Positions 1 through 64,000 of a stretch of DNA of 64,000 nucleotides are shown here, piece after piece (within the stretch, counting starts at the first letter, position 1; the number at the start of each line of letters is the position of its first letter). Both the position numbers and the translations under genes were made by a program. The notes below the pieces were generated by a model, which was not told the DNA's origin, searched no databases, and saw only the letters and a list, made by a program, of their open reading frames with translations. The stretch is from Rhodospirillales bacterium (GTDB lineage Bacteria; Pseudomonadota; Alphaproteobacteria; Rhodospirillales; UBA2165). The stretch covers positions 669-64,668 of the forward strand of contig JADHRD010000002.1 in assembly GCA_016777585.1 (NCBI GenBank), given 5' to 3'.

Positions 1-319
1 AAGTTGCTTACTTAACTGGTAGATTTACTGCGGAAACCAAAAATAATTATAACACTTATATGACACTTAAAATAATATTATCCGTAAGTATCTGTTTTAT
101 ATAAAGAAAAATCCTACCCCTATCAATCAAAAACGACCATTTCTTATCGCAAGTCATTTATTCTAAGTACTTCCTATTATACAAAAATCTTACACACGAA
201 AGTCAGTTTTGACGACTCATACAACCGTTGATTTATTTCAAAGAATAGTGGTTTATCCTAGAAAACTCAAACAGGGTACAATTTGATAGTTTGTATCCTA
301 GGAGTGATAGGGGGCACCA

Positions 320-511
320 ATGTCAAACTACGATGGAGAAGCAACGGTATTAGAATATAACTCTTTGCATAAACCCATTAAAAAACAATACGAAGATGTT
401 ATGTTATATGAAAAGGCTCTCGTGCTATTAAAACCGGGTGACCAAGTATGTTTACGCGGTAAAAAAATATCAGATGATAAAAGCCACAATATAAAAGTTT
501 TTTTGGGATAG
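320..511 (+). CDS. hypothetical small protein (63 aa)
   Basis: ORF track only. G-run 310..314 lies 5 nt before the ATG. No family recognised. Confidence 0.3.
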   Translation: MSNYDGEATVLEYNSLHKPIKKQYEDVMLYEKALVLLKPGDQVCLRGKKISDDKSHNIKVFLG

Positions 512-705
512 AATTAAGAATAAGTCCCTTAAATAATAAATACGTTTTATATTCGTTTTATTTTAATTAAAGAGTTAAATTCTTAAATATGCTTGTATAC
601 CTCTATCTTTTATTACCTTTACGCATAAAACCATTATGGTTACATTAATAATTATAAATTAAGGGTTTTAAAAATTCTAATTAATTTGAAAAATTAAGGA
701 ATGAG

Positions 706-2061
706 ATGTCTGTAAACACAAATGATGTAACAAGTCTTGAGAATCTTCTTATAGAGAACTTGCATTCTTATCGTGATATTATTTGTCCAAATAGCCCCGA
801 TGTTTACGAAGAAATCCTTGATGGTGCTGTTCGAACTGCACTTACAATCATTAGTAGAACTGACGCCTTATATCATGATGTTGAACATACATGTTTAGTT
901 ACACTTTGTGGGCAAGATATTTATCTCGGAAGAGAGCTCCGCCGAGGGGATCTATCTCATAGCGATTGGCTACACTTCACTATAGCATGCCTATTCCATG
1001 ATATTGGATATGTAAGAGGACTCTTAGATGATGATGATGATGAGGATGGACAACGCATTGATTCTGATGGAAATAAAATTCAATTGCCGGCGCAATCCAC
1101 TGATGCTGCTCTAACTCCCTATCATGTTTACAGAGGTCAAGAGTTTGTTATAAGTAGAAATTGGCATCCTGATATAGACGTCACGTATCTCGCGAGTTTA
1201 ATTAGTCAAACCGAATTTCCGGTGCCAGCAAATCGAAATATTGACAGTGCTAATGATAAAAACTTTAGGGAGCTAGCTCAATTAATACAATCGGCTGACC
1301 TAGTTGGACAACTTGCAGACCCTAACTACATGAAAAAGATTCCAGCATTATACTATGAATTCTATGAGACAGGAGCTGCAACCCGACTTGGTTACTCTAG
1401 TGCTTACGATTTGGCAGCGGGTTACCCCACATTCTTTTATAATTTTGTATTTTCGCACGTGGAACACGCACTTGACTACTTAAATGATACAGATAATGGG
1501 AAAAAGTGGACCTCTCACCTTTATTCGAATGTGTTCAGCCAAGAAAATTCGGCCATCTTAAACAGCGGTGGGATAACCCTCCTCTCAGAGATACCTGATA
1601 TTCTTGAAGATTATGATATTGAAAAAAGCTTAAAAATTATTTTAAAGAAGGTTTGTGAATACCAAAATTGGCCAGTCGGGCATATATACGAATTAAACGA
1701 GGATGGCGACGAATTACTGCCGACTAAAATTTGGTATTTTAAAAATAAAAACCAAAAGACTGCGGCATTCGAGAAAATTACAATGAATACAACTTTCAAA
1801 AAAGGAAAAGGCCTACCTGGCCGGGTTTGGAAAGATAGCAAACCCCATTGGATTGAAAATGTAACTGCCGATCCCAATTTTCCTCGATCAAAGCATGCTA
1901 AAGATGTTGACGTTGCATGTGGTTTAGCATTCCCGGTATTTACCTCTGAACATATTAAATACGTATTTGAAATTTTCTCATTGGAGCCTGAGGCTCCTGA
2001 TAAGCAAGCGTTAGCCATCATGGGACAGGTAGGATTTGATATTTCGATGGAATTCAAATAA
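706..2061 (+). CDS. HD-domain metal-dependent phosphohydrolase with C-terminal GAF domain
   Basis: N-terminal HD signature (YHDVEHT ... ACLFHDIGY). C-terminal GAF-like block (GKGLPGRVWKDSKPHWIENVTADPNFPRSKHAKDVDVACGLAFPVF). Confidence 0.75.
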   Translation: MSVNTNDVTSLENLLIENLHSYRDIICPNSPDVYEEILDGAVRTALTIISRTDALYHDVEHTCLVTLCGQDIYLGRELRRGDLSHSDWLHFTIACLFHDIGYVRGLLDDDDDEDGQRIDSDGNKIQLPAQSTDAALTPYHVYRGQEFVISRNWHPDIDVTYLASLISQTEFPVPANRNIDSANDKNFRELAQLIQSADLVGQLADPNYMKKIPALYYEFYETGAATRLGYSSAYDLAAGYPTFFYNFVFSHVEHALDYLNDTDNGKKWTSHLYSNVFSQENSAILNSGGITLLSEIPDILEDYDIEKSLKIILKKVCEYQNWPVGHIYELNEDGDELLPTKIWYFKNKNQKTAAFEKITMNTTFKKGKGLPGRVWKDSKPHWIENVTADPNFPRSKHAKDVDVACGLAFPVFTSEHIKYVFEIFSLEPEAPDKQALAIMGQVGFDISMEFK

Positions 2062-2883
2062 GTGATAGATTTTAGAAGCCTACAAATAGAGCATTTTTGC
2101 GAGCAGTTGGCGCACCATCACCAACGAATCTATGGTGAATCAGAAGTTGAACTATTACAGAATACTCTAAATATATCTCGTATGGCACTCGCAAAAATGT
2201 CCGTAAGTAATAGTTTATTTTTAAATGTAAATCATACAAAACGAGCTGGAATAATTGCATTAGAACTATTAGACGGCGTTTTACACGATACTGGTTTTGT
2301 TGATCCACGTTTATTTTTTAATCTCATAGTAGCTACATTAATATCTCATGTTGGAATAGTAGGGGGAATTCTCGAAGAAGATGAGGTTAATCCAAATAAA
2401 CCCACAGAGAGGTACTACGTAGGAAAAGGTAAATACCAAACGTTTGACGCTCCGTCCTCTGGGTCTGTTCTCTGGCCTTATTATAAAGAAAGGAGTCTTC
2501 TATTCGTTGATAAAAACTTCAGATCATTAAAAAACTTTAACGCGGAAGATGTAAAGTTAGCAATAAAATCATCAGATATCGCAGTTAAAGAAATATCCAA
2601 AGATAAAACAGACTTGTGTCGTTTAGTAAGAGCTGCACATATATTCGCATACATGACACAATCTCAATATAATCAATGGTTGGTTCGTTTATACCGGTCT
2701 CTTGAGGAGGCGGACCTAATTGAAAACCTCGGTTTTAATGATCTTGGTGAATTTAGAACCAATTATAAAAGCTATTTCTGGGATAATTTCTTACCAGATC
2801 TTACATATGCAATAAGGCTTTTAGGCGGAACGGGTGCTGGTAAAGCGTTAGTTGCTATTGTTTACTCTAGAATGTCAGTATAG
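2062..2883 (+). CDS. HD-like paralog with degenerate metal-binding motif, no GAF domain
   Basis: GTG start directly after the upstream TAA. Aligns to the upstream protein (SLFLNVNHT vs ALYHDVEHT; ATLISHVGIVGGILEEDE vs ACLFHDIGYVRGLLDDDD). The HD Asp is replaced (HV). Confidence 0.6.
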   Translation: MIDFRSLQIEHFCEQLAHHHQRIYGESEVELLQNTLNISRMALAKMSVSNSLFLNVNHTKRAGIIALELLDGVLHDTGFVDPRLFFNLIVATLISHVGIVGGILEEDEVNPNKPTERYYVGKGKYQTFDAPSSGSVLWPYYKERSLLFVDKNFRSLKNFNAEDVKLAIKSSDIAVKEISKDKTDLCRLVRAAHIFAYMTQSQYNQWLVRLYRSLEEADLIENLGFNDLGEFRTNYKSYFWDNFLPDLTYAIRLLGGTGAGKALVAIVYSRMSV

Positions 2884-2907
2884 CCGATATATTTTAAGTA
2901 ATTAAAT

Positions 2908-4560
2908 TTAGTTTTTAATATAATCACCCCAAACCTTAAGTAACGCACTTTCAAATCCCCTGGTATATTTTGCTCCATCAAAAATACTTAACTGGGCTTG
3001 TTGTCTTAGTGTTCGCCTAATTTTATCTAATTCTGCCAAATTTGAGCTCAAACTAATTGCTAGGCTAATATAGTCGCTCCGAGAATTAACAATCCAATTG
3101 CTTAAGCCAACTTGTTTCATTAGAGAGCCACATAATCGTCCCATAAAAGATGCGCCCAGCATTGTTAGAATAGGGACCCCCATCCATAAAGATTCATAAC
3201 TAACCGTGCCGCCACCAAACGGGAAGGGATCTAATGAAATATCAATTTTATTATAAACGTCCAAATACTCAAATGGGTTCAATGTAAACCCTTCGAGACT
3301 TAGGCGGTCATTTTCAATTCCAACCTCATGGAATGAAAATAAAATTTGCTGTTTTTGTAAATCGTTTTCCAAGGAACGATGTTTTAATAGTAGTTTTGAA
3401 TTTGGAATAGCATTAAGAAGCTCGGACCAAGTTTCTATAACCTCGTTATTTATTTTAGCGATATTATTGCACGATCCAAACGTAATAAAATTATTTTTTA
3501 ATGCTGGTAGCTTAGAAACATTGGGAGAATTTTCTATGGTCTGATACGTATTTACCTGAGATAAGTGAATTAATTTCTCGGTATATAAATTTGTATTAGT
3601 TTCTTTCGGGGAGATTGTGGAGTCCGTGATAAGAAAATCTGCCGCTTTTAAGCCAGTTGTTGAGACCAAATTAGTGCTCGCAACTTGAATCGGGGCTGGT
3701 CTATGCGCAAGTATTTGTCGATAACGTGATTTAAATGTACAAGGATGGACTAAAATATTAATTTTATCCTCACGCATCCTCTCTGCAATTTTTTTAATAG
3801 ATAAGTTTTTAGTATTTAACCAGAATGTAAATTGATTGGTAAATTCCTTATTTTCTTTTGAGTCATTTATTTGATGCCCATAACCTAAAATCTCGAATTT
3901 CGTTCGATTATGATTAAGTAAAAGAGGCCGAATAAACCTCGGGGTTACATGGCTATCCATTTCAGGTAAATAATAAGCAATTTTAAGGACGCGATTTAGA
4001 CTCTTATTTATGAAGAAATTTTTAGACCCTTTAATCTTTTGTTCTAACTGCTGGCCCCATTTCCTATTTTCAAGAAAAATAGTTTCTGGATTACTTCCAA
4101 CTGAGAAGTTTAGAGCAAATAAATAATTCGACCAAATTGATTGATTGTCTGACTTAATACTAAGAGCCTTTTTATAATTAATTACTGCTCCTTCAGAGTC
4201 CCCCTCAGCAAAAAGTATGTTACCCAAATTATAATACGCTTTATATGCATTTTGGTCTAAAGTAATCGCAATTAAAGCATGCCGTTTGGCATTCACTAGA
4301 TTTAAAACAGCTATATAGCAAGATGTCAGATTAATATGATAGTCTGGAATACCTGGACTGAGTTTAATTGCCTTTTCTATAAGAGCGATCGCCAACTCAT
4401 ACTTATGATCTGAGTATTCAATCATACCTATCAAGTGTATTGCATCTGAATTTCTTGGATCTATCTTTAATATCTTATCATAAAGATACCTAGCTCGTTG
4501 TAACTTGCCATTGCGTTGGTGAACCAGCGCCACCTCGATAATGTTTTCTATATCTGTCAT
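2908..4560 (-). CDS. TPR-repeat protein fused to GT41 (SPINDLY/OGT-like) glycosyltransferase domain
   Basis: N-terminal TPR repeats (AIHLIGMIEYSDHKYELAIALIEKAIKLSP, YYNLGNILFAEGDSEGAVINYKKALSI). C-terminal DISLDPFPFGGGTVSYESLWMGVPILT, typical of bacterial OGT-like proteins. Confidence 0.8.
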   Translation of the reverse strand: MTDIENIIEVALVHQRNGKLQRARYLYDKILKIDPRNSDAIHLIGMIEYSDHKYELAIALIEKAIKLSPGIPDYHINLTSCYIAVLNLVNAKRHALIAITLDQNAYKAYYNLGNILFAEGDSEGAVINYKKALSIKSDNQSIWSNYLFALNFSVGSNPETIFLENRKWGQQLEQKIKGSKNFFINKSLNRVLKIAYYLPEMDSHVTPRFIRPLLLNHNRTKFEILGYGHQINDSKENKEFTNQFTFWLNTKNLSIKKIAERMREDKINILVHPCTFKSRYRQILAHRPAPIQVASTNLVSTTGLKAADFLITDSTISPKETNTNLYTEKLIHLSQVNTYQTIENSPNVSKLPALKNNFITFGSCNNIAKINNEVIETWSELLNAIPNSKLLLKHRSLENDLQKQQILFSFHEVGIENDRLSLEGFTLNPFEYLDVYNKIDISLDPFPFGGGTVSYESLWMGVPILTMLGASFMGRLCGSLMKQVGLSNWIVNSRSDYISLAISLSSNLAELDKIRRTLRQQAQLSIFDGAKYTRGFESALLKVWGDYIKN

Positions 4561-4715
4561 TTGGACTCAATAAGGTAGATAATAAAATAAAAAAAATTCT
4601 GTATTCTTTATCGCTAATACGCGTTTAAAGCGGTATAAATGAATTATATACATATGAAATTAAACTGTTTTAAACCTAGTCGCAAGATTACCAATTTTAT
4701 GGGATAACTGTTTCT

Positions 4716-5459
4716 ATGGCTATTTGGGGAAAAATACTAGGTGGTGTCGCTGGTTTCGCTGCAGGTGGACCCTTAGGGGCTATTGCAGGCGCTACTCTCG
4801 GACATGCAATCGATAGTAAAAAATGGACCGGAAATATATCTGAAAATATTGGTGGAAATTCATTAAAATCTCGTCAAACAGCGTTTACTGTGGCTGTAGT
4901 AGTATTATCTGCAAAGATGGCCAAAGCTGATGGTCATGTTACTCGCGATGAAATCAGTGCTTTTAAAGATTTATTTGACATACCAGAAAATGAAATGGTC
5001 GACGTAGGTAGGTTATTTAATGAGGCGAGGAAAGATTCAGCAGGCTTTGAACCATATGCTCGCCAGATCGGTTCAATGTTTAAAAATGATCAAAATGTTA
5101 AAGAGAGTTTGCTTGCAAGTTTATTCCAAATTGCGTTAGCTGACGGTATTATTCACCGAGATGAAGATAAATTTCTTCTCGAAGTTGCAAACTGCTTTGG
5201 TCTAAGTGATAAAGATTTTAATCGAATAAGGTCTTCGTTTATAACATCAAGTAAAACAGATCCATACGAGTTATTAGGCGTAAATCGAAAGATGTCGGAT
5301 AGTGATATTAAAAAAATATACCGTGACCTAATTCGCAAAAATCATCCAGATCTTTTGATAGCTCAGGGAATGCCTCAAGAATTTATTGATACTGCAAATA
5401 AGAAGATGGCAAGTATTAATGCGGCCTATGATTTAATATCTAAAGAACGTTCTATTTAA
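4716..5459 (+). CDS. djlA: co-chaperone DjlA (N-terminal TM, TerB-like domain, C-terminal J domain)
   Basis: Gly-rich hydrophobic N-terminus. C-terminal J domain DPYELLGVNRKMSDSDIKKIYRDLIRKNHPDL. Confidence 0.8.
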   Translation: MAIWGKILGGVAGFAAGGPLGAIAGATLGHAIDSKKWTGNISENIGGNSLKSRQTAFTVAVVVLSAKMAKADGHVTRDEISAFKDLFDIPENEMVDVGRLFNEARKDSAGFEPYARQIGSMFKNDQNVKESLLASLFQIALADGIIHRDEDKFLLEVANCFGLSDKDFNRIRSSFITSSKTDPYELLGVNRKMSDSDIKKIYRDLIRKNHPDLLIAQGMPQEFIDTANKKMASINAAYDLISKERSI

Positions 5460-5471
5460 TTTAATGGCCTA

Positions 5472-6149
5472 ATGCTAAAGTATTTATCACCAAATTTTAA
5501 TGACCGGCCCGATGGAATAGCAATTGATACATTAGTGTTCCATTATACAGGAATGATGTCAGCTAACGAAGCATTAAAGAGAATGTGCTCCCCTCAAGCA
5601 AAGGTTAGTGCTCATTATATGATAGATGAACACGGACAAATTTTTCAATTAGTTCCTGAGGAAAAAAGAGCTTGGCACGCAGGGTTAGCCTATTGGAGGG
5701 GCAAGATAAACATTAATGATCGCTCAATTGGAATTGAATTAGAAAACCCTGGTCATGATATCAATTATAAACCTTTTCCAGAAAAGCAAATATTGTCACT
5801 CATAAAATTGGCCAAAGAAATAATTCAAAGATACCACATACCAGCTAGAAATATCCTGGGGCATTCGGATATCGCGCCCACACGAAAAAAGGACCCTGGC
5901 GAACTTTTTAATTGGTCTCTACTAGCATCAAATGGAATAGGACTATGGCCAGAAACCGATTTTATGAACAATAATGACGCTGGTAACCTGTCAGATTTTG
6001 AGAGCAACCTTAGGCTTTATGGTTATGACACATCTAATTTAGTGGCATCAACTCTTGCATTTCAAAGGCACTTCCTGCCAAACGCTTGTTCAGGAAGAAT
6101 TGATATACAAACTTTTTTAATTCTAAAAAAACTCATAGAGCTACTATAA
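5472..6149 (+). CDS. N-acetylmuramoyl-L-alanine amidase, AmpD-like (Amidase_2)
   Basis: Motifs VFHYTG, SAHYMIDEHGQIFQLVPEEKRAWHAG, IGIELEN, GHSDIAPTRKKDPG. Confidence 0.8.
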   Translation: MLKYLSPNFNDRPDGIAIDTLVFHYTGMMSANEALKRMCSPQAKVSAHYMIDEHGQIFQLVPEEKRAWHAGLAYWRGKININDRSIGIELENPGHDINYKPFPEKQILSLIKLAKEIIQRYHIPARNILGHSDIAPTRKKDPGELFNWSLLASNGIGLWPETDFMNNNDAGNLSDFESNLRLYGYDTSNLVASTLAFQRHFLPNACSGRIDIQTFLILKKLIELL

Positions 6150-6161
6150 AGTTTGGGAGTA

Positions 6162-6191
6162 AGATAATCTGACTATTTAGCCAGACTATCT
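6162..6191. terminator. hairpin between convergent genes (possible bidirectional terminator)
   Basis: agataatctgac / tattta / gccagactatct, with 10 of 12 positions paired. It sits between the stops at 6149 (+) and 6199 (-). Confidence 0.35.
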
Positions 6192-6198
6192 ACTCTTA

Positions 6199-6384
6199 TT
6201 ATGCTGCAACCATAGTTTGTGGCCTAATGTAACGCGCTCGCTTTTTTGCCTTTTCTTCTAAATATTTAACATGCGACGATGCTGTGCTCTTACATTTATG
6301 CATGCTCTCTAGCTCAAAACTCTCACCCACATTAAACACCATCCAATCGCCGCTTATTTTATCATGACGTATTGCGTAGTTCAT
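6199..6384 (-). CDS. hypothetical small basic protein (61 aa)
   Basis: The internal ATG at 6384 is preceded by a perfect SD (AAGGAG, plus-strand ctcctt 6391..6396). The track start at 6408 lacks one. No family recognised. Confidence 0.4.
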   Translation of the reverse strand: MNYAIRHDKISGDWMVFNVGESFELESMHKCKSTASSHVKYLEEKAKKRARYIRPQTMVAA

Positions 6385-6509
6385 TTTTATCTCCTTAGTG
6401 TTTATCATTTAATTAAGTCATAAAGATATTACCAATTAATGAATCCCTTAATTTCTATTTTCGCAATAAAATTAATTGGCATTTTTTCTAAATAGTTTAT
6501 AAATATTCG

Positions 6510-6898
6510 TGCCAGACAGTTGGATGATCGCTATCTTGGGTTATAGGAGGTAGAGGAAAGTCCGGGCTCCACGGAAACACGGTGCCGGGTAATACCCGGC
6601 GGGGGTAACTCCAGGGAAAGTGCCACAGAAAGCAAACCGCCCATATTGGGTAAGGGTGAAAGGGTGTGGTAAGAGCACACCGCGCTAACGGTAACGTTGG
6701 CGGCAGGGTAAACCCCACCGGGAGCAAGACCAAATAGGAATGGCTCGTTTTCAAAGTGATTTGAAAATACTTGTGTTTTCGCACTGCTATTCGGGTCGGT
6801 CGCTTGAGACGCTCGGTAACGTTCGTCCTAGATGAATGATCATCATTCTTTGCTACTAACGCAGAGATTACAGAACCCGGCTTATAGACTGTCTGGCA
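6510..6898 (+). ncRNA. rnpB: RNase P RNA, bacterial type A
   Basis: Conserved blocks GAGGAAAGTCCGGGCTCC, AGAAAGCAAACCGCC, GGTAAGGGTGAAAGGGTG, CTAGATGAATGA, ACAGAACCCGGCTTAT. The P1 helix is gccagacagt (6511..6520) paired with actgtctggc (6888..6897). Confidence 0.93.
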
Positions 6899-6998
6899 TA
6901 AAAATTTCTAAAAAATATTACTCGCGAAGGCCTAAAAAATTACAGAATAAGTTCTAAACAAGAAATCTTATTTCCAACCGAGTCTATGTTAAGTTACC

Positions 6999-8204
6999 TT
7001 ATATAATATTATCATTTCTAAGTTGATCAATTTCACTTTTAGACACATTTGCATACTTTAATAAAATCTCATCAGTATTTTCACCCAGTGTAGGTGGAGG
7101 AGATTTGATCGATTCCGGAGTATCAGAAAACCTAAATGGTATACCGAGCATTTTAATGATGCCTGCTAGAGGGTGATTAATTTCTACAACCATATTATTT
7201 GCTTTTGTCTGATCACTATCAAGTGCTTGAGAAACAGACATTACCATACTACAAGGTACATTAAGGTTAGATAATTTTTTTATCCACGCCTCTGCGCTGT
7301 CTTGCGACAAAGCCTCGGTTATTAGGTCCTCCAAGGTCTCTCTATTTTTTACTCTTTCTGGATTTGTATTAAACCTTATGTCATTTTCCCACTCTGGGTG
7401 ACCAACGCATTCTGAAAATTTATAAAACTGGGCATCATTTCCCACGGCTATCGCAATTTCTCCACTTTTACAATTAAAGTCACTATAGGGCACAATATTA
7501 GGATGACCATTTCCAAAGCGACTACCTTCCTTTGACCCAACCAAATAATTTGAGGCGACGTTTACCAATAATGATAAACCCGTATCAAAAAGAGAGGTCT
7601 TTATGCGCTGACCTCTTCCTGTATTATTCCGTGCATTAATTGCGGCAAGAATAGTCATCGCAGAATACAACCCTGTGCAAACGTCTACAATTGCGACGCC
7701 GAGTTTAGTTGGGCCGCCATTAATATCTCCTGTAATTGACATTAGACCACTCTCAGCTTGTAATAAAAAATCATAGCCAGGCATTCCGCCCTTGGGGCCC
7801 CGCTCACCATACCCAGTGATGCTGCAATGTATTAGCTGTGGAGCATTTTTATCACGCCAGTCATCAGTGATCCCCCAGCGATCAAGAGTGCCAACTTTAA
7901 AGTTTTCAATAACAATGTCTGCATTTTTGAGTAGTTCTTTTAGAATTTCTTGACCTCTTAGATTTCCTAAATCCAGAGTAACACTCGACTTGTTACGATT
8001 GATTCCAAGAAAGTATGCAGCTTCTCCCTCAACAAAAGGAGGGCCCCAGCGCCGGGTATCATCCCCTGATCCTTGACGCTCGACTTTGATTATTTCTGCA
8101 CCCATATCCCCAAGGTTCATAGTGCAAAATGGGCCTGCCAAAATTCTTGTTAAATCAATAACCCTTAACCCAGAGAGGGGGCCTTCATTATTAGATGAAG
8201 TCAT
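6999..8204 (-). CDS. family III CoA-transferase (CaiB/BaiF type)
   Basis: LSGLRVIDLTRILAGPFCTMNLGDMGAEIIKVE plus GNGHPNIVPY, typical of CaiB/formyl-CoA transferase family proteins. Confidence 0.85.
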   Translation of the reverse strand: MTSSNNEGPLSGLRVIDLTRILAGPFCTMNLGDMGAEIIKVERQGSGDDTRRWGPPFVEGEAAYFLGINRNKSSVTLDLGNLRGQEILKELLKNADIVIENFKVGTLDRWGITDDWRDKNAPQLIHCSITGYGERGPKGGMPGYDFLLQAESGLMSITGDINGGPTKLGVAIVDVCTGLYSAMTILAAINARNNTGRGQRIKTSLFDTGLSLLVNVASNYLVGSKEGSRFGNGHPNIVPYSDFNCKSGEIAIAVGNDAQFYKFSECVGHPEWENDIRFNTNPERVKNRETLEDLITEALSQDSAEAWIKKLSNLNVPCSMVMSVSQALDSDQTKANNMVVEINHPLAGIIKMLGIPFRFSDTPESIKSPPPTLGENTDEILLKYANVSKSEIDQLRNDNII

Positions 8205-9074
8205 TTAAAATTTTGACTGATCTTGGTTCAAGTCATTATCTAAATCATTTAAATACTGATCAACCTTAATTTTACGATCTAACCTAAATTTATGAAAATC
8301 TGGCTTTCTTTTCTCTAAGAACGCATTCATTCCCTCAAGAGATTCATCTGATCCCCATATCTCTGCCAATAACTCCATGCCTTGTTGCCAAGATGCATAA
8401 AGTTCGTCTGATTCAAAATTTAGAGACTTCTTTGTTGCACGAAGCGTTTGCCCAGAATAACCCTTCATTTGTTGACACCACTCCTCAGTCTCGCGCCTTA
8501 AATCTGCCTTTGGCACAACTTTGTTAATTAGACCAATTTTAACAGCCTCTTCTGCAGGAAAAGTTCGGCATAAAAAGATCATCTCTTTTGCCAAACGATC
8601 ACCTATTAATCTTGGAATATACTGTGTAGCTCCGACGGTTGGACAAGCGCCCACTTTTGCACCGGTCTGACCAAACACTCCATCATCAGCAGAAATTACT
8701 AAATCACACCAAAGTGCTAACTCGTGACCACCGCCCATGCAATGTCCGTGTACCATCGCAATAACTGGCACGGTTGCACCTCGAATTGCCATTGCTAGTC
8801 CAAGCATCCTATCATTCCAGTGCATTGCATTAGCGCGATTTAATTTCATCATTGCCTGAAAATCTCCGCCAGCAGAAAAAGCTCTGTCTCCTGAACCCGT
8901 GATGACCGCAGCAACGATAGATGCATCCTCTCGAATAGACTTAACTGCCTCAATTAGCTCATCAAGGGTTTGCTCACGAAAAGCATTCAAGACTTGTGGA
9001 CGATTAATAGTAATCCAAGCCACATCATCTTTAAGTTCAAATAAAATTTCATTGTATTTACGCTCTTTAATCAC
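8205..9074 (-). CDS. enoyl-CoA hydratase/isomerase (crotonase) family protein
   Basis: ITINRPQVLNAF, FSAGGDF, GHCMGGGHELALWCDL. It abuts the CoA-transferase start with no gap. Confidence 0.85.
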   Translation of the reverse strand: MIKERKYNEILFELKDDVAWITINRPQVLNAFREQTLDELIEAVKSIREDASIVAAVITGSGDRAFSAGGDFQAMMKLNRANAMHWNDRMLGLAMAIRGATVPVIAMVHGHCMGGGHELALWCDLVISADDGVFGQTGAKVGACPTVGATQYIPRLIGDRLAKEMIFLCRTFPAEEAVKIGLINKVVPKADLRRETEEWCQQMKGYSGQTLRATKKSLNFESDELYASWQQGMELLAEIWGSDESLEGMNAFLEKRKPDFHKFRLDRKIKVDQYLNDLDNDLNQDQSKF

Positions 9075-9085
9075 AATATAGCTCC

Positions 9086-9517
9086 TTAATTATCAGTTTG
9101 TTCAATTTCTATAAGAGTTCCTAATGCATCTTTTGGATGCATAAAAAAAATGTCTCTCCCATGGTGACCCTTTGTAACCTTTTCGGCTGCTAGGATTCTA
9201 ATATCGTCTTCCAATAATTTACTTTTTGCTGTTTGAGCATCATTAGTCGTAAGGCAAATATGGTGTAATCCACCAGTGGGATTCTTATCTAAAAATTTTT
9301 GAATTGGTGATGAAGTGTTTGTAGGTTCCATAAGTTCAATTTTAATATTATTAAAAAAAATATATACCATCCTTATACCTTGGGCTGGTACATCAATTGT
9401 CTCACTGGCTTCGCAGCCGAACGTTTTAGAATAAAATAATTGTGCTTCTTTAAGATTTGGAACAGCTATAGAGATGTGTCCAACATCTGAAATAGATAAA
9501 GGCAATTTATTAGTCAC
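9086..9517 (-). CDS. mce: methylmalonyl-CoA epimerase (VOC/glyoxalase fold)
   Basis: HISIAVPNLKEA, IELMEP, GGLHHICL, GHHGRDIFFMHPKDALGTLIEIEQ match the epimerase pattern. Confidence 0.75.
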   Translation of the reverse strand: MTNKLPLSISDVGHISIAVPNLKEAQLFYSKTFGCEASETIDVPAQGIRMVYIFFNNIKIELMEPTNTSSPIQKFLDKNPTGGLHHICLTTNDAQTAKSKLLEDDIRILAAEKVTKGHHGRDIFFMHPKDALGTLIEIEQTDN

Positions 9518-9531
9518 ATTAGGCCTATTCG

Positions 9532-11034
9532 TTATAGTGATTCAAACTTTTGCTTTGCCTTGGCGGCACGTATATCTCTTACGATAGCGTATATAAGTGA
9601 TAAAGCTGCCGCAATCAATAGCCCTAAACTAATTGGGTCTGTAAAAAAGACCTGGAAACTTCCATCGGATAAAATCAACGCTCTTCGAAGCGAGATCTCA
9701 ATTAGTTCGCCCAATACTAAGCCAATAACCAGAGGTATTAATGGAAATTTAAATTTCCGGAGTACATAACCCAAGACACCAATTATCAACATAACAACTA
9801 CATCACCAACACTACCGCCAACACTAAAAGCACCAATGAACGCAACGCTAAATATTAATGCAGCTAAGATAGGGGGTGAAACTTCAACAACCTTCAGCCA
9901 AAGACGAATAAACTTCAAACCTAAAAATAACATTACAAAATTTGCCAAAAAGAGTGTTGTAAAAATTCCATATACAATATCAGGGTTTTTTACGAATAAT
10001 TGTGGTCCAGGTGAGATATTATGTAACATTAACGCACCTAAAAGAATTGCTGTACTGCCAGATCCGGGCACCCCTAAGGTGAGCAGCGGAACCAATGCAC
10101 CGCCTACCGTGGCATTATTCGCTGTTTCAGATGCACAAACGCCCTCTGGCGCACCTTTACCAAATTTTTCGTGATTAGGTGAAATGCGTTTAGCCTCATT
10201 ATAAGCTACAATGCTTCCTATGGAAGCGCCAGCACCAGGCATTACACCGATTATTGTTCCAATTACACTAGAAATGGATAGCGTCTTCCAAAGGCCAGCA
10301 AACTCACGCCAAGAAATTCGTTCTGTAGTGAATTTAGCTCTACTCTTTAATCTCGTTTTTACTTCTGATTCTATAATTAAAAACACCTCTGTGATAGCAA
10401 ATAATCCCAGCATTGCAGAAACAAATGAAATACCCTCCCACAAGGCTGGTTGGCCGAAAGTAAAGCGCTGAGTTCCGGTCATTGGCTCAGCCCCAATTGT
10501 CTCTATTAAAAGACCAATTAGAGCGGCAATTACACCTTTAATCCAATTTCCGCTTACAAGACTAGCAACAATAGTTAATCCAAAAATACCGAGAGCAAAA
10601 TACTGAACTGGTCCAAAAGCAATTGCAAACTGAGCTAAGGGGATAGAAAAAAGAACTAGGCATATAGTACTAAAAACACCACCTGTAGTCGAAGACATTA
10701 TTGAAATACTCAGCGCTCTGCCAGTCTGGCCTGCCTCTGTCATAGGATAACCGTCAATAGCAGTAATCGCACCCGATGGGGTTCCGGGCGTATTAATAGT
10801 TATTGCTGTTATGGAACCACCATATTCAGCTCCAACATAGATTGAAATTAAAAGTACAATTGCCACTATTGGCGATAAAATATAGGTGAACGGAATCATT
10901 AACGCTAATCCAGTGGGACCACTTAAGCCTGGCATTGCTCCAACAACAATACCCATCGCAACACCTGCAAACATTGCCAACACAACCTGCCACTGTCCCA
11001 ACTGTCCAATACCTAAAAGCCAATTTTCTAACAT
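9532..11034 (-). CDS. tctA: tripartite tricarboxylate transporter large permease TctA
   Basis: 500-aa polytopic protein with GxxxGxxPGLSG and GVMPGAGASIGS motifs, sitting downstream of tctC and tctB. Confidence 0.85.
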   Translation of the reverse strand: MLENWLLGIGQLGQWQVVLAMFAGVAMGIVVGAMPGLSGPTGLALMIPFTYILSPIVAIVLLISIYVGAEYGGSITAITINTPGTPSGAITAIDGYPMTEAGQTGRALSISIMSSTTGGVFSTICLVLFSIPLAQFAIAFGPVQYFALGIFGLTIVASLVSGNWIKGVIAALIGLLIETIGAEPMTGTQRFTFGQPALWEGISFVSAMLGLFAITEVFLIIESEVKTRLKSRAKFTTERISWREFAGLWKTLSISSVIGTIIGVMPGAGASIGSIVAYNEAKRISPNHEKFGKGAPEGVCASETANNATVGGALVPLLTLGVPGSGSTAILLGALMLHNISPGPQLFVKNPDIVYGIFTTLFLANFVMLFLGLKFIRLWLKVVEVSPPILAALIFSVAFIGAFSVGGSVGDVVVMLIIGVLGYVLRKFKFPLIPLVIGLVLGELIEISLRRALILSDGSFQVFFTDPISLGLLIAAALSLIYAIVRDIRAAKAKQKFESL

Positions 11035-11064
11035 CTTTTTTTATTATCCTTTGATAAATTAAAG

Positions 11065-11559
11065 CTAGCCTAGTAGCGTAGGTAAAAATTGCATTGGCAG
11101 TGGGACTCGCAATGCTAGAATAAAAAAGAAATAGACAAAAATCATAAAAATAAGAGTGACAATAATAATGATTTTTAATCGAACCCCTGCTATCCAAAGA
11201 AGCAGAGGTAGTGTTATACCCGCGGAAACGAATGTACTTAATTCCTCAAATGTTAATGCCTGAAACAACATAATAACAGCAGCAAGAGGCGCTTTTTGCC
11301 ATTTTCCCCAGACAACCTCGGATCGTTTTGATTTATTGATTAATATCTGAAAAATTAAGAAAGTTGAGAAAATAATAATTCCTCCAAATAAAATTTGGGG
11401 GAACATAGCGGGTCCCATAGTTTTGACCATACCCGGATCAACCTCAAACCTGGTTGTTTCCCACCAACCAAAAAGAGATAATAATATCAAAACAAGGGCG
11501 ACGGAAAGTTCTCCGCCACCCATATTTTTTAGAAAGATAAAAGTTTTATTATTAAACAT
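11065..11559 (-). CDS. tctB: tripartite tricarboxylate transporter small membrane subunit TctB
   Basis: 164-aa four-helix hydrophobic protein located between tctC and tctA. Confidence 0.6.
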   Translation of the reverse strand: MFNNKTFIFLKNMGGGELSVALVLILLSLFGWWETTRFEVDPGMVKTMGPAMFPQILFGGIIIFSTFLIFQILINKSKRSEVVWGKWQKAPLAAVIMLFQALTFEELSTFVSAGITLPLLLWIAGVRLKIIIIVTLIFMIFVYFFFILALRVPLPMQFLPTLLG

Positions 11560-11571
11560 CTGCTAATTTAT

Positions 11572-12540
11572 TTATTTTTTAAAATGACTTTTTAGGTCTC
11601 GAACTTGATTTTTAAAAAATGCATCAAATTGTTTTGGTCCACCCATATAGCCACTCAAAATAGCTTTCTCATTAGCATATTTAATATACTCTGGGTCCTT
11701 CAGCATTTTTTTCACGGCTTCATGTAGTTTATTTACAATCGAAGATGGGGTCCCCTTTTTCACTAATATTCCTCTCCAAATTGCAGCTTCAACATTGTGA
11801 CCACCTTCTTTAAAAGTAGGCCAGTCTGGATGTGCTGGTAATCGACTAGTATGAGCTACGCCCAGCATCCTTAAGTTACCAGATTTAACCTGATCTCTAA
11901 TCTCGCCAGGATTTAGAATCGCTGCATCGATGTGATTACCCAAGAGCATCTGAATCATCTTATTTGCTTTACGAACAGGTACATATTTGATTTCTGACTT
12001 TTTTATTGATCCGGATTGAAGAAGCAGATCGACCGTGTAGGGATCCATTCCAATTGAGTGAGCCCCCGTCCACCTGAGTTTCCCCGGGTTTGCTTTAATC
12101 CAACCAACCAAAGACTTAAAATCTTTCCATTGCGAATCAGCACGCACACCAACCCCTTGCGGATCCATCTGCAAGCGAGCTACACCTTGCCAGTCATTCT
12201 CTGTAAAGGGTACTTTCCCGCTTGCAATCACAATAGCCGTGGTAGTCGTATCCAAAAAAATATGATAACCGTTTGCTTTGCGTTTTTGGATGTAAGCTTG
12301 TGCAACAGCGCCCGAACCACCCTTTTTATAAAGTGCCACAGCCGAGCCACCTAAATATTTTGGCAAAATTTGCGCGGCCTTGTGACCCAAAACATTTGCT
12401 CCAGATCCGGGTCCAGCTTTTACCACAATTTCGATTGTTCGTTCTGGATAATCCGCTTTTAATCCAGTAGACGCCGCAATGAAAAAAATACTTGAAATAC
12501 TTAATGCAATCAATGTCGTCGATTTTTTTAACATTTTCAC
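11572..12540 (-). CDS. tctC: tripartite tricarboxylate transporter substrate-binding protein TctC (Bug family)
   Basis: Signal peptide, DYPERTIEIVV start to the mature domain, about 320 aa, first gene of the tctCBA order. Confidence 0.8.
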   Translation of the reverse strand: MKMLKKSTTLIALSISSIFFIAASTGLKADYPERTIEIVVKAGPGSGANVLGHKAAQILPKYLGGSAVALYKKGGSGAVAQAYIQKRKANGYHIFLDTTTTAIVIASGKVPFTENDWQGVARLQMDPQGVGVRADSQWKDFKSLVGWIKANPGKLRWTGAHSIGMDPYTVDLLLQSGSIKKSEIKYVPVRKANKMIQMLLGNHIDAAILNPGEIRDQVKSGNLRMLGVAHTSRLPAHPDWPTFKEGGHNVEAAIWRGILVKKGTPSSIVNKLHEAVKKMLKDPEYIKYANEKAILSGYMGGPKQFDAFFKNQVRDLKSHFKK

Positions 12541-12674
12541 TCCCTCTGAGGTTAATTTAAAAAGTTTCTATAAATAAAACGTATTGTAGTATATTTTTGT
12601 AGTATCAGAGAATTTTAGAATACTAGTCAAGAAAAAATTAAATATTACAACGTCCATATTTAAGAGGATGAACT

Positions 12675-13064
12675 ATGAAAAAAGCTAACAAACTAGCCGA
12701 AGAAATCGCAAAACGAAGGGGCTATCAATACCCAGCCCATAAATTTATTGCAGAACATTTCCCAGATTACATGGAGGCGTTACTTGATTTAGACCATATA
12801 ATTCGCGGAAAAGAGAGAAAGTTTGATGAGAAAATGCATGAATTATTCCATATTCTTGCTTTAGCGGTTGAGACGTCAAATCCTCACAATCAACCGCACC
12901 TTAAAAACCATTTAAAAAAGGGTATTTTACTTGGCCTAGAGCCCACGGAGATTGCTGAAGCCCTCATGGTATGTGTCAATCCTTGCGGGGCTAAAGTTTT
13001 AACATACGGCGTAACCTGCATGCTTGAGGCAATCGACGAATTAAAGTCCGAAGGTTCTAATTAA
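12675..13064 (+). CDS. carboxymuconolactone decarboxylase (CMD/AhpD-fold) family protein
   Basis: Small helical protein with CMD-like layout. Good SD (AAGAGGA). The stop overlaps the convergent gene's stop in TTAA. Confidence 0.65.
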   Translation: MKKANKLAEEIAKRRGYQYPAHKFIAEHFPDYMEALLDLDHIIRGKERKFDEKMHELFHILALAVETSNPHNQPHLKNHLKKGILLGLEPTEIAEALMVCVNPCGAKVLTYGVTCMLEAIDELKSEGSN

Positions 13065-14134
13065 ATTATTTTAACAGCGGCCCCAGTCCTAGAGGACTCC
13101 TCAATCGCTAAAGTAATTTGCAAAGTTTTTCGGCCTTCTTCAATTGTCGTATGGGGGCACGGCAAGCCCGTCACTAGATGATCTAGCCACGAACGAGTTT
13201 CATTGGCTATTGGTCCCCAAAAATCATCAAGAGCCCAATCGCCAGAGGAGTTGGTTTGCATGAATAACATTTTAGGATCGTGGTCTGGCACATAGGCATG
13301 GGGAATGCCCTTGTCAGAATAAAGTATACTATCCTTATTATCCGCATCCAGTAATATAACGCCATCTTCGCCAAAAATTTCAAACCTAGGACTTTGTCCA
13401 AAGGTAGGGTAGGTGGCTGGAAGAGCATAAAATATACCTAGATTAACTATTGCTCCATTTTCAAATGTGATAATGGCCCAAGTAGCCTCATCTGTGTCAT
13501 GGCCTAAATTTCTAAAAATTTTTCCGTGACTTCTCGCCACAACCTCAACAGGCCTTATACCCTCCATATACCAACAAACCATATCCACGTAATATGTTAA
13601 TACATCGAGAACTGGCGACGCATCTGGAGATCTCTTTATTATTTCAAGCATTTGAGCGCGTGTATTTATTACCCTAGATTGTATTGAAATTATTTCACCC
13701 AGACGGCCCTCTTTAATATGTTGTTTTGTCATCATCCACCGACGGTCGTGGCGGCGAGAGTAACCTATAACAATTTCCACACCAGCTTTTTTCGCGGAAT
13801 TAGCTATGAGATCTCCATCTTCAAGTGTTAAAGCTAAAGGCTTTTCCAGAAAAATGGGTTTTCCCAAATTTATTGCTTGAAGAACGGCTTCAACGTGATC
13901 ATGCTCTGGAGTAGCAACCACAACAGCATCAACACGAGCATCCGAAATAGCATCAAGATTATTATCTGTTACAAAATCAGCTCCAGTTTTCTGAGCTAAT
14001 ATGTCTGCCTTAGTTTTATTCTTATCAGATAATGCCAGAAAATTAACCGATGGATGGCGTGATGCCATACCAGCTCTCAATGAACCTATTCTGCCCGATC
14101 CTATCACCGCTACGCCAATTTCTCTCTTCTTCAT
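13061..14134 (-). CDS. Gfo/Idh/MocA family oxidoreductase
   Basis: Rossmann start IGVAVIGSGRIGS and the EKPLALT motif. Confidence 0.85.
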   Translation of the reverse strand: MKKREIGVAVIGSGRIGSLRAGMASRHPSVNFLALSDKNKTKADILAQKTGADFVTDNNLDAISDARVDAVVVATPEHDHVEAVLQAINLGKPIFLEKPLALTLEDGDLIANSAKKAGVEIVIGYSRRHDRRWMMTKQHIKEGRLGEIISIQSRVINTRAQMLEIIKRSPDASPVLDVLTYYVDMVCWYMEGIRPVEVVARSHGKIFRNLGHDTDEATWAIITFENGAIVNLGIFYALPATYPTFGQSPRFEIFGEDGVILLDADNKDSILYSDKGIPHAYVPDHDPKMLFMQTNSSGDWALDDFWGPIANETRSWLDHLVTGLPCPHTTIEEGRKTLQITLAIEESSRTGAAVKII

Positions 14135-14254
14135 TCAAACACCCCTTTAAGTCTAATCTAGTATTTTTTAGATATTATCCAACTTGACAATTAAGTTTTT
14201 TTTTGTGGAAATATAAAAAATAGTTAGAAAGCTTAATTAGTAAAGAGGTTTTTA

Positions 14255-15124
14255 TTGAATAATAGCACAAAAATAAATTTGGGGATTAAGGCTTTTTTCG
14301 ACTCTTTTGCTGGCGAAATAAAAAATATTAATTTATCAGAGGAACTTGCAGCTGGAGAAATATTAGAAATTAAGCAAGCTTTTGATGAATTTGGCGTACT
14401 TATTTTCAGGGATCAAAACCTTACTCCGCCAGAATTCAGTAATTTTTCAAAATATTTTGGAAAACTCCATGTCCACCACTTGGCGGAAAAAACATTTCCG
14501 GATAATCCTGAAGTCAGGGTTCTTTCAAACGTAAAAAAGAAGGGAAAGTATATTGGCCAATACAGAGCAGGACATTATTGGCATACTGACTTAGTATTTC
14601 TAAAGAGCGTTGGCTATGCAACGCTTCTTCACGGCGTTGAATGCCCACCGACCGGAGCTGATACATTGTTTTCAGATATGCGTGAAGCTTATACTCAAAT
14701 GCCAGAAGGTCTGAAATCTAAAATTATCGGCAAAAGTGCATTACATGATCATTCATTCTCTTATGGCAGATTATATCCAGATCGCCCCCAATTAACCGAA
14801 GAACAAAAATCATCTGCCCCCCCAGTAAGGCACCCGTTAGTATCAATTCATCCTAGAACTGGTCGTAAATCAATTTATATGACATCGGCAACTATTCGCG
14901 AGATAGATGGTTTTGATGAGCCAACATCACAAGAAATTGTTCAAGCTCTAGAGGATTTTTGTACCCAAAGTAAATTTGTATATGAGCATAAGTGGAAAAA
15001 GGGTGATGTGATTGTTTGGGATAACCTTAGGTGTTTGCATGCAGCGACATCATTTGATGAAAAATATGACCGCGTTTTATATCGAACACAAACACTGAAT
15101 GAACATATAATTACTGGAATTTAA
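14255..15124 (+). CDS. TauD/TfdA family Fe(II)/2-oxoglutarate dioxygenase
   Basis: HxD facial triad (YWHTDLVF), distal His (LHAAT) and Arg (YRTQ). TTG start with SD AAGAGG 7 nt upstream. Confidence 0.85.
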   Translation: MNNSTKINLGIKAFFDSFAGEIKNINLSEELAAGEILEIKQAFDEFGVLIFRDQNLTPPEFSNFSKYFGKLHVHHLAEKTFPDNPEVRVLSNVKKKGKYIGQYRAGHYWHTDLVFLKSVGYATLLHGVECPPTGADTLFSDMREAYTQMPEGLKSKIIGKSALHDHSFSYGRLYPDRPQLTEEQKSSAPPVRHPLVSIHPRTGRKSIYMTSATIREIDGFDEPTSQEIVQALEDFCTQSKFVYEHKWKKGDVIVWDNLRCLHAATSFDEKYDRVLYRTQTLNEHIITGI

Positions 15125-15186
15125 AACTCGTCACAAATAATTTTTCTATATTATTCGAAAGAATTAATAATGAGGATTAAAGTATA

Positions 15187-16281
15187 ATGAACACGGAAGA
15201 TAATACTATAGAATTTGTCAGTTGTGACCTTTGCTACACCGCCGGCAAACCAGCCTTTGAAAAAAATCCAAGCACTCTTAAATCTCAGACACCGTTACCT
15301 ATCGTAATTAATGGAAAAAAAATTCAGACCATTGATGTTCATGCACACTGCCAGGTCTCCGAGGCTTTGGAGCTTGTAAAAAATAGGCCTGAAGTAGCAG
15401 GGCAGACACTTGCTGGGGCCGATTTTGCAAGGGTTGAAAATATTTCCTCTAGGTTAGAAGACATGGATGCTATGGGCATTGATATGCAAGCTTTAAGCAT
15501 AACGGTTTTTCAACATTTTCATTGGGCAGAAAAGGATCTAGCGGCTGAAATAATACGCATACAAAATGAAAAGTTAGCAGAAATTTGTGGTCAATATCCA
15601 GAAAGATTTGTTGCCTTGGGTACAGTTTCCCTTCAGCACCCAGACCTCGCCGTTCAACAATTAGACCACTCCGTTAGGAATCTCGATCATAGGGGTGTAA
15701 TGATCACAGCCACCATTGGGGAAGATGAATTATCAAATCCAAAATTTAACCCATTTTGGGCAAAGGCAGAAGAATTAGAAGCCCTTGTTTTTATTCATCC
15801 TCGCCATTTTAAAGCGGCAGCTCAGCGTTTTGAAGGTAGGGGTTTTTTATCAAATATTATTGGTAATCCGCTAGATACAACAGTCGCCTTAGCACACCTG
15901 ATTTATGAAGGTGTACTCGACCAATACCCGGATTTAAGAATATTGGGTGCTCACGGTGGTGGCCTATTACCTTCCTATATAGGGCGTTATGACCACGGAC
16001 ATAATAGTAATGACAGAGGGGGGTGCGGACTAGAACAAAAAAAACCTAGTGAATATTTAAAACAAATTTATTTTGATACCCTTGTATATGGCACCGAAAA
16101 TCTAAGGCATCTGTTGAATGAGTGCGGAAGCAGTCAACTGGTTCTTGGTACGGACCACCCCGCAGGTATGGCAAATATTAATCCAATTGCCCATCTGCTA
16201 AGTGTTGATGGCCTCTCCAATGACGATATTGAGGCTATATGTAATGGAAATTTAAAAAAACTCTTAAAAATTAATATGTAG
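15187..16281 (+). CDS. amidohydrolase_2 family protein (ACMSD/LigW-type decarboxylase or hydrolase)
   Basis: IDVHAHC metal motif, FIHP, GAHGGG, LGTDHP. Confidence 0.8.
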   Translation: MNTEDNTIEFVSCDLCYTAGKPAFEKNPSTLKSQTPLPIVINGKKIQTIDVHAHCQVSEALELVKNRPEVAGQTLAGADFARVENISSRLEDMDAMGIDMQALSITVFQHFHWAEKDLAAEIIRIQNEKLAEICGQYPERFVALGTVSLQHPDLAVQQLDHSVRNLDHRGVMITATIGEDELSNPKFNPFWAKAEELEALVFIHPRHFKAAAQRFEGRGFLSNIIGNPLDTTVALAHLIYEGVLDQYPDLRILGAHGGGLLPSYIGRYDHGHNSNDRGGCGLEQKKPSEYLKQIYFDTLVYGTENLRHLLNECGSSQLVLGTDHPAGMANINPIAHLLSVDGLSNDDIEAICNGNLKKLLKINM

Positions 16282-16291
16282 GGCTGTAAAC

Positions 16292-17464
16292 ATGAAACGC
16301 TCAATCAGAAAACGTGATGGTCAACAATGGATAAACGACTATTTGTTAAAAGTAACTGGAAGGCCTGTGCATTATGAATTAGATAGCCGTTTGCTCCCCA
16401 CTCAAGCTAAAAGTATGAGAATGGTCTCAAAATATGTGATTAAAGAAGCAGAACATGCAGAACACTTGGCAAAGTCTGCCGAAAACTGTGGGGATAAAAT
16501 TAATGCTCGTGCTCTATTTCGTGTGGCATCAGAGAAATATCGTGAGGCACAGCATTTTATTATTCCGCCTAATAGTTCCACTCGGTGGGATATTTATGCA
16601 AAGGCACGAATTTGTTCACAACGAATGTTTAATTTATTAGATTATCCTATTGAACAAGTTGAAATTCCATTCGAAGATAAGACCATTCCTGGTATTCTTC
16701 ACCTTCAACCAGGTGGAATAAAGGCTCCGGCTGTTGTGTTTATTCCTGGAATGGATAATACAAAAGAAAATTACCCAAACCCATTAGATAATGAATTTCA
16801 TCAACGCGGTATGCATGTATTAGCGATCGATGGACCGGGTCAGGGCCAAGCTTTAGAGAGAGGAATTTTTGTAACTCCGGATAATCACGTTGTAGCGGCA
16901 AGTGCTGCATTTGATTTTTTATCAAAAAGAAACGATGTTGATGAAAGTCGTATTGGATTATCGGGTCGTAGCTTTGGATCTTTTTGGTCAATGCGTGCCG
17001 TAGCAGATGAGCATCGATATGCAGCGGTAGCAAGTGCGGTTGCCTGCTATTATTGGGATTTATTGACAATTTTCGACGAAGCACCGATTAGGTTCAAGCA
17101 AGTATTTATGGACATGGCTGGCATCGACGATGAAAATGACTTTGATAAAATGTGTACAGGCCTCACTTTAAAAGGCCACGCTGATCGGATAACATGTCCT
17201 GTTCTTATGTGTATAGGGGAATTTGATCCGCTTAACCCCTTAGAAGATGCTGAAAAAGTTTATGAAGCTCTTAATTGCCAAAAAGAGATGTGGGTATTAG
17301 AAGACGAATTTCATTCAATACATTCCACTAAAGCATTGTGCGGACAACCGACATTTCACTTTATGGCTGATTGGATGAACCGTGCGCTTAATAAAAAATT
17401 AGATGAAAAATTAAATAGAAAAATATTTGTCCAAAAAGATGGTCGCGGTATGTACAATCAATAA
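16292..17464 (+). CDS. alpha/beta hydrolase fold protein
   Basis: Nucleophile elbow GRSFGS, a C-terminal acid/His region (GEFDP ... FHS) and an N-terminal helical cap. Confidence 0.7.
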   Translation: MKRSIRKRDGQQWINDYLLKVTGRPVHYELDSRLLPTQAKSMRMVSKYVIKEAEHAEHLAKSAENCGDKINARALFRVASEKYREAQHFIIPPNSSTRWDIYAKARICSQRMFNLLDYPIEQVEIPFEDKTIPGILHLQPGGIKAPAVVFIPGMDNTKENYPNPLDNEFHQRGMHVLAIDGPGQGQALERGIFVTPDNHVVAASAAFDFLSKRNDVDESRIGLSGRSFGSFWSMRAVADEHRYAAVASAVACYYWDLLTIFDEAPIRFKQVFMDMAGIDDENDFDKMCTGLTLKGHADRITCPVLMCIGEFDPLNPLEDAEKVYEALNCQKEMWVLEDEFHSIHSTKALCGQPTFHFMADWMNRALNKKLDEKLNRKIFVQKDGRGMYNQ

Positions 17465-17469
17465 ATACT

Positions 17470-18519
17470 TTATCCCAAAGTCGGATCAATTATTATAGCC
17501 GCACGACCAGTTATTAAACCGCTCTCTATTCTTTGGTGCATAGCCTCAACATCTTTTAATAAGCAAGTTTCTGTTACTCTTGGCCAGATTTCCCCACGCG
17601 ATACCACATCAAGTGCAAATAAAACCTCCTCCTTGGTCGCATATTTGCTACCCAACACCTCTATTTCCCTTGATTTAATCCATTCCCCTGATGCCGTTGT
17701 CGGCTTTGCCACACCACCACCTCCCAAAATAGCTAAACGCCCCCCTTTTCCTAAAGCACGAATAGAGTCACCTAATGTTTTATGATTAGAAACAAAATCG
17801 ATTATTACGTCCGCACCATTACCACTAGTTAGTTCAAGTAAGCCCTCCGTTAAACCAACTTTATTTGGATTAATGGTTCCAACTACACCAAGTTTATTAC
17901 AAGCATCCAGTTTTTTATCACTAATATCGATAGCAATAACTTTGGTATCAGCCCATAACGCAGCCATAACCATATGCAGACCAAGGCCACCTCCCGCGCC
18001 AATTATCGCCACAATCTCACCGGACTGCATACGAGTTTTCTTTGTGATTTTAATTGGAGTAGCAACGGCGTCCGTTATAACACCTAACTCCGCAGCATAT
18101 TTTTTGTAGTCTAAATTATTCGGGATTTTTAAGAAGTTTTTCGCTGGGAGTTTAATAAACTCTGCATAGCCCCCATCAATAGATTTACCAACATAACCCA
18201 AAAAATTATCACAAAGCGTCTCTCTACCACCCTTACACCATCGACATTTCCCACACGTTAAATAATAATAAGCCGTGACAGGGTCACCGACTTGTAGATT
18301 CAGCACATCCCTTCCTACCTCGACAATTTCAGCCGTAATTTCATGCCCAATAATTCTAGGGTAATCAACTTTTGTTCGTCCTGCACGAATATGTTGTGTT
18401 GTTAAACCTGCCCCACAACTAATTACTTTGGCAACAGCTTCCCCTGAACTTGGAGAGGGATCTGGAACATCCATCATTTTAAATGGCTGATTAGGAGCCT
18501 TTAAAACCATTGCTTTCAT
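17470..18519 (-). CDS. zinc-dependent alcohol dehydrogenase (MDR family)
   Basis: GHEITAEIVEVG, structural-zinc Cys cluster CGKCRWCKGGRETLC, GAGGGLGLH nucleotide fold. Confidence 0.85.
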   Translation of the reverse strand: MKAMVLKAPNQPFKMMDVPDPSPSSGEAVAKVISCGAGLTTQHIRAGRTKVDYPRIIGHEITAEIVEVGRDVLNLQVGDPVTAYYYLTCGKCRWCKGGRETLCDNFLGYVGKSIDGGYAEFIKLPAKNFLKIPNNLDYKKYAAELGVITDAVATPIKITKKTRMQSGEIVAIIGAGGGLGLHMVMAALWADTKVIAIDISDKKLDACNKLGVVGTINPNKVGLTEGLLELTSGNGADVIIDFVSNHKTLGDSIRALGKGGRLAILGGGGVAKPTTASGEWIKSREIEVLGSKYATKEEVLFALDVVSRGEIWPRVTETCLLKDVEAMHQRIESGLITGRAAIIIDPTLG

Positions 18520-18623
18520 ATTTACAAAAGCCTTTTTTCCTATTGAAATATAATTATAATTTATAATAATTTAGTTACAACATTCTATTAATAGAAAAAT
18601 TTAAAAGTCGAGGAGTATTTAAT

Positions 18624-19271
18624 ATGTCCCTTATTCCAGTAATTTCAGATGAAGAAGCGTCGCCAGAAGTTCAGGCCCTATTTAAAAATATAAAGAAAAT
18701 GTATGGCCGCGTTGCCAATGCCATCCGTGTGGCAGCGCATACTCCACGTATAGCACAAGTGCTTTTTGGCTTTATTGTTGCCTCCCAAAGAAGTGAAATT
18801 AGTGGCAGTCTAACAAAGCGAGTAAAAGGCCTAATAACGCTGAAAACTTCATTATTAAATGGTTGTAATTATTGAATAAGCCATAAAACAACCCTCGGTC
18901 GGGGGTTAGGGTTTTCTGATGAATTACTTGAGGCTGTTAATGGTGACTATCTAGCGTCAAATCTTTTCTCATCAGAGGAAAAAGCGGCACTGCGGTGGGC
19001 GGAGATAGTAACACTGAAACTATATCATTCTGAACCGGGACGCCCGAGCCAATCGCCAGAAGCAATGGCTGAGTTAAAAAATTATTATACATCTGAGCAA
19101 ATTGTTGAACTTACAATCGTAATTGGTCATAATAATTTTTGGAATCGTTTCACAGATAGTCTTGAAATAGATATGGAATCTGATGAACTTCAAGATAAAT
19201 TCAAAAAATCTACTAATGTTGATATCGAAGACTATACTAATTTTATGAAAGATTGTTGGTGGAATAGATAA
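18624..19271 (+). CDS. AhpD/CMD-family peroxidase-related protein, probable selenoprotein (in-frame TGA 18873..18875 read as Sec)
   Basis: Track ORFs 18624..18875 and 19065..19271 are in the same frame (offset 441 = 3 x 147), separated by a single TGA and 63 stop-free codons. The TGA replaces the second Cys of the CxxC-xxH motif (NGCNY-U-ISH). SD GAGGAG precedes the ATG at 18624. Confidence 0.7.
18885..18915 (+). promoter_or_regulatory. candidate bacterial SECIS hairpin
   Basis: Starts 10 nt after the TGA. The lower stem AAAAC/GUUUU and upper stem AACCCUC/GGGGGUU are separated by a 3-nt bulge. The apical loop is GGUC (18897..18900). Confidence 0.55.
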
Positions 19272-19370
19272 GGTTGTAATTGACTTATAAGAACCGGATA
19301 GGCATTTTTAGGTAGAAAATTACAAAAGCCTTCGACAAACACAGGCGTGTTTAAAAAACTATAGGTTCTT

Positions 19371-20414
19371 ATGAGTTCAGATCTACAATCAGGTATATTA
19401 CCTTCGCAAGAATTAAGGAAGGCGATTGGTTCCAAAATAGTTAAATCATCTATAGATATTAGACCTGATCAACTTCAACCAGCTAGCATTGACCTTCGTT
19501 TAGGTGCTATCGCATATCGTGTTCGAGCGAGTTTTCTACCTGGGGAGAGTTCAACTGTAGAAGAAAAATTGCGCGCAATTACGATGCATACAATTGATCT
19601 TTCAGAAGGTTCAGTTTTAGAGAAAGGCTGCGTTTATATTGTGCCTCTTATCGAAAATTTAGATCTCCCTGATAGTATATCAGGCATGGCAAACCCTAAA
19701 AGTTCAACTGGGCGTTTAGATATTTTTACGCGAGTAATAACTGATAATTCGACTGAGTTTGATCGGATAAAAGCGGGTTATAAAGGACCATTATATGCAG
19801 AAATATCGCCACTCACTTTCAGTGTTCTAGTTCGCTCCGGATCAAAACTATCACAGCTCCGACTGCGGAAAGGAGAGTTTGATGCGGCCACTGGTATCGC
19901 TTTCACAGTTGACCTATCTGGATTTAGAGATGAAGAAAATAAAAGTAGGGTAATCGGTTATAAAGCAAAACAACACTCTGGGTTAATAGATATCCAAAAG
20001 ATTAATTATTATAAAGTTGAAGATTTCTGGGATGTAATTATAGCTGGGCCAAGCAAAACATTGGTTTTAGACCCTGACGAATTCTATATTCTTGCTTCTA
20101 AAGAAGAAGTATGTGTGCCGCCAGACCAGGCCGCCGAAATGAGGGCTTACGATACTTTTGTGGGAGAATTTAGGGTTCACTACGCCGGTTTTTTTGACCC
20201 TGGATTTGGCCACAACACTGCCGGGGGCTTGGGTAGCAGAGCTGTGTTAGAAGTGCGCTCTCACGATGTCCCATTTGTTCTGGAGGATGGGCAGATGGTG
20301 GGAAGGCTTGTCTATGAACCTTTAGTATCAGTTCCAGAAATTATTTACGGTTCAGATGTTGGTTCAAATTATCAGGGTCAAGAATTAAAATTATCCAAAC
20401 ATTTTAAACAATAA
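19371..20414 (+). CDS. dcd: 2'-deoxycytidine 5'-triphosphate deaminase, long (about 350 aa) form
   Basis: GILPSQELRKAI ... LQPASIDLRLG and two dUTPase-fold halves. This form is typical of alphaproteobacteria. Confidence 0.8.
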   Translation: MSSDLQSGILPSQELRKAIGSKIVKSSIDIRPDQLQPASIDLRLGAIAYRVRASFLPGESSTVEEKLRAITMHTIDLSEGSVLEKGCVYIVPLIENLDLPDSISGMANPKSSTGRLDIFTRVITDNSTEFDRIKAGYKGPLYAEISPLTFSVLVRSGSKLSQLRLRKGEFDAATGIAFTVDLSGFRDEENKSRVIGYKAKQHSGLIDIQKINYYKVEDFWDVIIAGPSKTLVLDPDEFYILASKEEVCVPPDQAAEMRAYDTFVGEFRVHYAGFFDPGFGHNTAGGLGSRAVLEVRSHDVPFVLEDGQMVGRLVYEPLVSVPEIIYGSDVGSNYQGQELKLSKHFKQ

Positions 20415-20544
20415 AATACAAATTATAACAACAATGAGGATAATTTACATAAACTACTGTAATTATTGGAAAAATATTGTATTTTATACTTAGTTCTCTG
20501 TGGATATCTGTAGAATAACGTGAAAATTAAAGGTGGAAAAAAGT

Positions 20545-21438
20545 ATGGCTGACAAAGACGATTTAAAAGAAGGAAAGAATTTTCATACTCATGTGCCCCA
20601 AACTAATAAGCCTTTTTTTCTAAAAGGTGCGGGTTCATTGGATTGGGGTATGCAGAACCGCTTATCACAAATATTTAACCCAATCACCGGCCGAACTGTT
20701 ATGCTTGCTTTTGATCACGGCTACTTCCAAGGACCAACTACCGGAATAGAAAGAATTGATATCAGCATTGCACCTTTAATACCTTATGCTGATGTTTTAA
20801 TGTGTACCCGAGGAGCATTACGTACGGTTATTCCCTCAGATACAAAAAAGCCAATAGTATTAAGATGCTCTGGTGGACAAAGCATTCTTAAAGAGCTCTC
20901 AAACGAGACCATAGCAGTAGATATTGAGGATACACTCAGATTAAACGCATCTGCAATGGCAGCGCAAGTATATATTGGGGCAGAATATGAACACAAATCT
21001 ATCTCCAATATAGTAAAATTGATAGATACAGGTTTAAGGTATGGAATCCCAACATTAGCGGTTACCGGCGTTGGGGCTGAGATGGATCGAGATCTTCGTT
21101 ACTTTAGTCTTGCAACTCGAATGTGCGCTGAAATAGGTGCTCATTATATAAAAAGCTATTATTTTGAACCAGGGTTTGAGAAGGTTGTAGCAGCTTGTCC
21201 CGTGCCAATTGTTATCGCTGGTGGTAAAAAATTATCAGAGATAGACGCATTGGAAATGGCATATAAGGCGATTGATCAAGGCGCGGCTGGGGTGGATATG
21301 GGGCGAAACATTTTTCAATCTGACCATCCGATTGCCATGATACAAGCAGTCAATGCTGTTGTTCATAAAAATGAGGGGTTCAAACAAGCGTTTCAGCTTT
21401 ATGAAGAAATAAGGGCGCGTTCGGCAACAATTAATTAG
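20545..21438 (+). CDS. class I aldolase of the DhnA/LsrF (DeoC/LacD) family
   Basis: [19 protein letters not shown] (Schiff-base Lys region), [13 protein letters not shown] 20545 has SD AGGTGG 8 nt upstream; the track GTG at 20533 is less likely. Confidence 0.8.
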
Positions 21439-21473
21439 AATAAGGTTGTATTATGTTTAGACAAGCTTGTTAA

Positions 21474-23471
21474 TTAGCGGAGGGCTGCAGCTATATTGCC
21501 CCCATCAACCGTAAACACAGAAGCTGTAGTTTTTGGAGATAGAGCTAACGCCAGAAAAGCCTCTCCAACATCTTCCGCATTTACCTCTATTCCTAATAAA
21601 TTGCCCTGCATATAATCCGCTTCAGATAGTTTTCGTGCCTTAGATCGCTTCTCAATCATAACAGATGTCAACAGTCCGGACCTAATCCTATCAGCATTTA
21701 CAGCATTGGAGGTAATGCCATCCTTACTGTGATCAACTGCATATTGCCGCATTAAAAAAAGTGTTGCAGCCTTCGGTAAGCCATAAGGGCCAAAATCTGG
21801 GCCAGGGTTGATTGCTTGTTTTGACGTATTAAATAATAAAGACCCACCAAGTTTCTGGGCTCTCATTATCCTAACTGCATTTTGAGCAATATTTTGATGG
21901 GCAAAGAAATTTAACTCGAAACTATCACGAATTATCTTATTATCAACTGTGCCAATTTCACCTTGCCACGCTGCACCAGCATTTGAGACGATAATATCAA
22001 CTCCTCCAAATTTCTTGCATATTTTATCAAAAGTTCTTTTAACATCTTTTACACTGGTTACGTCACATTGGAAGCCATAACCATTAATTTTTGAAGCAAC
22101 CAATTCAGCGGCAGTTAAATCTTTATCTACTAGCGCTACCACAGCACCATTTTTTGAAAAAATACCTGCAGTAGCTGCACCAATGCCAGAGCCGCCGCCA
22201 GTTATTAGGACTATCTTTCCACCAAGAGGTAATGAAGTTTGTTCTTTGATTTTGTTAGCCTCAGGCGCCCAGTATTCAACATCAAAAATTTGCCTTTTAG
22301 AAGCAGGACTATATGTGCCAATGGCTTCAGCATCTGAGATCACTCTTATATTTACTTCTGCCAAATCGGCTGCAATACTGGATTCATTAATATTCTTTCC
22401 CACTCCAACTAATCCGATGCCTGGTATAAGAATTACCCGTGGCGTTTTATTTTTAATAATTTTCTGGCCACCATATCTAAGGTTATGTTTTTCAAATCTT
22501 CTCTCACTCTGGACTTTATATAACTTGATCGAATCTAAAATTATTTTTTCAAAACTCTCCTTTGGATTTTGACTTAAAGTCAAAATTAATGGTTTGTGTC
22601 CTATCCATATGACATGATCAGGCGTAACTGGTCCTGCCAGACCATATCGCCTTAACTCATTGTTACTCATAAAAGCCTTTATCAGCTTGCTTGTTCTATA
22701 ACTAAGAATCCACCCTGGCCCCAATCCACCCCTAATTATGGGAAGTATTTCTTCAACTCGAGCGTGTATCTTTACTGCCATAGTGCTCGTAAGTTTCTTT
22801 TTTTTCTTAAGTATTAAGGCCTTCTCTGCATGATTTACCAAGTTAATCATATTATCATAGGCTTCTTTTGCACTTGTCCCAAAAGAAAAAATTCCATGTT
22901 TCATGAAGACAATACCGTGGCAATTTTTTAGTCTATCTCGCTCACTAATAACCTTTTTAGCCAGCGCAAAACCTGACATTGAGTAAGGAATTATTCCAGC
23001 CTTATTTCCAAAAACACTCTTACAGAGAAGCAAGCCGTTAGGCTGGTTGCTCAGTGCTAAAATCGAATTCGCATGAGTATGATAAATAAATTTATCGGGT
23101 AAAAATGCATGAACCAATGTTTCTACTGAAGGATTAATAGCATCAGGGTTTAATTTTGATCTTCGCAGAATCGTAATCATTTCCTCATCGGAAACCTCTC
23201 CTAAAGATTGCTTTTTACTGAGGTATTTAAGATCAAGCGCTGGAAAATTATCTGGCGTTGCAAACGCCATATCCGACCCGCTTCCTTTGACATACAAAAT
23301 ATCATTTGATATTTTTACCGATGAGTTTCCACCGCCATGCATCACTAACTCATTATTTTGACCTAATAATTGTGATCCATAAATACAAAGCGCTAAATCT
23401 TTGTTCACGTGACACTTCACTTGGCGCCTTACAAAAGTACGCGCGTCTTTATCGTTATAATTATTCTTCAT
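21474..23471 (-). CDS. bifunctional class II aldolase/adducin-domain and short-chain dehydrogenase fusion
   Basis: N-terminal class II aldolase fold (HTHANSILA). C-terminal SDR (TGGGSGIGAATA, NAG, YGLPKAA). Confidence 0.85.
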   Translation of the reverse strand: MKNNYNDKDARTFVRRQVKCHVNKDLALCIYGSQLLGQNNELVMHGGGNSSVKISNDILYVKGSGSDMAFATPDNFPALDLKYLSKKQSLGEVSDEEMITILRRSKLNPDAINPSVETLVHAFLPDKFIYHTHANSILALSNQPNGLLLCKSVFGNKAGIIPYSMSGFALAKKVISERDRLKNCHGIVFMKHGIFSFGTSAKEAYDNMINLVNHAEKALILKKKKKLTSTMAVKIHARVEEILPIIRGGLGPGWILSYRTSKLIKAFMSNNELRRYGLAGPVTPDHVIWIGHKPLILTLSQNPKESFEKIILDSIKLYKVQSERRFEKHNLRYGGQKIIKNKTPRVILIPGIGLVGVGKNINESSIAADLAEVNIRVISDAEAIGTYSPASKRQIFDVEYWAPEANKIKEQTSLPLGGKIVLITGGGSGIGAATAGIFSKNGAVVALVDKDLTAAELVASKINGYGFQCDVTSVKDVKRTFDKICKKFGGVDIIVSNAGAAWQGEIGTVDNKIIRDSFELNFFAHQNIAQNAVRIMRAQKLGGSLLFNTSKQAINPGPDFGPYGLPKAATLFLMRQYAVDHSKDGITSNAVNADRIRSGLLTSVMIEKRSKARKLSEADYMQGNLLGIEVNAEDVGEAFLALALSPKTTASVFTVDGGNIAAALR

Positions 23472-23523
23472 AGTCTTATTTACTCTAAAAAGATTTCCTA
23501 CGATTCTAAATAAATATTTCTTA

Positions 23524-23934
23524 TTAAGTTTGTTTTTCGATTTTTGGTATATTATTAAGATTAAAAGTCCATGATTGCGCAGAGCGGCACCAGATCTGTT
23601 TTTGCGGTATAAGCCCCCTATTATTATCGACCGTACCTAATCTTATATTAAAGGTCCGGTTATCGGTTTCTTCAGTTGAAGTGGCATAAATATGGGATCC
23701 ACACTTAGCACAAAAGGCTTGTATTCGAGGATTCCCATTATTAGATTTTTTTATGTAGATTTTTGGTCTATTTCTCAACAAAATAAAATTTTTTTCATTT
23801 GCCGGTATTACTATTCGATAAGCCGCTGCAGACAATTTTTGGCAGTCTGTACAATGGCATATCCCAACCCCCTTCTCATCAGCCTCAGCCTCGTATAAAA
23901 TATTCTCGCAGTGGCAGCCACCTGTGATTCTCAT
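23524..23934 (-). CDS. GFA (glutathione-dependent formaldehyde-activating enzyme-like) family Zn-Cys protein
   Basis: GGCHCENI ... CHCTDCQK ... FCAKCGSH Cys pattern. Confidence 0.8.
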   Translation of the reverse strand: MRITGGCHCENILYEAEADEKGVGICHCTDCQKLSAAAYRIVIPANEKNFILLRNRPKIYIKKSNNGNPRIQAFCAKCGSHIYATSTEETDNRTFNIRLGTVDNNRGLIPQKQIWCRSAQSWTFNLNNIPKIEKQT

Positions 23935-23948
23935 TAATATCTCCCCTA

Positions 23949-25010
23949 TTAAAGCGGCGTAACCCGACCCTTAATTTCCGGACCATCAATGTCGTATCTG
24001 TACGCTCGAAACACGCAATTAGAAAGGGGGTCTTGAGAGTTCTGTGATGTTAGGTACGGAGAAATATATTCCCATACCAATTTCTTATCTTGGGTGACTT
24101 CGAAAAATCTACCCCAAATTCCCTCGCAAATTAGGGTATTTCCAGACTTCAGCCTTTGTGCACCAGAAATCATTGGACTATAAAACGTGTACCTAGGGCT
24201 ACCCGAATACTCCCAAATTATTTCTTTTGTTGCAGGATTAAATTCGATTACCTTAGAACCCATTCCAGGTCCCGGAACCTGATTAATAAAAACCATATAA
24301 TTTCCATTCTCTAGAACCTGAAAATCATGCTGGTAACCAAGTTCAGCTCCACACCAAGAAAAATTAAATTGTCCTGTCTTTCTATCTATTACAGCAATTA
24401 AATTATTATGCCTGCAACTTAACATAACATCTCCATTGGGAAGAAGCATAATTGAATTTGCGTGAGCCCACTCTCTTCGGCCAGAATTAAATGAGTTTGG
24501 AAAGGACTCAATCTCAATGTGCTCCCACATACGCCATTCCCAAACCAGTTCACCTTCAGGGTTTACCTCGCGAATACAATCACCCCAAATACCATCCGAA
24601 TGTGTACGGCTAGGATCCCCACCCTTAACACGATGAACATAATCATCGGGTATGAGCTCCCATGCTAAATATATTGTATTTCCGTTCGGACAACGCCGAA
24701 AATCATGGTGCTGATAATCATCACCATATTCCCAGATTTTATTGCCCTCCCAATTAATCTCGACAATTTTTCCACCCTTAGCATTTAATCCTGGCGGTCC
24801 ATTTGGTGTAAGAACTGCAGCTAACAAATTACCATTTGGCAACAGATACGCATAATTTCCTGGTTGAGAATCCAGATTCCAACTGTGGAGCACTTCACCC
24901 TGCATGCCGATTAAATATGTTGTTTTTTGGAGTAGCGGGGTGAATAAAGTGGCTCCGGGAGTGGACAGAGCCCTGTCATATTCAGTTACGCCGAAATTCG
25001 AAAACCTCAT
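23949..25010 (-). CDS. arylsulfotransferase (ASST)-like beta-propeller protein
   Basis: Repetitive propeller-like sequence (LLPNGNLL, LLPNGDVM, SGNTLICE). The family assignment is from memory only. Confidence 0.5.
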   Translation of the reverse strand: MRFSNFGVTEYDRALSTPGATLFTPLLQKTTYLIGMQGEVLHSWNLDSQPGNYAYLLPNGNLLAAVLTPNGPPGLNAKGGKIVEINWEGNKIWEYGDDYQHHDFRRCPNGNTIYLAWELIPDDYVHRVKGGDPSRTHSDGIWGDCIREVNPEGELVWEWRMWEHIEIESFPNSFNSGRREWAHANSIMLLPNGDVMLSCRHNNLIAVIDRKTGQFNFSWCGAELGYQHDFQVLENGNYMVFINQVPGPGMGSKVIEFNPATKEIIWEYSGSPRYTFYSPMISGAQRLKSGNTLICEGIWGRFFEVTQDKKLVWEYISPYLTSQNSQDPLSNCVFRAYRYDIDGPEIKGRVTPL

Positions 25011-25061
25011 TTATCTGAATTCCTATAAGTTTGCTTCAAAAATTGTATAAAATATTTAAAA

Positions 25062-25274
25062 TTATTCTGGCAGATCAATTTCTAAAATTGCCATATTTAA
25101 ATCATATGAGACCTCACCTTCTTCCTCGTCACGATACAAAGTTCCTATGAACTCCTCACCTAAATAAACCTCCAATGAATCTTGTGCCTTAATTCGACTA
25201 ACGAGCCTGAAGTTATCATTATTAAACTTACTACGCAGATATTTTTGAAGCTTTTGTACCTCTATCTCGGTCAC
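25062..25274 (-). CDS. DUF3126 family protein
   Basis: 70 aa with VEVYLGEEFIGTLYRDEEEGEVSYDLNMAILE, characteristic of the alphaproteobacterial DUF3126. Confidence 0.75.
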   Translation of the reverse strand: MTEIEVQKLQKYLRSKFNNDNFRLVSRIKAQDSLEVYLGEEFIGTLYRDEEEGEVSYDLNMAILEIDLPE

Positions 25275-25328
25275 ATCCTTCTCCTAATTAAAAGTTTATA
25301 TTAATCATAAGTAAAATTATATTTTTTG

Positions 25329-26009
25329 TTATTGTTTTTGATTTAATATCTCCGCTGCCAGTGTTTTCCGATTGTAGAGATTAACCTGATAAACTTCAGA
25401 AAAATCATTTGGCACAGAATTAATAACAAACTCGTTCTCCATTAGCGCATCAGACCAAGCGCTTATATTTGGATACTGTTTTAAAATGTTTGTTGGGTTT
25501 ATACCCTCTACAATCTCAAACCGCATTATAAATGGAGCATAAGCTGCATCTACAAGAGATATGTTTTCGTCATTAAAATATGGTCCATTATTGCTACGAC
25601 GGGACAATGCGTCTTCCAGTTTTTGCAGTGTTAATGGTAATTCGTTTAGAGCTGACGCATGTTCTTCGACGGTTTTGGCATAAGTCACTTGATTAAGCGC
25701 CTTTGCCCAATTTCCGGTAAAATCAGTCCACGCTCGATTATAAGCGCGCATGATCGGATCCTGAGGAGCTAAACGTGGTTCAACTACCTCATCAAGAAAC
25801 TCAGCAATTGCATTTGACTCAAATAGCGCGATATCATTAACTTTTAGAACAGGTACTTTTCCATGGGGGGAAAGTTCCAAAAACCAATCGGGTTTATCTT
25901 CTTTAGTAATGTACGTTACGTCAAACTTTACTTTTTTTGCACGCAATACGATCACGGCGCGCTGAACCCATGGTCAAGTTTTAAAACTTATTAGGTGATA
26001 ATTATCCAA
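25329..26009 (-). CDS. glutathione S-transferase family protein, probable selenoprotein (in-frame TGA 25974..25976 read as Sec)
   Basis: Extending the track ORF upstream gives TTG(26009)-DNYHLISFKT-TGA-PWVQRAVIVLRAKKVKFDV, matching the GST N-terminus xLISxxxCP(Y/W)VQR with TGA at the catalytic Cys. A perfect SD (AAGGAG) lies 7 nt before the TTG. The track GTG start at 25955 has no SD. Confidence 0.7.
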
Positions 26010-26147
26010 TTAATTGCTCCTTATTATTTCTAAACGATGGCATATGAAGTGTTTTAATTCAATCAATATTGATAACTTAAAAACTTTTGAGTTAAAAATA
26101 GCGATAATTTCTGGAAACCATGAAAGAAACCAGCTAAAACCTATATT

Positions 26148-28304
26148 ATGAAACAAATTATTCAGAGTGCAAAATCGGGTGACCTGAAGGTAAAAGACTT
26201 GCCCACTCCTCAAGTTGGAAGAAAGGAAATTCTGGTAAAAACCAGTGCTTCACTAATTTCATCGGGGACTGAGAGAATGGTCGCGGAATTTGCAAAAAAG
26301 AATATACTATCGAAAGCGCGGCATCGTCCAGACCTTGTAAAAAAAGTGTTGTCCAAAGTAAAAACTGATGGCTTCAAAGCAACAATAAAAGCTGTTCTTA
26401 CAAGATTAGATGAGCCAATTCCACTAGGGTATTCAGCATCAGGAAGAATTATGGAAATTGGTGCAGGTATTGAGGGTAAATTTACGATTGGTGAACGAGT
26501 AGCAATTGCAGGAGCTGGTATTGCTAACCATTCAGAATTCAATGCGGTGCCTGAAAATTTAGCGGTTTCAATTCCTGAATCAGTGAGTGATGAAGAAGCC
26601 GCTTTCGCAACAATTGCTTCAATTGCCATGCATTCGATTAGAAATTTATCTGTCCAACTCGGAGACGTTGTTGCTGTATTTGGTGCCGGCCTTGTGGGAC
26701 AACTAGCAGCTCAATTTTTGAAACTATCCGGCGCACGAGTTATTATTCTTGATTATGATCAATCGAGATTAGATCTTGGGGAAAAATTAGGTGCTGAAAA
26801 GGCAATTAACCTTCAAGATGACAATGTATGTAACAATATTTTTTCTTTAACTGGGGGTATTGGTTGTGATTCTATTTTAATTGCTGCATCAACTCCAACC
26901 AATGAACCCTTTAATTTAGCAGCAGAAATAAGCCGAGATCGAGGCAAAGTTTGTTTGGTTGGCATGAGTGGAACGGAGTTTCCCTATGCAGAGTTTATGA
27001 AAAAAGAGTTGTCTCTCATAGTTTCAAGATCTTATGGGCCAGGCAGGTATGATGATGATTATGAAAAACGTGGTTTAAAATATCCTATTGGATTTGTTCG
27101 TTGGACTGAAACTGCCAACCTAGCAGAAGTTATGCGACTATTGTCAGATAAGGCAACAAATCAACTAGATGTCAATTCACTCATTACGCATCGTTTTGAT
27201 ATTGGGTCAGCGGTTAAAGCTTTTGATATGGTTTTATCAAAAACTACCCCTCATTTAGGCATTGTAATAAATTATCCAGAAAATACCTCCATACGGCACA
27301 ATCAAAGAGAAGCAAACAAAATAATCAAACACACTGGATCATGTGTGATTGGTCTATTTGGCGCCGGTAATTTTAGTAAATCTATTTTACTACCAGCATT
27401 ATCCAAAATTACTAATTTAAGCCTGCACACAATTGTTGCAAAAAACGGTAAATCATCTAACCATGTAAAAGAAAAATTTGGCTTTTTAAATGCCAGTAGC
27501 GATCCATTAAAAATTCTAGATGATCCAAATATTAACGCTGTAATAATTACAACCCGCCATGATAGTCACGCTGAATTGACAATAAAAAGCTTAAATGCTG
27601 GTAAACATGTGCTGGTTGAAAAACCGTTAGGGTTATCAGAAAAAGAGTTGATTGATATTCAAAAAGCCTATGAAAAAAATAATAGTTTTCTACAAGTTGG
27701 CTTTAATAGAAGATTTGCACCTCTAGCAAGTAAACTTGACGCGGAATTAGCAAAAATCGACGGACCACGCTTCATGCTTTTCCGTATAAATGCTGGACAT
27801 ATTCCCAATGATAGTTGGATCCATAATGATGAGGAAGGTGGAGGAAGAATCATTGGAGAGATGTGCCATTTTATTGACTTCGCGCGCCACTGTGCAAAAT
27901 CGAAGATACTATCTGTACAGGCAGATGCGGCGAAAAACACCGGGGGATCAGCGGATGATGTTACGGCTATAATCCGTTTTGAAAATGGAAGTCTTGCCAC
28001 TATTTCGTATACTGGACTAGGTGACACAACCGTCCCCAAAGAACAATATGAAATATTCGCAGGCGGCACTGTATTAGCTATAAACAACTTTCGGGAGTTA
28101 GTCATAACCTCGAATGGTAATACAAAAAAATATACTGGTTATGGTCAAGATAAAGGTTTCAAAAGCGCATTAGAAGCATTCAAATCATCTGTAAACAGTG
28201 ATGCTCCGGGTCCATCTAATCCAGATGAAATTTTTGACAGCAGTTGGGCAACTCTTGCTGTCATGAAATCTTTACGTTTGGGTTCAAAAATTGATCTTAT
28301 TTGA
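26148..28304 (+). CDS. bi-domain oxidoreductase: MDR/zinc-ADH-like N-half fused to Gfo/Idh/MocA C-half
   Basis: N-half has a GroES-like fold and GAGLVGQLAAQF. C-half has GLFGAGNFS and VLVEKPLGLS. Confidence 0.8.
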   Translation: MKQIIQSAKSGDLKVKDLPTPQVGRKEILVKTSASLISSGTERMVAEFAKKNILSKARHRPDLVKKVLSKVKTDGFKATIKAVLTRLDEPIPLGYSASGRIMEIGAGIEGKFTIGERVAIAGAGIANHSEFNAVPENLAVSIPESVSDEEAAFATIASIAMHSIRNLSVQLGDVVAVFGAGLVGQLAAQFLKLSGARVIILDYDQSRLDLGEKLGAEKAINLQDDNVCNNIFSLTGGIGCDSILIAASTPTNEPFNLAAEISRDRGKVCLVGMSGTEFPYAEFMKKELSLIVSRSYGPGRYDDDYEKRGLKYPIGFVRWTETANLAEVMRLLSDKATNQLDVNSLITHRFDIGSAVKAFDMVLSKTTPHLGIVINYPENTSIRHNQREANKIIKHTGSCVIGLFGAGNFSKSILLPALSKITNLSLHTIVAKNGKSSNHVKEKFGFLNASSDPLKILDDPNINAVIITTRHDSHAELTIKSLNAGKHVLVEKPLGLSEKELIDIQKAYEKNNSFLQVGFNRRFAPLASKLDAELAKIDGPRFMLFRINAGHIPNDSWIHNDEEGGGRIIGEMCHFIDFARHCAKSKILSVQADAAKNTGGSADDVTAIIRFENGSLATISYTGLGDTTVPKEQYEIFAGGTVLAINNFRELVITSNGNTKKYTGYGQDKGFKSALEAFKSSVNSDAPGPSNPDEIFDSSWATLAVMKSLRLGSKIDLI

Positions 28305-28319
28305 TTCAGGAAAAAATTA

Positions 28320-29786
28320 ATGTCGAACGAGAAATGGTCATTAAATACCTTGGTTGAGCGCCTTGCAGAAGCAAAGGTACTATGTATCGGCGATATAATG
28401 TTGGATAAATTTGTTTACGGTGAAGTAGATAGAATTTCACCCGAGGCTCCCATACCTGTACTTAAAACAAAATCTGATAAATTATTATTGGGCGGCGCGG
28501 GTAACGTAGCTAACAATCTTTCTTGTTTGGGGGCAGAAACGCATTTTATTTCAGTCATTGGAAACGATCCAACCGGAAAGACTATAACAGAATTAATTAA
28601 AAAAATTCCTAATATCGCAGCTAACCTGATTATAGATGAGAAACGACCAACTACTATGAAAACACGCTTTATAGCAAGTGGGCAACAAATGATGCGTGTT
28701 GATGATGAAACAACATTAAACGTAGATCACTTAATCGAAAGTAATATTATTGATCTAACGGAGTCAGCGTTAGATAAATGTGGCGCATTGGTTATAGCTG
28801 ATTATGGTAAAGGTGTTTTAACTAGGTTTCTTCTTAAACAAATTATTAAACTCGCCAAATCCAGAAAAATTCCTGTTGTGATAGACCCGCAGGGTTTCGA
28901 CTATAGTGCTTACAACGGGGCAAGTCTTATAACGCCAAATCTTAAAGAACTCTCAGAAGCAACCACCATGCCGACTGGTAGTGATAAAGAAATCAATGCC
29001 GCTGCAATATCACTAATATCAAAATATAAAATTAATTCGGTACTAGCGACCCGCTCTGGCGATGGAATGAGTCTCATTAATAAGAAATGCTTTACTACAT
29101 TTGCAGCAGAAGCTCGTGAAATTTTTGACGTATCGGGCGCTGGTGATACTGTAGCAGCAACAGTAAGTGCTTGTTTGGCAGCTAATATTAAACTTGATCA
29201 TGGTGTCAAGCTCGCGAATATTACAGCTGGTATTGTTGTTGCTAAATTAGGGACTGCTGTAGTGTATACAAATGATATTATATCAAACTTTCGTAATGAA
29301 AGCATTAAATCAACTGATAAGAAATTATATACAATTCACTCCATTACCGAACAAATCGAAATATGGCGATCTAAGGGCTTCAAAATAGGGTTTACAAATG
29401 GATGTTTTGATATTCTGCATCCGGGTCATGTATCTACCATTACAAAAGCAAAGTCATTATGTGATAAATTAATAGTGGGTTTAAATAGTGATAGTTCTGT
29501 CAAAAATCTAAAAGGTAATAATCGACCTGTGCAATCAGAGGCAGCCCGTTCAGAAATACTAGTTTCTTTAGAAGATGTAGATGGCGTAATAATATTTAAT
29601 GAAAAAAATCCTAATAATATCCTAAAGATTATTAAGCCCGAAATTTTTGTGAAAGGAGCAGATTATTCTATAGAAAACATTCCAGAAGCAAAAATTATTC
29701 ATTCCTATGGTGGTGACATAATATTGGCCGACATCAAGGATGGTTTTAGCACAACAAATACAATTTCAAAAATAAAACAAAAATAA
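28320..29786 (+). CDS. hldE: bifunctional D-beta-D-heptose 7-phosphate kinase / D-beta-D-heptose 1-phosphate adenylyltransferase
   Basis: PfkB kinase half (VSGAGDTV). Cytidylyltransferase half (GFTNGCFDILHPGH). Confidence 0.9.
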   Translation: MSNEKWSLNTLVERLAEAKVLCIGDIMLDKFVYGEVDRISPEAPIPVLKTKSDKLLLGGAGNVANNLSCLGAETHFISVIGNDPTGKTITELIKKIPNIAANLIIDEKRPTTMKTRFIASGQQMMRVDDETTLNVDHLIESNIIDLTESALDKCGALVIADYGKGVLTRFLLKQIIKLAKSRKIPVVIDPQGFDYSAYNGASLITPNLKELSEATTMPTGSDKEINAAAISLISKYKINSVLATRSGDGMSLINKKCFTTFAAEAREIFDVSGAGDTVAATVSACLAANIKLDHGVKLANITAGIVVAKLGTAVVYTNDIISNFRNESIKSTDKKLYTIHSITEQIEIWRSKGFKIGFTNGCFDILHPGHVSTITKAKSLCDKLIVGLNSDSSVKNLKGNNRPVQSEAARSEILVSLEDVDGVIIFNEKNPNNILKIIKPEIFVKGADYSIENIPEAKIIHSYGGDIILADIKDGFSTTNTISKIKQK

Positions 29787-29826
29787 TTTATAAAAGGGCA
29801 TTCTCCACTTAAACCATAGCGAGTGA

Positions 29827-31674
29827 TCACTTATTAGGGATAATAATATCGATAAACCTATCCCAAAATGATTTTTCTTTCTGACGTCTAATTTGTTTTG
29901 TTTCTTTTCCGAGTTCTGTCTTATTAAATTGGCTTTGAGCATAACGCATGAGATCCCTCCAGATAAAAGCCGGTAACCCGCCACCTGAAACCTTTTTCAT
30001 GGAACGATCATTATCATTACCAACCCAAACACCGCCTACGAGATTGTTTACATAACCAACAAACCAAGCATCACGAAATCGCTGACTGGTTCCAGTTTTA
30101 CCTTTTTCTTGCCCTGAAAATCGAGCATTCCTACCTGTTCCAAATATTACCACTTCTTCCAACATCTCATCCATTAATAACACATTTTCTTGGGCAACAA
30201 CCTGTCCGGTTCCTCCACCAGTTCGCCTATAAATTACATTGCCGAGATCATCCTCAATTTGCAAAATACCGAATGGTAGAACACCCTGACCTCCATTCGC
30301 AAACACTGCATAAGCTCCTGTTAACTCAAATAAACTCAACTCGGACGTTCCAAGGGCGAGACTCGGCGATCGGGTTAACGGTGAGATTATTCCCAATTTC
30401 CTCGCAATTTTAATTACCGCATCTCTCCCGGCATATTCCGAAACCTTAACTGCTATTGTATTTACAGACTTGGCTAATGCGCTCTTTAGAGACATCTCCC
30501 CAATAAATTTATTATTATAGTTTTTCGGAGACCAGCCTTCAATTGAGACCCGTGAGTCTATAAATTTTGTATCTGGTTTAAGACCAGCCTCTAATCCTGC
30601 TAGATAGATAATAGGTTTGAACGCTGACCCTGGCTGACGTAGTGCTTGAGTTGATCTATTAAATTGGCTTTGTTTATAATTTCTGCCCCCAGCCATTGCC
30701 AAAATAGCCCCCTGTTTCGTCATCAATATCGAAGCACCTTGAGAGACTCTGAGTTTTTTACCATATTTTGATAAATACTTCTCAAGAATAAACTCTAACT
30801 TTGTTTGAAGCAGTGGATTTAAAGTTGTTCGTACTATGACATTACTGGTATTAGGGCCTGCAAATCCTCGTATTTGATCAGATACCCAATCAGTAAAATA
30901 TTGTCCAATCTTCTTCAAATTTCTACGCTGTTTGTATTTAAATTTATCTTCAATCAAGTGTTTTGCCTGAATCTCAGTAAGATAACCAGACTTTACCATA
31001 TTTGAGATGACAACCTTAGCTCGAGCAATAGCTCCCTTGGGGTTATGGGCGGGGTTTAGCCTAGACGGTGCTTTTAAGATTCCCGCAATTATTGCTGACT
31101 CTAAAACTGTCAGTTTTTTTGCTTCTTTATCAAAATATATTCTTGATGCACTATCTACACCGTATGCCCCAGAACCAAAATAAACACGATTCAGGTAAAT
31201 TGACATTATTTGATCTTTTGTGAATTTCTGCTCTAACCAAAGTGCTAATATTAACTCTTGGTATTTCCGTTTAAATGTTCTCTCTGAATTTAAAAATAAA
31301 TTCTTTGCAGCTTGTTGTGTTATTGTACTTCCACCTTGCACAATACGGCCTGCTCTAAGGTTTTTAGCCATTGCCCTAGCAATTCCAATTATATCGACTC
31401 CAAAATGCGAGTAGAATCTGCGGTCTTCAGTAGCAATAATAGCATTAATCAGATGAGAGGGAAGATCTTTAACGTAAACTTTTTTGCCTACTAGGTCTCC
31501 AAAGCGAGCCAACCTTGAACCATCATTTGCTAAAATTGTAATTGATGGGCGACGCGATACCTCTAAAGCCTTATCAATCGTAGGTAGGTCATATGAAAAA
31601 AATAACGTTACAATTGTAATTACTAACAATATCCATATTGATATAGTAAAAAACCACTTAAACAAGAACCTCAA
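29827..31674 (-). CDS. class A penicillin-binding protein (glycosyltransferase GT51 plus transpeptidase)
   Basis: EDRRFYSHFGVD and GGSTITQQ (GT51). SAFKP, SPKN and KTGTS (transpeptidase). Confidence 0.9.
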   Translation of the reverse strand: MRFLFKWFFTISIWILLVITIVTLFFSYDLPTIDKALEVSRRPSITILANDGSRLARFGDLVGKKVYVKDLPSHLINAIIATEDRRFYSHFGVDIIGIARAMAKNLRAGRIVQGGSTITQQAAKNLFLNSERTFKRKYQELILALWLEQKFTKDQIMSIYLNRVYFGSGAYGVDSASRIYFDKEAKKLTVLESAIIAGILKAPSRLNPAHNPKGAIARAKVVISNMVKSGYLTEIQAKHLIEDKFKYKQRRNLKKIGQYFTDWVSDQIRGFAGPNTSNVIVRTTLNPLLQTKLEFILEKYLSKYGKKLRVSQGASILMTKQGAILAMAGGRNYKQSQFNRSTQALRQPGSAFKPIIYLAGLEAGLKPDTKFIDSRVSIEGWSPKNYNNKFIGEMSLKSALAKSVNTIAVKVSEYAGRDAVIKIARKLGIISPLTRSPSLALGTSELSLFELTGAYAVFANGGQGVLPFGILQIEDDLGNVIYRRTGGGTGQVVAQENVLLMDEMLEEVVIFGTGRNARFSGQEKGKTGTSQRFRDAWFVGYVNNLVGGVWVGNDNDRSMKKVSGGGLPAFIWRDLMRYAQSQFNKTELGKETKQIRRQKEKSFWDRFIDIIIPNK

Positions 31675-31729
31675 AAATTCATCTCTCTAATAAAAAGGGT
31701 GTTATTTATCATAATTGAGCGACATTATA

Positions 31730-34198
<2,469 letters not shown>

Positions 34199-34242
34199 TT
34201 AGTAAACAGCTATTTGATAATCTAATTTTTTAGTCTTTGTTG

Positions 34243-35409
34243 TTAATCTACCCCGATTTCGAAATGTTGTGCATTGTTTCTCAAAGAAGAAAAAGTTTCT
34301 GGGTCTGTCCCAGTAATCCATGCTTGAACACCTAAATCGATAATTAGATCAAATAATGAAATTCTACGGTCTTGATCTAAGTGCGCTGTAATTTCATCAA
34401 GTAAAAGAAATGGCGCATAACCTCGCTCTTGTGTCTGAAGAATTACGGCTGCGATTACAAGACTAATTAGAAGGGATTTTTGCTCTCCTGTTGAACATAA
34501 TTTTGCCTCCATCTTATTTTTAGCATGGTAAACCATTAAATCACTCTTATGAGGTCCAAAAGAGGTATAACCCTTGATTCTATCAATTTCTCGAGACGCT
34601 TTCAATTCAACACGTATTTTCTCTTCAACAGCCAAGGCTGGTTCTTTTTCCAACCACCTCTCTACTTCTCCATTAAGTTCAATTAAAGAACCGGGGAATA
34701 CACCATTGCCAATTGAGCAAAATTTTCTCAACCGGTCTACTGTTTGTAACCGTTGTACCGTTACAGCTACCCCATGGCGGGAAATTGATGCCTCAATCGA
34801 ATCCAGCCATTCAGAGTCATCAAAATTATCTTTCAGTAGCCTATTACGGCTTCGAATAGAATGTTCATAAGCACTAACTGGACCAATGTGAGAAGGATCA
34901 AGGGCATAAGTAATTTGATCAATAAATCGACGACGACCAGAAGCACCCTCAGCAAACAACCTATCCATTTGAGGAGTCAACCATTGAGCACTAACGTATT
35001 CACCTAATTCAGATTGGTTCCTAACCACATTACCGTTGATTTTGATCACACGTTTAATGCTTTTTTGACTTTTATTGTCATAATTAGAAAATTCACAACC
35101 CGTACCAATATCCATCATGTTTTCGCCAATTTTTAATTTGGCCGCCACAGCCCAATTTGAAATTTTATCTTCGCCTTGGGATGATTTATGCAAAACTTCA
35201 CTTAATGGCGCTCGTCTTAACCCCTTACCCGGCACTAAAAATGAGAGCGCCTCCAATAAATTAGTTTTTCCAGCTCCGTTTAAACCAGTAAGAACAACGA
35301 GATTACTATCAATGTCAAAACGTTTAAACTTATAAGATCTAAAATTAGACAAAGTGAGCGAACTGATAGCAGTTTTGTCAGATACAGGTTTTTTATTTAC
35401 CTGGTTCAT
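34243..35409 (-). CDS. recF: DNA replication and repair protein RecF
   Basis: LTLSNFRSY, GLNGAGKTNLLEA, SGEQK and LLLDE. It lies between dnaN and gyrB. Confidence 0.95.
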   Translation of the reverse strand: MNQVNKKPVSDKTAISSLTLSNFRSYKFKRFDIDSNLVVLTGLNGAGKTNLLEALSFLVPGKGLRRAPLSEVLHKSSQGEDKISNWAVAAKLKIGENMMDIGTGCEFSNYDNKSQKSIKRVIKINGNVVRNQSELGEYVSAQWLTPQMDRLFAEGASGRRRFIDQITYALDPSHIGPVSAYEHSIRSRNRLLKDNFDDSEWLDSIEASISRHGVAVTVQRLQTVDRLRKFCSIGNGVFPGSLIELNGEVERWLEKEPALAVEEKIRVELKASREIDRIKGYTSFGPHKSDLMVYHAKNKMEAKLCSTGEQKSLLISLVIAAVILQTQERGYAPFLLLDEITAHLDQDRRISLFDLIIDLGVQAWITGTDPETFSSLRNNAQHFEIGVD

Positions 35410-35539
35410 ATTTCTAACACTATATGATAATTTCTTAAAAAAGACCTCAAAAAAATTTATTCCATTTTTTATTATAAATACTTATCCTTAACTATTAGGG
35501 ATGGACATCGCCATAATTATTTAAGTTGCAATCAACCTA

Positions 35540-36658
35540 TCAAACCCTCATTGGCATTAAAACGTATAATGCACCTTGATCCTCTAGATCTTCTATCAGT
35601 GTTGGTGATGATGAATTTGCCAAGGTAAAACGTATTAGTTTACCTTCTATTTGTTGGGCTATATCCAATAAATAACGAGAGTTGAAACCAATTTCCATCT
35701 CCACTTCATCATAATCTACTTGCAACTCTTCGGTGGCAGAATCATTTTCTGCGCTATTTGCTGAGAGTATTAGGCTCCCTTTTGAGACAGACAGCTTTAC
35801 CGATCGGGATTTCTCGTTAGAAATAGCAGATACACGATCCACCGCCTGAGAAAATAAATGGGCATCCACCTCAAGCACCTTATCATTGTTATCTGGAATG
35901 ACACGGTCATAATCTGGGAATGTCCCATCAATCAACTTTGATGTTAATGCAGTCCCGTCAAAACTAAATTTAATCTTAGTATCGGATAGACCCACCTCAA
36001 TATCTTCCTCGCCTTCATCAATTAGCTTACGCATTTCCGCAACTGCTTTACGGGGTAAAATAACCCCTGGCATGTCTAATGCACCTTGTGGTAAGGGTAA
36101 TTCTACACTTGCTAGCCTGTGACCATCCGTTGCCACTGCACGCAATACATTAGTATCACCTCTTTTAGCAGCGTGAAGATATATCCCGTTCAAATAATAA
36201 CGAGTTTCCTCTGTAGAAATAGCAAATTTTGATCTATCAATTAAACCTCTCAAATCACTTGATTTAAGTATAAAATTTATCGGCAAGTCGCCAGTTGAAG
36301 CTACTGGAAAATCCTCGGTTGGCAAACATGTTAACTTAAAATTAGAACGACCAGATATCAATGTTAGCTGTTTATCATCTCCATCCGAATCTAAAACAAT
36401 CTGAGATCCGTCAGGCAACTTTCTAACAATATCATATAATGTATGGGCTGGTGCAGTGGCTGAACCACCACCACTTATATCAGCTGGAATTTGCTCAACT
36501 ATGTCTATATCCATATCGGTTGCATGCAAAGTAAGAACATTATTTTGAGCTTCAAATTTTACATTTGATAAAATAGGGATGGTGTTTCTTCGCTCTACAA
36601 CTCCTTGGATATGATTTAAAACTTTTAATAACAATCCCCGTTCAATAGTAATTTTCAT
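35540..36658 (-). CDS. dnaN: DNA polymerase III beta sliding clamp
   Basis: 372 aa, NTIPILSNV, ATDGHRLA, YVLMPMRV C-terminus. Confidence 0.95.
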   Translation of the reverse strand: MKITIERGLLLKVLNHIQGVVERRNTIPILSNVKFEAQNNVLTLHATDMDIDIVEQIPADISGGGSATAPAHTLYDIVRKLPDGSQIVLDSDGDDKQLTLISGRSNFKLTCLPTEDFPVASTGDLPINFILKSSDLRGLIDRSKFAISTEETRYYLNGIYLHAAKRGDTNVLRAVATDGHRLASVELPLPQGALDMPGVILPRKAVAEMRKLIDEGEEDIEVGLSDTKIKFSFDGTALTSKLIDGTFPDYDRVIPDNNDKVLEVDAHLFSQAVDRVSAISNEKSRSVKLSVSKGSLILSANSAENDSATEELQVDYDEVEMEIGFNSRYLLDIAQQIEGKLIRFTLANSSSPTLIEDLEDQGALYVLMPMRV

Positions 36659-36998
36659 GATATTACGATTTCCTACTCGCTCTTAAATTTATAGATTTTA
36701 TTTTAACAACTAAAAGTATGTTTTTCGTTAAAATATATTTTTAAATTTATATTTAGACATCTCTGCATCAACTGTTAAATAAATTATATACTGACACCAT
36801 GATAACTAGCATAAACTCAAGGGTAGTATAGCAGGTTAGGCAATATAGGTAAGCTTTTTACTATAAAAATATAAACTTTTTTATTTTTTATTAATAGGTC
36901 CAACGCAATAATTTGCGAGCCTACAATACGACAAAAAGTACTTGAAAAAAATAACCAAACTTATTCTTAGCTTCGAAAATTTATGCTATATAAACCTT

Positions 36999-38417
36999 TT
37001 AGCCCTCTAACATGCGCTTTAAAAGATCTACATCTTCTGCAAAGCTATTATCGTGATCGCATAATTCGTCAACTTTTTTAACCGCATGCATCACCGTTGT
37101 ATGGTCTCTTCCACCAAATTTTCTCCCTATTTCAGGTAATGATCTAGATGTAAGCTGTTTTGATAAATACATGGCCACCTGACGTGGGCGCGCAACAGAC
37201 CTGGCTCGGCGGGCCGAATGCATGTCTGAAATACGGATATTAAAATGCTCAGCTACACTTTTTTGGATTTCTTCAATAGTTACCTTGCGGTCATTCGAGC
37301 GAAGAAGGTCATGGAGTATATCTTGCGTTGTTTCCAATGTTAAATCCCTTCCAACCAATTGTGTATGAGCAGCAACACGGTTTAACGCACCCTCTAATTC
37401 ACGAACATTCGAAGTAATTCTATGTGCCAAGAACTCAACCACGTTGCGGGGAACTTCCAATTTCATTTTTTCAGCTTTAGTCTCTAATATAGCCAAACGG
37501 AGCTCATAAGTTGTAGCATGAATGTCTGCGACCAAACCACAATTAAGCCTCGATTTTAGACGCTCTTCAACTCCTTCAAGATCTGACGGCGATTTATCGG
37601 CTGACAAAATTATTTGTCGACCCTGATCAACCAGCGCATTAAATGTGTGAAAGAACTCTTCTTGAGTTGCATCTCGACCACCAATGAATTGGACATCGTC
37701 AATCATTAATACATCAACCGAGCGAAATTGCTCCTTAAAGTCCACAGTGTTTTTTTCTCTTAAGGCTCTAACAAATCTATACATAAATTTTTCTGCAGAC
37801 AGATACATTACTGTGCGGGCGGGGTCCCTCTCTAGTATTTCCCAAGCAATCGCATTCATCAAATGAGTTTTACCTAAACCAACTCCACCATATAAGAACA
37901 ACGGATTAAAAAAAACTGATGACGCCTGAGCCACGCGTCTAGCTGCTGCATAAGCAAATTCGTTTGGCTTACCAACCACAAATTGATCAAATTTGAATCT
38001 TCCATCCAAAGGTGCAGAAATTTGACTGTCAGAAATATGCGGCGGGGTAGCTTTTTCTTTTTGATCTGACTTGACAACAACTTTAGCATCTAAATCATTT
38101 TTTTTATCAATATTATTATATTCTCTGGACACATGCGGCTGATTTTTCAAACTCGGCTGGATTATAACATCTACAGAGTTAACGACGTTATTCTCTCTAG
38201 TCCACAAATCCTTGAGACGATCTATGTAATTTGCCACTACCCAGTCACGCATGAACCTCGATGGAACAGCTAATCTGACTTCTGAGTTTCTAACATCAAA
38301 GGCTTTTATCGGCCTCACCCAGTTTTCAAAAGCGGTTTCGCCAATTTCGGTTTTTAAAGTGTTGCTTACTCTAAGCCATTGTTCCTGTAAACCTTTATCT
38401 TCAGAACTCATACCCAT
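36999..38417 (-). CDS. dnaA: chromosomal replication initiator DnaA
   Basis: GGVGLGKTHL, LMIDDVQF, SNVRELEGAL and the C-terminal DNA-binding KFGGRDHTTVMHA. The start is ambiguous: TTG 38435, ATG 38417 or ATG 38411. Confidence 0.95.
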   Translation of the reverse strand: MGMSSEDKGLQEQWLRVSNTLKTEIGETAFENWVRPIKAFDVRNSEVRLAVPSRFMRDWVVANYIDRLKDLWTRENNVVNSVDVIIQPSLKNQPHVSREYNNIDKKNDLDAKVVVKSDQKEKATPPHISDSQISAPLDGRFKFDQFVVGKPNEFAYAAARRVAQASSVFFNPLFLYGGVGLGKTHLMNAIAWEILERDPARTVMYLSAEKFMYRFVRALREKNTVDFKEQFRSVDVLMIDDVQFIGGRDATQEEFFHTFNALVDQGRQIILSADKSPSDLEGVEERLKSRLNCGLVADIHATTYELRLAILETKAEKMKLEVPRNVVEFLAHRITSNVRELEGALNRVAAHTQLVGRDLTLETTQDILHDLLRSNDRKVTIEEIQKSVAEHFNIRISDMHSARRARSVARPRQVAMYLSKQLTSRSLPEIGRKFGGRDHTTVMHAVKKVDELCDHDNSFAEDVDLLKRMLEG

Positions 38418-38906
38418 GCTTGCCAGCCCCAACAATAAACATCTATCGATAACAGTCTGTCAGTATAACCATACCGACATAATCGAATTCTAATCTCAAA
38501 CGATCATATATGATAGCGTTTTAATTCCAACAAAAGAGCAATTTTTAATTTTGCTCCCGCCCAATCTTTTAACGGTCACACTTTTTCCAAAATAATCTTA
38601 AGATTAAAATGCACCCTGAATATCCTTTAAAAATTTCTGGTAATCACCTTTTTATAATTTTTTTTAATTTATCTTGAAATAATGTTAAAAGATAACCTCA
38701 AGACAAGATTAACCTTACATAACAAATTTTTTTGATTCAATAGGTCCGAAAGGAGAACGTGTAAAATTTTCTTCTTGACATGAAACAAAGATTCGAATCG
38801 TGACTTATAAAAGGCATTATTTTAATAATATTTTTCTACAACAATAAACGATGTTTATTACAACTCTGTTTTTACTGATTAAAAAAAATTGAGATGGTGG
38901 CTTCTA

Positions 38907-39173
38907 TTAAGTTTTTAAAGATTTGATCTTCTTTGAGAGCCTAGATATTTTTCTCGACGCTGTATTACGATGAAGGAGACTCTTTTGAGCGGACCTCATT
39001 AGTTTCGGCTCGGCTGTCTTTAACGCCTCTTTCGCAGCAACCACATCACCAGATTCTATAGCTTTTTCTACCAATTTGACTTGCGTTCGCATGTCACTGC
39101 GACGGCCACGATTAACTTCTGACTTTCTCTCGGTTTGTAAGATACGCTTTTTAGCAGATTTAATATTAGCCAT
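38907..39173 (-). CDS. rpsT: 30S ribosomal protein S20
   Basis: Starts MANIKSAKKRILQTERK at the internal ATG 39173. The track extension to 39200 is unlikely. Confidence 0.92.
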   Translation of the reverse strand: MANIKSAKKRILQTERKSEVNRGRRSDMRTQVKLVEKAIESGDVVAAKEALKTAEPKLMRSAQKSLLHRNTASRKISRLSKKIKSLKT

Positions 39174-39302
39174 GATTTCCAACGACATTAATTTTGACAA
39201 TGAGTCGAAGACAGAGTGCTATCTTCGAGTTGCGAGTTTATATATGGGTAACTCTAACGCGTCAAGCCTTAGAAGTTTTCATTGGAATATTTAAAAGAAG
39301 TT

Positions 39303-39683
39303 TTATGGTTTAATTGGCTCCGGAGTAATAGAGAATTTTATTCGGGTGTTTCTATTCACAATTATGGAAAGATTGATGCTTAAAATTTCTTTATCTCGCA
39401 AAAAAATATTTTTTCCTACATCCCTCCAACCTAATTGAGGTAACGTATCTGCATAAAATTCGCGGACCTTTAATAGTGGAATTTTTCCAACCGCCGCAAC
39501 TTCAACTATTCTTCCACTAGGTGTGTCAAATATTAGTGCAGTTTGTTTTTGTATTTTAAGGCCAGACATCAATGGCACATCATTAAGTATAGAGATAAAT
39601 GCGCTTTGTGAGTAAACAATGTTTGGTGGAAAATAAAATGTTATGGCAAAAGATAAAAATAACAAATTTTTCATAAAATCCAT
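39303..39683 (-). CDS. hypothetical exported protein
   Basis: Hydrophobic N-terminal signal-like segment (LLFLSFAITFYFPP). No family recognised. Confidence 0.45.
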   Translation of the reverse strand: MDFMKNLLFLSFAITFYFPPNIVYSQSAFISILNDVPLMSGLKIQKQTALIFDTPSGRIVEVAAVGKIPLLKVREFYADTLPQLGWRDVGKNIFLRDKEILSINLSIIVNRNTRIKFSITPEPIKP

Positions 39684-39695
39684 CTTTTCAATGAG

Positions 39696-40523
39696 CTAAC
39701 GTTGACAATTTGAACAAAAAAAAGTTGAACGCCCAGCTTGAATTATTTTTTTTATTTTAACTTTTTCACAATGACCGCACAACTCCCCATTTTTACCATA
39801 TACAAAGAACTGGTGTTGGAAATAACCTAGCTTACCATCGGGTCTTCGATGATTGTTTAATGTTGAACCACCAGCATTAATCGCTTCGGTTAGAACAATC
39901 CTTATGATTTTTACTAACTCTTCAGCTTTTTTAATACCAATATTTTTAGATAAACGTTTTGGGGAAATACGTGACCGAAATAAGCTCTCACTAACATATA
40001 TGTTACCCAAGCCAGCTACTATTTTTTGGTCTAGAAGAGCACACTTTATAGTAAGATTTCTGCCATTTAACTTTTTCATCAGAACAACTGCGTTAAAATT
40101 ATTGCTTAATGGTTCTGGTCCAATATTTTTTAATAACTTATGAGATCTAATAAACTCTCTTTTAGCGAGAGTCACAATACCAAACCTTCGGGGATCGTTA
40201 TAACGAATAGTAACCCCCTTTTGAGTAATAAAGTCAATGTGGTCATGTTTACCTGGTATAGGTATATTTTTTTGAAGGACGCGTATATGCCCAGACATTC
40301 CTAAATGAATAATTAAAACAAGGTCTTCCTCCAAATAAATCAATAGATACTTACCTCGCCGAGTTATATTTATTATCCTTTTACCAGACAGTTTTTCGGA
40401 AAATTGGTCTGGAAATGGAAAACGTAAGCCTTTCCTCCTGGTTATGACGGATGACAACACCGTGTTTTCCAAGTATGGCGTTAAGGCTCTTTTTACCGTC
40501 TCTACTTCAGGAAGCTCGGGCAT
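39696..40523 (-). CDS. mutM: formamidopyrimidine-DNA glycosylase
   Basis: MPELPEVETV N-terminus, H2TH region, C-terminal zinc finger CGHC ... CSNCQ. Confidence 0.95.
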   Translation of the reverse strand: MPELPEVETVKRALTPYLENTVLSSVITRRKGLRFPFPDQFSEKLSGKRIINITRRGKYLLIYLEEDLVLIIHLGMSGHIRVLQKNIPIPGKHDHIDFITQKGVTIRYNDPRRFGIVTLAKREFIRSHKLLKNIGPEPLSNNFNAVVLMKKLNGRNLTIKCALLDQKIVAGLGNIYVSESLFRSRISPKRLSKNIGIKKAEELVKIIRIVLTEAINAGGSTLNNHRRPDGKLGYFQHQFFVYGKNGELCGHCEKVKIKKIIQAGRSTFFCSNCQR

Positions 40524-40605
40524 AGGTTAGAACTATTTTCGTTTTTAAATATAATAATTGTGAGTTAGACTGTACCTTATCATTAAGTAAGCTACGGTCC
40601 TTATC

Positions 40606-41361
40606 ATGTCTATAAAAAAAAATAATGAATACCATACGTCCTTTGGCTTCAAAGATGTATCAAGGGACGAAAAAGACGCATTGGTCGCAGAAGTGTTTAA
40701 TAATGTTGCTCCAAACTATGACCTAATGAATGACCTAATGAGCTTAGGGTTACATCGGTTGTGGAAAAGTAGACTAATCGAAAAACTTCGGCCCACGCCG
40801 ACACTTAAAGTTCTAGACGTTGGCGGCGGCACCGGTGATTTACCATTCAAGTTTTTAGAGATGGGTGGTAAGGAAATTGTCGTCGCCGATATTAATAAAA
40901 AAATGCTTGTGGTTGGTCGAGATCGAGCTTTAAACCGAGCATTAATCAGTGAAATTACTTGGATATGTGCCAATGCCGAGGAACTCCCCATTGATGACGC
41001 TTCGTTTGATTGTTATGTAACAGCATTTTGTTTCCGCAATGTTGGTAATTTGGATAAGGCCCTAAAAGAGGCTCATCGTATCTTAAAACCGGGTGGCAAA
41101 TTCTTATGTTTGGAATTTAGTCACGTTATTATTCCTCAATTGAGAAAACTTTATGATATTTACTCGTTCAATTACCTACCGTTTCTCGGCCAGGTGGTCT
41201 CCAAAGATCGCAGTTCCTATCAGTATCTGGTTGAGAGCATTCGCAGGTTTCCCCATCAAGATGAATTTTTGGCCCAGATAGAAGACTCGGGTCTGGTTAA
41301 GGCCTCATATGAGAATATTTTAGGTGGTATAACAGCCATTCATTCAGCATGGAAAATATAG
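40606..41361 (+). CDS. ubiE: ubiquinone/menaquinone biosynthesis C-methyltransferase
   Basis: VFNNVAPNYDLMNDLMSLGLHRLWK, VLDVGGGTGD, FRNV. Confidence 0.92.
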   Translation: MSIKKNNEYHTSFGFKDVSRDEKDALVAEVFNNVAPNYDLMNDLMSLGLHRLWKSRLIEKLRPTPTLKVLDVGGGTGDLPFKFLEMGGKEIVVADINKKMLVVGRDRALNRALISEITWICANAEELPIDDASFDCYVTAFCFRNVGNLDKALKEAHRILKPGGKFLCLEFSHVIIPQLRKLYDIYSFNYLPFLGQVVSKDRSSYQYLVESIRRFPHQDEFLAQIEDSGLVKASYENILGGITAIHSAWKI

Positions 41362-41370
41362 AAATTACTT

Positions 41371-42921
41371 ATGGTTAAAGCCTTTAAAAATATTAGACGC
41401 CTAATTTTTATTTTTCGAACGCTTGGAAAATATAATGTGTTATCGCTTTTGAAAGAAGCAGGGATATCCAATAACATTCTTAATGTTTTTGTCTTAATCT
41501 CAAAGAAGAACTTAAAATACAACCCCGGCAAACGTTTAGCTATGGCTCTTGAAGAACTTGGTCCTACATTTATAAAGTTAGGCCAGGCACTGTCAACTCG
41601 GTCAGATATTTGTGGTGAGGAAATTGCCTCAGAGCTCTCTAAACTTCAAGACAAGTTGCCAGCCTTTAGCAAAGAAAACGTTAAAGATATTATCGAGAGT
41701 GAGATGGGCAAACCTATCGAAGAATGTTTTACCGAATTTAACTGGGAAGCGGTGGCGGCAGCGTCTATTGCACAGGTTCATTTTGCAATAACCTTAGAAG
41801 GTTGCGAAGTTGCTGTAAAAGTATTGCGTCCAAATATAGAAAAAGCTTTTAAAAAAGATATAGACTTATTTTATTGGATTGCTCAACTCATCGAGAATAC
41901 TCAACAAGACCTGCGTCGGTTAAAGCCTTTTGAGATCATTGAAACCTTTGAAACAACTATCCATCAAGAGATGGACCTTCGATTTGAAGCTGCCGCAGCG
42001 GGAGAATTAGCTGAAAACTTCATCGATGATCAAGACTTTGGTGTCCCAGAGGTTGATTGGAGCTTAACGTCTAAACGTATTCTAACACTGAAGCGAGTTG
42101 ACGGGATCTCTATAGGTGATACTGCTTCAATTAAGCGTGCTGGTTTGGACCCAGACGAAATACTGTCAAAGGCTGCAACCGCATTATTTAAACAGGTTTT
42201 TCGCGATGGTTTTTTTCATGCAGATCAGCATCCTGGAAATATTTTTGTTTCGGCAAAAGGTAGAATCATTGCAATTGATTTTGGAATAATGGGCCGTCTG
42301 GATATAAAAACTCGATATTATCTTGGACAAATGTTACTATCTTTTCTAAATAGAGACTATACCCGAGTAGCCGAACTTCACTTTGAGGCTGGGTATGTTC
42401 CTTCCAATAAATCTGTTCGCTCATTTGCCCAAGCGTGTCGCTCAATCGCAGAGCCAATATTGGGAAAGCCTCAAAACGAAATATCAATCGCGCGACTTCT
42501 TGGTTATTTATTCCAAGTATCAAAAGACTTCCAAATGGAAGTACAACCCCAGTTGCTTTTGCTTCAAAAAACCATGCTCACTGCAGAAGGAGTTGGACGT
42601 AAACTTAGCCCGAAGGCAAATATTTGGCTACTTGCACAACCATTAATTGAACACTGGGTCGAGAACGATTTAAACAAGGAATCTATTTTCATTCAGTCAA
42701 CAAAAGAAATTGCAGATAAAATAAAGAGCCTGCCAAAAACCTTGTCTTTACTTGAAAAAAATATAAAAACCTTAAGCAAAGAAGGCTTAAAAATTCACCC
42801 GAATAGCCTAAAAGAATTCCAAAGAAAAAACTCGCGCAAGGCTTCATTTGAGAAATTAATATTATGTTTTTTATTATTCTCTCTAGCAAGTTGGAGTTAT
42901 TTTATTTACGTAATACTCTAG
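41371..42921 (+). CDS. ubiB: ubiquinone biosynthesis regulatory kinase-like protein UbiB (ABC1 family)
   Basis: GPTFIKLGQALSTRSD, ASIAQVH, GFFHADQHPGNIF, C-terminal TM segment. It follows ubiE by 9 nt. Confidence 0.9.
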   Translation: MVKAFKNIRRLIFIFRTLGKYNVLSLLKEAGISNNILNVFVLISKKNLKYNPGKRLAMALEELGPTFIKLGQALSTRSDICGEEIASELSKLQDKLPAFSKENVKDIIESEMGKPIEECFTEFNWEAVAAASIAQVHFAITLEGCEVAVKVLRPNIEKAFKKDIDLFYWIAQLIENTQQDLRRLKPFEIIETFETTIHQEMDLRFEAAAAGELAENFIDDQDFGVPEVDWSLTSKRILTLKRVDGISIGDTASIKRAGLDPDEILSKAATALFKQVFRDGFFHADQHPGNIFVSAKGRIIAIDFGIMGRLDIKTRYYLGQMLLSFLNRDYTRVAELHFEAGYVPSNKSVRSFAQACRSIAEPILGKPQNEISIARLLGYLFQVSKDFQMEVQPQLLLLQKTMLTAEGVGRKLSPKANIWLLAQPLIEHWVENDLNKESIFIQSTKEIADKIKSLPKTLSLLEKNIKTLSKEGLKIHPNSLKEFQRKNSRKASFEKLILCFLLFSLASWSYFIYVIL

Positions 42922-43037
42922 ATAATAAACCAAATTATACTAATAATTTATGTAATTTACTTGCTATAACATTAATCCGCGACTAACGTCCATTTTTGCT
43001 ACTAGAAATTAGCGTCAAAAATTTTATGGTTTGCAAA

Positions 43038-44267
43038 ATGGATAACAAACAAAGAGTCTTACTTATAATCTCCGGTGGTATCGCAGCTTATAAAAGCCTT
43101 GATCTCATTCGAGAATTAAACCGCATTGGGATCGGTGTTAGATGCATATTAACAGAAAACGCAAGTAAATTCGTAACCCCACTCTCGCTGACAGCTTTAA
43201 GTAAAGATACAGTGTATCAAGACCTATTTTCTATTTCAGACGAAAATACTATGGGACACATTCAATTATCTCGAAACACAGATTTAGTATTGGTAGCTCC
43301 TGCAACTGCCAATATAATAGCTAAAATGTCATGTGGGATAGCAGATGACCTTGCCACAACAACATTACTTGCCACCGATAAGCCGGTAATAATTGCCCCT
43401 TCTATGAATGTGAGAATGTGGAGTCATGCAAGCACCCAGAATAATATATCGGTCCTTTTAAAAAGAGGCATAAAAATCATTGGTCCGGAAAATGGAGAGA
43501 TGGCGTGCGGTGAATTTGGGTTAGGTAGAATGTCAAATATAGAGAAGATTGGTGCTACCTTAAATAATTTTTTTAAAACAAAAACTACTAAAGCTACGGG
43601 TAAGTTAAAAGGTAGAAAAGTAGTTGTTACAAGCGGGCCAACGCATGAAGCAATCGACCCTATCAGGTATATAACCAATCAATCGTCTGGAAAGCAGGGT
43701 TTTGCAATAGCAAGGGCACTTCAAGAACAAGGTGCATCTACGACTTTAATTACTGGTCCAACACAAATACCAGATCCCCCGGGAATTTATGTTAAACATA
43801 TTACAACGGCTGAAGAAATGTTACAGTCCTGTCTGGATTGCCTACCAGCCGATATCGTAGTTTGTGCTGCAGCGGTTGCAGACTGGCGAATGAAAAATAA
43901 ATATTCTGAAAAAATTAAAAAGGAAGGTGAAATTTTTTCTCTAGAATTGGTAGAAAATCCAGATATTTTAGCCACGGTAGCTGGAATGAAAAAAAATCGA
44001 CCAAATCTAGTAATTGGGTTCGCTGCCGAGACCCAGAATTTACTAAAAAATGCATCCATCAAACTTGATAAAAAAGGCTGTGACTGGATTTTGGCAAATA
44101 ATGTTTCAAAAGAGTCCGAGGTTTTTGGTGGAGACAATAATCAAATAAAATTTATTTCTAAAAATAAAATAGAAGAATGGCCAGTTTTGTCTAAAGAAGC
44201 CATAGGGGAAAAATTGGCTACTCGGATTATAGCATTTCTGAAAGATAATAAAAATGGAAAAGATTAA
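43038..44267 (+). CDS. coaBC: bifunctional phosphopantothenoylcysteine decarboxylase / phosphopantothenate-cysteine ligase
   Basis: RVLLIISGGIAAYK, APATANIIAKM, VTSGPTHEAIDPIRYITNQSSGKQG. ATG 43038 is preferred to the track TTG at 42996. Confidence 0.9.
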   Translation: MDNKQRVLLIISGGIAAYKSLDLIRELNRIGIGVRCILTENASKFVTPLSLTALSKDTVYQDLFSISDENTMGHIQLSRNTDLVLVAPATANIIAKMSCGIADDLATTTLLATDKPVIIAPSMNVRMWSHASTQNNISVLLKRGIKIIGPENGEMACGEFGLGRMSNIEKIGATLNNFFKTKTTKATGKLKGRKVVVTSGPTHEAIDPIRYITNQSSGKQGFAIARALQEQGASTTLITGPTQIPDPPGIYVKHITTAEEMLQSCLDCLPADIVVCAAAVADWRMKNKYSEKIKKEGEIFSLELVENPDILATVAGMKKNRPNLVIGFAAETQNLLKNASIKLDKKGCDWILANNVSKESEVFGGDNNQIKFISKNKIEEWPVLSKEAIGEKLATRIIAFLKDNKNGKD

Positions 44268-44697
44268 CATTTCTATTAAACGCTTAAAGAATTATCAAGA
44301 TTTACCCTTGCCAGAAATACAAACAAATTTTTCCGCTGGTGTGGACTTGCTTGCAGCAGTTAAAAATACTCTAGCCATTAAACCGGGTGAGCGCAAAATA
44401 GTGCCTACTGGCATATCAATTGCCTTACCAGAGGGTTATGAAGCACAAGTGCGCCCTCGCTCTGGCTTAGCCATCAAAAATGGAATAAGCGTGCTGAATA
44501 CGCCAGGAACAATTGACTCGGACTATAGAGGCGAAATTGGTGTTATTCTTATTAATTTTGGAAGTAATACATTTAAAATTGAGCATGGGATGAGAATCGC
44601 TCAAATGGTTGTATCACCAGTAGTTTCAGTTACTTGGGAAGAAACCGACGAGTTATCGAAGACAACCCGTGGTAATAAGGGTTTTGGCTCTACGTGA
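44254..44697 (+). CDS. dut: dUTP diphosphatase
   Basis: SAGVDL, RPRSGLA, GTIDSDYRGE, RGNKGFGSTG-like C-terminus. It overlaps coaBC by 14 nt. Confidence 0.93.
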   Translation: MEKINISIKRLKNYQDLPLPEIQTNFSAGVDLLAAVKNTLAIKPGERKIVPTGISIALPEGYEAQVRPRSGLAIKNGISVLNTPGTIDSDYRGEIGVILINFGSNTFKIEHGMRIAQMVVSPVVSVTWEETDELSKTTRGNKGFGST

Positions 44698-44739
44698 ACA
44701 AAATAAAATGCATCAAATTAGATGGAGATCAGTATTAAA

Positions 44740-45195
44740 ATGTTCCGCCTCTCAAAAAAAGTAGTGTTTGCTGTTGAAGCGGTAGTTGATATAGCATATC
44801 ACGCAGGCAGCCAACCAGTTCAAAGCAGAGATATTACACGACGCCAGGGCATTCCTCGCCGGTATCTCGAACAAGCATTACAGGAATTGGTTAAAGCAAA
44901 CCTTCTTCATGGTGTAAGGGGGCCCAAGGGAGGTTACAACCTAGCAAGAGAGCGGAGACGTATTTCGCTGGGAAATATTATTGAAATTATAAGTAAAATG
45001 GATCAATCACTTAATATGTTTGAGGAGGACGTCGGTTCAAATCTTACAAAGTTAGTAATTAGCCCGCTGCTGTCCGAACACCAAAATGAAATGATGAAAA
45101 AGTTGGATCAAATTTCAATCGATGACCTATGCCAAAAAGCTCGTTCCTGTGGGGTAATAAGTGAAGGTCGTAAAAACCTAGATTTTTCAATATAG
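44740..45195 (+). CDS. Rrf2 family transcriptional regulator lacking the usual three-Cys Fe-S ligand motif
   Basis: MFRLSKKVVFAVEAVVDIA start and a winged HTH (RRQGIPRRYLEQALQELVKANLL, GPKGGYNLAR). There are only two Cys, both near the C-terminus. Confidence 0.85.
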   Translation: MFRLSKKVVFAVEAVVDIAYHAGSQPVQSRDITRRQGIPRRYLEQALQELVKANLLHGVRGPKGGYNLARERRRISLGNIIEIISKMDQSLNMFEEDVGSNLTKLVISPLLSEHQNEMMKKLDQISIDDLCQKARSCGVISEGRKNLDFSI

Positions 45196-45213
45196 CAATG
45201 AAAAAAAATAATT

Positions 45214-46179
45214 ATGAATAAATCATCGGAATTTAGGGGTCGTATATACGACAGCATAATAGAAACTATCGGTGCTACTCCATTAATTAAATTAAACCGC
45301 CTACCGAAGAATCATAATTGTCTTGCTGTTATACTTGGTAAATGTGAGTTTTTTAATCCATTAGCTTCAGTTAAAGATCGTATTGGACATGCCATGATTA
45401 TTGCGGCTGAGAATGATGGAAAATTAAAAGAAGGCTCAGTCATTATTGAACCAACATCCGGTAATACTGGAATTGCATTAGCATTCATTGCAGCAGCTAA
45501 AGGTTATCGACTAATATTAACGATGCCAGAAAGCATGTCTGAAGAACGTCGAAAAATGTTATATTTATTAGGGGCGGAAATAATATTAACTCCAGCTTCT
45601 AAAGGAATGAGAGGGGCTATTGAGAAGGCTGAGGAAATTGTGAGTGACACCCCTAATGCATTCATGCCACAGCAATTTAGTAATAACTCGAACCCTGAGA
45701 TTCATTGTCAAACGACGGCTGAAGAAATTTGGTTAGATACAGGGGGAAACGTTGACGCAATTATTGCAGGCATTGGCACCGGAGGAACTTTTACCGGTAT
45801 TGGTAGTAAATTAAAGAAAAGAAAACCAAATATTCGTATGATTGCTATAGAACCTGAAGATAGTTCAGTAATATCTGGCGGTATTCCTGGTCCTCATAAG
45901 ATACAAGGTATTGGTGCAGGATTTATTCCAGATAACCTTGATACTAGTCTTATTGATGAGGTAATACAGATTGGCAATGAAACAGCATTAATAACCGCGC
46001 GTCAGGCAGCTAGGTTGGAAGGTTTGCCTGTTGGTATATCGTCAGGCGCCGCAATAGCTGCTGCTCTTGAAGTTGGTTCACGGTCAGAAATGTTAGATAA
46101 AAGAATTGTTGTAATTCTTCCTTCTTTTGCCGAAAGGTATTTATCTACTGCGCTGTTTGATGGAATTAATGTCAGGTGA
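45214..46179 (+). CDS. cysK: cysteine synthase A (O-acetylserine sulfhydrylase)
   Basis: PLIKLNR, FNPLASVKDR (PLP Lys), EPTSGNTGIALA, GIGTGGTFTG. Ends with TGA at 46177..46179. Confidence 0.9.
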   Translation: MNKSSEFRGRIYDSIIETIGATPLIKLNRLPKNHNCLAVILGKCEFFNPLASVKDRIGHAMIIAAENDGKLKEGSVIIEPTSGNTGIALAFIAAAKGYRLILTMPESMSEERRKMLYLLGAEIILTPASKGMRGAIEKAEEIVSDTPNAFMPQQFSNNSNPEIHCQTTAEEIWLDTGGNVDAIIAGIGTGGTFTGIGSKLKKRKPNIRMIAIEPEDSSVISGGIPGPHKIQGIGAGFIPDNLDTSLIDEVIQIGNETALITARQAARLEGLPVGISSGAAIAAALEVGSRSEMLDKRIVVILPSFAERYLSTALFDGINVR

Positions 46180-46186
46180 TCGAATT

Positions 46187-46981
46187 ATGTCTCTAACGGA
46201 TCAACAAATTGAGAGGTATGCAAGACACATTCTCCTTCCAGAAATAGGTGGTAGTGGACAAGCAAAGATTCGTAAAGCAAGGGTACTAGTGATCGGGGCC
46301 GGAGGTCTCAGCACCCCCATAATACAATATCTTACAGCAGCCGGTATAGGCACAATCGGGTTAATAGATGACGACATAGTTGAACTAAGCAACCTTCAAC
46401 GTCAGGTCATGCACTCAACCTCACGATTAGGAATGAAAAAGGTATTAAGTGCTAAAATCGCAGCGAGGGAAATTAATCCGGATACAGACATTATTTGCCA
46501 TTCTGAACGTTTAACGTACAAGAATGCCCGCCAATTAATATCTGAATATGATATTGTTTCTGACGGGTGTGATAATTTTTCAACTAGGTTTTTAGTAATG
46601 GATGGCTGCTACCTTGAACGAAAAACCTTAGTCTCAGGAGCCATTATGCGTTTTGACGGGCAACTAAGTGTTTTTAAACCCCATGAGAGAATTGAAGGAG
46701 ATTGTCCCTGTTATCGCTGCCTATATCCCAAAGCACCACCCCCAAATACAATCCCAACGTGCGCTGAAGCTGGAGTATTGGGATCGCTATGTGGTATAAT
46801 TGGGTCTTTGCAAGCAACTGAAATCCTAAAGGAAATTACAGGCACAGGAGAAAGTTTGTCTGGATCATTAATTATTTTTAATGCTCTTAGTACTCAGTTT
46901 AGGAAAATAAAAATTAGACCTGATCCAAAGTGCTTATTATGCAGTCCATCCGCAACCATTACAGAGCTCGCTCAAGAATGA
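46187..46981 (+). CDS. moeB: HesA/MoeB/ThiF family adenylyltransferase
   Basis: RYARHILLPEIGGSGQ, VIGAGGLS, SNLQRQ, CPCYRC and CLLC zinc pairs. ATG 46187 lies 8 nt after the cysK stop; the track start at 46127 overlaps cysK. Confidence 0.85.
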   Translation: MSLTDQQIERYARHILLPEIGGSGQAKIRKARVLVIGAGGLSTPIIQYLTAAGIGTIGLIDDDIVELSNLQRQVMHSTSRLGMKKVLSAKIAAREINPDTDIICHSERLTYKNARQLISEYDIVSDGCDNFSTRFLVMDGCYLERKTLVSGAIMRFDGQLSVFKPHERIEGDCPCYRCLYPKAPPPNTIPTCAEAGVLGSLCGIIGSLQATEILKEITGTGESLSGSLIIFNALSTQFRKIKIRPDPKCLLCSPSATITELAQE

Positions 46982-46993
46982 TAAACAATAGTA

Positions 46994-48016
46994 TTACAGC
47001 AGTGTTTCCAAAACCCGATTGGGCACTTTGTGGCCATCGACAAAAGTCTTAATATTAATTACTACAGTCTCTCCCATTGCTACTCTGCCCTCCATCGTCG
47101 CTGAGCCAAGGTGTGGCAAGATGACGACATTCTCCATATTTTTAAGTTTTGAAGGTATCGTTGGTTCATCTTCAAATACATCAAGGCCTGCGCCCGCGAT
47201 TAATCCTTCATCGAGTAAATTTACCAGTGCTTTCTGGTCAATAATATTTCCACGAGATGTATTAATAATAAAACAGTGTGGCTGAATAAGCTTAAGGCGT
47301 CGTTCAGACAATAAATGATGAGAAGCTGGAGTTGAAGGGCAGGTTAGCACAATTAAATCCATGTGGGCTAGCATCTGATCCAAGCTTTCCCAGTAAGTTG
47401 CTTCTAACTGTTCTTCTTTTTTAGATATAACGCGGTTCCTATTATGATAGTGAATTTTCAAACCAAATCCTTTTGCACGATGAGCTACAGCACTACCTAT
47501 TCTACCTAAACCAACGATACCGAGTCGTTTTCCAGTAATTTTACTCCCAAGTAATTGTGTTGGCGTCCAACCAGTCCATTCATTGTTGCGAACTATTCGT
47601 TCTCCTTCACCTAATCGTCTTGCCGTCATGAGAATAAGTGCCATTGTAATATCGGCTGTATCCTCAGTCAGTACACCAGGAGTATTTGTAATTATTATAT
47701 TTCGGACAGCCGCGGCTTGGAGATCAATGTGATCAACACCAGCCCCAAAGTTGGCAATCATTTTCAGTTGGTTACCAGCTGAATTGATGATTTCAGAATC
47801 AATAACATCAGTAACCGTCGGGACCAATATATCCGCTGTTTGCACAGCCATGATTAACTCTTCCCTATCCAATGGGACATCATCTAGATTTAGACGTGAG
47901 TCAAAAAGTTCCATCATTCGAGTCTCAACTGGGTCTGGAAGCTTTCGAGTTACAAAAACTTTCGGCCTTATATTTTTTTTGATATTATTTACAGAAACAA
48001 TAGGTAAATCCCCCAA
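46994..48016 (-). CDS. D-isomer-specific 2-hydroxyacid dehydrogenase (glyoxylate/hydroxypyruvate reductase type)
   Basis: GIVGLGRIGSAVA, INTSRG, LDVFEDEP, PHLGSAT. Confidence 0.85.
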   Translation of the reverse strand: MGDLPIVSVNNIKKNIRPKVFVTRKLPDPVETRMMELFDSRLNLDDVPLDREELIMAVQTADILVPTVTDVIDSEIINSAGNQLKMIANFGAGVDHIDLQAAAVRNIIITNTPGVLTEDTADITMALILMTARRLGEGERIVRNNEWTGWTPTQLLGSKITGKRLGIVGLGRIGSAVAHRAKGFGLKIHYHNRNRVISKKEEQLEATYWESLDQMLAHMDLIVLTCPSTPASHHLLSERRLKLIQPHCFIINTSRGNIIDQKALVNLLDEGLIAGAGLDVFEDEPTIPSKLKNMENVVILPHLGSATMEGRVAMGETVVINIKTFVDGHKVPNRVLETLL

Positions 48017-48168
48017 TGTTGTAATTTATTGATAAATCACTTTATTTATAAGTAGACCATAATTATATAAATGCCCACGGTTTTAAAAGCTAGTCTAAAT
48101 CGTGATATTTAACGGGTCGTTAACCTCGATAGAGTACAAAATTAACTAGGAAATTTTTATAAAAAATA

Positions 48169-48702
48169 ATGAAAAAAATACAAAATAAATATAGTGGCGT
48201 TAAAACGTTACCAATCTTGATTCTACTTCTGACTTTTATGGATTTTGATAAAGTAAGTCTTGCAGAGAGTCCATCAGTAAAAAAAAATAGTGCCCTTCCA
48301 CGATTCGTTTCATTAAAACAAGAAAAAACTTATTTACGGACAGGACCGGGGGTTCAATACCCAATTGATTGGGTCTACCAAATAAAAAAGCTGCCCCTTG
48401 AAGTTATATTAGAGTTTGGCACGTGGCGTAAAGTGCGTGATGTTAGGGGTGGTCAAGGCTGGATTCACCAAAGTATGCTGAGCAGCATACGAACCTTTAT
48501 TATTACGGGAAAAATAAGAACACTCAGAAAATCTGAAAGCACCAAGTCAAATCCTGTCGCTAAATTAGAGGTAAACGTTGTTGGAAAAATTTCTAAGTGC
48601 GAACACATCTCAAGTTGGTGCATCGTCTCCGCAGATGGCTATAAAGGATGGTTGCGACGAGTAGACTTTTGGGGAGTTTATTCTCAAGAAGTTATCAAAT
48701 AG
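48169..48702 (+). CDS. SH3-like domain protein (DUF1058 type), exported
   Basis: Signal peptide, then LPRFVSLKQEKTYLRTGPGVQYPIDWVY ... WRKVRDVRGGQGWIHQSML. Confidence 0.65.
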   Translation: MKKIQNKYSGVKTLPILILLLTFMDFDKVSLAESPSVKKNSALPRFVSLKQEKTYLRTGPGVQYPIDWVYQIKKLPLEVILEFGTWRKVRDVRGGQGWIHQSMLSSIRTFIITGKIRTLRKSESTKSNPVAKLEVNVVGKISKCEHISSWCIVSADGYKGWLRRVDFWGVYSQEVIK

Positions 48703-48727
48703 GAGATCGGCAAACTTATTATTTATA

Positions 48728-49318
48728 TTATTTAAAATCCTTTGCCAATGTAACTCGCGACTCTTCTTGTAAGATTGTTGAGTGACTATATTTTGGATGA
48801 TTTATTTCCAATACAACTCGCGCTCCATTTCTTTTAAAGTCTGCAATCTCTGATTCTGAGAAATTAAAATGTGCAAATTGAACTGAAGAAGCCTTACCTT
48901 TAGCACTTGTGCGATCAACATCTTCTTCAGGCACTGCGTTAATTATTTTTTCACCCAAACGCATAGTAATTTTTTCTTCAACTCCCCCGAGTCCTGATAA
49001 AAATGCGGTTCGTATATCTGGATTATCGATCTCGAACATTAAAGTTGCAACGAGCTCCGTTCCATTAGGAATGAGTGGATTGTAAGCCCTCAATTCGTCA
49101 GGGATTTGTTCTTGCCCACCTTTTTCAATTCGGAGCATCTCCTGAACCTGATACCACATTGTATTATATGATTCAAAATAGAATGTTGCATAAGGACCAA
49201 CCGCTATTCTGCGTAGTTTTTTTTCTTCAACAATATCTTTTCTAAAGTTATTTCTAATAGCTTCATATCTTTTTGTATCTATTATGTCACTTTCTTCAAG
49301 TTTAGTTTTTATAGTCAT
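48728..49318 (-). CDS. DUF3501 family protein
   Basis: About 195 aa, overlapping the upstream (Fe-S) gene by 1 nt. Family and context assignment are from memory. Confidence 0.6.
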   Translation of the reverse strand: MTIKTKLEESDIIDTKRYEAIRNNFRKDIVEEKKLRRIAVGPYATFYFESYNTMWYQVQEMLRIEKGGQEQIPDELRAYNPLIPNGTELVATLMFEIDNPDIRTAFLSGLGGVEEKITMRLGEKIINAVPEEDVDRTSAKGKASSVQFAHFNFSESEIADFKRNGARVVLEINHPKYSHSTILQEESRVTLAKDFK

Positions 49319-50646
49319 TATTTAATTCCGTATGCTAAGGCTAAAATCTGAATTGGGTGTTGAACAACTTTATTAAAATTTTCTGGATTATTCTCATTAA
49401 GCTTTTCGATTCCTTGTATTATGTGTTCACGCGCGAGAGGGCACTCAGAAACAATATATTTTGCCTTTGACTCTAGAGCCTTGCGCGCAGCTGGACGCCC
49501 TATCTTCAGGGCAACCTCAAAATTTTCCTTCATAATTCCCCAAGATCCCCCGTGACCAGAGCATCTCTCGACAACCTCAACCCGAGTTTCTGGTATTAAC
49601 CTCAACATCTCCGCAGCCTTTGGGCCCATATTCTGCGCCCTAGAGTGGCATGCTAATTGAAGACTAATTGACCCGTCAAGGGCCACCATCTCCTTTGATA
49701 ATTCGCCATTTTTCGCTAAATGAACTATATATTCAGCAGCATCAAATGTATTTTGGCTTAAGAGCTTAACGTTTTCATCATCTGGCAGAACCAATGGCCA
49801 CTCAAATTTCAGCATTAGAGCACATGAGGGAATTAAGGCGACAATTTCATAACCTTTTTTAATCCAATTGACCAATTCGGACGCTACATTCTTAGCTGAC
49901 TCTGCAACACCCTTTAAATCGCCCTGCTCCAATTGAGGCATACCACAACAAGCAGGATAAACGAGTTCAACCTCGACATTATTTTTGGCCAACACAGCCC
50001 TCATGGCATCACCAATGCTAGGATTATTATAATTGCCAAAACACGTTGCATACAGCGCAACTTTTCTTTTAGGTTCAGAAGCAGGTTTCAGCGGAGTCCG
50101 TTTTGTCAAAGGAGTGTTAGTAAATTTTGGTAATTCTGCATCCCTATGTATCTTTGCAACTTTTTCTATTGTTGTCCGAGTAATTTTGTTCTGACGCCTT
50201 GTACTCCAATTAACAAGGCTTGCAAACGGGCTGGCAAGACTGCCGTTTCTATCCGTTTTCGTGATTTGTTTTGCAGTGTAAGCGACTTTTCCCTGATCAA
50301 ACTCCATTGCCCTGTATCGTAGCATCAAGTGCGGGAAATCCAGATCAAATTCGTGAGGGGGGACGTACGGGCATTTTGTCATAAAACACATGTCGCAGAA
50401 TGTGCACGCGTCGACTATAGGTTTAAAATCTTTGCTTTCAACCGTATCCAGTTCTTCGCTGTCCGAGTCATCAATCAGATCAAATAATCTTGGGAAACTA
50501 TCACAGAGATTAAAACAACGTCGGCAACCGTGGCATACATCAAAAACTCGACGCAGTTCGTTGTCAATTTTCTTCGGATCTAAATAGTCTTTTTCTTTCC
50601 AGGGGATGTTGTGGCGTGTAGGCGCCTCTAAGCTACCTTCAGACAT
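49318..50646 (-). CDS. (Fe-S)-binding protein, heterodisulfide-reductase/GlpC-like with CCG domains
   Basis: Two ferredoxin-type Cys clusters (CHGCRRCFNLCDSFP, CTFCDMCFMTKCPYVPP), then C-terminal CCG-type motifs (PACCGMP, CSGHGG). Confidence 0.8.
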   Translation of the reverse strand: MSEGSLEAPTRHNIPWKEKDYLDPKKIDNELRRVFDVCHGCRRCFNLCDSFPRLFDLIDDSDSEELDTVESKDFKPIVDACTFCDMCFMTKCPYVPPHEFDLDFPHLMLRYRAMEFDQGKVAYTAKQITKTDRNGSLASPFASLVNWSTRRQNKITRTTIEKVAKIHRDAELPKFTNTPLTKRTPLKPASEPKRKVALYATCFGNYNNPSIGDAMRAVLAKNNVEVELVYPACCGMPQLEQGDLKGVAESAKNVASELVNWIKKGYEIVALIPSCALMLKFEWPLVLPDDENVKLLSQNTFDAAEYIVHLAKNGELSKEMVALDGSISLQLACHSRAQNMGPKAAEMLRLIPETRVEVVERCSGHGGSWGIMKENFEVALKIGRPAARKALESKAKYIVSECPLAREHIIQGIEKLNENNPENFNKVVQHPIQILALAYGIK

Positions 50647-50685
50647 TAAAGCTACACCTTGTATTTTTATAGATTAAAATGATAA

Positions 50686-50706
50686 GGGGAGACAAAAGGC
50701 CTCCCC
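50686..50706 (-). terminator. GC-rich hairpin downstream of rubrerythrin (possible terminator or attenuator)
   Basis: ggggag / acaaaaggc / ctcccc, 35 nt after the rubrerythrin stop. The minus-strand tail is only moderately U-rich. Confidence 0.35.
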
Positions 50707-50740
50707 CGGATATCAATTACATGCTTTTTAAATTTTATTT

Positions 50741-51160
50741 CTAATCTAACGAGTCTAATGCTTTTTGAAAACGTCCAGCATGGGATTTTTCAGCTTTTGC
50801 AAGAGTTTCAAACCAGTCTGCAATTTCGTCGAAGCCCTCTTCTCTAGCCGTCTTCGCCATACCTGGGTACATATCTGTATACTCGTGGGTTTCTCCCTCA
50901 ACTGCTGCTGCTAGATTATGCGCTGTTGGCCCTATGGGAAGACCCGTAGCTGGGTCGCCCGACTCTTCGAGATACTCCAAGTGTCCATGCGCGTGACCTG
51001 TCTCGCCTTCAGCAGTCGACCTAAAAACAGTAGATACATCATTATAACCCTCTACATCAGCTTTTTGTGCAAAATATAAATATCTACGATTAGCCTGTGA
51101 TTCACCAGCAAATGCGTCTTTCAAATTTTGTTCTGTATTTGATCCTTTAAGTGCAGGCAT
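50741..51160 (-). CDS. rubrerythrin family protein (diiron four-helix bundle, no rubredoxin domain)
   Basis: [49 protein letters not shown]. Confidence 0.9.
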
Positions 51161-51312
51161 GGATTGTTCCTTTCCGTTAAAATAAACTGTTATTGGTATT
51201 ACGTAATCTAATTACGTTTGGATTTCTCAAACTAAGAGTAACTTAAGCTATTTTAATTTATTTAGTCAACAATTTTTTTAATGATTCTAAAAAAATATAT
51301 AAACTATTGTTA

Positions 51313-51735
51313 TTAAGTATTTTTATTCTTTACACGAACAATTACGTCTATTCTCTCCAACTTCTCGCAACTATTTATACTTGGCAGACCCTTCAATTGT
51401 ACATCTTCTAAATTAATATCTGTTAATTCATTATTATCTTCATTAAAGATATGGTGATGTTCTGTAATATTCGTATCAAAATAACTGCAACCTGAATTTA
51501 CAATTATTTCCTGCAACAAACCAGCGGATTTAAGAGTATTTAGGGCATTATAAACAGTAGCCAGAGATATCTTTTGTCCAGATAAAGAGGCCTCTGTATG
51601 AAGACCTTCTGCAGTAACATGGCGATTCTTCCCATCAAAGAGCAGCCTTGATAAAGCCAATCTCTGTCTAGTGGGCCTCAGGCCTGCTCCAGTTAAAGTT
51701 CTAATCACATTGCTGTATGGACGGATTTTTTCCAA
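51313..51735 (-). CDS. irr: Fur-family iron response regulator Irr
   Basis: LRPTRQRLALSRLLF winged helix and the HHH motif (ITEHHHIF). It neighbours fabI-fabB-fabA, as is common in alphaproteobacteria. Confidence 0.8.
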   Translation of the reverse strand: MEKIRPYSNVIRTLTGAGLRPTRQRLALSRLLFDGKNRHVTAEGLHTEASLSGQKISLATVYNALNTLKSAGLLQEIIVNSGCSYFDTNITEHHHIFNEDNNELTDINLEDVQLKGLPSINSCEKLERIDVIVRVKNKNT

Positions 51736-51822
51736 ACCATAACTCCTTAAATAATTAGCATAACAAAGACAAAGCGTTTTTCAATTAGAGCATTTCCTAA
51801 ATAACATATTAGTTCAAATATT

Positions 51823-52614
51823 TTAAAGATACGGCATACCAATTATATTGTAACCAGAATCTACGTGGTGTATTTCGCCGGTAACACCGCTACTTGACTC
51901 ACCAAGCAAATATAAAGCCGTATTACCAATTTGGTCAAGAGTTACAGATTTTCTGAGTGGCGAATTTGCTTCACTTATATTGTAAATTTTACGAGCACTT
52001 CCAATCGCACTTCCAGCAAGAGTTCTCATCGGACCAGCTGATAAACCATTTACCCGTATATTATCTGGGCCAAGATCTGTAGCCAAGTATCTAACACTCG
52101 ATTCAAGGGCTGCTTTAGCCACGCCCATGACATTGTAATTCGGCAAGACCCGTTCCGCACCATAATACGTAAGTGTAATCATGCTTCCACCACTATCAAC
52201 CATCAATGGGTGAGCAGCTTTCGCAACTGTAGTAAATGAAAAACACGAAATATCCATCGTTCTAGAAAAATTTTTGGCAGTTGTGTCGACATATCGCCCA
52301 GATAACTCGTCTTTATCCGAGTAAGCCAAGGAATGAACCAAAAAATCTATTGAACCCCAATGTTGCTTTAAGCTTGAAAAGACAGCGTTAATGCTACCTT
52401 TTTCTTCAACATCACATGGCAACACAATAGTAGAATTTACTTCCTCTGCCAGTGGTCTCAATCGTTTTGCAAAAGCTTCACCTTGAAATGTGAAGGCCAG
52501 TTCTGCACCAGACTGCGCCAAAACCCTCGCAATGCCCCAAGCAATGGATCGCTCGTTTGCGACACCCATAATAAGACCACGCTTACCACTCATTAATTGA
52601 TTAGATTGCAACAT
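51823..52614 (-). CDS. fabI: enoyl-ACP reductase (NADH)
   Basis: GKRGLIMGVANERSIAWGIA, the YNVMGVAKAALE catalytic Tyr/Lys region, AGPMRTLA. Confidence 0.93.
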   Translation of the reverse strand: MLQSNQLMSGKRGLIMGVANERSIAWGIARVLAQSGAELAFTFQGEAFAKRLRPLAEEVNSTIVLPCDVEEKGSINAVFSSLKQHWGSIDFLVHSLAYSDKDELSGRYVDTTAKNFSRTMDISCFSFTTVAKAAHPLMVDSGGSMITLTYYGAERVLPNYNVMGVAKAALESSVRYLATDLGPDNIRVNGLSAGPMRTLAGSAIGSARKIYNISEANSPLRKSVTLDQIGNTALYLLGESSSGVTGEIHHVDSGYNIIGMPYL

Positions 52615-52620
52615 TATAAG

Positions 52621-53847
52621 TTATTCTAACGCTGGTTTGGCAAAAACCAAACAAGCATTTGTACCCCCAAACCCAAAACTATTTGACATAGCACAATTAA
52701 TTTCAACGTTATCCATTAAATCACGAACAATGGGCATCTCACCAACCTCAGGCTCTAATTCTTCAATATTAGCGGATGCACAAATAAAGTTATTTTCCAT
52801 CATGAGCAATGAATAGATTGCCTCCTGAACTCCAGTAGCTCCGAGGGAATGGCCCGTAAGAGACTTGGTTGAATTAAAATGAGGAATATTCTTGTAGTCC
52901 TTAAAGGTTTCTCTCAAAGCTCCCAACTCTTTAACATCTCCCACAGGCGTGGACGTGCCGTGAGTATTTATGTAATCAACTGGACATTTTAGATTTGCCA
53001 TCGCCTGTTGCATGCAGCGTATTGCACCCTCGCCAGAAGGTTGAACCATATCATAGCCGTCAGAGGTCGCGCCATAACCAACCACCTCTGCATAAATCTT
53101 TGCACCGCGAGCTATAGCATGATTATATTCTTCAACAACCACGACACCTCCGCCGGCACCGATTACGAATCCATCTCGCTTTGCATCAAAAGCACGAGAA
53201 GCAACAGTGGGATTATCATTATACCCTGAAGAAAGTGCTGGCATGGCATCAAACATTACAGACATACCCCAACCCAACTCTTCGCCACCACCTGCAAATA
53301 CAATATCTTGCTTATCCCACTGTATCATCTCCGCAGCATTACCAATACAATGGGCCGATGTTGAACACGCCGAAGTAATTGAATAATTAACCCCTTTAAT
53401 TTTAAAGGGCGTAGCTAACGTCGCCGAATTTGTAGAGGACATCGTTCTAGGCACCATAAAAGGACTTACTTTCCTCGGACCCCTGTTACGGGCAGTATCA
53501 GATGTTTCAATAAGATTAATTACCGATGGACCACCGGACCCCATAATTAATCCCGTACGTTCATTTGAAACAGAAGTCTCATTAAGTCCGGAATCCTCTA
53601 TCGCCTGTTGCATCGCAATATAGTTATAGGCCGCCCCCTCTCCCATGAAGCGCCGGTCTCTACGATCAATATAATTAGCAATTTCAATCTCTGGCTTACC
53701 CCAAACCTGACTTCTAAAACCCATCTCCGCAAATTCATCAGAAAAGGTTATTCCAGACGAACCAGTGCGAAGAGATTTAACCACATCATGTTTATTATTA
53801 CCTATGCATGACACAATACCTAATCCAGTAATTACAGCTTTTCTCAC
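52621..53847 (-). CDS. fabB: 3-oxoacyl-ACP synthase I
   Basis: [23 protein letters not shown] (active Cys), [17 protein letters not shown]. It sits next to fabA. Confidence 0.9.
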
Positions 53848-53879
53848 ATTACCCTCATTACATATTTACATTAATCTTA

Positions 53880-54422
53880 CTATACATCTGCTGGAATGGT
53901 GCCAACGCGCAAACCCTTGGTTTCATAACAAAGTTTGCCATCTACTTCCATAACACCATCTGCAAAAGCAATCGCAACCTGTCTATTAACTATTCGTTTA
54001 ATATCCACCCGATATGTTACGAGTTTGGCCGCCGGAGTAACCATGCCTGTGAATTTAACATCACCTACACCAAACGCCCTGCCACGACCCTTTGCACCGC
54101 TCCAACCCAGATAAAAACCTGCCAGTTGCCATAAAGCATCAAGGCCAAGACAGCCTGGCATTACGGGGTCCCCTTCAAAGTGACAAGAAAAGAACCATAA
54201 CTCTGGTTTAATATCGAATTCCGCCAAAACTTGGCCTTTATTGTAGGAACCACCTTTCTCAGAGATTGATGTAATACGATCAAACATTAGCATGGGCGGC
54301 TTAGGCAACTGGGCGTTACCAGAACCAAAAAGTTGCCCCCCCGCACACGCAATTATTTCTTCATAAGAATAGCTGTCCTTTGGCTTAAACATTTGATCTG
54401 TAGTCATATTTATCATTACCAA
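53880..54422 (-). CDS. fabA: 3-hydroxydecanoyl-ACP dehydratase / trans-2-decenoyl-ACP isomerase
   Basis: [32 protein letters not shown] and VKFTGMVTP. The true start is probably an internal Met (M6 or M11 of the track ORF). Confidence 0.93.
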
Positions 54423-54555
54423 GTGTGTATATTCAGTTGTACGAATTTTACCCTTAACTAGATATATATGTATTAAAAAGTCAAAAAACGAACAATTAAC
54501 AAAAATAATTTTACAAAATACAACTACTATTGATATTTGGCATATTTCATAGTCA

Positions 54556-56664
54556 TTAACTACTAATATCTTCGCCCGTCTCTTGGTCTACGCTTTTCAT
54601 AGAAAGTTTTACTTTTCCTCTGTCATCTATTCCAACCAACTTAACTTTGACCTTATCACCAACATTAATAATATCAGTTGTTTTTTCTACTCTTTCCGGA
54701 CGCAATTCACTTATGTGGACCAAGCCATCGCGAGCACCCATAAAGTTTACAAAAGCTCCAAAGTCAACTGTCTTTACTACAGTACCCGAATAAATAACCC
54801 CTACTTCAGGCTCTGCTGCAATATCATTAATCATCGCTACAGCGGCATCTGATGCCTTTTCATCTACAGCAGCAACCTTAACAGTTCCATCATCATCAAT
54901 ATCAATCTTTGCACCGGTGGTTTCACAAATCTCTCTGATCATTTTTCCTCCAGGCCCAATAATTTCACGAATTTTATCAACAGGAACTTTGATCACCGTG
55001 ATACGCGGTGCATTATCACTAACGCCATCACGAGCAGAAGTTAAGGCTTTCGACATTTCTTCTAATATGTGCAGCCTACCCTCACGCGCTTGATCAACTG
55101 CATCTCTCATTATTTCTTCAGTGATCGAGGTAATTTTAATATCCATCTGAAGTGCCGTTATGCCAATCTCCGTCCCCGCAACCTTGAAATCCATATCTCC
55201 CAAATGATCTTCATCACCCAGAATATCTGACAAAATAACAACCCCCTCCTCTTCTTTGATCAAACCCATCGCGATACCTGCTACGGGTCTAATTAATGGT
55301 ACACCGGCATCCATCATAGATAAGGAAGTCCCACAAACGGTCGCCATTGACGATGATCCATTGGACTCAGTAATTTCTGACACTATCCTAATCGTATATG
55401 GGAAGGATTCTTTTTCTGGCATGACTGGGCGAATTGCTCGCCAAGCTAGTTTTCCATGGCCAATTTCTCGGCGACCCGGGCCAGCCATGCGACCAGCTTC
55501 TCCGACAGAGTAAGGCGGGAAGTTGTAATGTAACATAAAATGCTCACGATAATCACCATCTAACCCATCAATGATTTGCTCATCCTGTCCAGTACCGAGA
55601 GTAGCAACAACCATTGCCTGTGTCTCTCCACGGGTAAATAGTGAGCTACCGTGTGCCCGCGGAAGGATGCCAACCTCGGATACAATTGGCCGCACCGTTT
55701 TGGTATCACGGCCATCAATTCTCTGACCTGTCTTGATAAGACCTTTTCTTACAATATCCTTCTCTATCTCCTTAAAAACACTGCCAACAATCATATCTGT
55801 AGCATCTTCATTCTCAATAAAATTTTCCATGACTGTTGCTTTAATACTAGATATTTTATCCTGCCGCGCCGACTTTTCTGAAATAGAATAAGCCTCTCGC
55901 AACCCATCTTCCGATAATTCTTGTACCGCTGATTTTATTTGGCTAACAATCTTGGGTGTTTCTGGAACATCCCTGGGGTCCTTAGCACAAGCTTGCGCTA
56001 AATCAACTATCGAATTAATAATCTCTTGATTAGCTTTGTGCCCGAACATCACGGCCCCAAGCATTATTTCTTCCGAAAGTTCATTTGCTTCGGACTCTAC
56101 CATGAGAACGCCCTCGTTAGTACCCGCAACAACCAAATTAAGCTGGGAATCCTGCATAGTTTCTAAAACAGGGTTTAAAATGTATTCTCCATCTATGTAT
56201 CCCACTCGTGAAGCACCTATCGGACCCATAAAAGGTATACCAGAAATTGTTAAAGCGGCTGAAGTTCCTATCATCGCAACAATGTCTGGATCGTTCTCTA
56301 GATCGTGTGCTAGAACCGTACATATTAGTTGCGTCTCACATTTATAGTTTGGATGGAACAAAGGTCGCACTGGCCTATCAATAAGACGAGACGTAAGCGT
56401 TTCCTTTTCAGTTGGACGCGCTTCGCGTTTAAAAAACCCACCCGGTATTTTGCCAGCAGCAAATGTTTTTTCTTGATAATTAACCGTTAGAGGGAAAAAG
56501 TCTAAATCAGTCCTAGGTTTCTTTGCACCGACAGCTGTGCATAAGACCTTTGTCTCGCCATAAGTAATCATAACTGCGCCATCAGCCTGTCTTGCAATTT
56601 TACCTGTTTCAAACGTAAGTTTGCGACCACCTAAATCCATCTCTTTTTTGAATTCAGAAAACAT
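54556..56664 (-). CDS. pnp: polyribonucleotide nucleotidyltransferase (PNPase)
   Basis: Two RNase PH domains, then KH and S1 ([18 protein letters not shown]). Confidence 0.97.
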
Positions 56665-56787
56665 TATACTATCCTTCCTACCAACAATTATATTTGCGCC
56701 TTTGACACGGCACTGTTAATTCTTATCGTTATATTTAGCTCACTTAATTTATACTCTATACTCATTCAACCTTAATGTGTAGCTTCA

Positions 56788-56870
56788 CCGGAGCTAACTC
56801 TTTTGCTCATCAAATTTAACTGGGAAGCCTAATTTGAGACTTTAAGCGAGTGAGTTGTAAAAAACTCCGG
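56788..56870 (-). promoter_or_regulatory. long irregular stem-loop in the rpsO-pnp intergenic leader
   Basis: On the minus strand, nested pairings CCGGAG/CTCCGG, AACTC/GAGTT, GCTTA/TGAGC and TCAAATT/AATTTGA enclose a 14-nt loop. Confidence 0.45.
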
Positions 56871-56884
56871 GACCAAACAATAAG

Positions 56885-57154
56885 TTATCTACGTAAACCC
56901 AATCTTTTTATCAACTCATCGTAGCGGTCAGATTTCTTTGATTTTAAATAATCTAAAAGACGGCGTCGCTGTCCAACCATCATTAAAAGTCCACGCCGGG
57001 AGTGATGATCTTTTTTATGAGTTTTTAGGTGGTCAGTCAGATTAGTAATCCTTTCCGTAAGGATTGCTATTTGGACCTCTGGGGAACCAGTATCCCCATC
57101 TTTAGTAGCATATTCATTAATTACATCCTGTTTGCGTTCCGTAGTGATCGACAT
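56885..57154 (-). CDS. rpsO: 30S ribosomal protein S15
   Basis: [15 protein letters not shown] ... [15 protein letters not shown] 57154 has SD GGAGAA upstream; the track TTG at 57166 is unlikely. Confidence 0.95.
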
Positions 57155-57171
57155 CGGTTTCTCCAATCATT

Positions 57172-58098
57172 TTAAAGGTTTAACACACGATATGGCGTAA
57201 CTCTTCCTGATTCTATCTTCGCTAATGAAATAATTTTACCCTGACATATTGTATAAAAAGGTGTTGCCACCCCAATTTTCAAAGCTTGTTTACTTTTAGC
57301 TAGTTGGATCAATGGAATAGCTATACCATTCTTAACTATTTTTGCTTCCTCTTCAGTCAATACAAGGGCCGGGATGTCGTCCAGCACTGTTTCAACCGGC
57401 AGCAGTTTACTTGCTACGGCCTCCTTATGCCCTAAAATTTTCAATTGATCCAGCGAAATTGCATCTTTTTCTAAAAAATTACCAACTTGTGTTCTTCTTA
57501 AATTTGAAACACACCCGACCGTTCCTAACGCTCGAGCTAAATCGCGCGCAAGCGACCTTACATACACTCCTTTACCGCAACACAGTTGGAAGCAAGCTTC
57601 TTCCGTACTCAAAATATTCATCAATGTTAGGTCTTCTATGAAAACAGGCCGAGGTTTTAAAATAACATCGTTCCCAGCACGCGCCAATTTATAGGCTCTT
57701 TGACCACTTATTTTAACAGCTGAGTAGGCCGGAGGCACCTGATTTACCTCTCCGATAAATCGTTTAAGAATGTTCTGAATAGCAGACACACCTGGTCTCT
57801 TGTCACTCGTGCCTATAATATTCCCTTCTAGGTCATCAGTATCTCTGGCTTCACCCCATCTAATAGTAAATTTATATTTTTTTGTTTTGTTTACGGCATA
57901 AGAGAGCGTTTTTGTTGCCTCTCCAAAAGCCAATGGCAGCACTCCCGAAGCCATCGGATCAAGTGTACCTCCGTGGCCCACTTTAGCGGCATTTAAATAA
58001 TTTTTTGCATAATACACGGCCTTAGCAGAACTCATATTTAAGGGTTTATCAATAACTAGCCATCCATGAACCGGATCACCTTTTCTTTTCCTAGCCAT
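57172..58098 (-). CDS. truB: tRNA pseudouridine(55) synthase
   Basis: HGWLVIDKPLNMSS, GHGGTLDPMASGVLPL, QVPPAYSAVK. Confidence 0.95.
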   Translation of the reverse strand: MARKRKGDPVHGWLVIDKPLNMSSAKAVYYAKNYLNAAKVGHGGTLDPMASGVLPLAFGEATKTLSYAVNKTKKYKFTIRWGEARDTDDLEGNIIGTSDKRPGVSAIQNILKRFIGEVNQVPPAYSAVKISGQRAYKLARAGNDVILKPRPVFIEDLTLMNILSTEEACFQLCCGKGVYVRSLARDLARALGTVGCVSNLRRTQVGNFLEKDAISLDQLKILGHKEAVASKLLPVETVLDDIPALVLTEEEAKIVKNGIAIPLIQLAKSKQALKIGVATPFYTICQGKIISLAKIESGRVTPYRVLNL

Positions 58099-58142
58099 AT
58101 ACTGTTCTATCCCTCTTTAAATGGTTCTAGTATCGTCAAAAA

Positions 58143-58535
58143 TTATATATCCCCCTCTTTATCTATTGATTCCAATAAGTTATCAATATGCATTGCATAA
58201 TCAAACGATGTGTCATGTTCAAATTTCAAATTAGGAACTCTTCGTAAGTGCGCACGTTTTGCTAACTGATGCCGGATAAATGGCGCCGCGCTCTGAGCAG
58301 CCTCAATTAACACTTTTTGTTCCCCACCACCTAAACGCGTTATAAATATTGAAGCGTTGCTCAAATCTGGCGAGACCCGGACCTCTGAAACAGTAATAGT
58401 TACATTTACCAGGTCTGGATGATTCAATTCTCCACGATCAAAAATTTGTGCTAACAAATGCCTCAACTCTTCGCCAACCCGAAGTTGCCGCTGACTGGGA
58501 ACATGCTTAGACATGCGTTTAGACTTTTTTCCCAT
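58143..58535 (-). CDS. rbfA: ribosome-binding factor A
   Basis: RQLRVGEELRHLLAQIF, VTITVSEVRVSPDLSNASIF, PNLKFEHD. Confidence 0.92.
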   Translation of the reverse strand: MGKKSKRMSKHVPSQRQLRVGEELRHLLAQIFDRGELNHPDLVNVTITVSEVRVSPDLSNASIFITRLGGGEQKVLIEAAQSAAPFIRHQLAKRAHLRRVPNLKFEHDTSFDYAMHIDNLLESIDKEGDI

Positions 58536-58556
58536 GCATCACCCGCTCTAAATAAT

Positions 58557-61073
58557 TTATATTTCTGGGGTCTCTTCCTTCACGTCAAAACACTCTATCA
58601 CATCGCCAATCTTCAAATCTGTATAATTTTCGAAAGACATGCCACACTCCATTGATTCCCTAACCTCACCAACGTCATCTTTAAACCGTTTTAGCGTGGA
58701 CAAATTACCTTCATGTATTACAACATCATCACGTAGCAATCGAACACCAGCTCCGCGCTTGACATCACCATTAGTTACAAAACAGCCTGCTACTTTTCCA
58801 ATTTTTGATACATTAAATACTTCTCTCACTTCAGCATTCCCTAAATGCGTTTCACGAACTATGGGCGCCATTAGACCAACCAGCAATTTCTTTATGTCAT
58901 CAACAACATCATAGATTATTGAATAATATCTGATATCGACGCCCTCTTTTCTAGCTGTATCACGAGCTTGATGATTAGCTCTTACATTAAACCCAAAAAT
59001 TACAGCGTTTGAAGCTTCCGCTAGCGATACGTCTGATTCGTTAATTCCACCAATACCCTGGTGTAAAACCTGAATCTTGACTTCTTCTTGAGGGAGTTTC
59101 GAGAACATGCCAACGATTGCTTCAGCAGAACCTTGAACGTCCGCTTTAATTACAATGGGTAAATCCTTCACATCTCCGGCTTTTATCGACTCAAACATTT
59201 CTTCTAAAGTGCCACGTTGACCTGCAGTTGACTTAGCAGACCGGTTCTTTTCTCCCCTGAACGCAGCAACTTCCCGAGCACGCGCTTCACTCTCGACCAC
59301 AAAGAACTCTTCACCCGCATTGGGAGCACCCGAGAAACCAACAACTTCCACAGGGATAGCTGGGCCAGCCTCTGTAATATTTTCACCTTTATCATTTACA
59401 AGCGCTCTTACCCTACCAGATTCCGAACCTGCAACAAAAATATTTCCCCTGCTTAAAGTACCTTTTTGAACCAACACGGTTGCAACAACACCCCTGCCCT
59501 GCTCCACTCGAGATTCTATAACCACACCTTCCGCTGGTCGGTTTGGGTTTGCCTTAAGATCTAGTATTTCAGATTGAAGTAATATAGTTTCTTCCAGTTT
59601 TTCAATATTAGTTCCTGCAGTAGCAGAAACCTCAACGTCAAGAATTTCGCCGCCCATGGCCTCTAAAACCAAATCATGCTCCAATAATTGGGTCCTGACT
59701 TTATTTGGGTTAGCGCCTGGTTTGTCAATTTTATTAATTGCTACAATAATAGGAACATCAGCAGATTTTGCATGATTAATTGCCTCGACTGTCTGTGGCA
59801 TAATACCGTCGTCTGCAGCAACCACTAACACAACAATATCTGTGACCTTGGCACCTCTAGCTCTCATAGCTGTAAACGCTTCATGTCCAGGTGTGTCAAT
59901 AAATGTTATTTTCTCGCCATTATCGGCCTCACTTTGATAAGCGCCAATATGCTGCGTAATGCCACCAGCCTCGCCATCAACCACACTAGCCTTTCTCATT
60001 GCATCAAGCAAAGAAGTTTTACCGTGATCCACATGGCCCATAACTGTTACGACGGGGGAACGAGGAACCATATCTTCGTCTTTATCTAGGTTATCGCCCA
60101 AGCCAATTTCAATATCAGAATCACTTACTCTTTTCGCTGTATGGCCAAACTCCTCAACAAGTAATTCTGCTGTATCAGCATCAATCACGTCAGCCATTTT
60201 CACCATAACACCCATTTTCATTAGAGCTTTTACAACCTCAACACCCCTTGCAGCCATTCGGTTAGAGAGCTCTTGAACAGAAATCGTTTCTGGAATAACA
60301 ACCTCTCTGACAATCTTGATGTGCTCAATGGGCCCCTCTTGTCGTTTCTGCCGCTCACGTTGGCGCTTTAAAGAAGCTAGTGAGCGCTGACGTTCAGAGT
60401 CATCTAAGGCCTCAGCAATAGTCAGTTTTCCTTGTCTACGCCTCTCCCCTTGCCTTGGCATTGAAAGTTGTTTTTTTGGAGACACGCCTTTCTTCTTTGG
60501 GCTTTCATCATCGTCTTTCAAAATCAGTTTATCTAAATTGGACTTTGCAGCCGAAGCCTCAGCAGCCTCTAAATCTAGTGCAGATTGTCTAATTTTTTCC
60601 GCTTCAATCTCTGCCTCATCTAATTTAACCTGATCTTCATCGATTTTTCCAGATTCTATGTTTTTAACTGGTTCGGGTTCTGGCTCATCTTTTCTTGCCT
60701 GTTCAGTCTCTTGGGCAACTTGAAGCGCAAGGGCTCTCGCTGTTCGCTCTTTATCAGTGAGATTTTGCTGAGATGCAGGCTTTGCTATTTGGTTTTCTTG
60801 AAGCATAACCGCCTCAACTGGCTTAATATCTGTTTCAAGCTCGCTTTCTACATGGCTAGCGACAATCTCTTTCATTCGGCCCGATGAACTCGCCTCAAAT
60901 GTTCTTTTCTTCTTTACTTCAACTGCAACCACCTTTGAACGGCCATGTGAAAAACTTTGTCTTACTTGACCACCTACAATAGTTTTTTGAAGTTCAAGTT
61001 TACCTGGCCGAGATAAAGTCAGCTTTTTCTTCGGTTTCTTGTCTTTGGCATCAGTATTATCGTTCATATCCAA
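58557..61073 (-). CDS. infB: translation initiation factor IF-2
   Basis: Charged low-complexity N-half. G domain ([21 protein letters not shown]). C-terminal IF2 domains. Confidence 0.97.
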
Positions 61074-61129
61074 CCAACTACTCGTTTAAATGTCATTAAA
61101 AATATTTAGTACATATATTCGTTTAAAGT

Positions 61130-61762
61130 CTATCTGCTAATGTAAGAACGCTCATTTTCTTCCTTAAAAAAACCTGATAATCTCTTGATCTCAAGTAAAA
61201 GGTTCGTAGTGAATGAACCAGAACTAATAACAGCGTATACAATTTTATCTCTATCAAAAATTCTACCTAACTCCGAGCTACTAAAACAAAACACAAACTT
61301 TGCATCCGGGGGGATATTTGTCTTCTCTTTAGAGCGAGACCTCCTACTATCGCTAGCCACAATGATTATACCAGCGTCTTTAGAAGACAAAAATAACCCT
61401 ACCTTAGCATAGCCACCCACCATCTGTCCTGCTCGCCTCGCCATTCCCATTAACTCGTGGCACCGTTTTCTCAATAAGCCCTCAATCAAGTCAGCCATAT
61501 CAATAGGAACACTTACTTTATCTTTTAACACATTTGTAAAAATGCCCTTATCACAAGCGGCAGTTACAATATCTTTTTTTGCCTTCAACCATAAACCACG
61601 ACCAGGGAGACGTCCAGCAACGTCTGGCACAACAAACTTGTTTGGCCCTACCACGAACCTTATTAAGTCTGATTTATAACATAGTTCTTTCGTCAGAATA
61701 CATTTTCTCATGTTTTTATCACTGCGTGCGCTTTTTAACAGAACAACCTCTCTACCAAACAC
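61130..61762 (-). CDS. YlxR-like (DUF448) RNA-binding protein fused to an L7Ae-like domain
   Basis: RKCILTKELCYKSDLIRFVVGP ... GRGLWL, then an ARRAGQMVGG L7Ae-like region. It lies between nusA and infB. The start may be the internal Met at 61711. Confidence 0.75.
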   Translation of the reverse strand: MFGREVVLLKSARSDKNMRKCILTKELCYKSDLIRFVVGPNKFVVPDVAGRLPGRGLWLKAKKDIVTAACDKGIFTNVLKDKVSVPIDMADLIEGLLRKRCHELMGMARRAGQMVGGYAKVGLFLSSKDAGIIIVASDSRRSRSKEKTNIPPDAKFVFCFSSSELGRIFDRDKIVYAVISSGSFTTNLLLEIKRLSGFFKEENERSYISR

Positions 61763-61811
61763 GTATAAACAATAACCGCTTATATTTTTTTGTCTAATTT
61801 CTTAAATATTA

Positions 61812-63362
61812 CTAATTCTCTTTTTTATCACCTTCTGTTTCTTCGTCCTCAAACCAATGCGCTCGAGCCAACATTATGATTTTATCAGCAACATCTTCCG
61901 ACAAATTACTTTTACCGATAATATCAATTAACTCGTCGTTCGCTAAATCAGCTAAATCATCTAAGGTTTTAATCTCATTTTCGCCAAGAGCCACAAGCAT
62001 CTCGCCATTTAAACCATCAATTTCAGCTATCTCATCACTTACACCAGCTTTCTTACGAATGTCTGACAACTCTGTTTCTCGTTGTTCGAGATGCTGGCGA
62101 GCCCTATCCCTCAACTCCGCTGCCACATCTTCATCAAACCCTTCGATCGCTGATAATTCCTCTATGGGAACAAACGCAGCCTCCTCAATTGTTGAAAAGC
62201 CTTCAGTTACGAGTAGTTGGGCTATAACTTCGTCAACATCTAAGCCATCGATAAACAATTGTGATCGCGACTTAAACTCTTCACCCCTGCGATCAGACTC
62301 CTCAGCCTCGGTTAAAATATCTATATCCCAATTTGTCAGTTGCGAAGCCAATCGAACATTTTGACCACGGCGACCTATCGCAAGACTCAATTGCTCATCG
62401 GGGACAACAACCTCAATTCTATTTTGTTCCTCATCAAGAACAACTTTGGTAACTTCTGCAGGCGCTAACGCATTCACAATAAAGGTGGCAGGTTCGTCTG
62501 ACCATGAAATAATATCAATTTTTTCACCCTGCAACTCAGCAACAACTGATTGCACACGAGAACCTCGCATCCCAACACACGCCCCAACAGGGTCAATCGT
62601 AGTATCATTTGAAATAACAGCGATTTTAGCACGACTACCTGAATCTCTTGATACGGAACGAATTTCAATAACACCATCATAAATTTCCGGAACTTCCTGA
62701 GTAAAAAGTTTTGCCATAAACTGTGGGTGACTCCTCGAGAGAAAAATTTGTGGCCCCCTTAATTCTTCTCTAACGTCAAAAATATAAGATCTCACTCTAT
62801 CTCCATTATTGAAGTGTTCACGAGGAATACACTCGTCCCGACGAATTATACCCTCTGCTCGACCACCCAAATCGACTATAACATTACCGAACTCTACTCT
62901 TTTAACGACACCATTTACAATTTCACCAATACGGTCTTTAAATTCAGCAAATTGTCGTTTGCGCTCGGCCTCTCGAACCTTTTGCACTATAACTTGTTTA
63001 GCCGTCTGCGCAGCAATTCTTCCAAAATCAATGGGAGGAAGCGTATCAATAAGAAATTCACCAACCTTTGCATCAACTCTCTTTGCTTGCGCCTTGATAA
63101 AAGAGATTTCTGTGATCTCATTTTCTACTTCTTCAACAATTTCAATATATCTTGCCAACTTTATCTCACCTGATTTACGATCGATTTCAGCACGAATATC
63201 ATGTTCTTGACCATATTTAGAACGCCCAGCTTTCTGGATCGCCTGCTCCATGGCTTCAAGCACCACTTCCCTTTCTATACTCTTCTCCCGAGCTACAGTA
63301 TCTGCAACCAACAACAATTCTGGGTGCGCATTTATAACACTTGTTTCTATATTATCGCTCAT
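61812..63362 (-). CDS. nusA: transcription termination/antitermination factor NusA
   Basis: N-terminal domain, S1 (GEIVNGVVKRV), two KH domains (DPVGACVGMRGSRV, AIGRRGQNVRLA), and an acidic C-terminal repeat region. Confidence 0.97.
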   Translation of the reverse strand: MSDNIETSVINAHPELLLVADTVAREKSIEREVVLEAMEQAIQKAGRSKYGQEHDIRAEIDRKSGEIKLARYIEIVEEVENEITEISFIKAQAKRVDAKVGEFLIDTLPPIDFGRIAAQTAKQVIVQKVREAERKRQFAEFKDRIGEIVNGVVKRVEFGNVIVDLGGRAEGIIRRDECIPREHFNNGDRVRSYIFDVREELRGPQIFLSRSHPQFMAKLFTQEVPEIYDGVIEIRSVSRDSGSRAKIAVISNDTTIDPVGACVGMRGSRVQSVVAELQGEKIDIISWSDEPATFIVNALAPAEVTKVVLDEEQNRIEVVVPDEQLSLAIGRRGQNVRLASQLTNWDIDILTEAEESDRRGEEFKSRSQLFIDGLDVDEVIAQLLVTEGFSTIEEAAFVPIEELSAIEGFDEDVAAELRDRARQHLEQRETELSDIRKKAGVSDEIAEIDGLNGEMLVALGENEIKTLDDLADLANDELIDIIGKSNLSEDVADKIIMLARAHWFEDEETEGDKKEN

Positions 63363-63394
63363 AACTCTCAGACCTATTTCATTTAAATTTTGAT

Positions 63395-63868
63395 TTATAC
63401 ATCAAGTAATTCTTGAGTAAGTATTAATTTTGCCCGAAAAATATCGTCATAAGGTAGCTTATATGCAACATTCTCGACTAAAATTTTTACCATGTTGTTC
63501 TCCAAACCCATCAGTTTGCCTTTAAATCTTTTTCGACCATCAACCATGGTGCTCATCTCAATTCGAACATCAAATCCTGAATAATTATCGAAGTCCGCGG
63601 CACTGATTAACGGACGATCTATTCCAGGAGAACTCACTTCTAAAAAATATTCATCAACTATTGGACAGTCAATATCTAAAACAGGACTGACTGTTCTCGA
63701 GACAATTTCACAATCTTCAACTGTAATCTCACTTTGATCATTTCTATCTATCATAATTTGAAGGGTTAAGTTATTTTCTCGTAAAACCTTCACCCTCATA
63801 AGTCTATAACCTAAGTTTTGAACCTCAGGCAGTAAAATGTTCTCTATTATTTTTTCTTCAGTCTTCAT
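63395..63868 (-). CDS. rimP: ribosome maturation factor RimP
   Basis: LEVSSPGIDRPL motif. It lies directly upstream of nusA. Confidence 0.9.
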   Translation of the reverse strand: MKTEEKIIENILLPEVQNLGYRLMRVKVLRENNLTLQIMIDRNDQSEITVEDCEIVSRTVSPVLDIDCPIVDEYFLEVSSPGIDRPLISAADFDNYSGFDVRIEMSTMVDGRKRFKGKLMGLENNMVKILVENVAYKLPYDDIFRAKLILTQELLDV

Positions 63869-63887
63869 ATTATTTTAATTTCACAAT

Positions 63888-63911
63888 AAAAAAGTGGGCC
63901 ATTTAGCCCAC
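63888..63911 (-). terminator. Rho-independent terminator of the gene upstream of rimP (outside the window)
   Basis: On the minus strand, GTGGGC-taaatg-GCCCAC is followed by TTTTTT (plus-strand a-run 63888..63893). Confidence 0.5.
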
Positions 63912-64000
63912 CACAAACAATCCTAACTACTTGTCTATTTTTATTTTGACTTTAAATTAACTAAATACAAGCTTTTTATCAAAAACTAAATATAATTCTT

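Follow-up and report, generated by a model that had tools for sequence, protein, structure and literature searches.

The stretch of DNA analyzed here (the window; 64 kb, 64,000 nucleotides) carries at positions 18624..19271 of its plus strand a single reading frame of 215 sense codons (M1 to R215) closed by a TAA, and translation of this locus revealed only one in-frame interruption, a TGA at 18873-18875 that occupies codon 84 and lies within LLNGCNY-TGA-ISHKT. In the list of open reading frames the locus appears as two entries, one of 83 aa (18624..18875) and one of 68 aa (19065..19271), with a stop-free stretch of 63 codons running from the TGA to the ATG at 19065. By our own estimate, the 131 codons 3' of the TGA would be free of stops by chance with a probability of about 1e-4 at the window's GC content of 38.6%, and translation upheld the preliminary description of this DNA, which had read the two pieces as one frame broken by a single TGA. 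A Shine-Dalgarno sequence (GAGGAG, 18610..18615, plus strand) can be read 8 nt 5' of the first ATG, and no comparable one is found upstream of the internal ATG at 19065. The neighboring genes encode a Zn-ADH and a dCTP deaminase, the former being divergent and sharing a 104-nt intergenic region with the gene under study. A consensus scan returned a candidate sigma-70-like promoter (TTGAAA-16-AATAAT at 18543..18570, plus strand; 10/12 matches), which is a pattern match only, and this intergenic region holds 7 promoter-like sites versus 4.0 +/- 1.8 in shuffles.

The active-site motif of the predicted product is C81-N-Y-U84-I-S-H87, with all of its codons on the plus strand. Cys81 (TGT, 18864..18866), the first residue of the CxxU and the probable resolving thiol, is an invariant column in alignments A3 and A4, while the predicted selenocysteine (Sec) codon U84 (TGA, 18873..18875) stands opposite Cys in 32 related loci and TGA in 123. 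His87 (CAT, 18882..18884), a conserved active-site histidine at U+3, is invariant in 88/88 Sec forms and 31/31 Cys forms, such that the motif earlier given as GCxYCxxxH has to be corrected to GCxY-U-xxH (CxxUxxH), the His lying three residues past the Sec. Alignment A1 places a clade-specific insertion (SEPGRPSQS, residues about 136-144) at 19029..19055 on the same strand, within a low-confidence loop of the structural model, and the long form that contains this insertion accounts for 99/121 Sec forms versus 0/32 Cys forms. Alignment of Sec and Cys forms further locates Cys211 (TGT, 19254..19256, plus strand) in a C-terminal DCWWN motif, with a Cys preceding the WW in 109/121 Sec forms versus 14/32 Cys forms. 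The true stop is the TAA at 19269..19271 (plus strand), since the C-termini of homologs fall only a few residues from this site.

Evaluation of the readthrough product against domain profiles placed it in the Pfam CMD family (PF02627; E 3e-8, 34 bits, cutoff 23), with a marginal miss for the AhpD core model TIGR00778 (26.9 bits, cutoff 27.8) and a score far under threshold for the YciW-related (seleno)protein model NF053654 (64 bits, cutoff 310). The AF2 model was built for P0001, an ortholog that is 98% identical and has W in place of Sec, and had an all-helical AhpD fold (pLDDT 90.9, pTM 0.87), residues 131-140 forming a block at pLDDT 66. Foldseek comparison of this model recovered AhpD-family structures with TM-scores as high as 0.74 relative to the query length and of 0.87-0.92 relative to the target length, and each of the 36 PDB matches at E <= 1e-3 came from the CMD/AhpD superfamily, Bmp8 included. 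As modeled, the product belongs to the CMD/AhpD structural superfamily and carries its CxxC (here CxxU) on the conserved two-helix core. We rejected a PcaC-type gamma-carboxymuconolactone decarboxylase because the product has a CxxU and because the sole gamma-CMD structure match, 2q0t, was insignificant (E 0.42); gamma-CMD members have neither the CxxC nor the relay (PMC3141380).

Comparison with relatives revealed that the column of U84 is restricted to two states, with 123 TGA, 28 TGC and 4 TGT codons over 155 related loci and neither another residue nor a natural C-terminus at this column in any of the 155, as is expected if the TGA replaces the second Cys of the CxxC. Among the retrieved loci of this family, Sec is therefore commoner than Cys (123 vs 32). 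One could suppose that the gene is a pseudogene or that a Cys codon was misread in sequencing or assembly, given that TGT or TGC becomes TGA by one base change and that public gene callers report two fragments here. Yet the TGA recurs at 92-98% and at 55% identity in assemblies that were made independently (Tara, JGI, Logan and GenBank), having been seen in the DNA of loci L001-L004, which come from separate assemblies and are 92% and 55% identical, and this recurrence excludes a sequencing error or a recent pseudogene. Relatives that bear the TGA extend down to 50% identity, and purifying selection is as strong 3' of this codon as 5' of it, with dN/dS values against five relatives of 0.042-0.082 downstream and 0.014-0.076 upstream. 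Together with a dedicated hairpin that accompanies the TGA and is missing from the Cys forms, these observations leave decay or error with a negligible probability. All of the sequence-based checks suggested in the preliminary description turned out in favor of its reading.

This hairpin has the attributes of a bacterial SECIS, namely a stem-loop that directly follows the UGA and whose small apical loop contains a G, usually as GU. Its core (18890..18907, plus strand) consists of a 7-bp stem formed by AACCCUC (18890-18896) and GGGGGUU (18901-18907) around a GGUC tetraloop (18897-18900), and was identified by pair counts, covariation and its likeness to fdhF. The stem begins 14 nt past the TGA and the loop 21 nt past the A of the UGA; the bSECISearch model reportedly allows a UGA-to-loop spacing of 16-37 nt. 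The minimum free energy structure extends the hairpin to 18885..18915 (plus strand) with a lower stem AAAAC/GUUUU (18885-18889 with 18911-18915) and a 3-nt bulge beneath the upper stem-loop, which is the form proposed in the preliminary description, though the register of the lower stem varies by clade and only the upper stem is taken as established.

Across 84 distinct Sec-form sequences, 93.5% of the cells in the stem are paired versus 23-47% in slid-partner controls, and 0/500 shuffles reached this level. Compensatory changes occur at pair 19:34 (AU to GC, 6 sequences) and at pair 21:32 (GC to CG, 5 sequences), where the window clade has CG. The GGUC loop is present in 83/88 Sec forms, and the synonymous codons over the hairpin are frozen in these forms (Leu CTC in 86/88, Gly GGT in 83/88 and Thr ACG in 75/82), persisting over Sec loci of 34-66% GC, while the codons that flank the hairpin vary freely. 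Most stem positions are near-invariant, but this conservation of nucleotides is only partly independent of coding because the peptide T-L-G-R-A-L is itself conserved. Cys forms keep the L-G-R with mixed codons, and only 3-4/7 of their stem positions pair, such that the conserved, covarying GGUC hairpin is, on the aligned sequences, confined to Sec forms.

Other measures of structure say less. The folding energy of the window hairpin is no better than that of shuffles (z-scores of -0.82 and -0.30), with a z-score of -0.91 for the validated E. coli fdhF SECIS, and as the validated element scores alike, this statistic is uninformative as a SECIS test. RNAalifold on 88 sequences gave a weak consensus (-2.46 kcal/mol, 5 of 7 pairs), and we consider the explicit pair count the more informative of the two for this stem. 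Rfam yielded no match to a SECIS family, either in the window at gathering thresholds or in 18800-19000 at E-value thresholds. The Rfam scan otherwise returned noise and an RNase P elsewhere in the window.

The SECIS of E. coli fdhF, the element for Sec insertion in bacteria that has been defined by experiment, resembles the window hairpin in lying within the coding region just 3' of the UGA and in presenting G and U from an apical GGUC. The two differ in that, counted from the U of the UGA, the first loop nucleotide is nt 25 in the window and nt 22 in fdhF, a shift of one codon, in that the window stem is a perfect 7-bp helix whereas that of fdhF has a bulged U, and in their stem sequences, which are unrelated. 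The same hairpin might be read as an intrinsic terminator or attenuator behind a real stop, with only an 83-aa peptide being made and 19065..19271 being a separate small gene, and a scan does flag 18890-18907 followed by GGGTTTTCT. Such a reading is very improbable, as other Sec forms keep the hairpin but not the T-run (alignment A2), the stretch of 63 codons from the TGA to the ATG has no stop and its protein sequence is conserved, the 83-aa product would by the model stop inside the catalytic helix, and the ATG at 19065 has no Shine-Dalgarno sequence to start from.

Searches for the machinery of Sec insertion came back empty. Pfam assigned no SelA, SelB or SelD among the other 47 ORFs of 150 aa or longer in the window, tRNA-Sec was absent from the window and from 60 genome loci, and tblastn with the authentic SelA, SelB and SelD proteins of E. 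coli as queries, run on the window and on every locus, matched only the SelB GTPase domain to IF-2; in all, no selA, selB, selC or selD was found in the 64-kb window or in 164 related loci (1.54 Mb). For Alphaproteobacteria, a selC that lies within selB has been described (PMC8124441). This result would fit a code in which TGA is reassigned (code 4 or 25; Trp or Gly) or a Sec-independent readthrough by a near-cognate or suppressor tRNA that places Cys or Trp, and metagenome pipelines do put W at this site in the orthologs P0001-P0003 and P0063. However, the genetic code is standard here, since TGA is the ordinary stop for 6/42 long frames in the window, and a scan of the whole window revealed no further gene convincingly split by a TGA. 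A reassigned or leaky UGA also does not account for its position exactly at the catalytic Cys column, nor for a SelB-type hairpin with the GGUC loop of fdhF that is conserved only with the TGA. Moreover, in one related locus (L007) and similar genomes, other genes have a TGA at a Cys position and belong to known selenoprotein families (PrdB-like UxxC and TIGR01926 CxxU), and we regard reassignment or Sec-independent readthrough as highly unlikely. Inspection of the window's ThiF/MoeB-family gene (marine selenoproteins are known to include a MoeB family) and of the ORF-poor stretch 50647-51822 revealed no further selenoprotein.

Taken together, we conclude with high confidence that 18624..19271 is a single functional gene (plus strand) for a 215-residue CMD/AhpD-fold selenoprotein of the published CMD-like CxxU family, an assignment that rests on translation, PF02627, full-length homologs at 50-98% identity, the modeled fold and the low dN/dS on either side of the TGA. 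That the internal TGA encodes selenocysteine, as the preliminary description had proposed, is strongly supported by sequence comparison, and we infer from this that Sec and not another amino acid is placed at UGA-84, that its insertion would depend on SelB, and that the source organism should be able to decode Sec. A ribosome arriving at UGA-84 would meet the hairpin 14 nt 3' of this codon bound by SelB with GTP and Sec-tRNA(Sec), and selenocysteine would be inserted in place of termination. The resulting active site, C81-x-x-U84-x-x-H87, would lie at a helix N-terminus, where Sec84 is most likely the nucleophile and would attack an oxidized substrate or partner, after which Cys81 could resolve the intermediate to a selenenylsulfide that is recycled by a cellular reductant. 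The product would most likely be a selenol/thiol oxidoreductase.

The family of the window gene, its Sec site and its SECIS are not new, having been published in 2005 and catalogued in current reviews and databases, which agrees with, and makes more precise, the mention in the preliminary description of AhpD-like proteins with Sec in marine surveys. Zhang et al. 2005 listed it in their Sargasso Sea selenoproteome as "CMD domain-containing protein, CxxU", with the signature peptides in the supplement, and like that family the window protein has a PF02627 domain in which the second CxxC position is a predicted Sec. A member of their set, AACY01102305, aligns at 58% identity over 189 residues with no gaps (E 1e-84). 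The window gene shares with the 2005 family the signature LNxCxY-U-xxH...FNFWNRFTDSLEID...DCWWN, the column in which Sec stands and the downstream RNA, which in AACY01567769 contains ...AACGCTCGGTCGAGCGTT...; the published DNA of AACY01567769 reads TGAACCAGCCACAATGAAACGCTCGGTCGAGCGTTAGG and agrees with the family consensus (alignment A2), from which the window is off by one compensated pair. It differs in belonging to a diverged subclade, a 65-98% identical group (L082-L091) that has K and not N at U+4, GHNNFWNRF and not GFFNFWNRF, and C:G and not G:C at stem pair 21:32, and also in its gene neighborhood.

A second selenoprotein family, the "AhpD-like protein" (COG2128/TIGR01926, CxxU), was described from the GOS survey with 299 sequences for AhpD-like 1 (PMC2398784). 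It resembles the window's family in fold superfamily, in a CxxU with Sec second and in marine distribution, and its genes adjoin the window's family in loci such as L007. The two are nonetheless separate, as the window protein scores 40.2 bits against TIGR01926 (cutoff 81.8) while the minus-strand paralog in L007, a true member, scores 81.2, and as the C-terminal half has FFNFFNRLTD in the AhpD-like proteins versus FNFWNRFTD...DCWWN in the window's family.

The structurally defined AhpD-like peroxidase adaptors, M. tuberculosis AhpD and Pseudomonas PA0269 (PMC3141380; PDB 2o4d, 2ijc, 7xw1, 2gmy), share with the window protein the all-helical AhpD fold and a CxxC on a helix-turn-helix core (profile E about 1e-19, TM by target 0.87-0.92). 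They differ in that identity is only 17-25%, in that extensions at both termini bring the window protein to a greater length (215 aa), and in the relay, which canonically comprises Glu(-12), Cys, Cys and His(+4) (PMC3141380) whereas the window protein has Gly69 at -12 (Ala in most homologs) and His at +3, position +4 being Lys or Asn. Pfam assignment of the window ORFs also revealed no ahpC or peroxiredoxin, and we rejected the canonical AhpD of the M. tuberculosis type because it lacks support from the relay, the TIGR00778 cutoff and this gene association alike. Another member of the superfamily, Bmp8 (PDB 6ohi, 6ohj), is a tetrabromopyrrole debrominase, that is, a CMD-family thiol-dependent reductive dehalogenase, and it matches the window protein over its full length (profile E 1.4e-12 over residues 13-181, TMq 0.69-0.70) with the same GCxYCxxH spacing and His at +3 (GCMYCKSH in Bmp8). 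Identity is about 20%, however, Bmp8 has Cys where the window protein has a predicted Sec, and Pfam assignment of ORFs in the 64-kb window revealed no bmp-type halogenation context, such that a functional analogy to Bmp8 would be speculative.

In about 49 related loci, a PrdB/GrdB-like UxxC selenoprotein gene lies about 40 nt 3' of the family gene, under an HxlR regulator. Perhaps the family is no peroxidase adaptor but a component of a selenium-dependent reductase with a new substrate, which we think unlikely and for which two forms can be pictured. The protein might be a GrdA-like CxxU partner that shuttles reducing equivalents to the adjacent PrdB/GrdB-like UxxC selenoprotein, and aerobic marine Rhodospirillales would in that case possess a three-selenoprotein redox module. 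Alternatively, it might be a reductive dehalogenase with Sec and with the CxxCxxH spacing seen in Bmp8; thyroid deiodinase uses Sec in dehalogenation. Under either form, the copy in the window would have departed, as a paralog, from the PrdB-like operon context.

What is new about this locus concerns its public annotation, in which the gene is still broken into two pieces, and otherwise little is added scientifically. Three contigs with an identical neighboring ADH gene have public gene calls that show the 83-aa N-terminal piece, and on Ga0115568_10006457, the sole contig reaching far enough, the 68-aa piece is also called, just as the mis-annotation into two fragments had been anticipated. 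Public calls in the lineage thus take the form of 83-aa and 68-aa fragments or of Trp under code 4, and the locus is both a specific case for correcting the annotation and well suited as a positive control for gene callers that recognize selenoproteins. As Rfam has no covariance model for this SECIS, the comparative set (123 Sec versus 32 Cys loci) could seed one, with the codons frozen over this range of GC and the GGUC loop identical to that of fdhF as its seeding features.

The locus at 18624..19271 (+) is very probably a selenoprotein gene. Read through its sole in-frame TGA (18873-18875, + strand, in the context LLNGCNY-TGA-ISHKT), it translates as a single frame of 215 sense codons followed by TAA, and the Shine-Dalgarno sequence GAGGAG lies 8 nt upstream of the ATG at 18624. 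A mechanical ORF list breaks this frame into two pieces, 18624..18875 (83 aa) and 19065..19271 (68 aa), just as the preliminary description had read it, and public gene calls cut the gene into the same 83 aa and 68 aa fragments, the mis-annotation it had anticipated, so that the locus is useful as an annotation correction. All 63 codons from the TGA to the next ATG are open, and sequence inspection revealed no Shine-Dalgarno upstream of that ATG (19065) comparable to GAGGAG. At the window GC of 38.6%, we put the probability that 131 codons past the TGA would all lack a stop at ~1e-4. The earlier observation of a single frame broken by one TGA is confirmed.

Homologues place the TGA at a Cys/Sec column. 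A protein search returned ~60 full-length homologues at 50-56% identity with NGCxYCxxH, a group of C-terminal fragments of 119-129 aa, and the database entries P0001-P0003 and P0063, which show W at the critical column. Because the DNA behind these W entries (loci L001-L004) has TGA at that codon, the W stems from a code-4 gene call, probably on short metagenome contigs, and W-for-U entries could be mined systematically for selenoproteins hidden in protein databases. Scanning reference genomes and metagenomes gathered 157 related loci, and among the 155 classified at this column (U84) the codon is TGA in 123, TGC in 28, and TGT in 4. The TGA-form MAGs are labeled Rhodospirillales/Rhodospirillaceae, Hyphomicrobiales, MarineAlpha3, Gammaproteobacteria (Rariloculaceae), SAR324, Nitrospinota, and Acidimicrobiales. 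The TGA is shared by loci of many genomes, metagenomes, and taxa, with Cys codons in the others, which rules out sequencing error and a recent pseudogene. The nearest reference genome, Rhodospirillaceae bacterium TMED23, holds a locus (L005, NHCC01000018.1) 93% identical to the window protein and, on another contig, a second Sec paralogue (L079, NHCC01000009.1) at 54% identity, both with the GGUC hairpin described below. Sec and Cys forms also differ elsewhere, with a 7-residue insertion (PGRPSQS-like; window 19029-19055) in 99/121 Sec forms versus 0/32 Cys forms and a C-terminal Cys (DCWWN; window 19254-19256) in 90% versus 44%.

Purifying selection on the protein is equally strong before and after the TGA: when the window is compared with five relatives, Nei-Gojobori dN/dS is 0.014-0.076 for codons 1-83 and 0.042-0.082 for codons 85-215. 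Of the 42 long frames in the window, 6 end at TGA as an ordinary stop, and a convincing in-frame TGA is absent from every other window gene; the source organism therefore uses the standard genetic code.

Downstream of the TGA, the predicted SECIS-like hairpin with a GGUC loop was recovered on folding. Its core (U of UGA as nt 1) is a perfect 7-bp stem pairing nt 18-24 with 29-35 (18890-18896 with 18901-18907, +) around GGUC at nt 25-28 (18897-18900), and a lower stem extends it to 18885..18915 (+). We stacked 88 unique Sec-form sequences in register, as the protein alignment is gap-free here, and found standard pairs in 93.5% of stem cells, compared with 23-47% when the 3' partner was slid 1-3 columns; 0/500 shuffles reached the observed pairing. 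Compensatory double changes occur at pair 19:34 (AU to GC, 6 sequences) and pair 21:32 (GC to CG, 5 sequences, the window's own clade), and the loop is GGUC in 83/88. Because the hairpin nucleotides double as codons for the conserved peptide T-L-G-R-A/G-L, synonymous-site usage is the key control. Over the hairpin, Sec forms use Leu CTC in 86/88, Gly GGT in 83/88, and Thr ACG in 75/82, unchanged across loci spanning 34% to 66% GC, while synonyms interchange freely at codons just beyond the stem. In the 31 Cys forms, the identical L-G-R is encoded via CTC/CTG/CTT and GGC/GGT/GGA/GGG, with only 3-4 of 7 stem positions paired and mixed loops. The E. coli fdhF SECIS, whose sequence matches fdhF in >5,400 E. 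coli genomes at 100% identity, folds with an identical GGUC tetraloop, although its loop lies at nt 22-25, one codon nearer the UGA. Shuffle z-scores (-0.3 and -0.8 for the window hairpin, -0.9 for fdhF) do not discriminate, and Rfam holds no family matching the hairpin. A terminator scan flags the hairpin owing to its GGGTTTTCT tail, but we reject an intrinsic terminator because the family does not preserve this tail and selection acts on the downstream frame as protein. These data are usable as material for a SECIS model. The core AACGCUC-GGUC-GRGCGUU is nearly identical in nucleotides in MAGs assigned to five phyla or classes (loci of 34-66% GC). This could reflect dual coding plus constraint from SelB, horizontal transfer of gene and SECIS together, or errors in binning.

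Sec decoding has strong indirect support from this TGA-specific putative SECIS and from related genomes, which hold further TGA-at-Cys genes of established selenoprotein families. Searches for the machinery itself returned no tRNA genes in the window, no SelA, SelB, or SelD domains in the 47 further window ORFs that reach 150 aa, no tRNA-Sec in sixty genome loci, and only IF-2 when authentic E. coli SelA/SelB/SelD were run by tblastn against the window plus 1.54 Mb of loci. One related locus from an uncultured Rhodospirillaceae (L007:8043-11904, CAZNLR010000007.1) clusters three TGA-recoded genes within 4 kb: the CMD-like CxxU gene, a PrdB/GrdB-like gene with CPV-TGA-PSC (UxxC) ~40 nt downstream of it, and a TIGR01926-type CxxU AhpD-like gene on the minus strand (NGCKY-TGA-FAHN), alongside an HxlR regulator and a conserved 243-aa protein without family. 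Similar arrangements occur in ~49 Sec-form loci, the CxxU/UxxC adjacency recalls GrdA/GrdB, and we found no description of the cluster in the operon section of a 2026 review; the window copy stands outside such a context.

With Cys in place of the TGA, the protein matches Pfam CMD PF02627 (E 3e-8, 34 bits, cutoff 23), and its best NCBIfam matches are selenoprotein-aware AhpD-type models, each under its cutoff, including the YciW-related (seleno)protein NF053654 (64 bits, cutoff 310) and TIGR00778 (26.9, cutoff 27.8). The AlphaFold2 model of a 98%-identical orthologue (P0001) is all-helical and of high confidence (pLDDT 90.9, pTM 0.87), and Foldseek against PDB gave significant E-values only for CMD/AhpD-superfamily structures at 17-25% identity, including Atu0492 (2gmy), PA0269, D. 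radiodurans AhpD (6k40, TMq 0.74), and debrominase Bmp8 (6ohi, TMq 0.69), in agreement with a profile search of PDB sequences. The active site reads C81-x-x-U84-x-x-H87, so the CxxCxxxH spacing first proposed needs correcting to His at +3, the identical spacing seen in Bmp8 (GCMYCKSH). The canonical AhpD relay, described for MtAhpD and PA0269 (PMC3141380), consists of Glu at -12 with His at +4, whereas the present family has Gly or Ala at -12 and Asn at +4 (Lys in the window clade). Neighbouring genes encode dCTP deaminase and, in divergent orientation, a Zn-dependent alcohol dehydrogenase, with no peroxiredoxin gene nearby. The fold is that of AhpD. As the relay is not conserved and a peroxiredoxin gene is lacking nearby, the proper label for the protein is CMD-superfamily CxxU selenoprotein rather than AhpD.

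Mechanistically, SelB with Sec-tRNA(Sec) would bind the GGUC hairpin so that UGA-84 is read as selenocysteine. Because mutagenesis of MtAhpD reportedly identified Cys133, the second CxxC position, as nucleophile, that role would fall to Sec84 at a helix N-terminus. Cys81 would then resolve the intermediate into a selenenylsulfide, with assistance from His87.

The suspicion that the family was not new proved right, as family, Sec site, and SECIS have been known since 2005 and recur in surveys and the review. In the Sargasso Sea selenoproteome (PMC1088965), CxxU proteins appear under two family names, "AhpD-like protein" (COG2128) with 27 sequences and "CMD domain-containing protein" with 4; the supplement shows AACY01102305 and AACY01567769 under the latter. 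These carry the signature ...LNxCAYuTSHN.TLGRALGF...GFFNFWNRFTDS.EIDIED and end in DCWWN and SCWWN, respectively, and the AACY01567769 DNA past the TGA reads TGAACCAGCCACAATGAAACGCTCGGTCGAGCGTTAGG (PMC1088965). The window protein aligns gap-free with AACY01102305 over 189 residues at 58% identity. The GOS survey (PMC2398784) has AhpD-like 1 (COG2128, 299 sequences) and AhpD-like 2 (pfam02627, 70 sequences), both CxxU, and the table of the 2026 review keeps "CMD-like protein, PF02627, CxxU" apart from "AhpD-like protein, TIGR01926, CxxU". By sequence, we assign the window gene to the CMD-like family because it scores ~40 bits on TIGR01926 (cutoff 81.8) versus 81.2 for the neighbouring paralogue in L007.

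Elsewhere in the window, a ThiF/MoeB-family gene (46127-46981, +) closes with a clean double stop and lacks a TGA extension, although MoeB is a published marine selenoprotein family. An oxidative-stress-type cluster (48728-51735, -) of a Fur-like regulator (51313-51735), rubrerythrin (50741-51160), a CCG-domain Fe-S protein (49318-50646), and DUF3501 (48728-49318) has no in-frame TGA. Bacterial RNase P RNA class A lies at 6512-6900 (+; Rfam RF00010, 319 bits). The row of dnaA (36999-38435), dnaN (35540-36658), recF (34243-35409), and gyrB (31730-34198), all on the minus strand, places the chromosomal replication-origin region within the window; 38436-38906, directly upstream of dnaA, has no clear gene and probably contains oriC, and beyond it, to 39695, are rpsT-like and small ORFs.

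Follow-up and report, generated by a model that had tools for sequence, protein, structure and literature searches.

A GST gene with an in-frame TGA at the catalytic Cys position in a Rhodospirillales bacterium, a probable further ortholog of the GST-like selenoproteins of marine bacteria

The DNA analysed here, referred to as the window, is a stretch of 64,000 nucleotides from a Rhodospirillales bacterium. Its minus strand carries, at 25329..26009, a coding sequence for a putative Sec-containing GST of 226 aa, which runs from a TTG start to a TAA stop and begins with M/L-DNYHLISFKT-U-PWVQRAVIV. The assignment is based on translation, Pfam, a match to GST omega-1, and orthologs. On the same strand, the gene is preceded by a Shine-Dalgarno-like AAGGAG (26017..26022), which is read directly from the sequence and lies 7 nt before the TTG. 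The spacer between the two is CAATTAA, and its last three bases form an in-frame TAA (26012-26010), so that the TTG of the long form (26007..26009, minus strand) stands directly after a stop codon. The TTG is followed by the codons GAT AAT TAT CAC CTA ATA AGT TTT AAA ACT and then by an in-frame TGA (25974..25976, minus strand), the inferred Sec codon, which aligns with the invariant Cys of full-length homologs. After the TGA, the frame continues with CCA TGG GTT CAG CGC GCC, a GTG (25953..25955, minus strand), and ATC GTA TTG CGT GCA. The read-through product thus comprises 11 residues, U, and a further 214 residues. Between the TAA and the TGA, the TTG is the sole codon among ATG, GTG, and TTG. 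The ORF list of the window contains only a 208-aa ORF that starts from the GTG. This GTG is the start in the model of the gene callers; it corresponds to Val19 of the long form and supplies the conserved loop G-U of a SECIS-like hairpin, located within the coding sequence at 25939..25962 on the minus strand. The hairpin was delimited by folding, RNAalifold, stem conservation, and invariant synonymous sites. An earlier note on this DNA had described the succession of AAGGAG, TAA, TTG, TGA, and GTG, and every coordinate in it is correct, base for base.

The long form has the composition of a two-domain GST. For the protein searches, Cys was substituted for the residue encoded by TGA. Residues 5-75 match the Pfam families GST_N_2 (2.4e-17), GST_N_3, and GST_N, with matches that begin at residues 5-11, and residues 106-192 match GST_C_2, GST_C, and GST_C_3. 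Among solved structures, the best match is GST omega-1, and U12 is aligned to the Cys of F-C-P-F-A-Q-R in 8qll and in other GSTO1 entries (human GST omega-1). The alignment of full-length relatives has the motif T-C-PWVQR[AS][AV]I with an invariant Cys, and also contains the invariant pairs V52-P53 and E64-S65. From general knowledge of GSTs, these pairs are taken to be the cis-Pro and Glu-Ser residues of the glutathione site. The proposal of the earlier note that the TGA lies exactly at the active-site Cys is borne out by the presence of both Pfam GST_N and GST_C, by the GSTO1 alignment, and by the T-C-PWVQR motif of the relatives; when the protein is aligned with Cys-containing GST homologs, the TGA falls on the invariant Cys.

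Omega-class and other Cys-type GSTs, such as human GSTO1, plant lambda, and DHAR, likewise have the two-domain GST fold, a catalytic residue at the start of helix alpha1 within C-P-[FWY]-x-x-R, and the conserved cis-Pro and Glu-Ser glutathione-site residues. In contrast to these, the window gene is bacterial and would have Sec in place of Cys. The match to a solved structure (E 3.8e-22) is only that of a distant sequence relative, and the window protein is therefore described as omega-like and is not placed in the omega class proper. NCBIfam has no model specific to the subfamily, so that naming based on families cannot flag a Sec-GST.

Relatives were collected from GTDB representatives, with each bacterial species represented by a single genome, and the best 80 loci were taken. 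Among these best 80 loci, the homologous codon is TGA in 40 and TGC or TGT in the other 40. That 40 of these species-representative loci combine the TGA with an upstream start and with the stem is more than would be expected by chance. In a large protein collection, the predicted proteins from 100% down to about 63% identity all have 208-212 aa and cover about 91% of the query, while more distant relatives of 230-233 aa cover the whole of it. The DNA of two relatives with short models (89% and 70% identity) has the same TGA behind a conserved open frame. The closest named genome is that of 'Rhodospirillaceae bacterium TMED23' (NHCC01), at 89%. Closed chromosomes with a TGA form include OZ253937.1, OZ219790.1, OZ244055.1, OZ244980.1, and OZ244931.1. 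An independent assembly with the identical sequence (L087) likewise has the TGA, and more than 30 near-identical public assemblies have the same 208-aa ORF called. Independent assemblies thus show TGA, and not TGY, at 25974..25976.

In a neighbour-joining tree, the TGA forms make up one large clade. The outgroup consists entirely of Cys forms, and the TGA clade itself encloses two groups of Cys forms. These two nested groups comprise eight Cys forms (L007, L012, L021, L029, L030, L037, L038, and L041), most of which have the codon at about 10024-10033, and indicate at least two Sec-to-Cys replacements. The TGA clade spans a locus GC of 37-71% and contains MAGs labelled as Alpha- and Gammaproteobacteria.

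In each of the 42 TGA-form loci examined, a start codon precedes the TGA by 11-14 codons. Most of these starts are ATG, and they stand at the site homologous to the TTG of the window, which agrees with the choice of this TTG as the true start in the earlier note. The relative with 89% identity (L001) has GAAGGAG at the place where the window has AAGGAG. In the relative with 70% identity, the DNA upstream of the short gene model has an ATG where the window has the TTG. Within the TGA forms, the codons from -6 to -1 vary synonymously while the peptide is constant. On the other side of the TGA, Pro+1 and Val+3 use all four synonymous codons, and the peptide PWVQRA is conserved. This pattern of a conserved protein with synonymous change in the segment between TGA and GTG requires that the segment be translated from upstream, through the TGA.

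The one close relative that is seemingly of full length, a public ENA protein (P0037, from L086 25-717), has Trp at the Sec position and reads 'FKTWPWVQR'. The underlying DNA is ACT TGA CCA, and the Trp is explained by translation of the contig with code 4 (TGA=Trp). Entries of this type can pass for full-length variants with neither Sec nor Cys in protein databases.

GST selenoproteins are known from marine metagenomes. The study of the Sargasso Sea (Zhang, Fomenko & Gladyshev 2005, PMC1088965) lists GST among the new prokaryotic selenoprotein families, with 4 sequences. In the GOS study (Zhang & Gladyshev 2008, PMC2398784), GST is represented by 12 Sec sequences, next to 1,036 Cys homologs. 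A GST or GST-like selenoprotein family is also included in a 2026 review (PMC13188914), and by the account of this review, knowledge of the family comes from bioinformatics alone. Reports of the family, of its Sec position, and of a SECIS-like structure date from 2005 and 2008 (PMC1088965, PMC2398784). The supplementary sequences include MTSKYHLISFVTuPWVQRAVIVLRAK... and MAKNIHLISSVTuPWVQRAVIVLRTK... (PMC1088965, PMC2398784). In BLASTP, the window protein has 74% identity to the first over 84 aa, and 62% identity to the second over 154 aa.

The published GST-like selenoproteins share YHLIS-x-x-T-U-PWVQRAVI with the window protein, with U at residue 12-13. They also share the nucleotide element after the TGA, which is TGACCATGGGTCCAGCGTGCCGTGATAGTTTTGCGCGC in AACY01041448, and are likewise derived from marine bacteria. 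There is no difference in kind, and the window gene is another ortholog. It has a TTG start, and comes from a relative of 'Rhodospirillaceae bacterium TMED23' with a low GC content (38%). While the published entries are read fragments, the window gene is of full length and has its genomic context. As judged from these sequence comparisons, the window gene is a member of the GST-like selenoproteins that have been published from marine metagenomes, and is not new. The '#GST' list of the GOS study also contains a second, unrelated Sec-GST subfamily with the sequence MEYPILYSFRRUPYAIRARLAL... (PMC2398784). The window gene is not a member of this RRUPYAIRAR subfamily, and the window contains no representative of it.

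The hairpin after the TGA consists of a 5' arm GCGCGC (25962-25957) and a 3' arm GCGUGC (25944-25939), with one G.U pair, and a loop of 12 nt, CGUGAUCGUAUU (25956-25945). The stem begins at the 12th nucleotide after the TGA and thus leaves a spacer of 11 nt. When the T of TGA is numbered 1, the stem occupies positions 15-20 and 33-38, and pairs GCGCGC with GCGYGC. The distance from the UGA to the loop is 17 nt. The loop begins with C-G-U-G-A-U and has G-U at its positions 2-3. The distinct TGA sequences all have this loop G-U, and in every one of them 11 nt separate the UGA from the stem.

All six stem pairs are standard in 41 of 41 distinct TGA sequences, as against 9 of 39 Cys sequences. The stem is lost in seven of the eight Cys forms nested in the TGA clade, together with the fixed codons CGC GCC GTG. 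These nested forms serve as a control that is not confounded by shared ancestry or GC content. The codons are likewise frozen. At +4 to +7 of the 41 distinct TGA sequences, CAG is found in 41, CGC in 41, GCC in 40, and GTG in 40. The entropy at third positions is 0-0.17 bits at +4 to +7, compared with 1.7-1.9 bits at +1, +3, and +12, where the four-fold codons of the TGA forms use all four bases. In the Cys forms, the position of the GTG is mostly Ala, and the codons there are GCG, GCC, GTC, GTG, GCA, GTT, and GCT. Arg+11 is encoded by CGT or CGC only in the TGA forms, and also by CGG and AGG in the Cys forms; the restriction to CGT and CGC keeps the G17-Y36 pair. These codon patterns demonstrate that the hairpin sequence is under selection specifically in the UGA forms. 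The coordinates 25939..25962 and the GCGCGC/GCGUGC pairing proposed in the earlier note are correct, and its view of the hairpin as a SECIS candidate agrees with the conservation of the stem in the TGA forms and with the frozen synonymous sites.

RNAalifold, applied to 37 sequences, recovered the same 6-pair helix unaided. The changes seen in the stem are limited to G.U<->G-C and a single C-G->U.G, the latter in a published Sargasso sequence. In the covariation test, compensatory double changes were found at none of the stem pairs, and the shuffling control of this test yields no information, given how little the stem varies. A shift of the GCGCGC repeat by 2 nt still leaves fairly good pairing. 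The fold of the window sequence has -11.9 kcal/mol for 52 nt, with a z of -0.5 against dinucleotide shuffles, and is thus not thermodynamically unusual. The hairpin of the window has an MFE of -9.0 kcal/mol, and the bare stem and loop -7.2 kcal/mol. A value of -7.5 kcal/mol is reached by 31 of the 41 TGA forms. The fold stability of the GC-rich Cys forms equals or exceeds that of the TGA forms; the MFE does not separate Sec from Cys forms, since the Cys forms are from GC-rich genomes. Loops smaller than 12 nt arise only from inner pairs that are not conserved. A scan of 25800-26100 against Rfam at a permissive E-value gave two matches at chance level and no SECIS family.

The bSECIS consensus has a stem of 4-16 bp, a loop of 3-9 nt, and an MFE of <= -7.5 kcal/mol; one of the first two loop positions is a G with a G or U after it, and the UGA and the apical loop are 16-37 nt apart (PMC13188914). 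According to the summary in PMC13188914, this consensus originates from Zhang & Gladyshev 2005. The window hairpin fits the model in its stem (6 bp), in the G-U at loop positions 2-3, and in the 17 nt between UGA and loop. In contrast, its loop of 12 nt exceeds the 3-9 nt of the model, and its energy of -7.2 to -9.0 kcal/mol is borderline. Like the SECIS of the E. coli fdhF type, it directly follows the UGA on the 3' side, within the coding region; unlike the latter, it has neither a bulged U nor a long lower stem. The 11-nt spacer of the window stem is presumably the spacing that is required for the minimal fdhF element.

Of the 55 long ORFs of the window, 7 end in TGA, gyrB and dnaN among them. 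It is thus a normal stop elsewhere in the window, which indicates that the code is standard and that the recoding is local to the GST site. An alternative code, with TGA as Trp or Gly, was rejected on this basis. ARAGORN found no tRNA in the 64-kb window, and no tRNA-Sec among the 2 tRNAs in the window and 1.4 Mb of fetched loci. SelA, SelB, and SelD were not found with NCBIfam among the 19 window ORFs that are the largest of suitable size. The lone match to a selB model in the window is the GTPase domain of IF-2, far below the cutoff, and was discarded. SelD gave no tblastn match in the fetched loci, a weak result in view of an approximate E. coli query and flanks of only 10 kb. The lack of sel genes in the window and flanks is not evidence of their absence, as the rest of the genome lies outside the search. 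A generic scan for Sec/Cys pairs in all loci (1.4 Mb) identified GST only, and its other matches were rejected as out-of-frame artefacts in GC-rich DNA. A scan of the window for in-frame TGA yielded no other credible candidate.

Taken together, the gene very probably encodes a Cys-type, omega-like GST with a UGA-encoded Sec at the nucleophilic residue 12, a TTG start, and a SECIS-like hairpin. The pairing of Sec with Cys forms, the coding conservation on both sides of the UGA, and the conserved start are established by the comparison of loci; SelB binding, Se incorporation, and the enzymatic reaction are predicted from it. The TTG at 26009, preceded by the AAGGAG, would be the site of initiation. 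At the UGA, the mRNA hairpin may recruit a SelB-type elongation factor with Sec-tRNA(Sec), and Sec would be inserted instead of termination. The Sec at residue 12 would be located at the N-terminus of helix alpha1, in T-U-P-W-V-Q-R. Like the Cys-type GSTs, the enzyme is expected to catalyse thiol transfer, deglutathionylation, or reductase reactions, and its GST chemistry may proceed via a mixed selenenyl-sulfide with glutathione.

The UGA might instead be read through without Sec, by a near-cognate or suppressor tRNA that inserts Trp, Cys, or another residue, while the hairpin slows termination. The lack of observed Sec machinery in the window and the fetched flanks is in line with this, as is the small size of the hairpin, whose 12-nt loop is outside the bSECIS consensus. 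However, the UGA alternates only with Cys codons, and at the catalytic Cys site. An alternation with Cys alone is a signature of Sec and not of Trp read-through. The invariant loop G-U and the fixed spacing of the stem among distinct TGA sequences also argue against a read-through without Sec, and the family has already been classed as a selenoprotein family in the literature. Such a read-through is considered very improbable.

It is equally doubtful that the short form is the real product, with the GTG at 25955 (ATG in relatives) as the start of a 208-aa GST, and with the 11 upstream codons as a leader peptide that ends at the TGA. This form is the choice of all standard gene callers, and the GTG is kept in 40 of the 41 TGA forms. 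Against it, the GTG has no ribosome-binding site, as the earlier note had claimed, and the homologs do not begin there. The six codons between the TGA and the GTG vary synonymously while their peptide, PWVQRA, is conserved, and they include no conserved start, so that their translation must begin further upstream. The peptide encoded upstream is colinear with the N-terminus of the Cys forms. A GST made from the GTG would lack a part of the thioredoxin fold covered by Pfam GST_N, including strand beta1, and the catalytic residue. By the evidence of the upstream DNA, the gene models of this gene and of its close relatives are too short, and cut off strand beta1 and the catalytic residue.

A pseudogene or an error of sequencing or assembly, in which TGY changed to TGA, is suggested only by the look of one in-frame stop 12 codons into a single sequence, and has a negligible probability, being already refuted by conservation across species: the same TGA recurs in the independent assembly and in 40 species-level genomes, the 208-aa ORF is the same in the near-identical public assemblies, and purifying selection on the remainder of the gene is clear.

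The reading as a Sec-GST leaves current knowledge of the family, as described in 2005 and 2008, unchanged. It calls for a correction of the annotation, as the public models have 208-212 aa in every database entry seen. The gene would mark the organism as a user of Sec, and sel genes and further selenoproteins are accordingly predicted in other parts of its genome. The locus also offers a case of selection at the RNA level inside a coding sequence, in which synonymous sites are frozen only with UGA and relaxed after the replacement of Sec by Cys. At least two Sec-to-Cys reversions, each followed by decay of the hairpin, would constitute a clean natural experiment on the SECIS constraint. More tentatively, the Sec-GST clade may be far commoner than the few reported reads, with one nearly invariant element, GCGCGC-CGUGAU-N5-U-GCGYGC. 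This element could mark a distinct class of SelB recognition, or the gene could be spreading horizontally with its own SECIS, although this broader proposal is rather unlikely at present.

The gene order downstream of the GST is kept in relatives (window 23524-25274, minus strand; L001 10690-12440; L004 11709-13571). It comprises genes for a DUF3126 protein (70 aa), an arylsulfotransferase-family protein (353 aa), and a GFA-family protein (136 aa). GFA is the family of glutathione-dependent formaldehyde-activating enzymes. L004 differs in that it has an EamA transporter inserted after the GST and before DUF3126. Elsewhere in the window, a dnaN-recF-gyrB block is found at 31730-36658 (minus strand), recognised by comparison of its gene order with the Pfam table of L001, and is adjoined by a 478-aa ORF at 36999-38435. 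A nusA-infB-truB-pnp block is located at 54556-63362 (minus strand). The two blocks indicate that the window is part of the core chromosome and not of a mobile element. On the plus strand, an ORF with a TTG start at 46127-46981 overlaps the end of cysK (45214-46179, plus strand) by 53 nt, and its true start is probably located further downstream.
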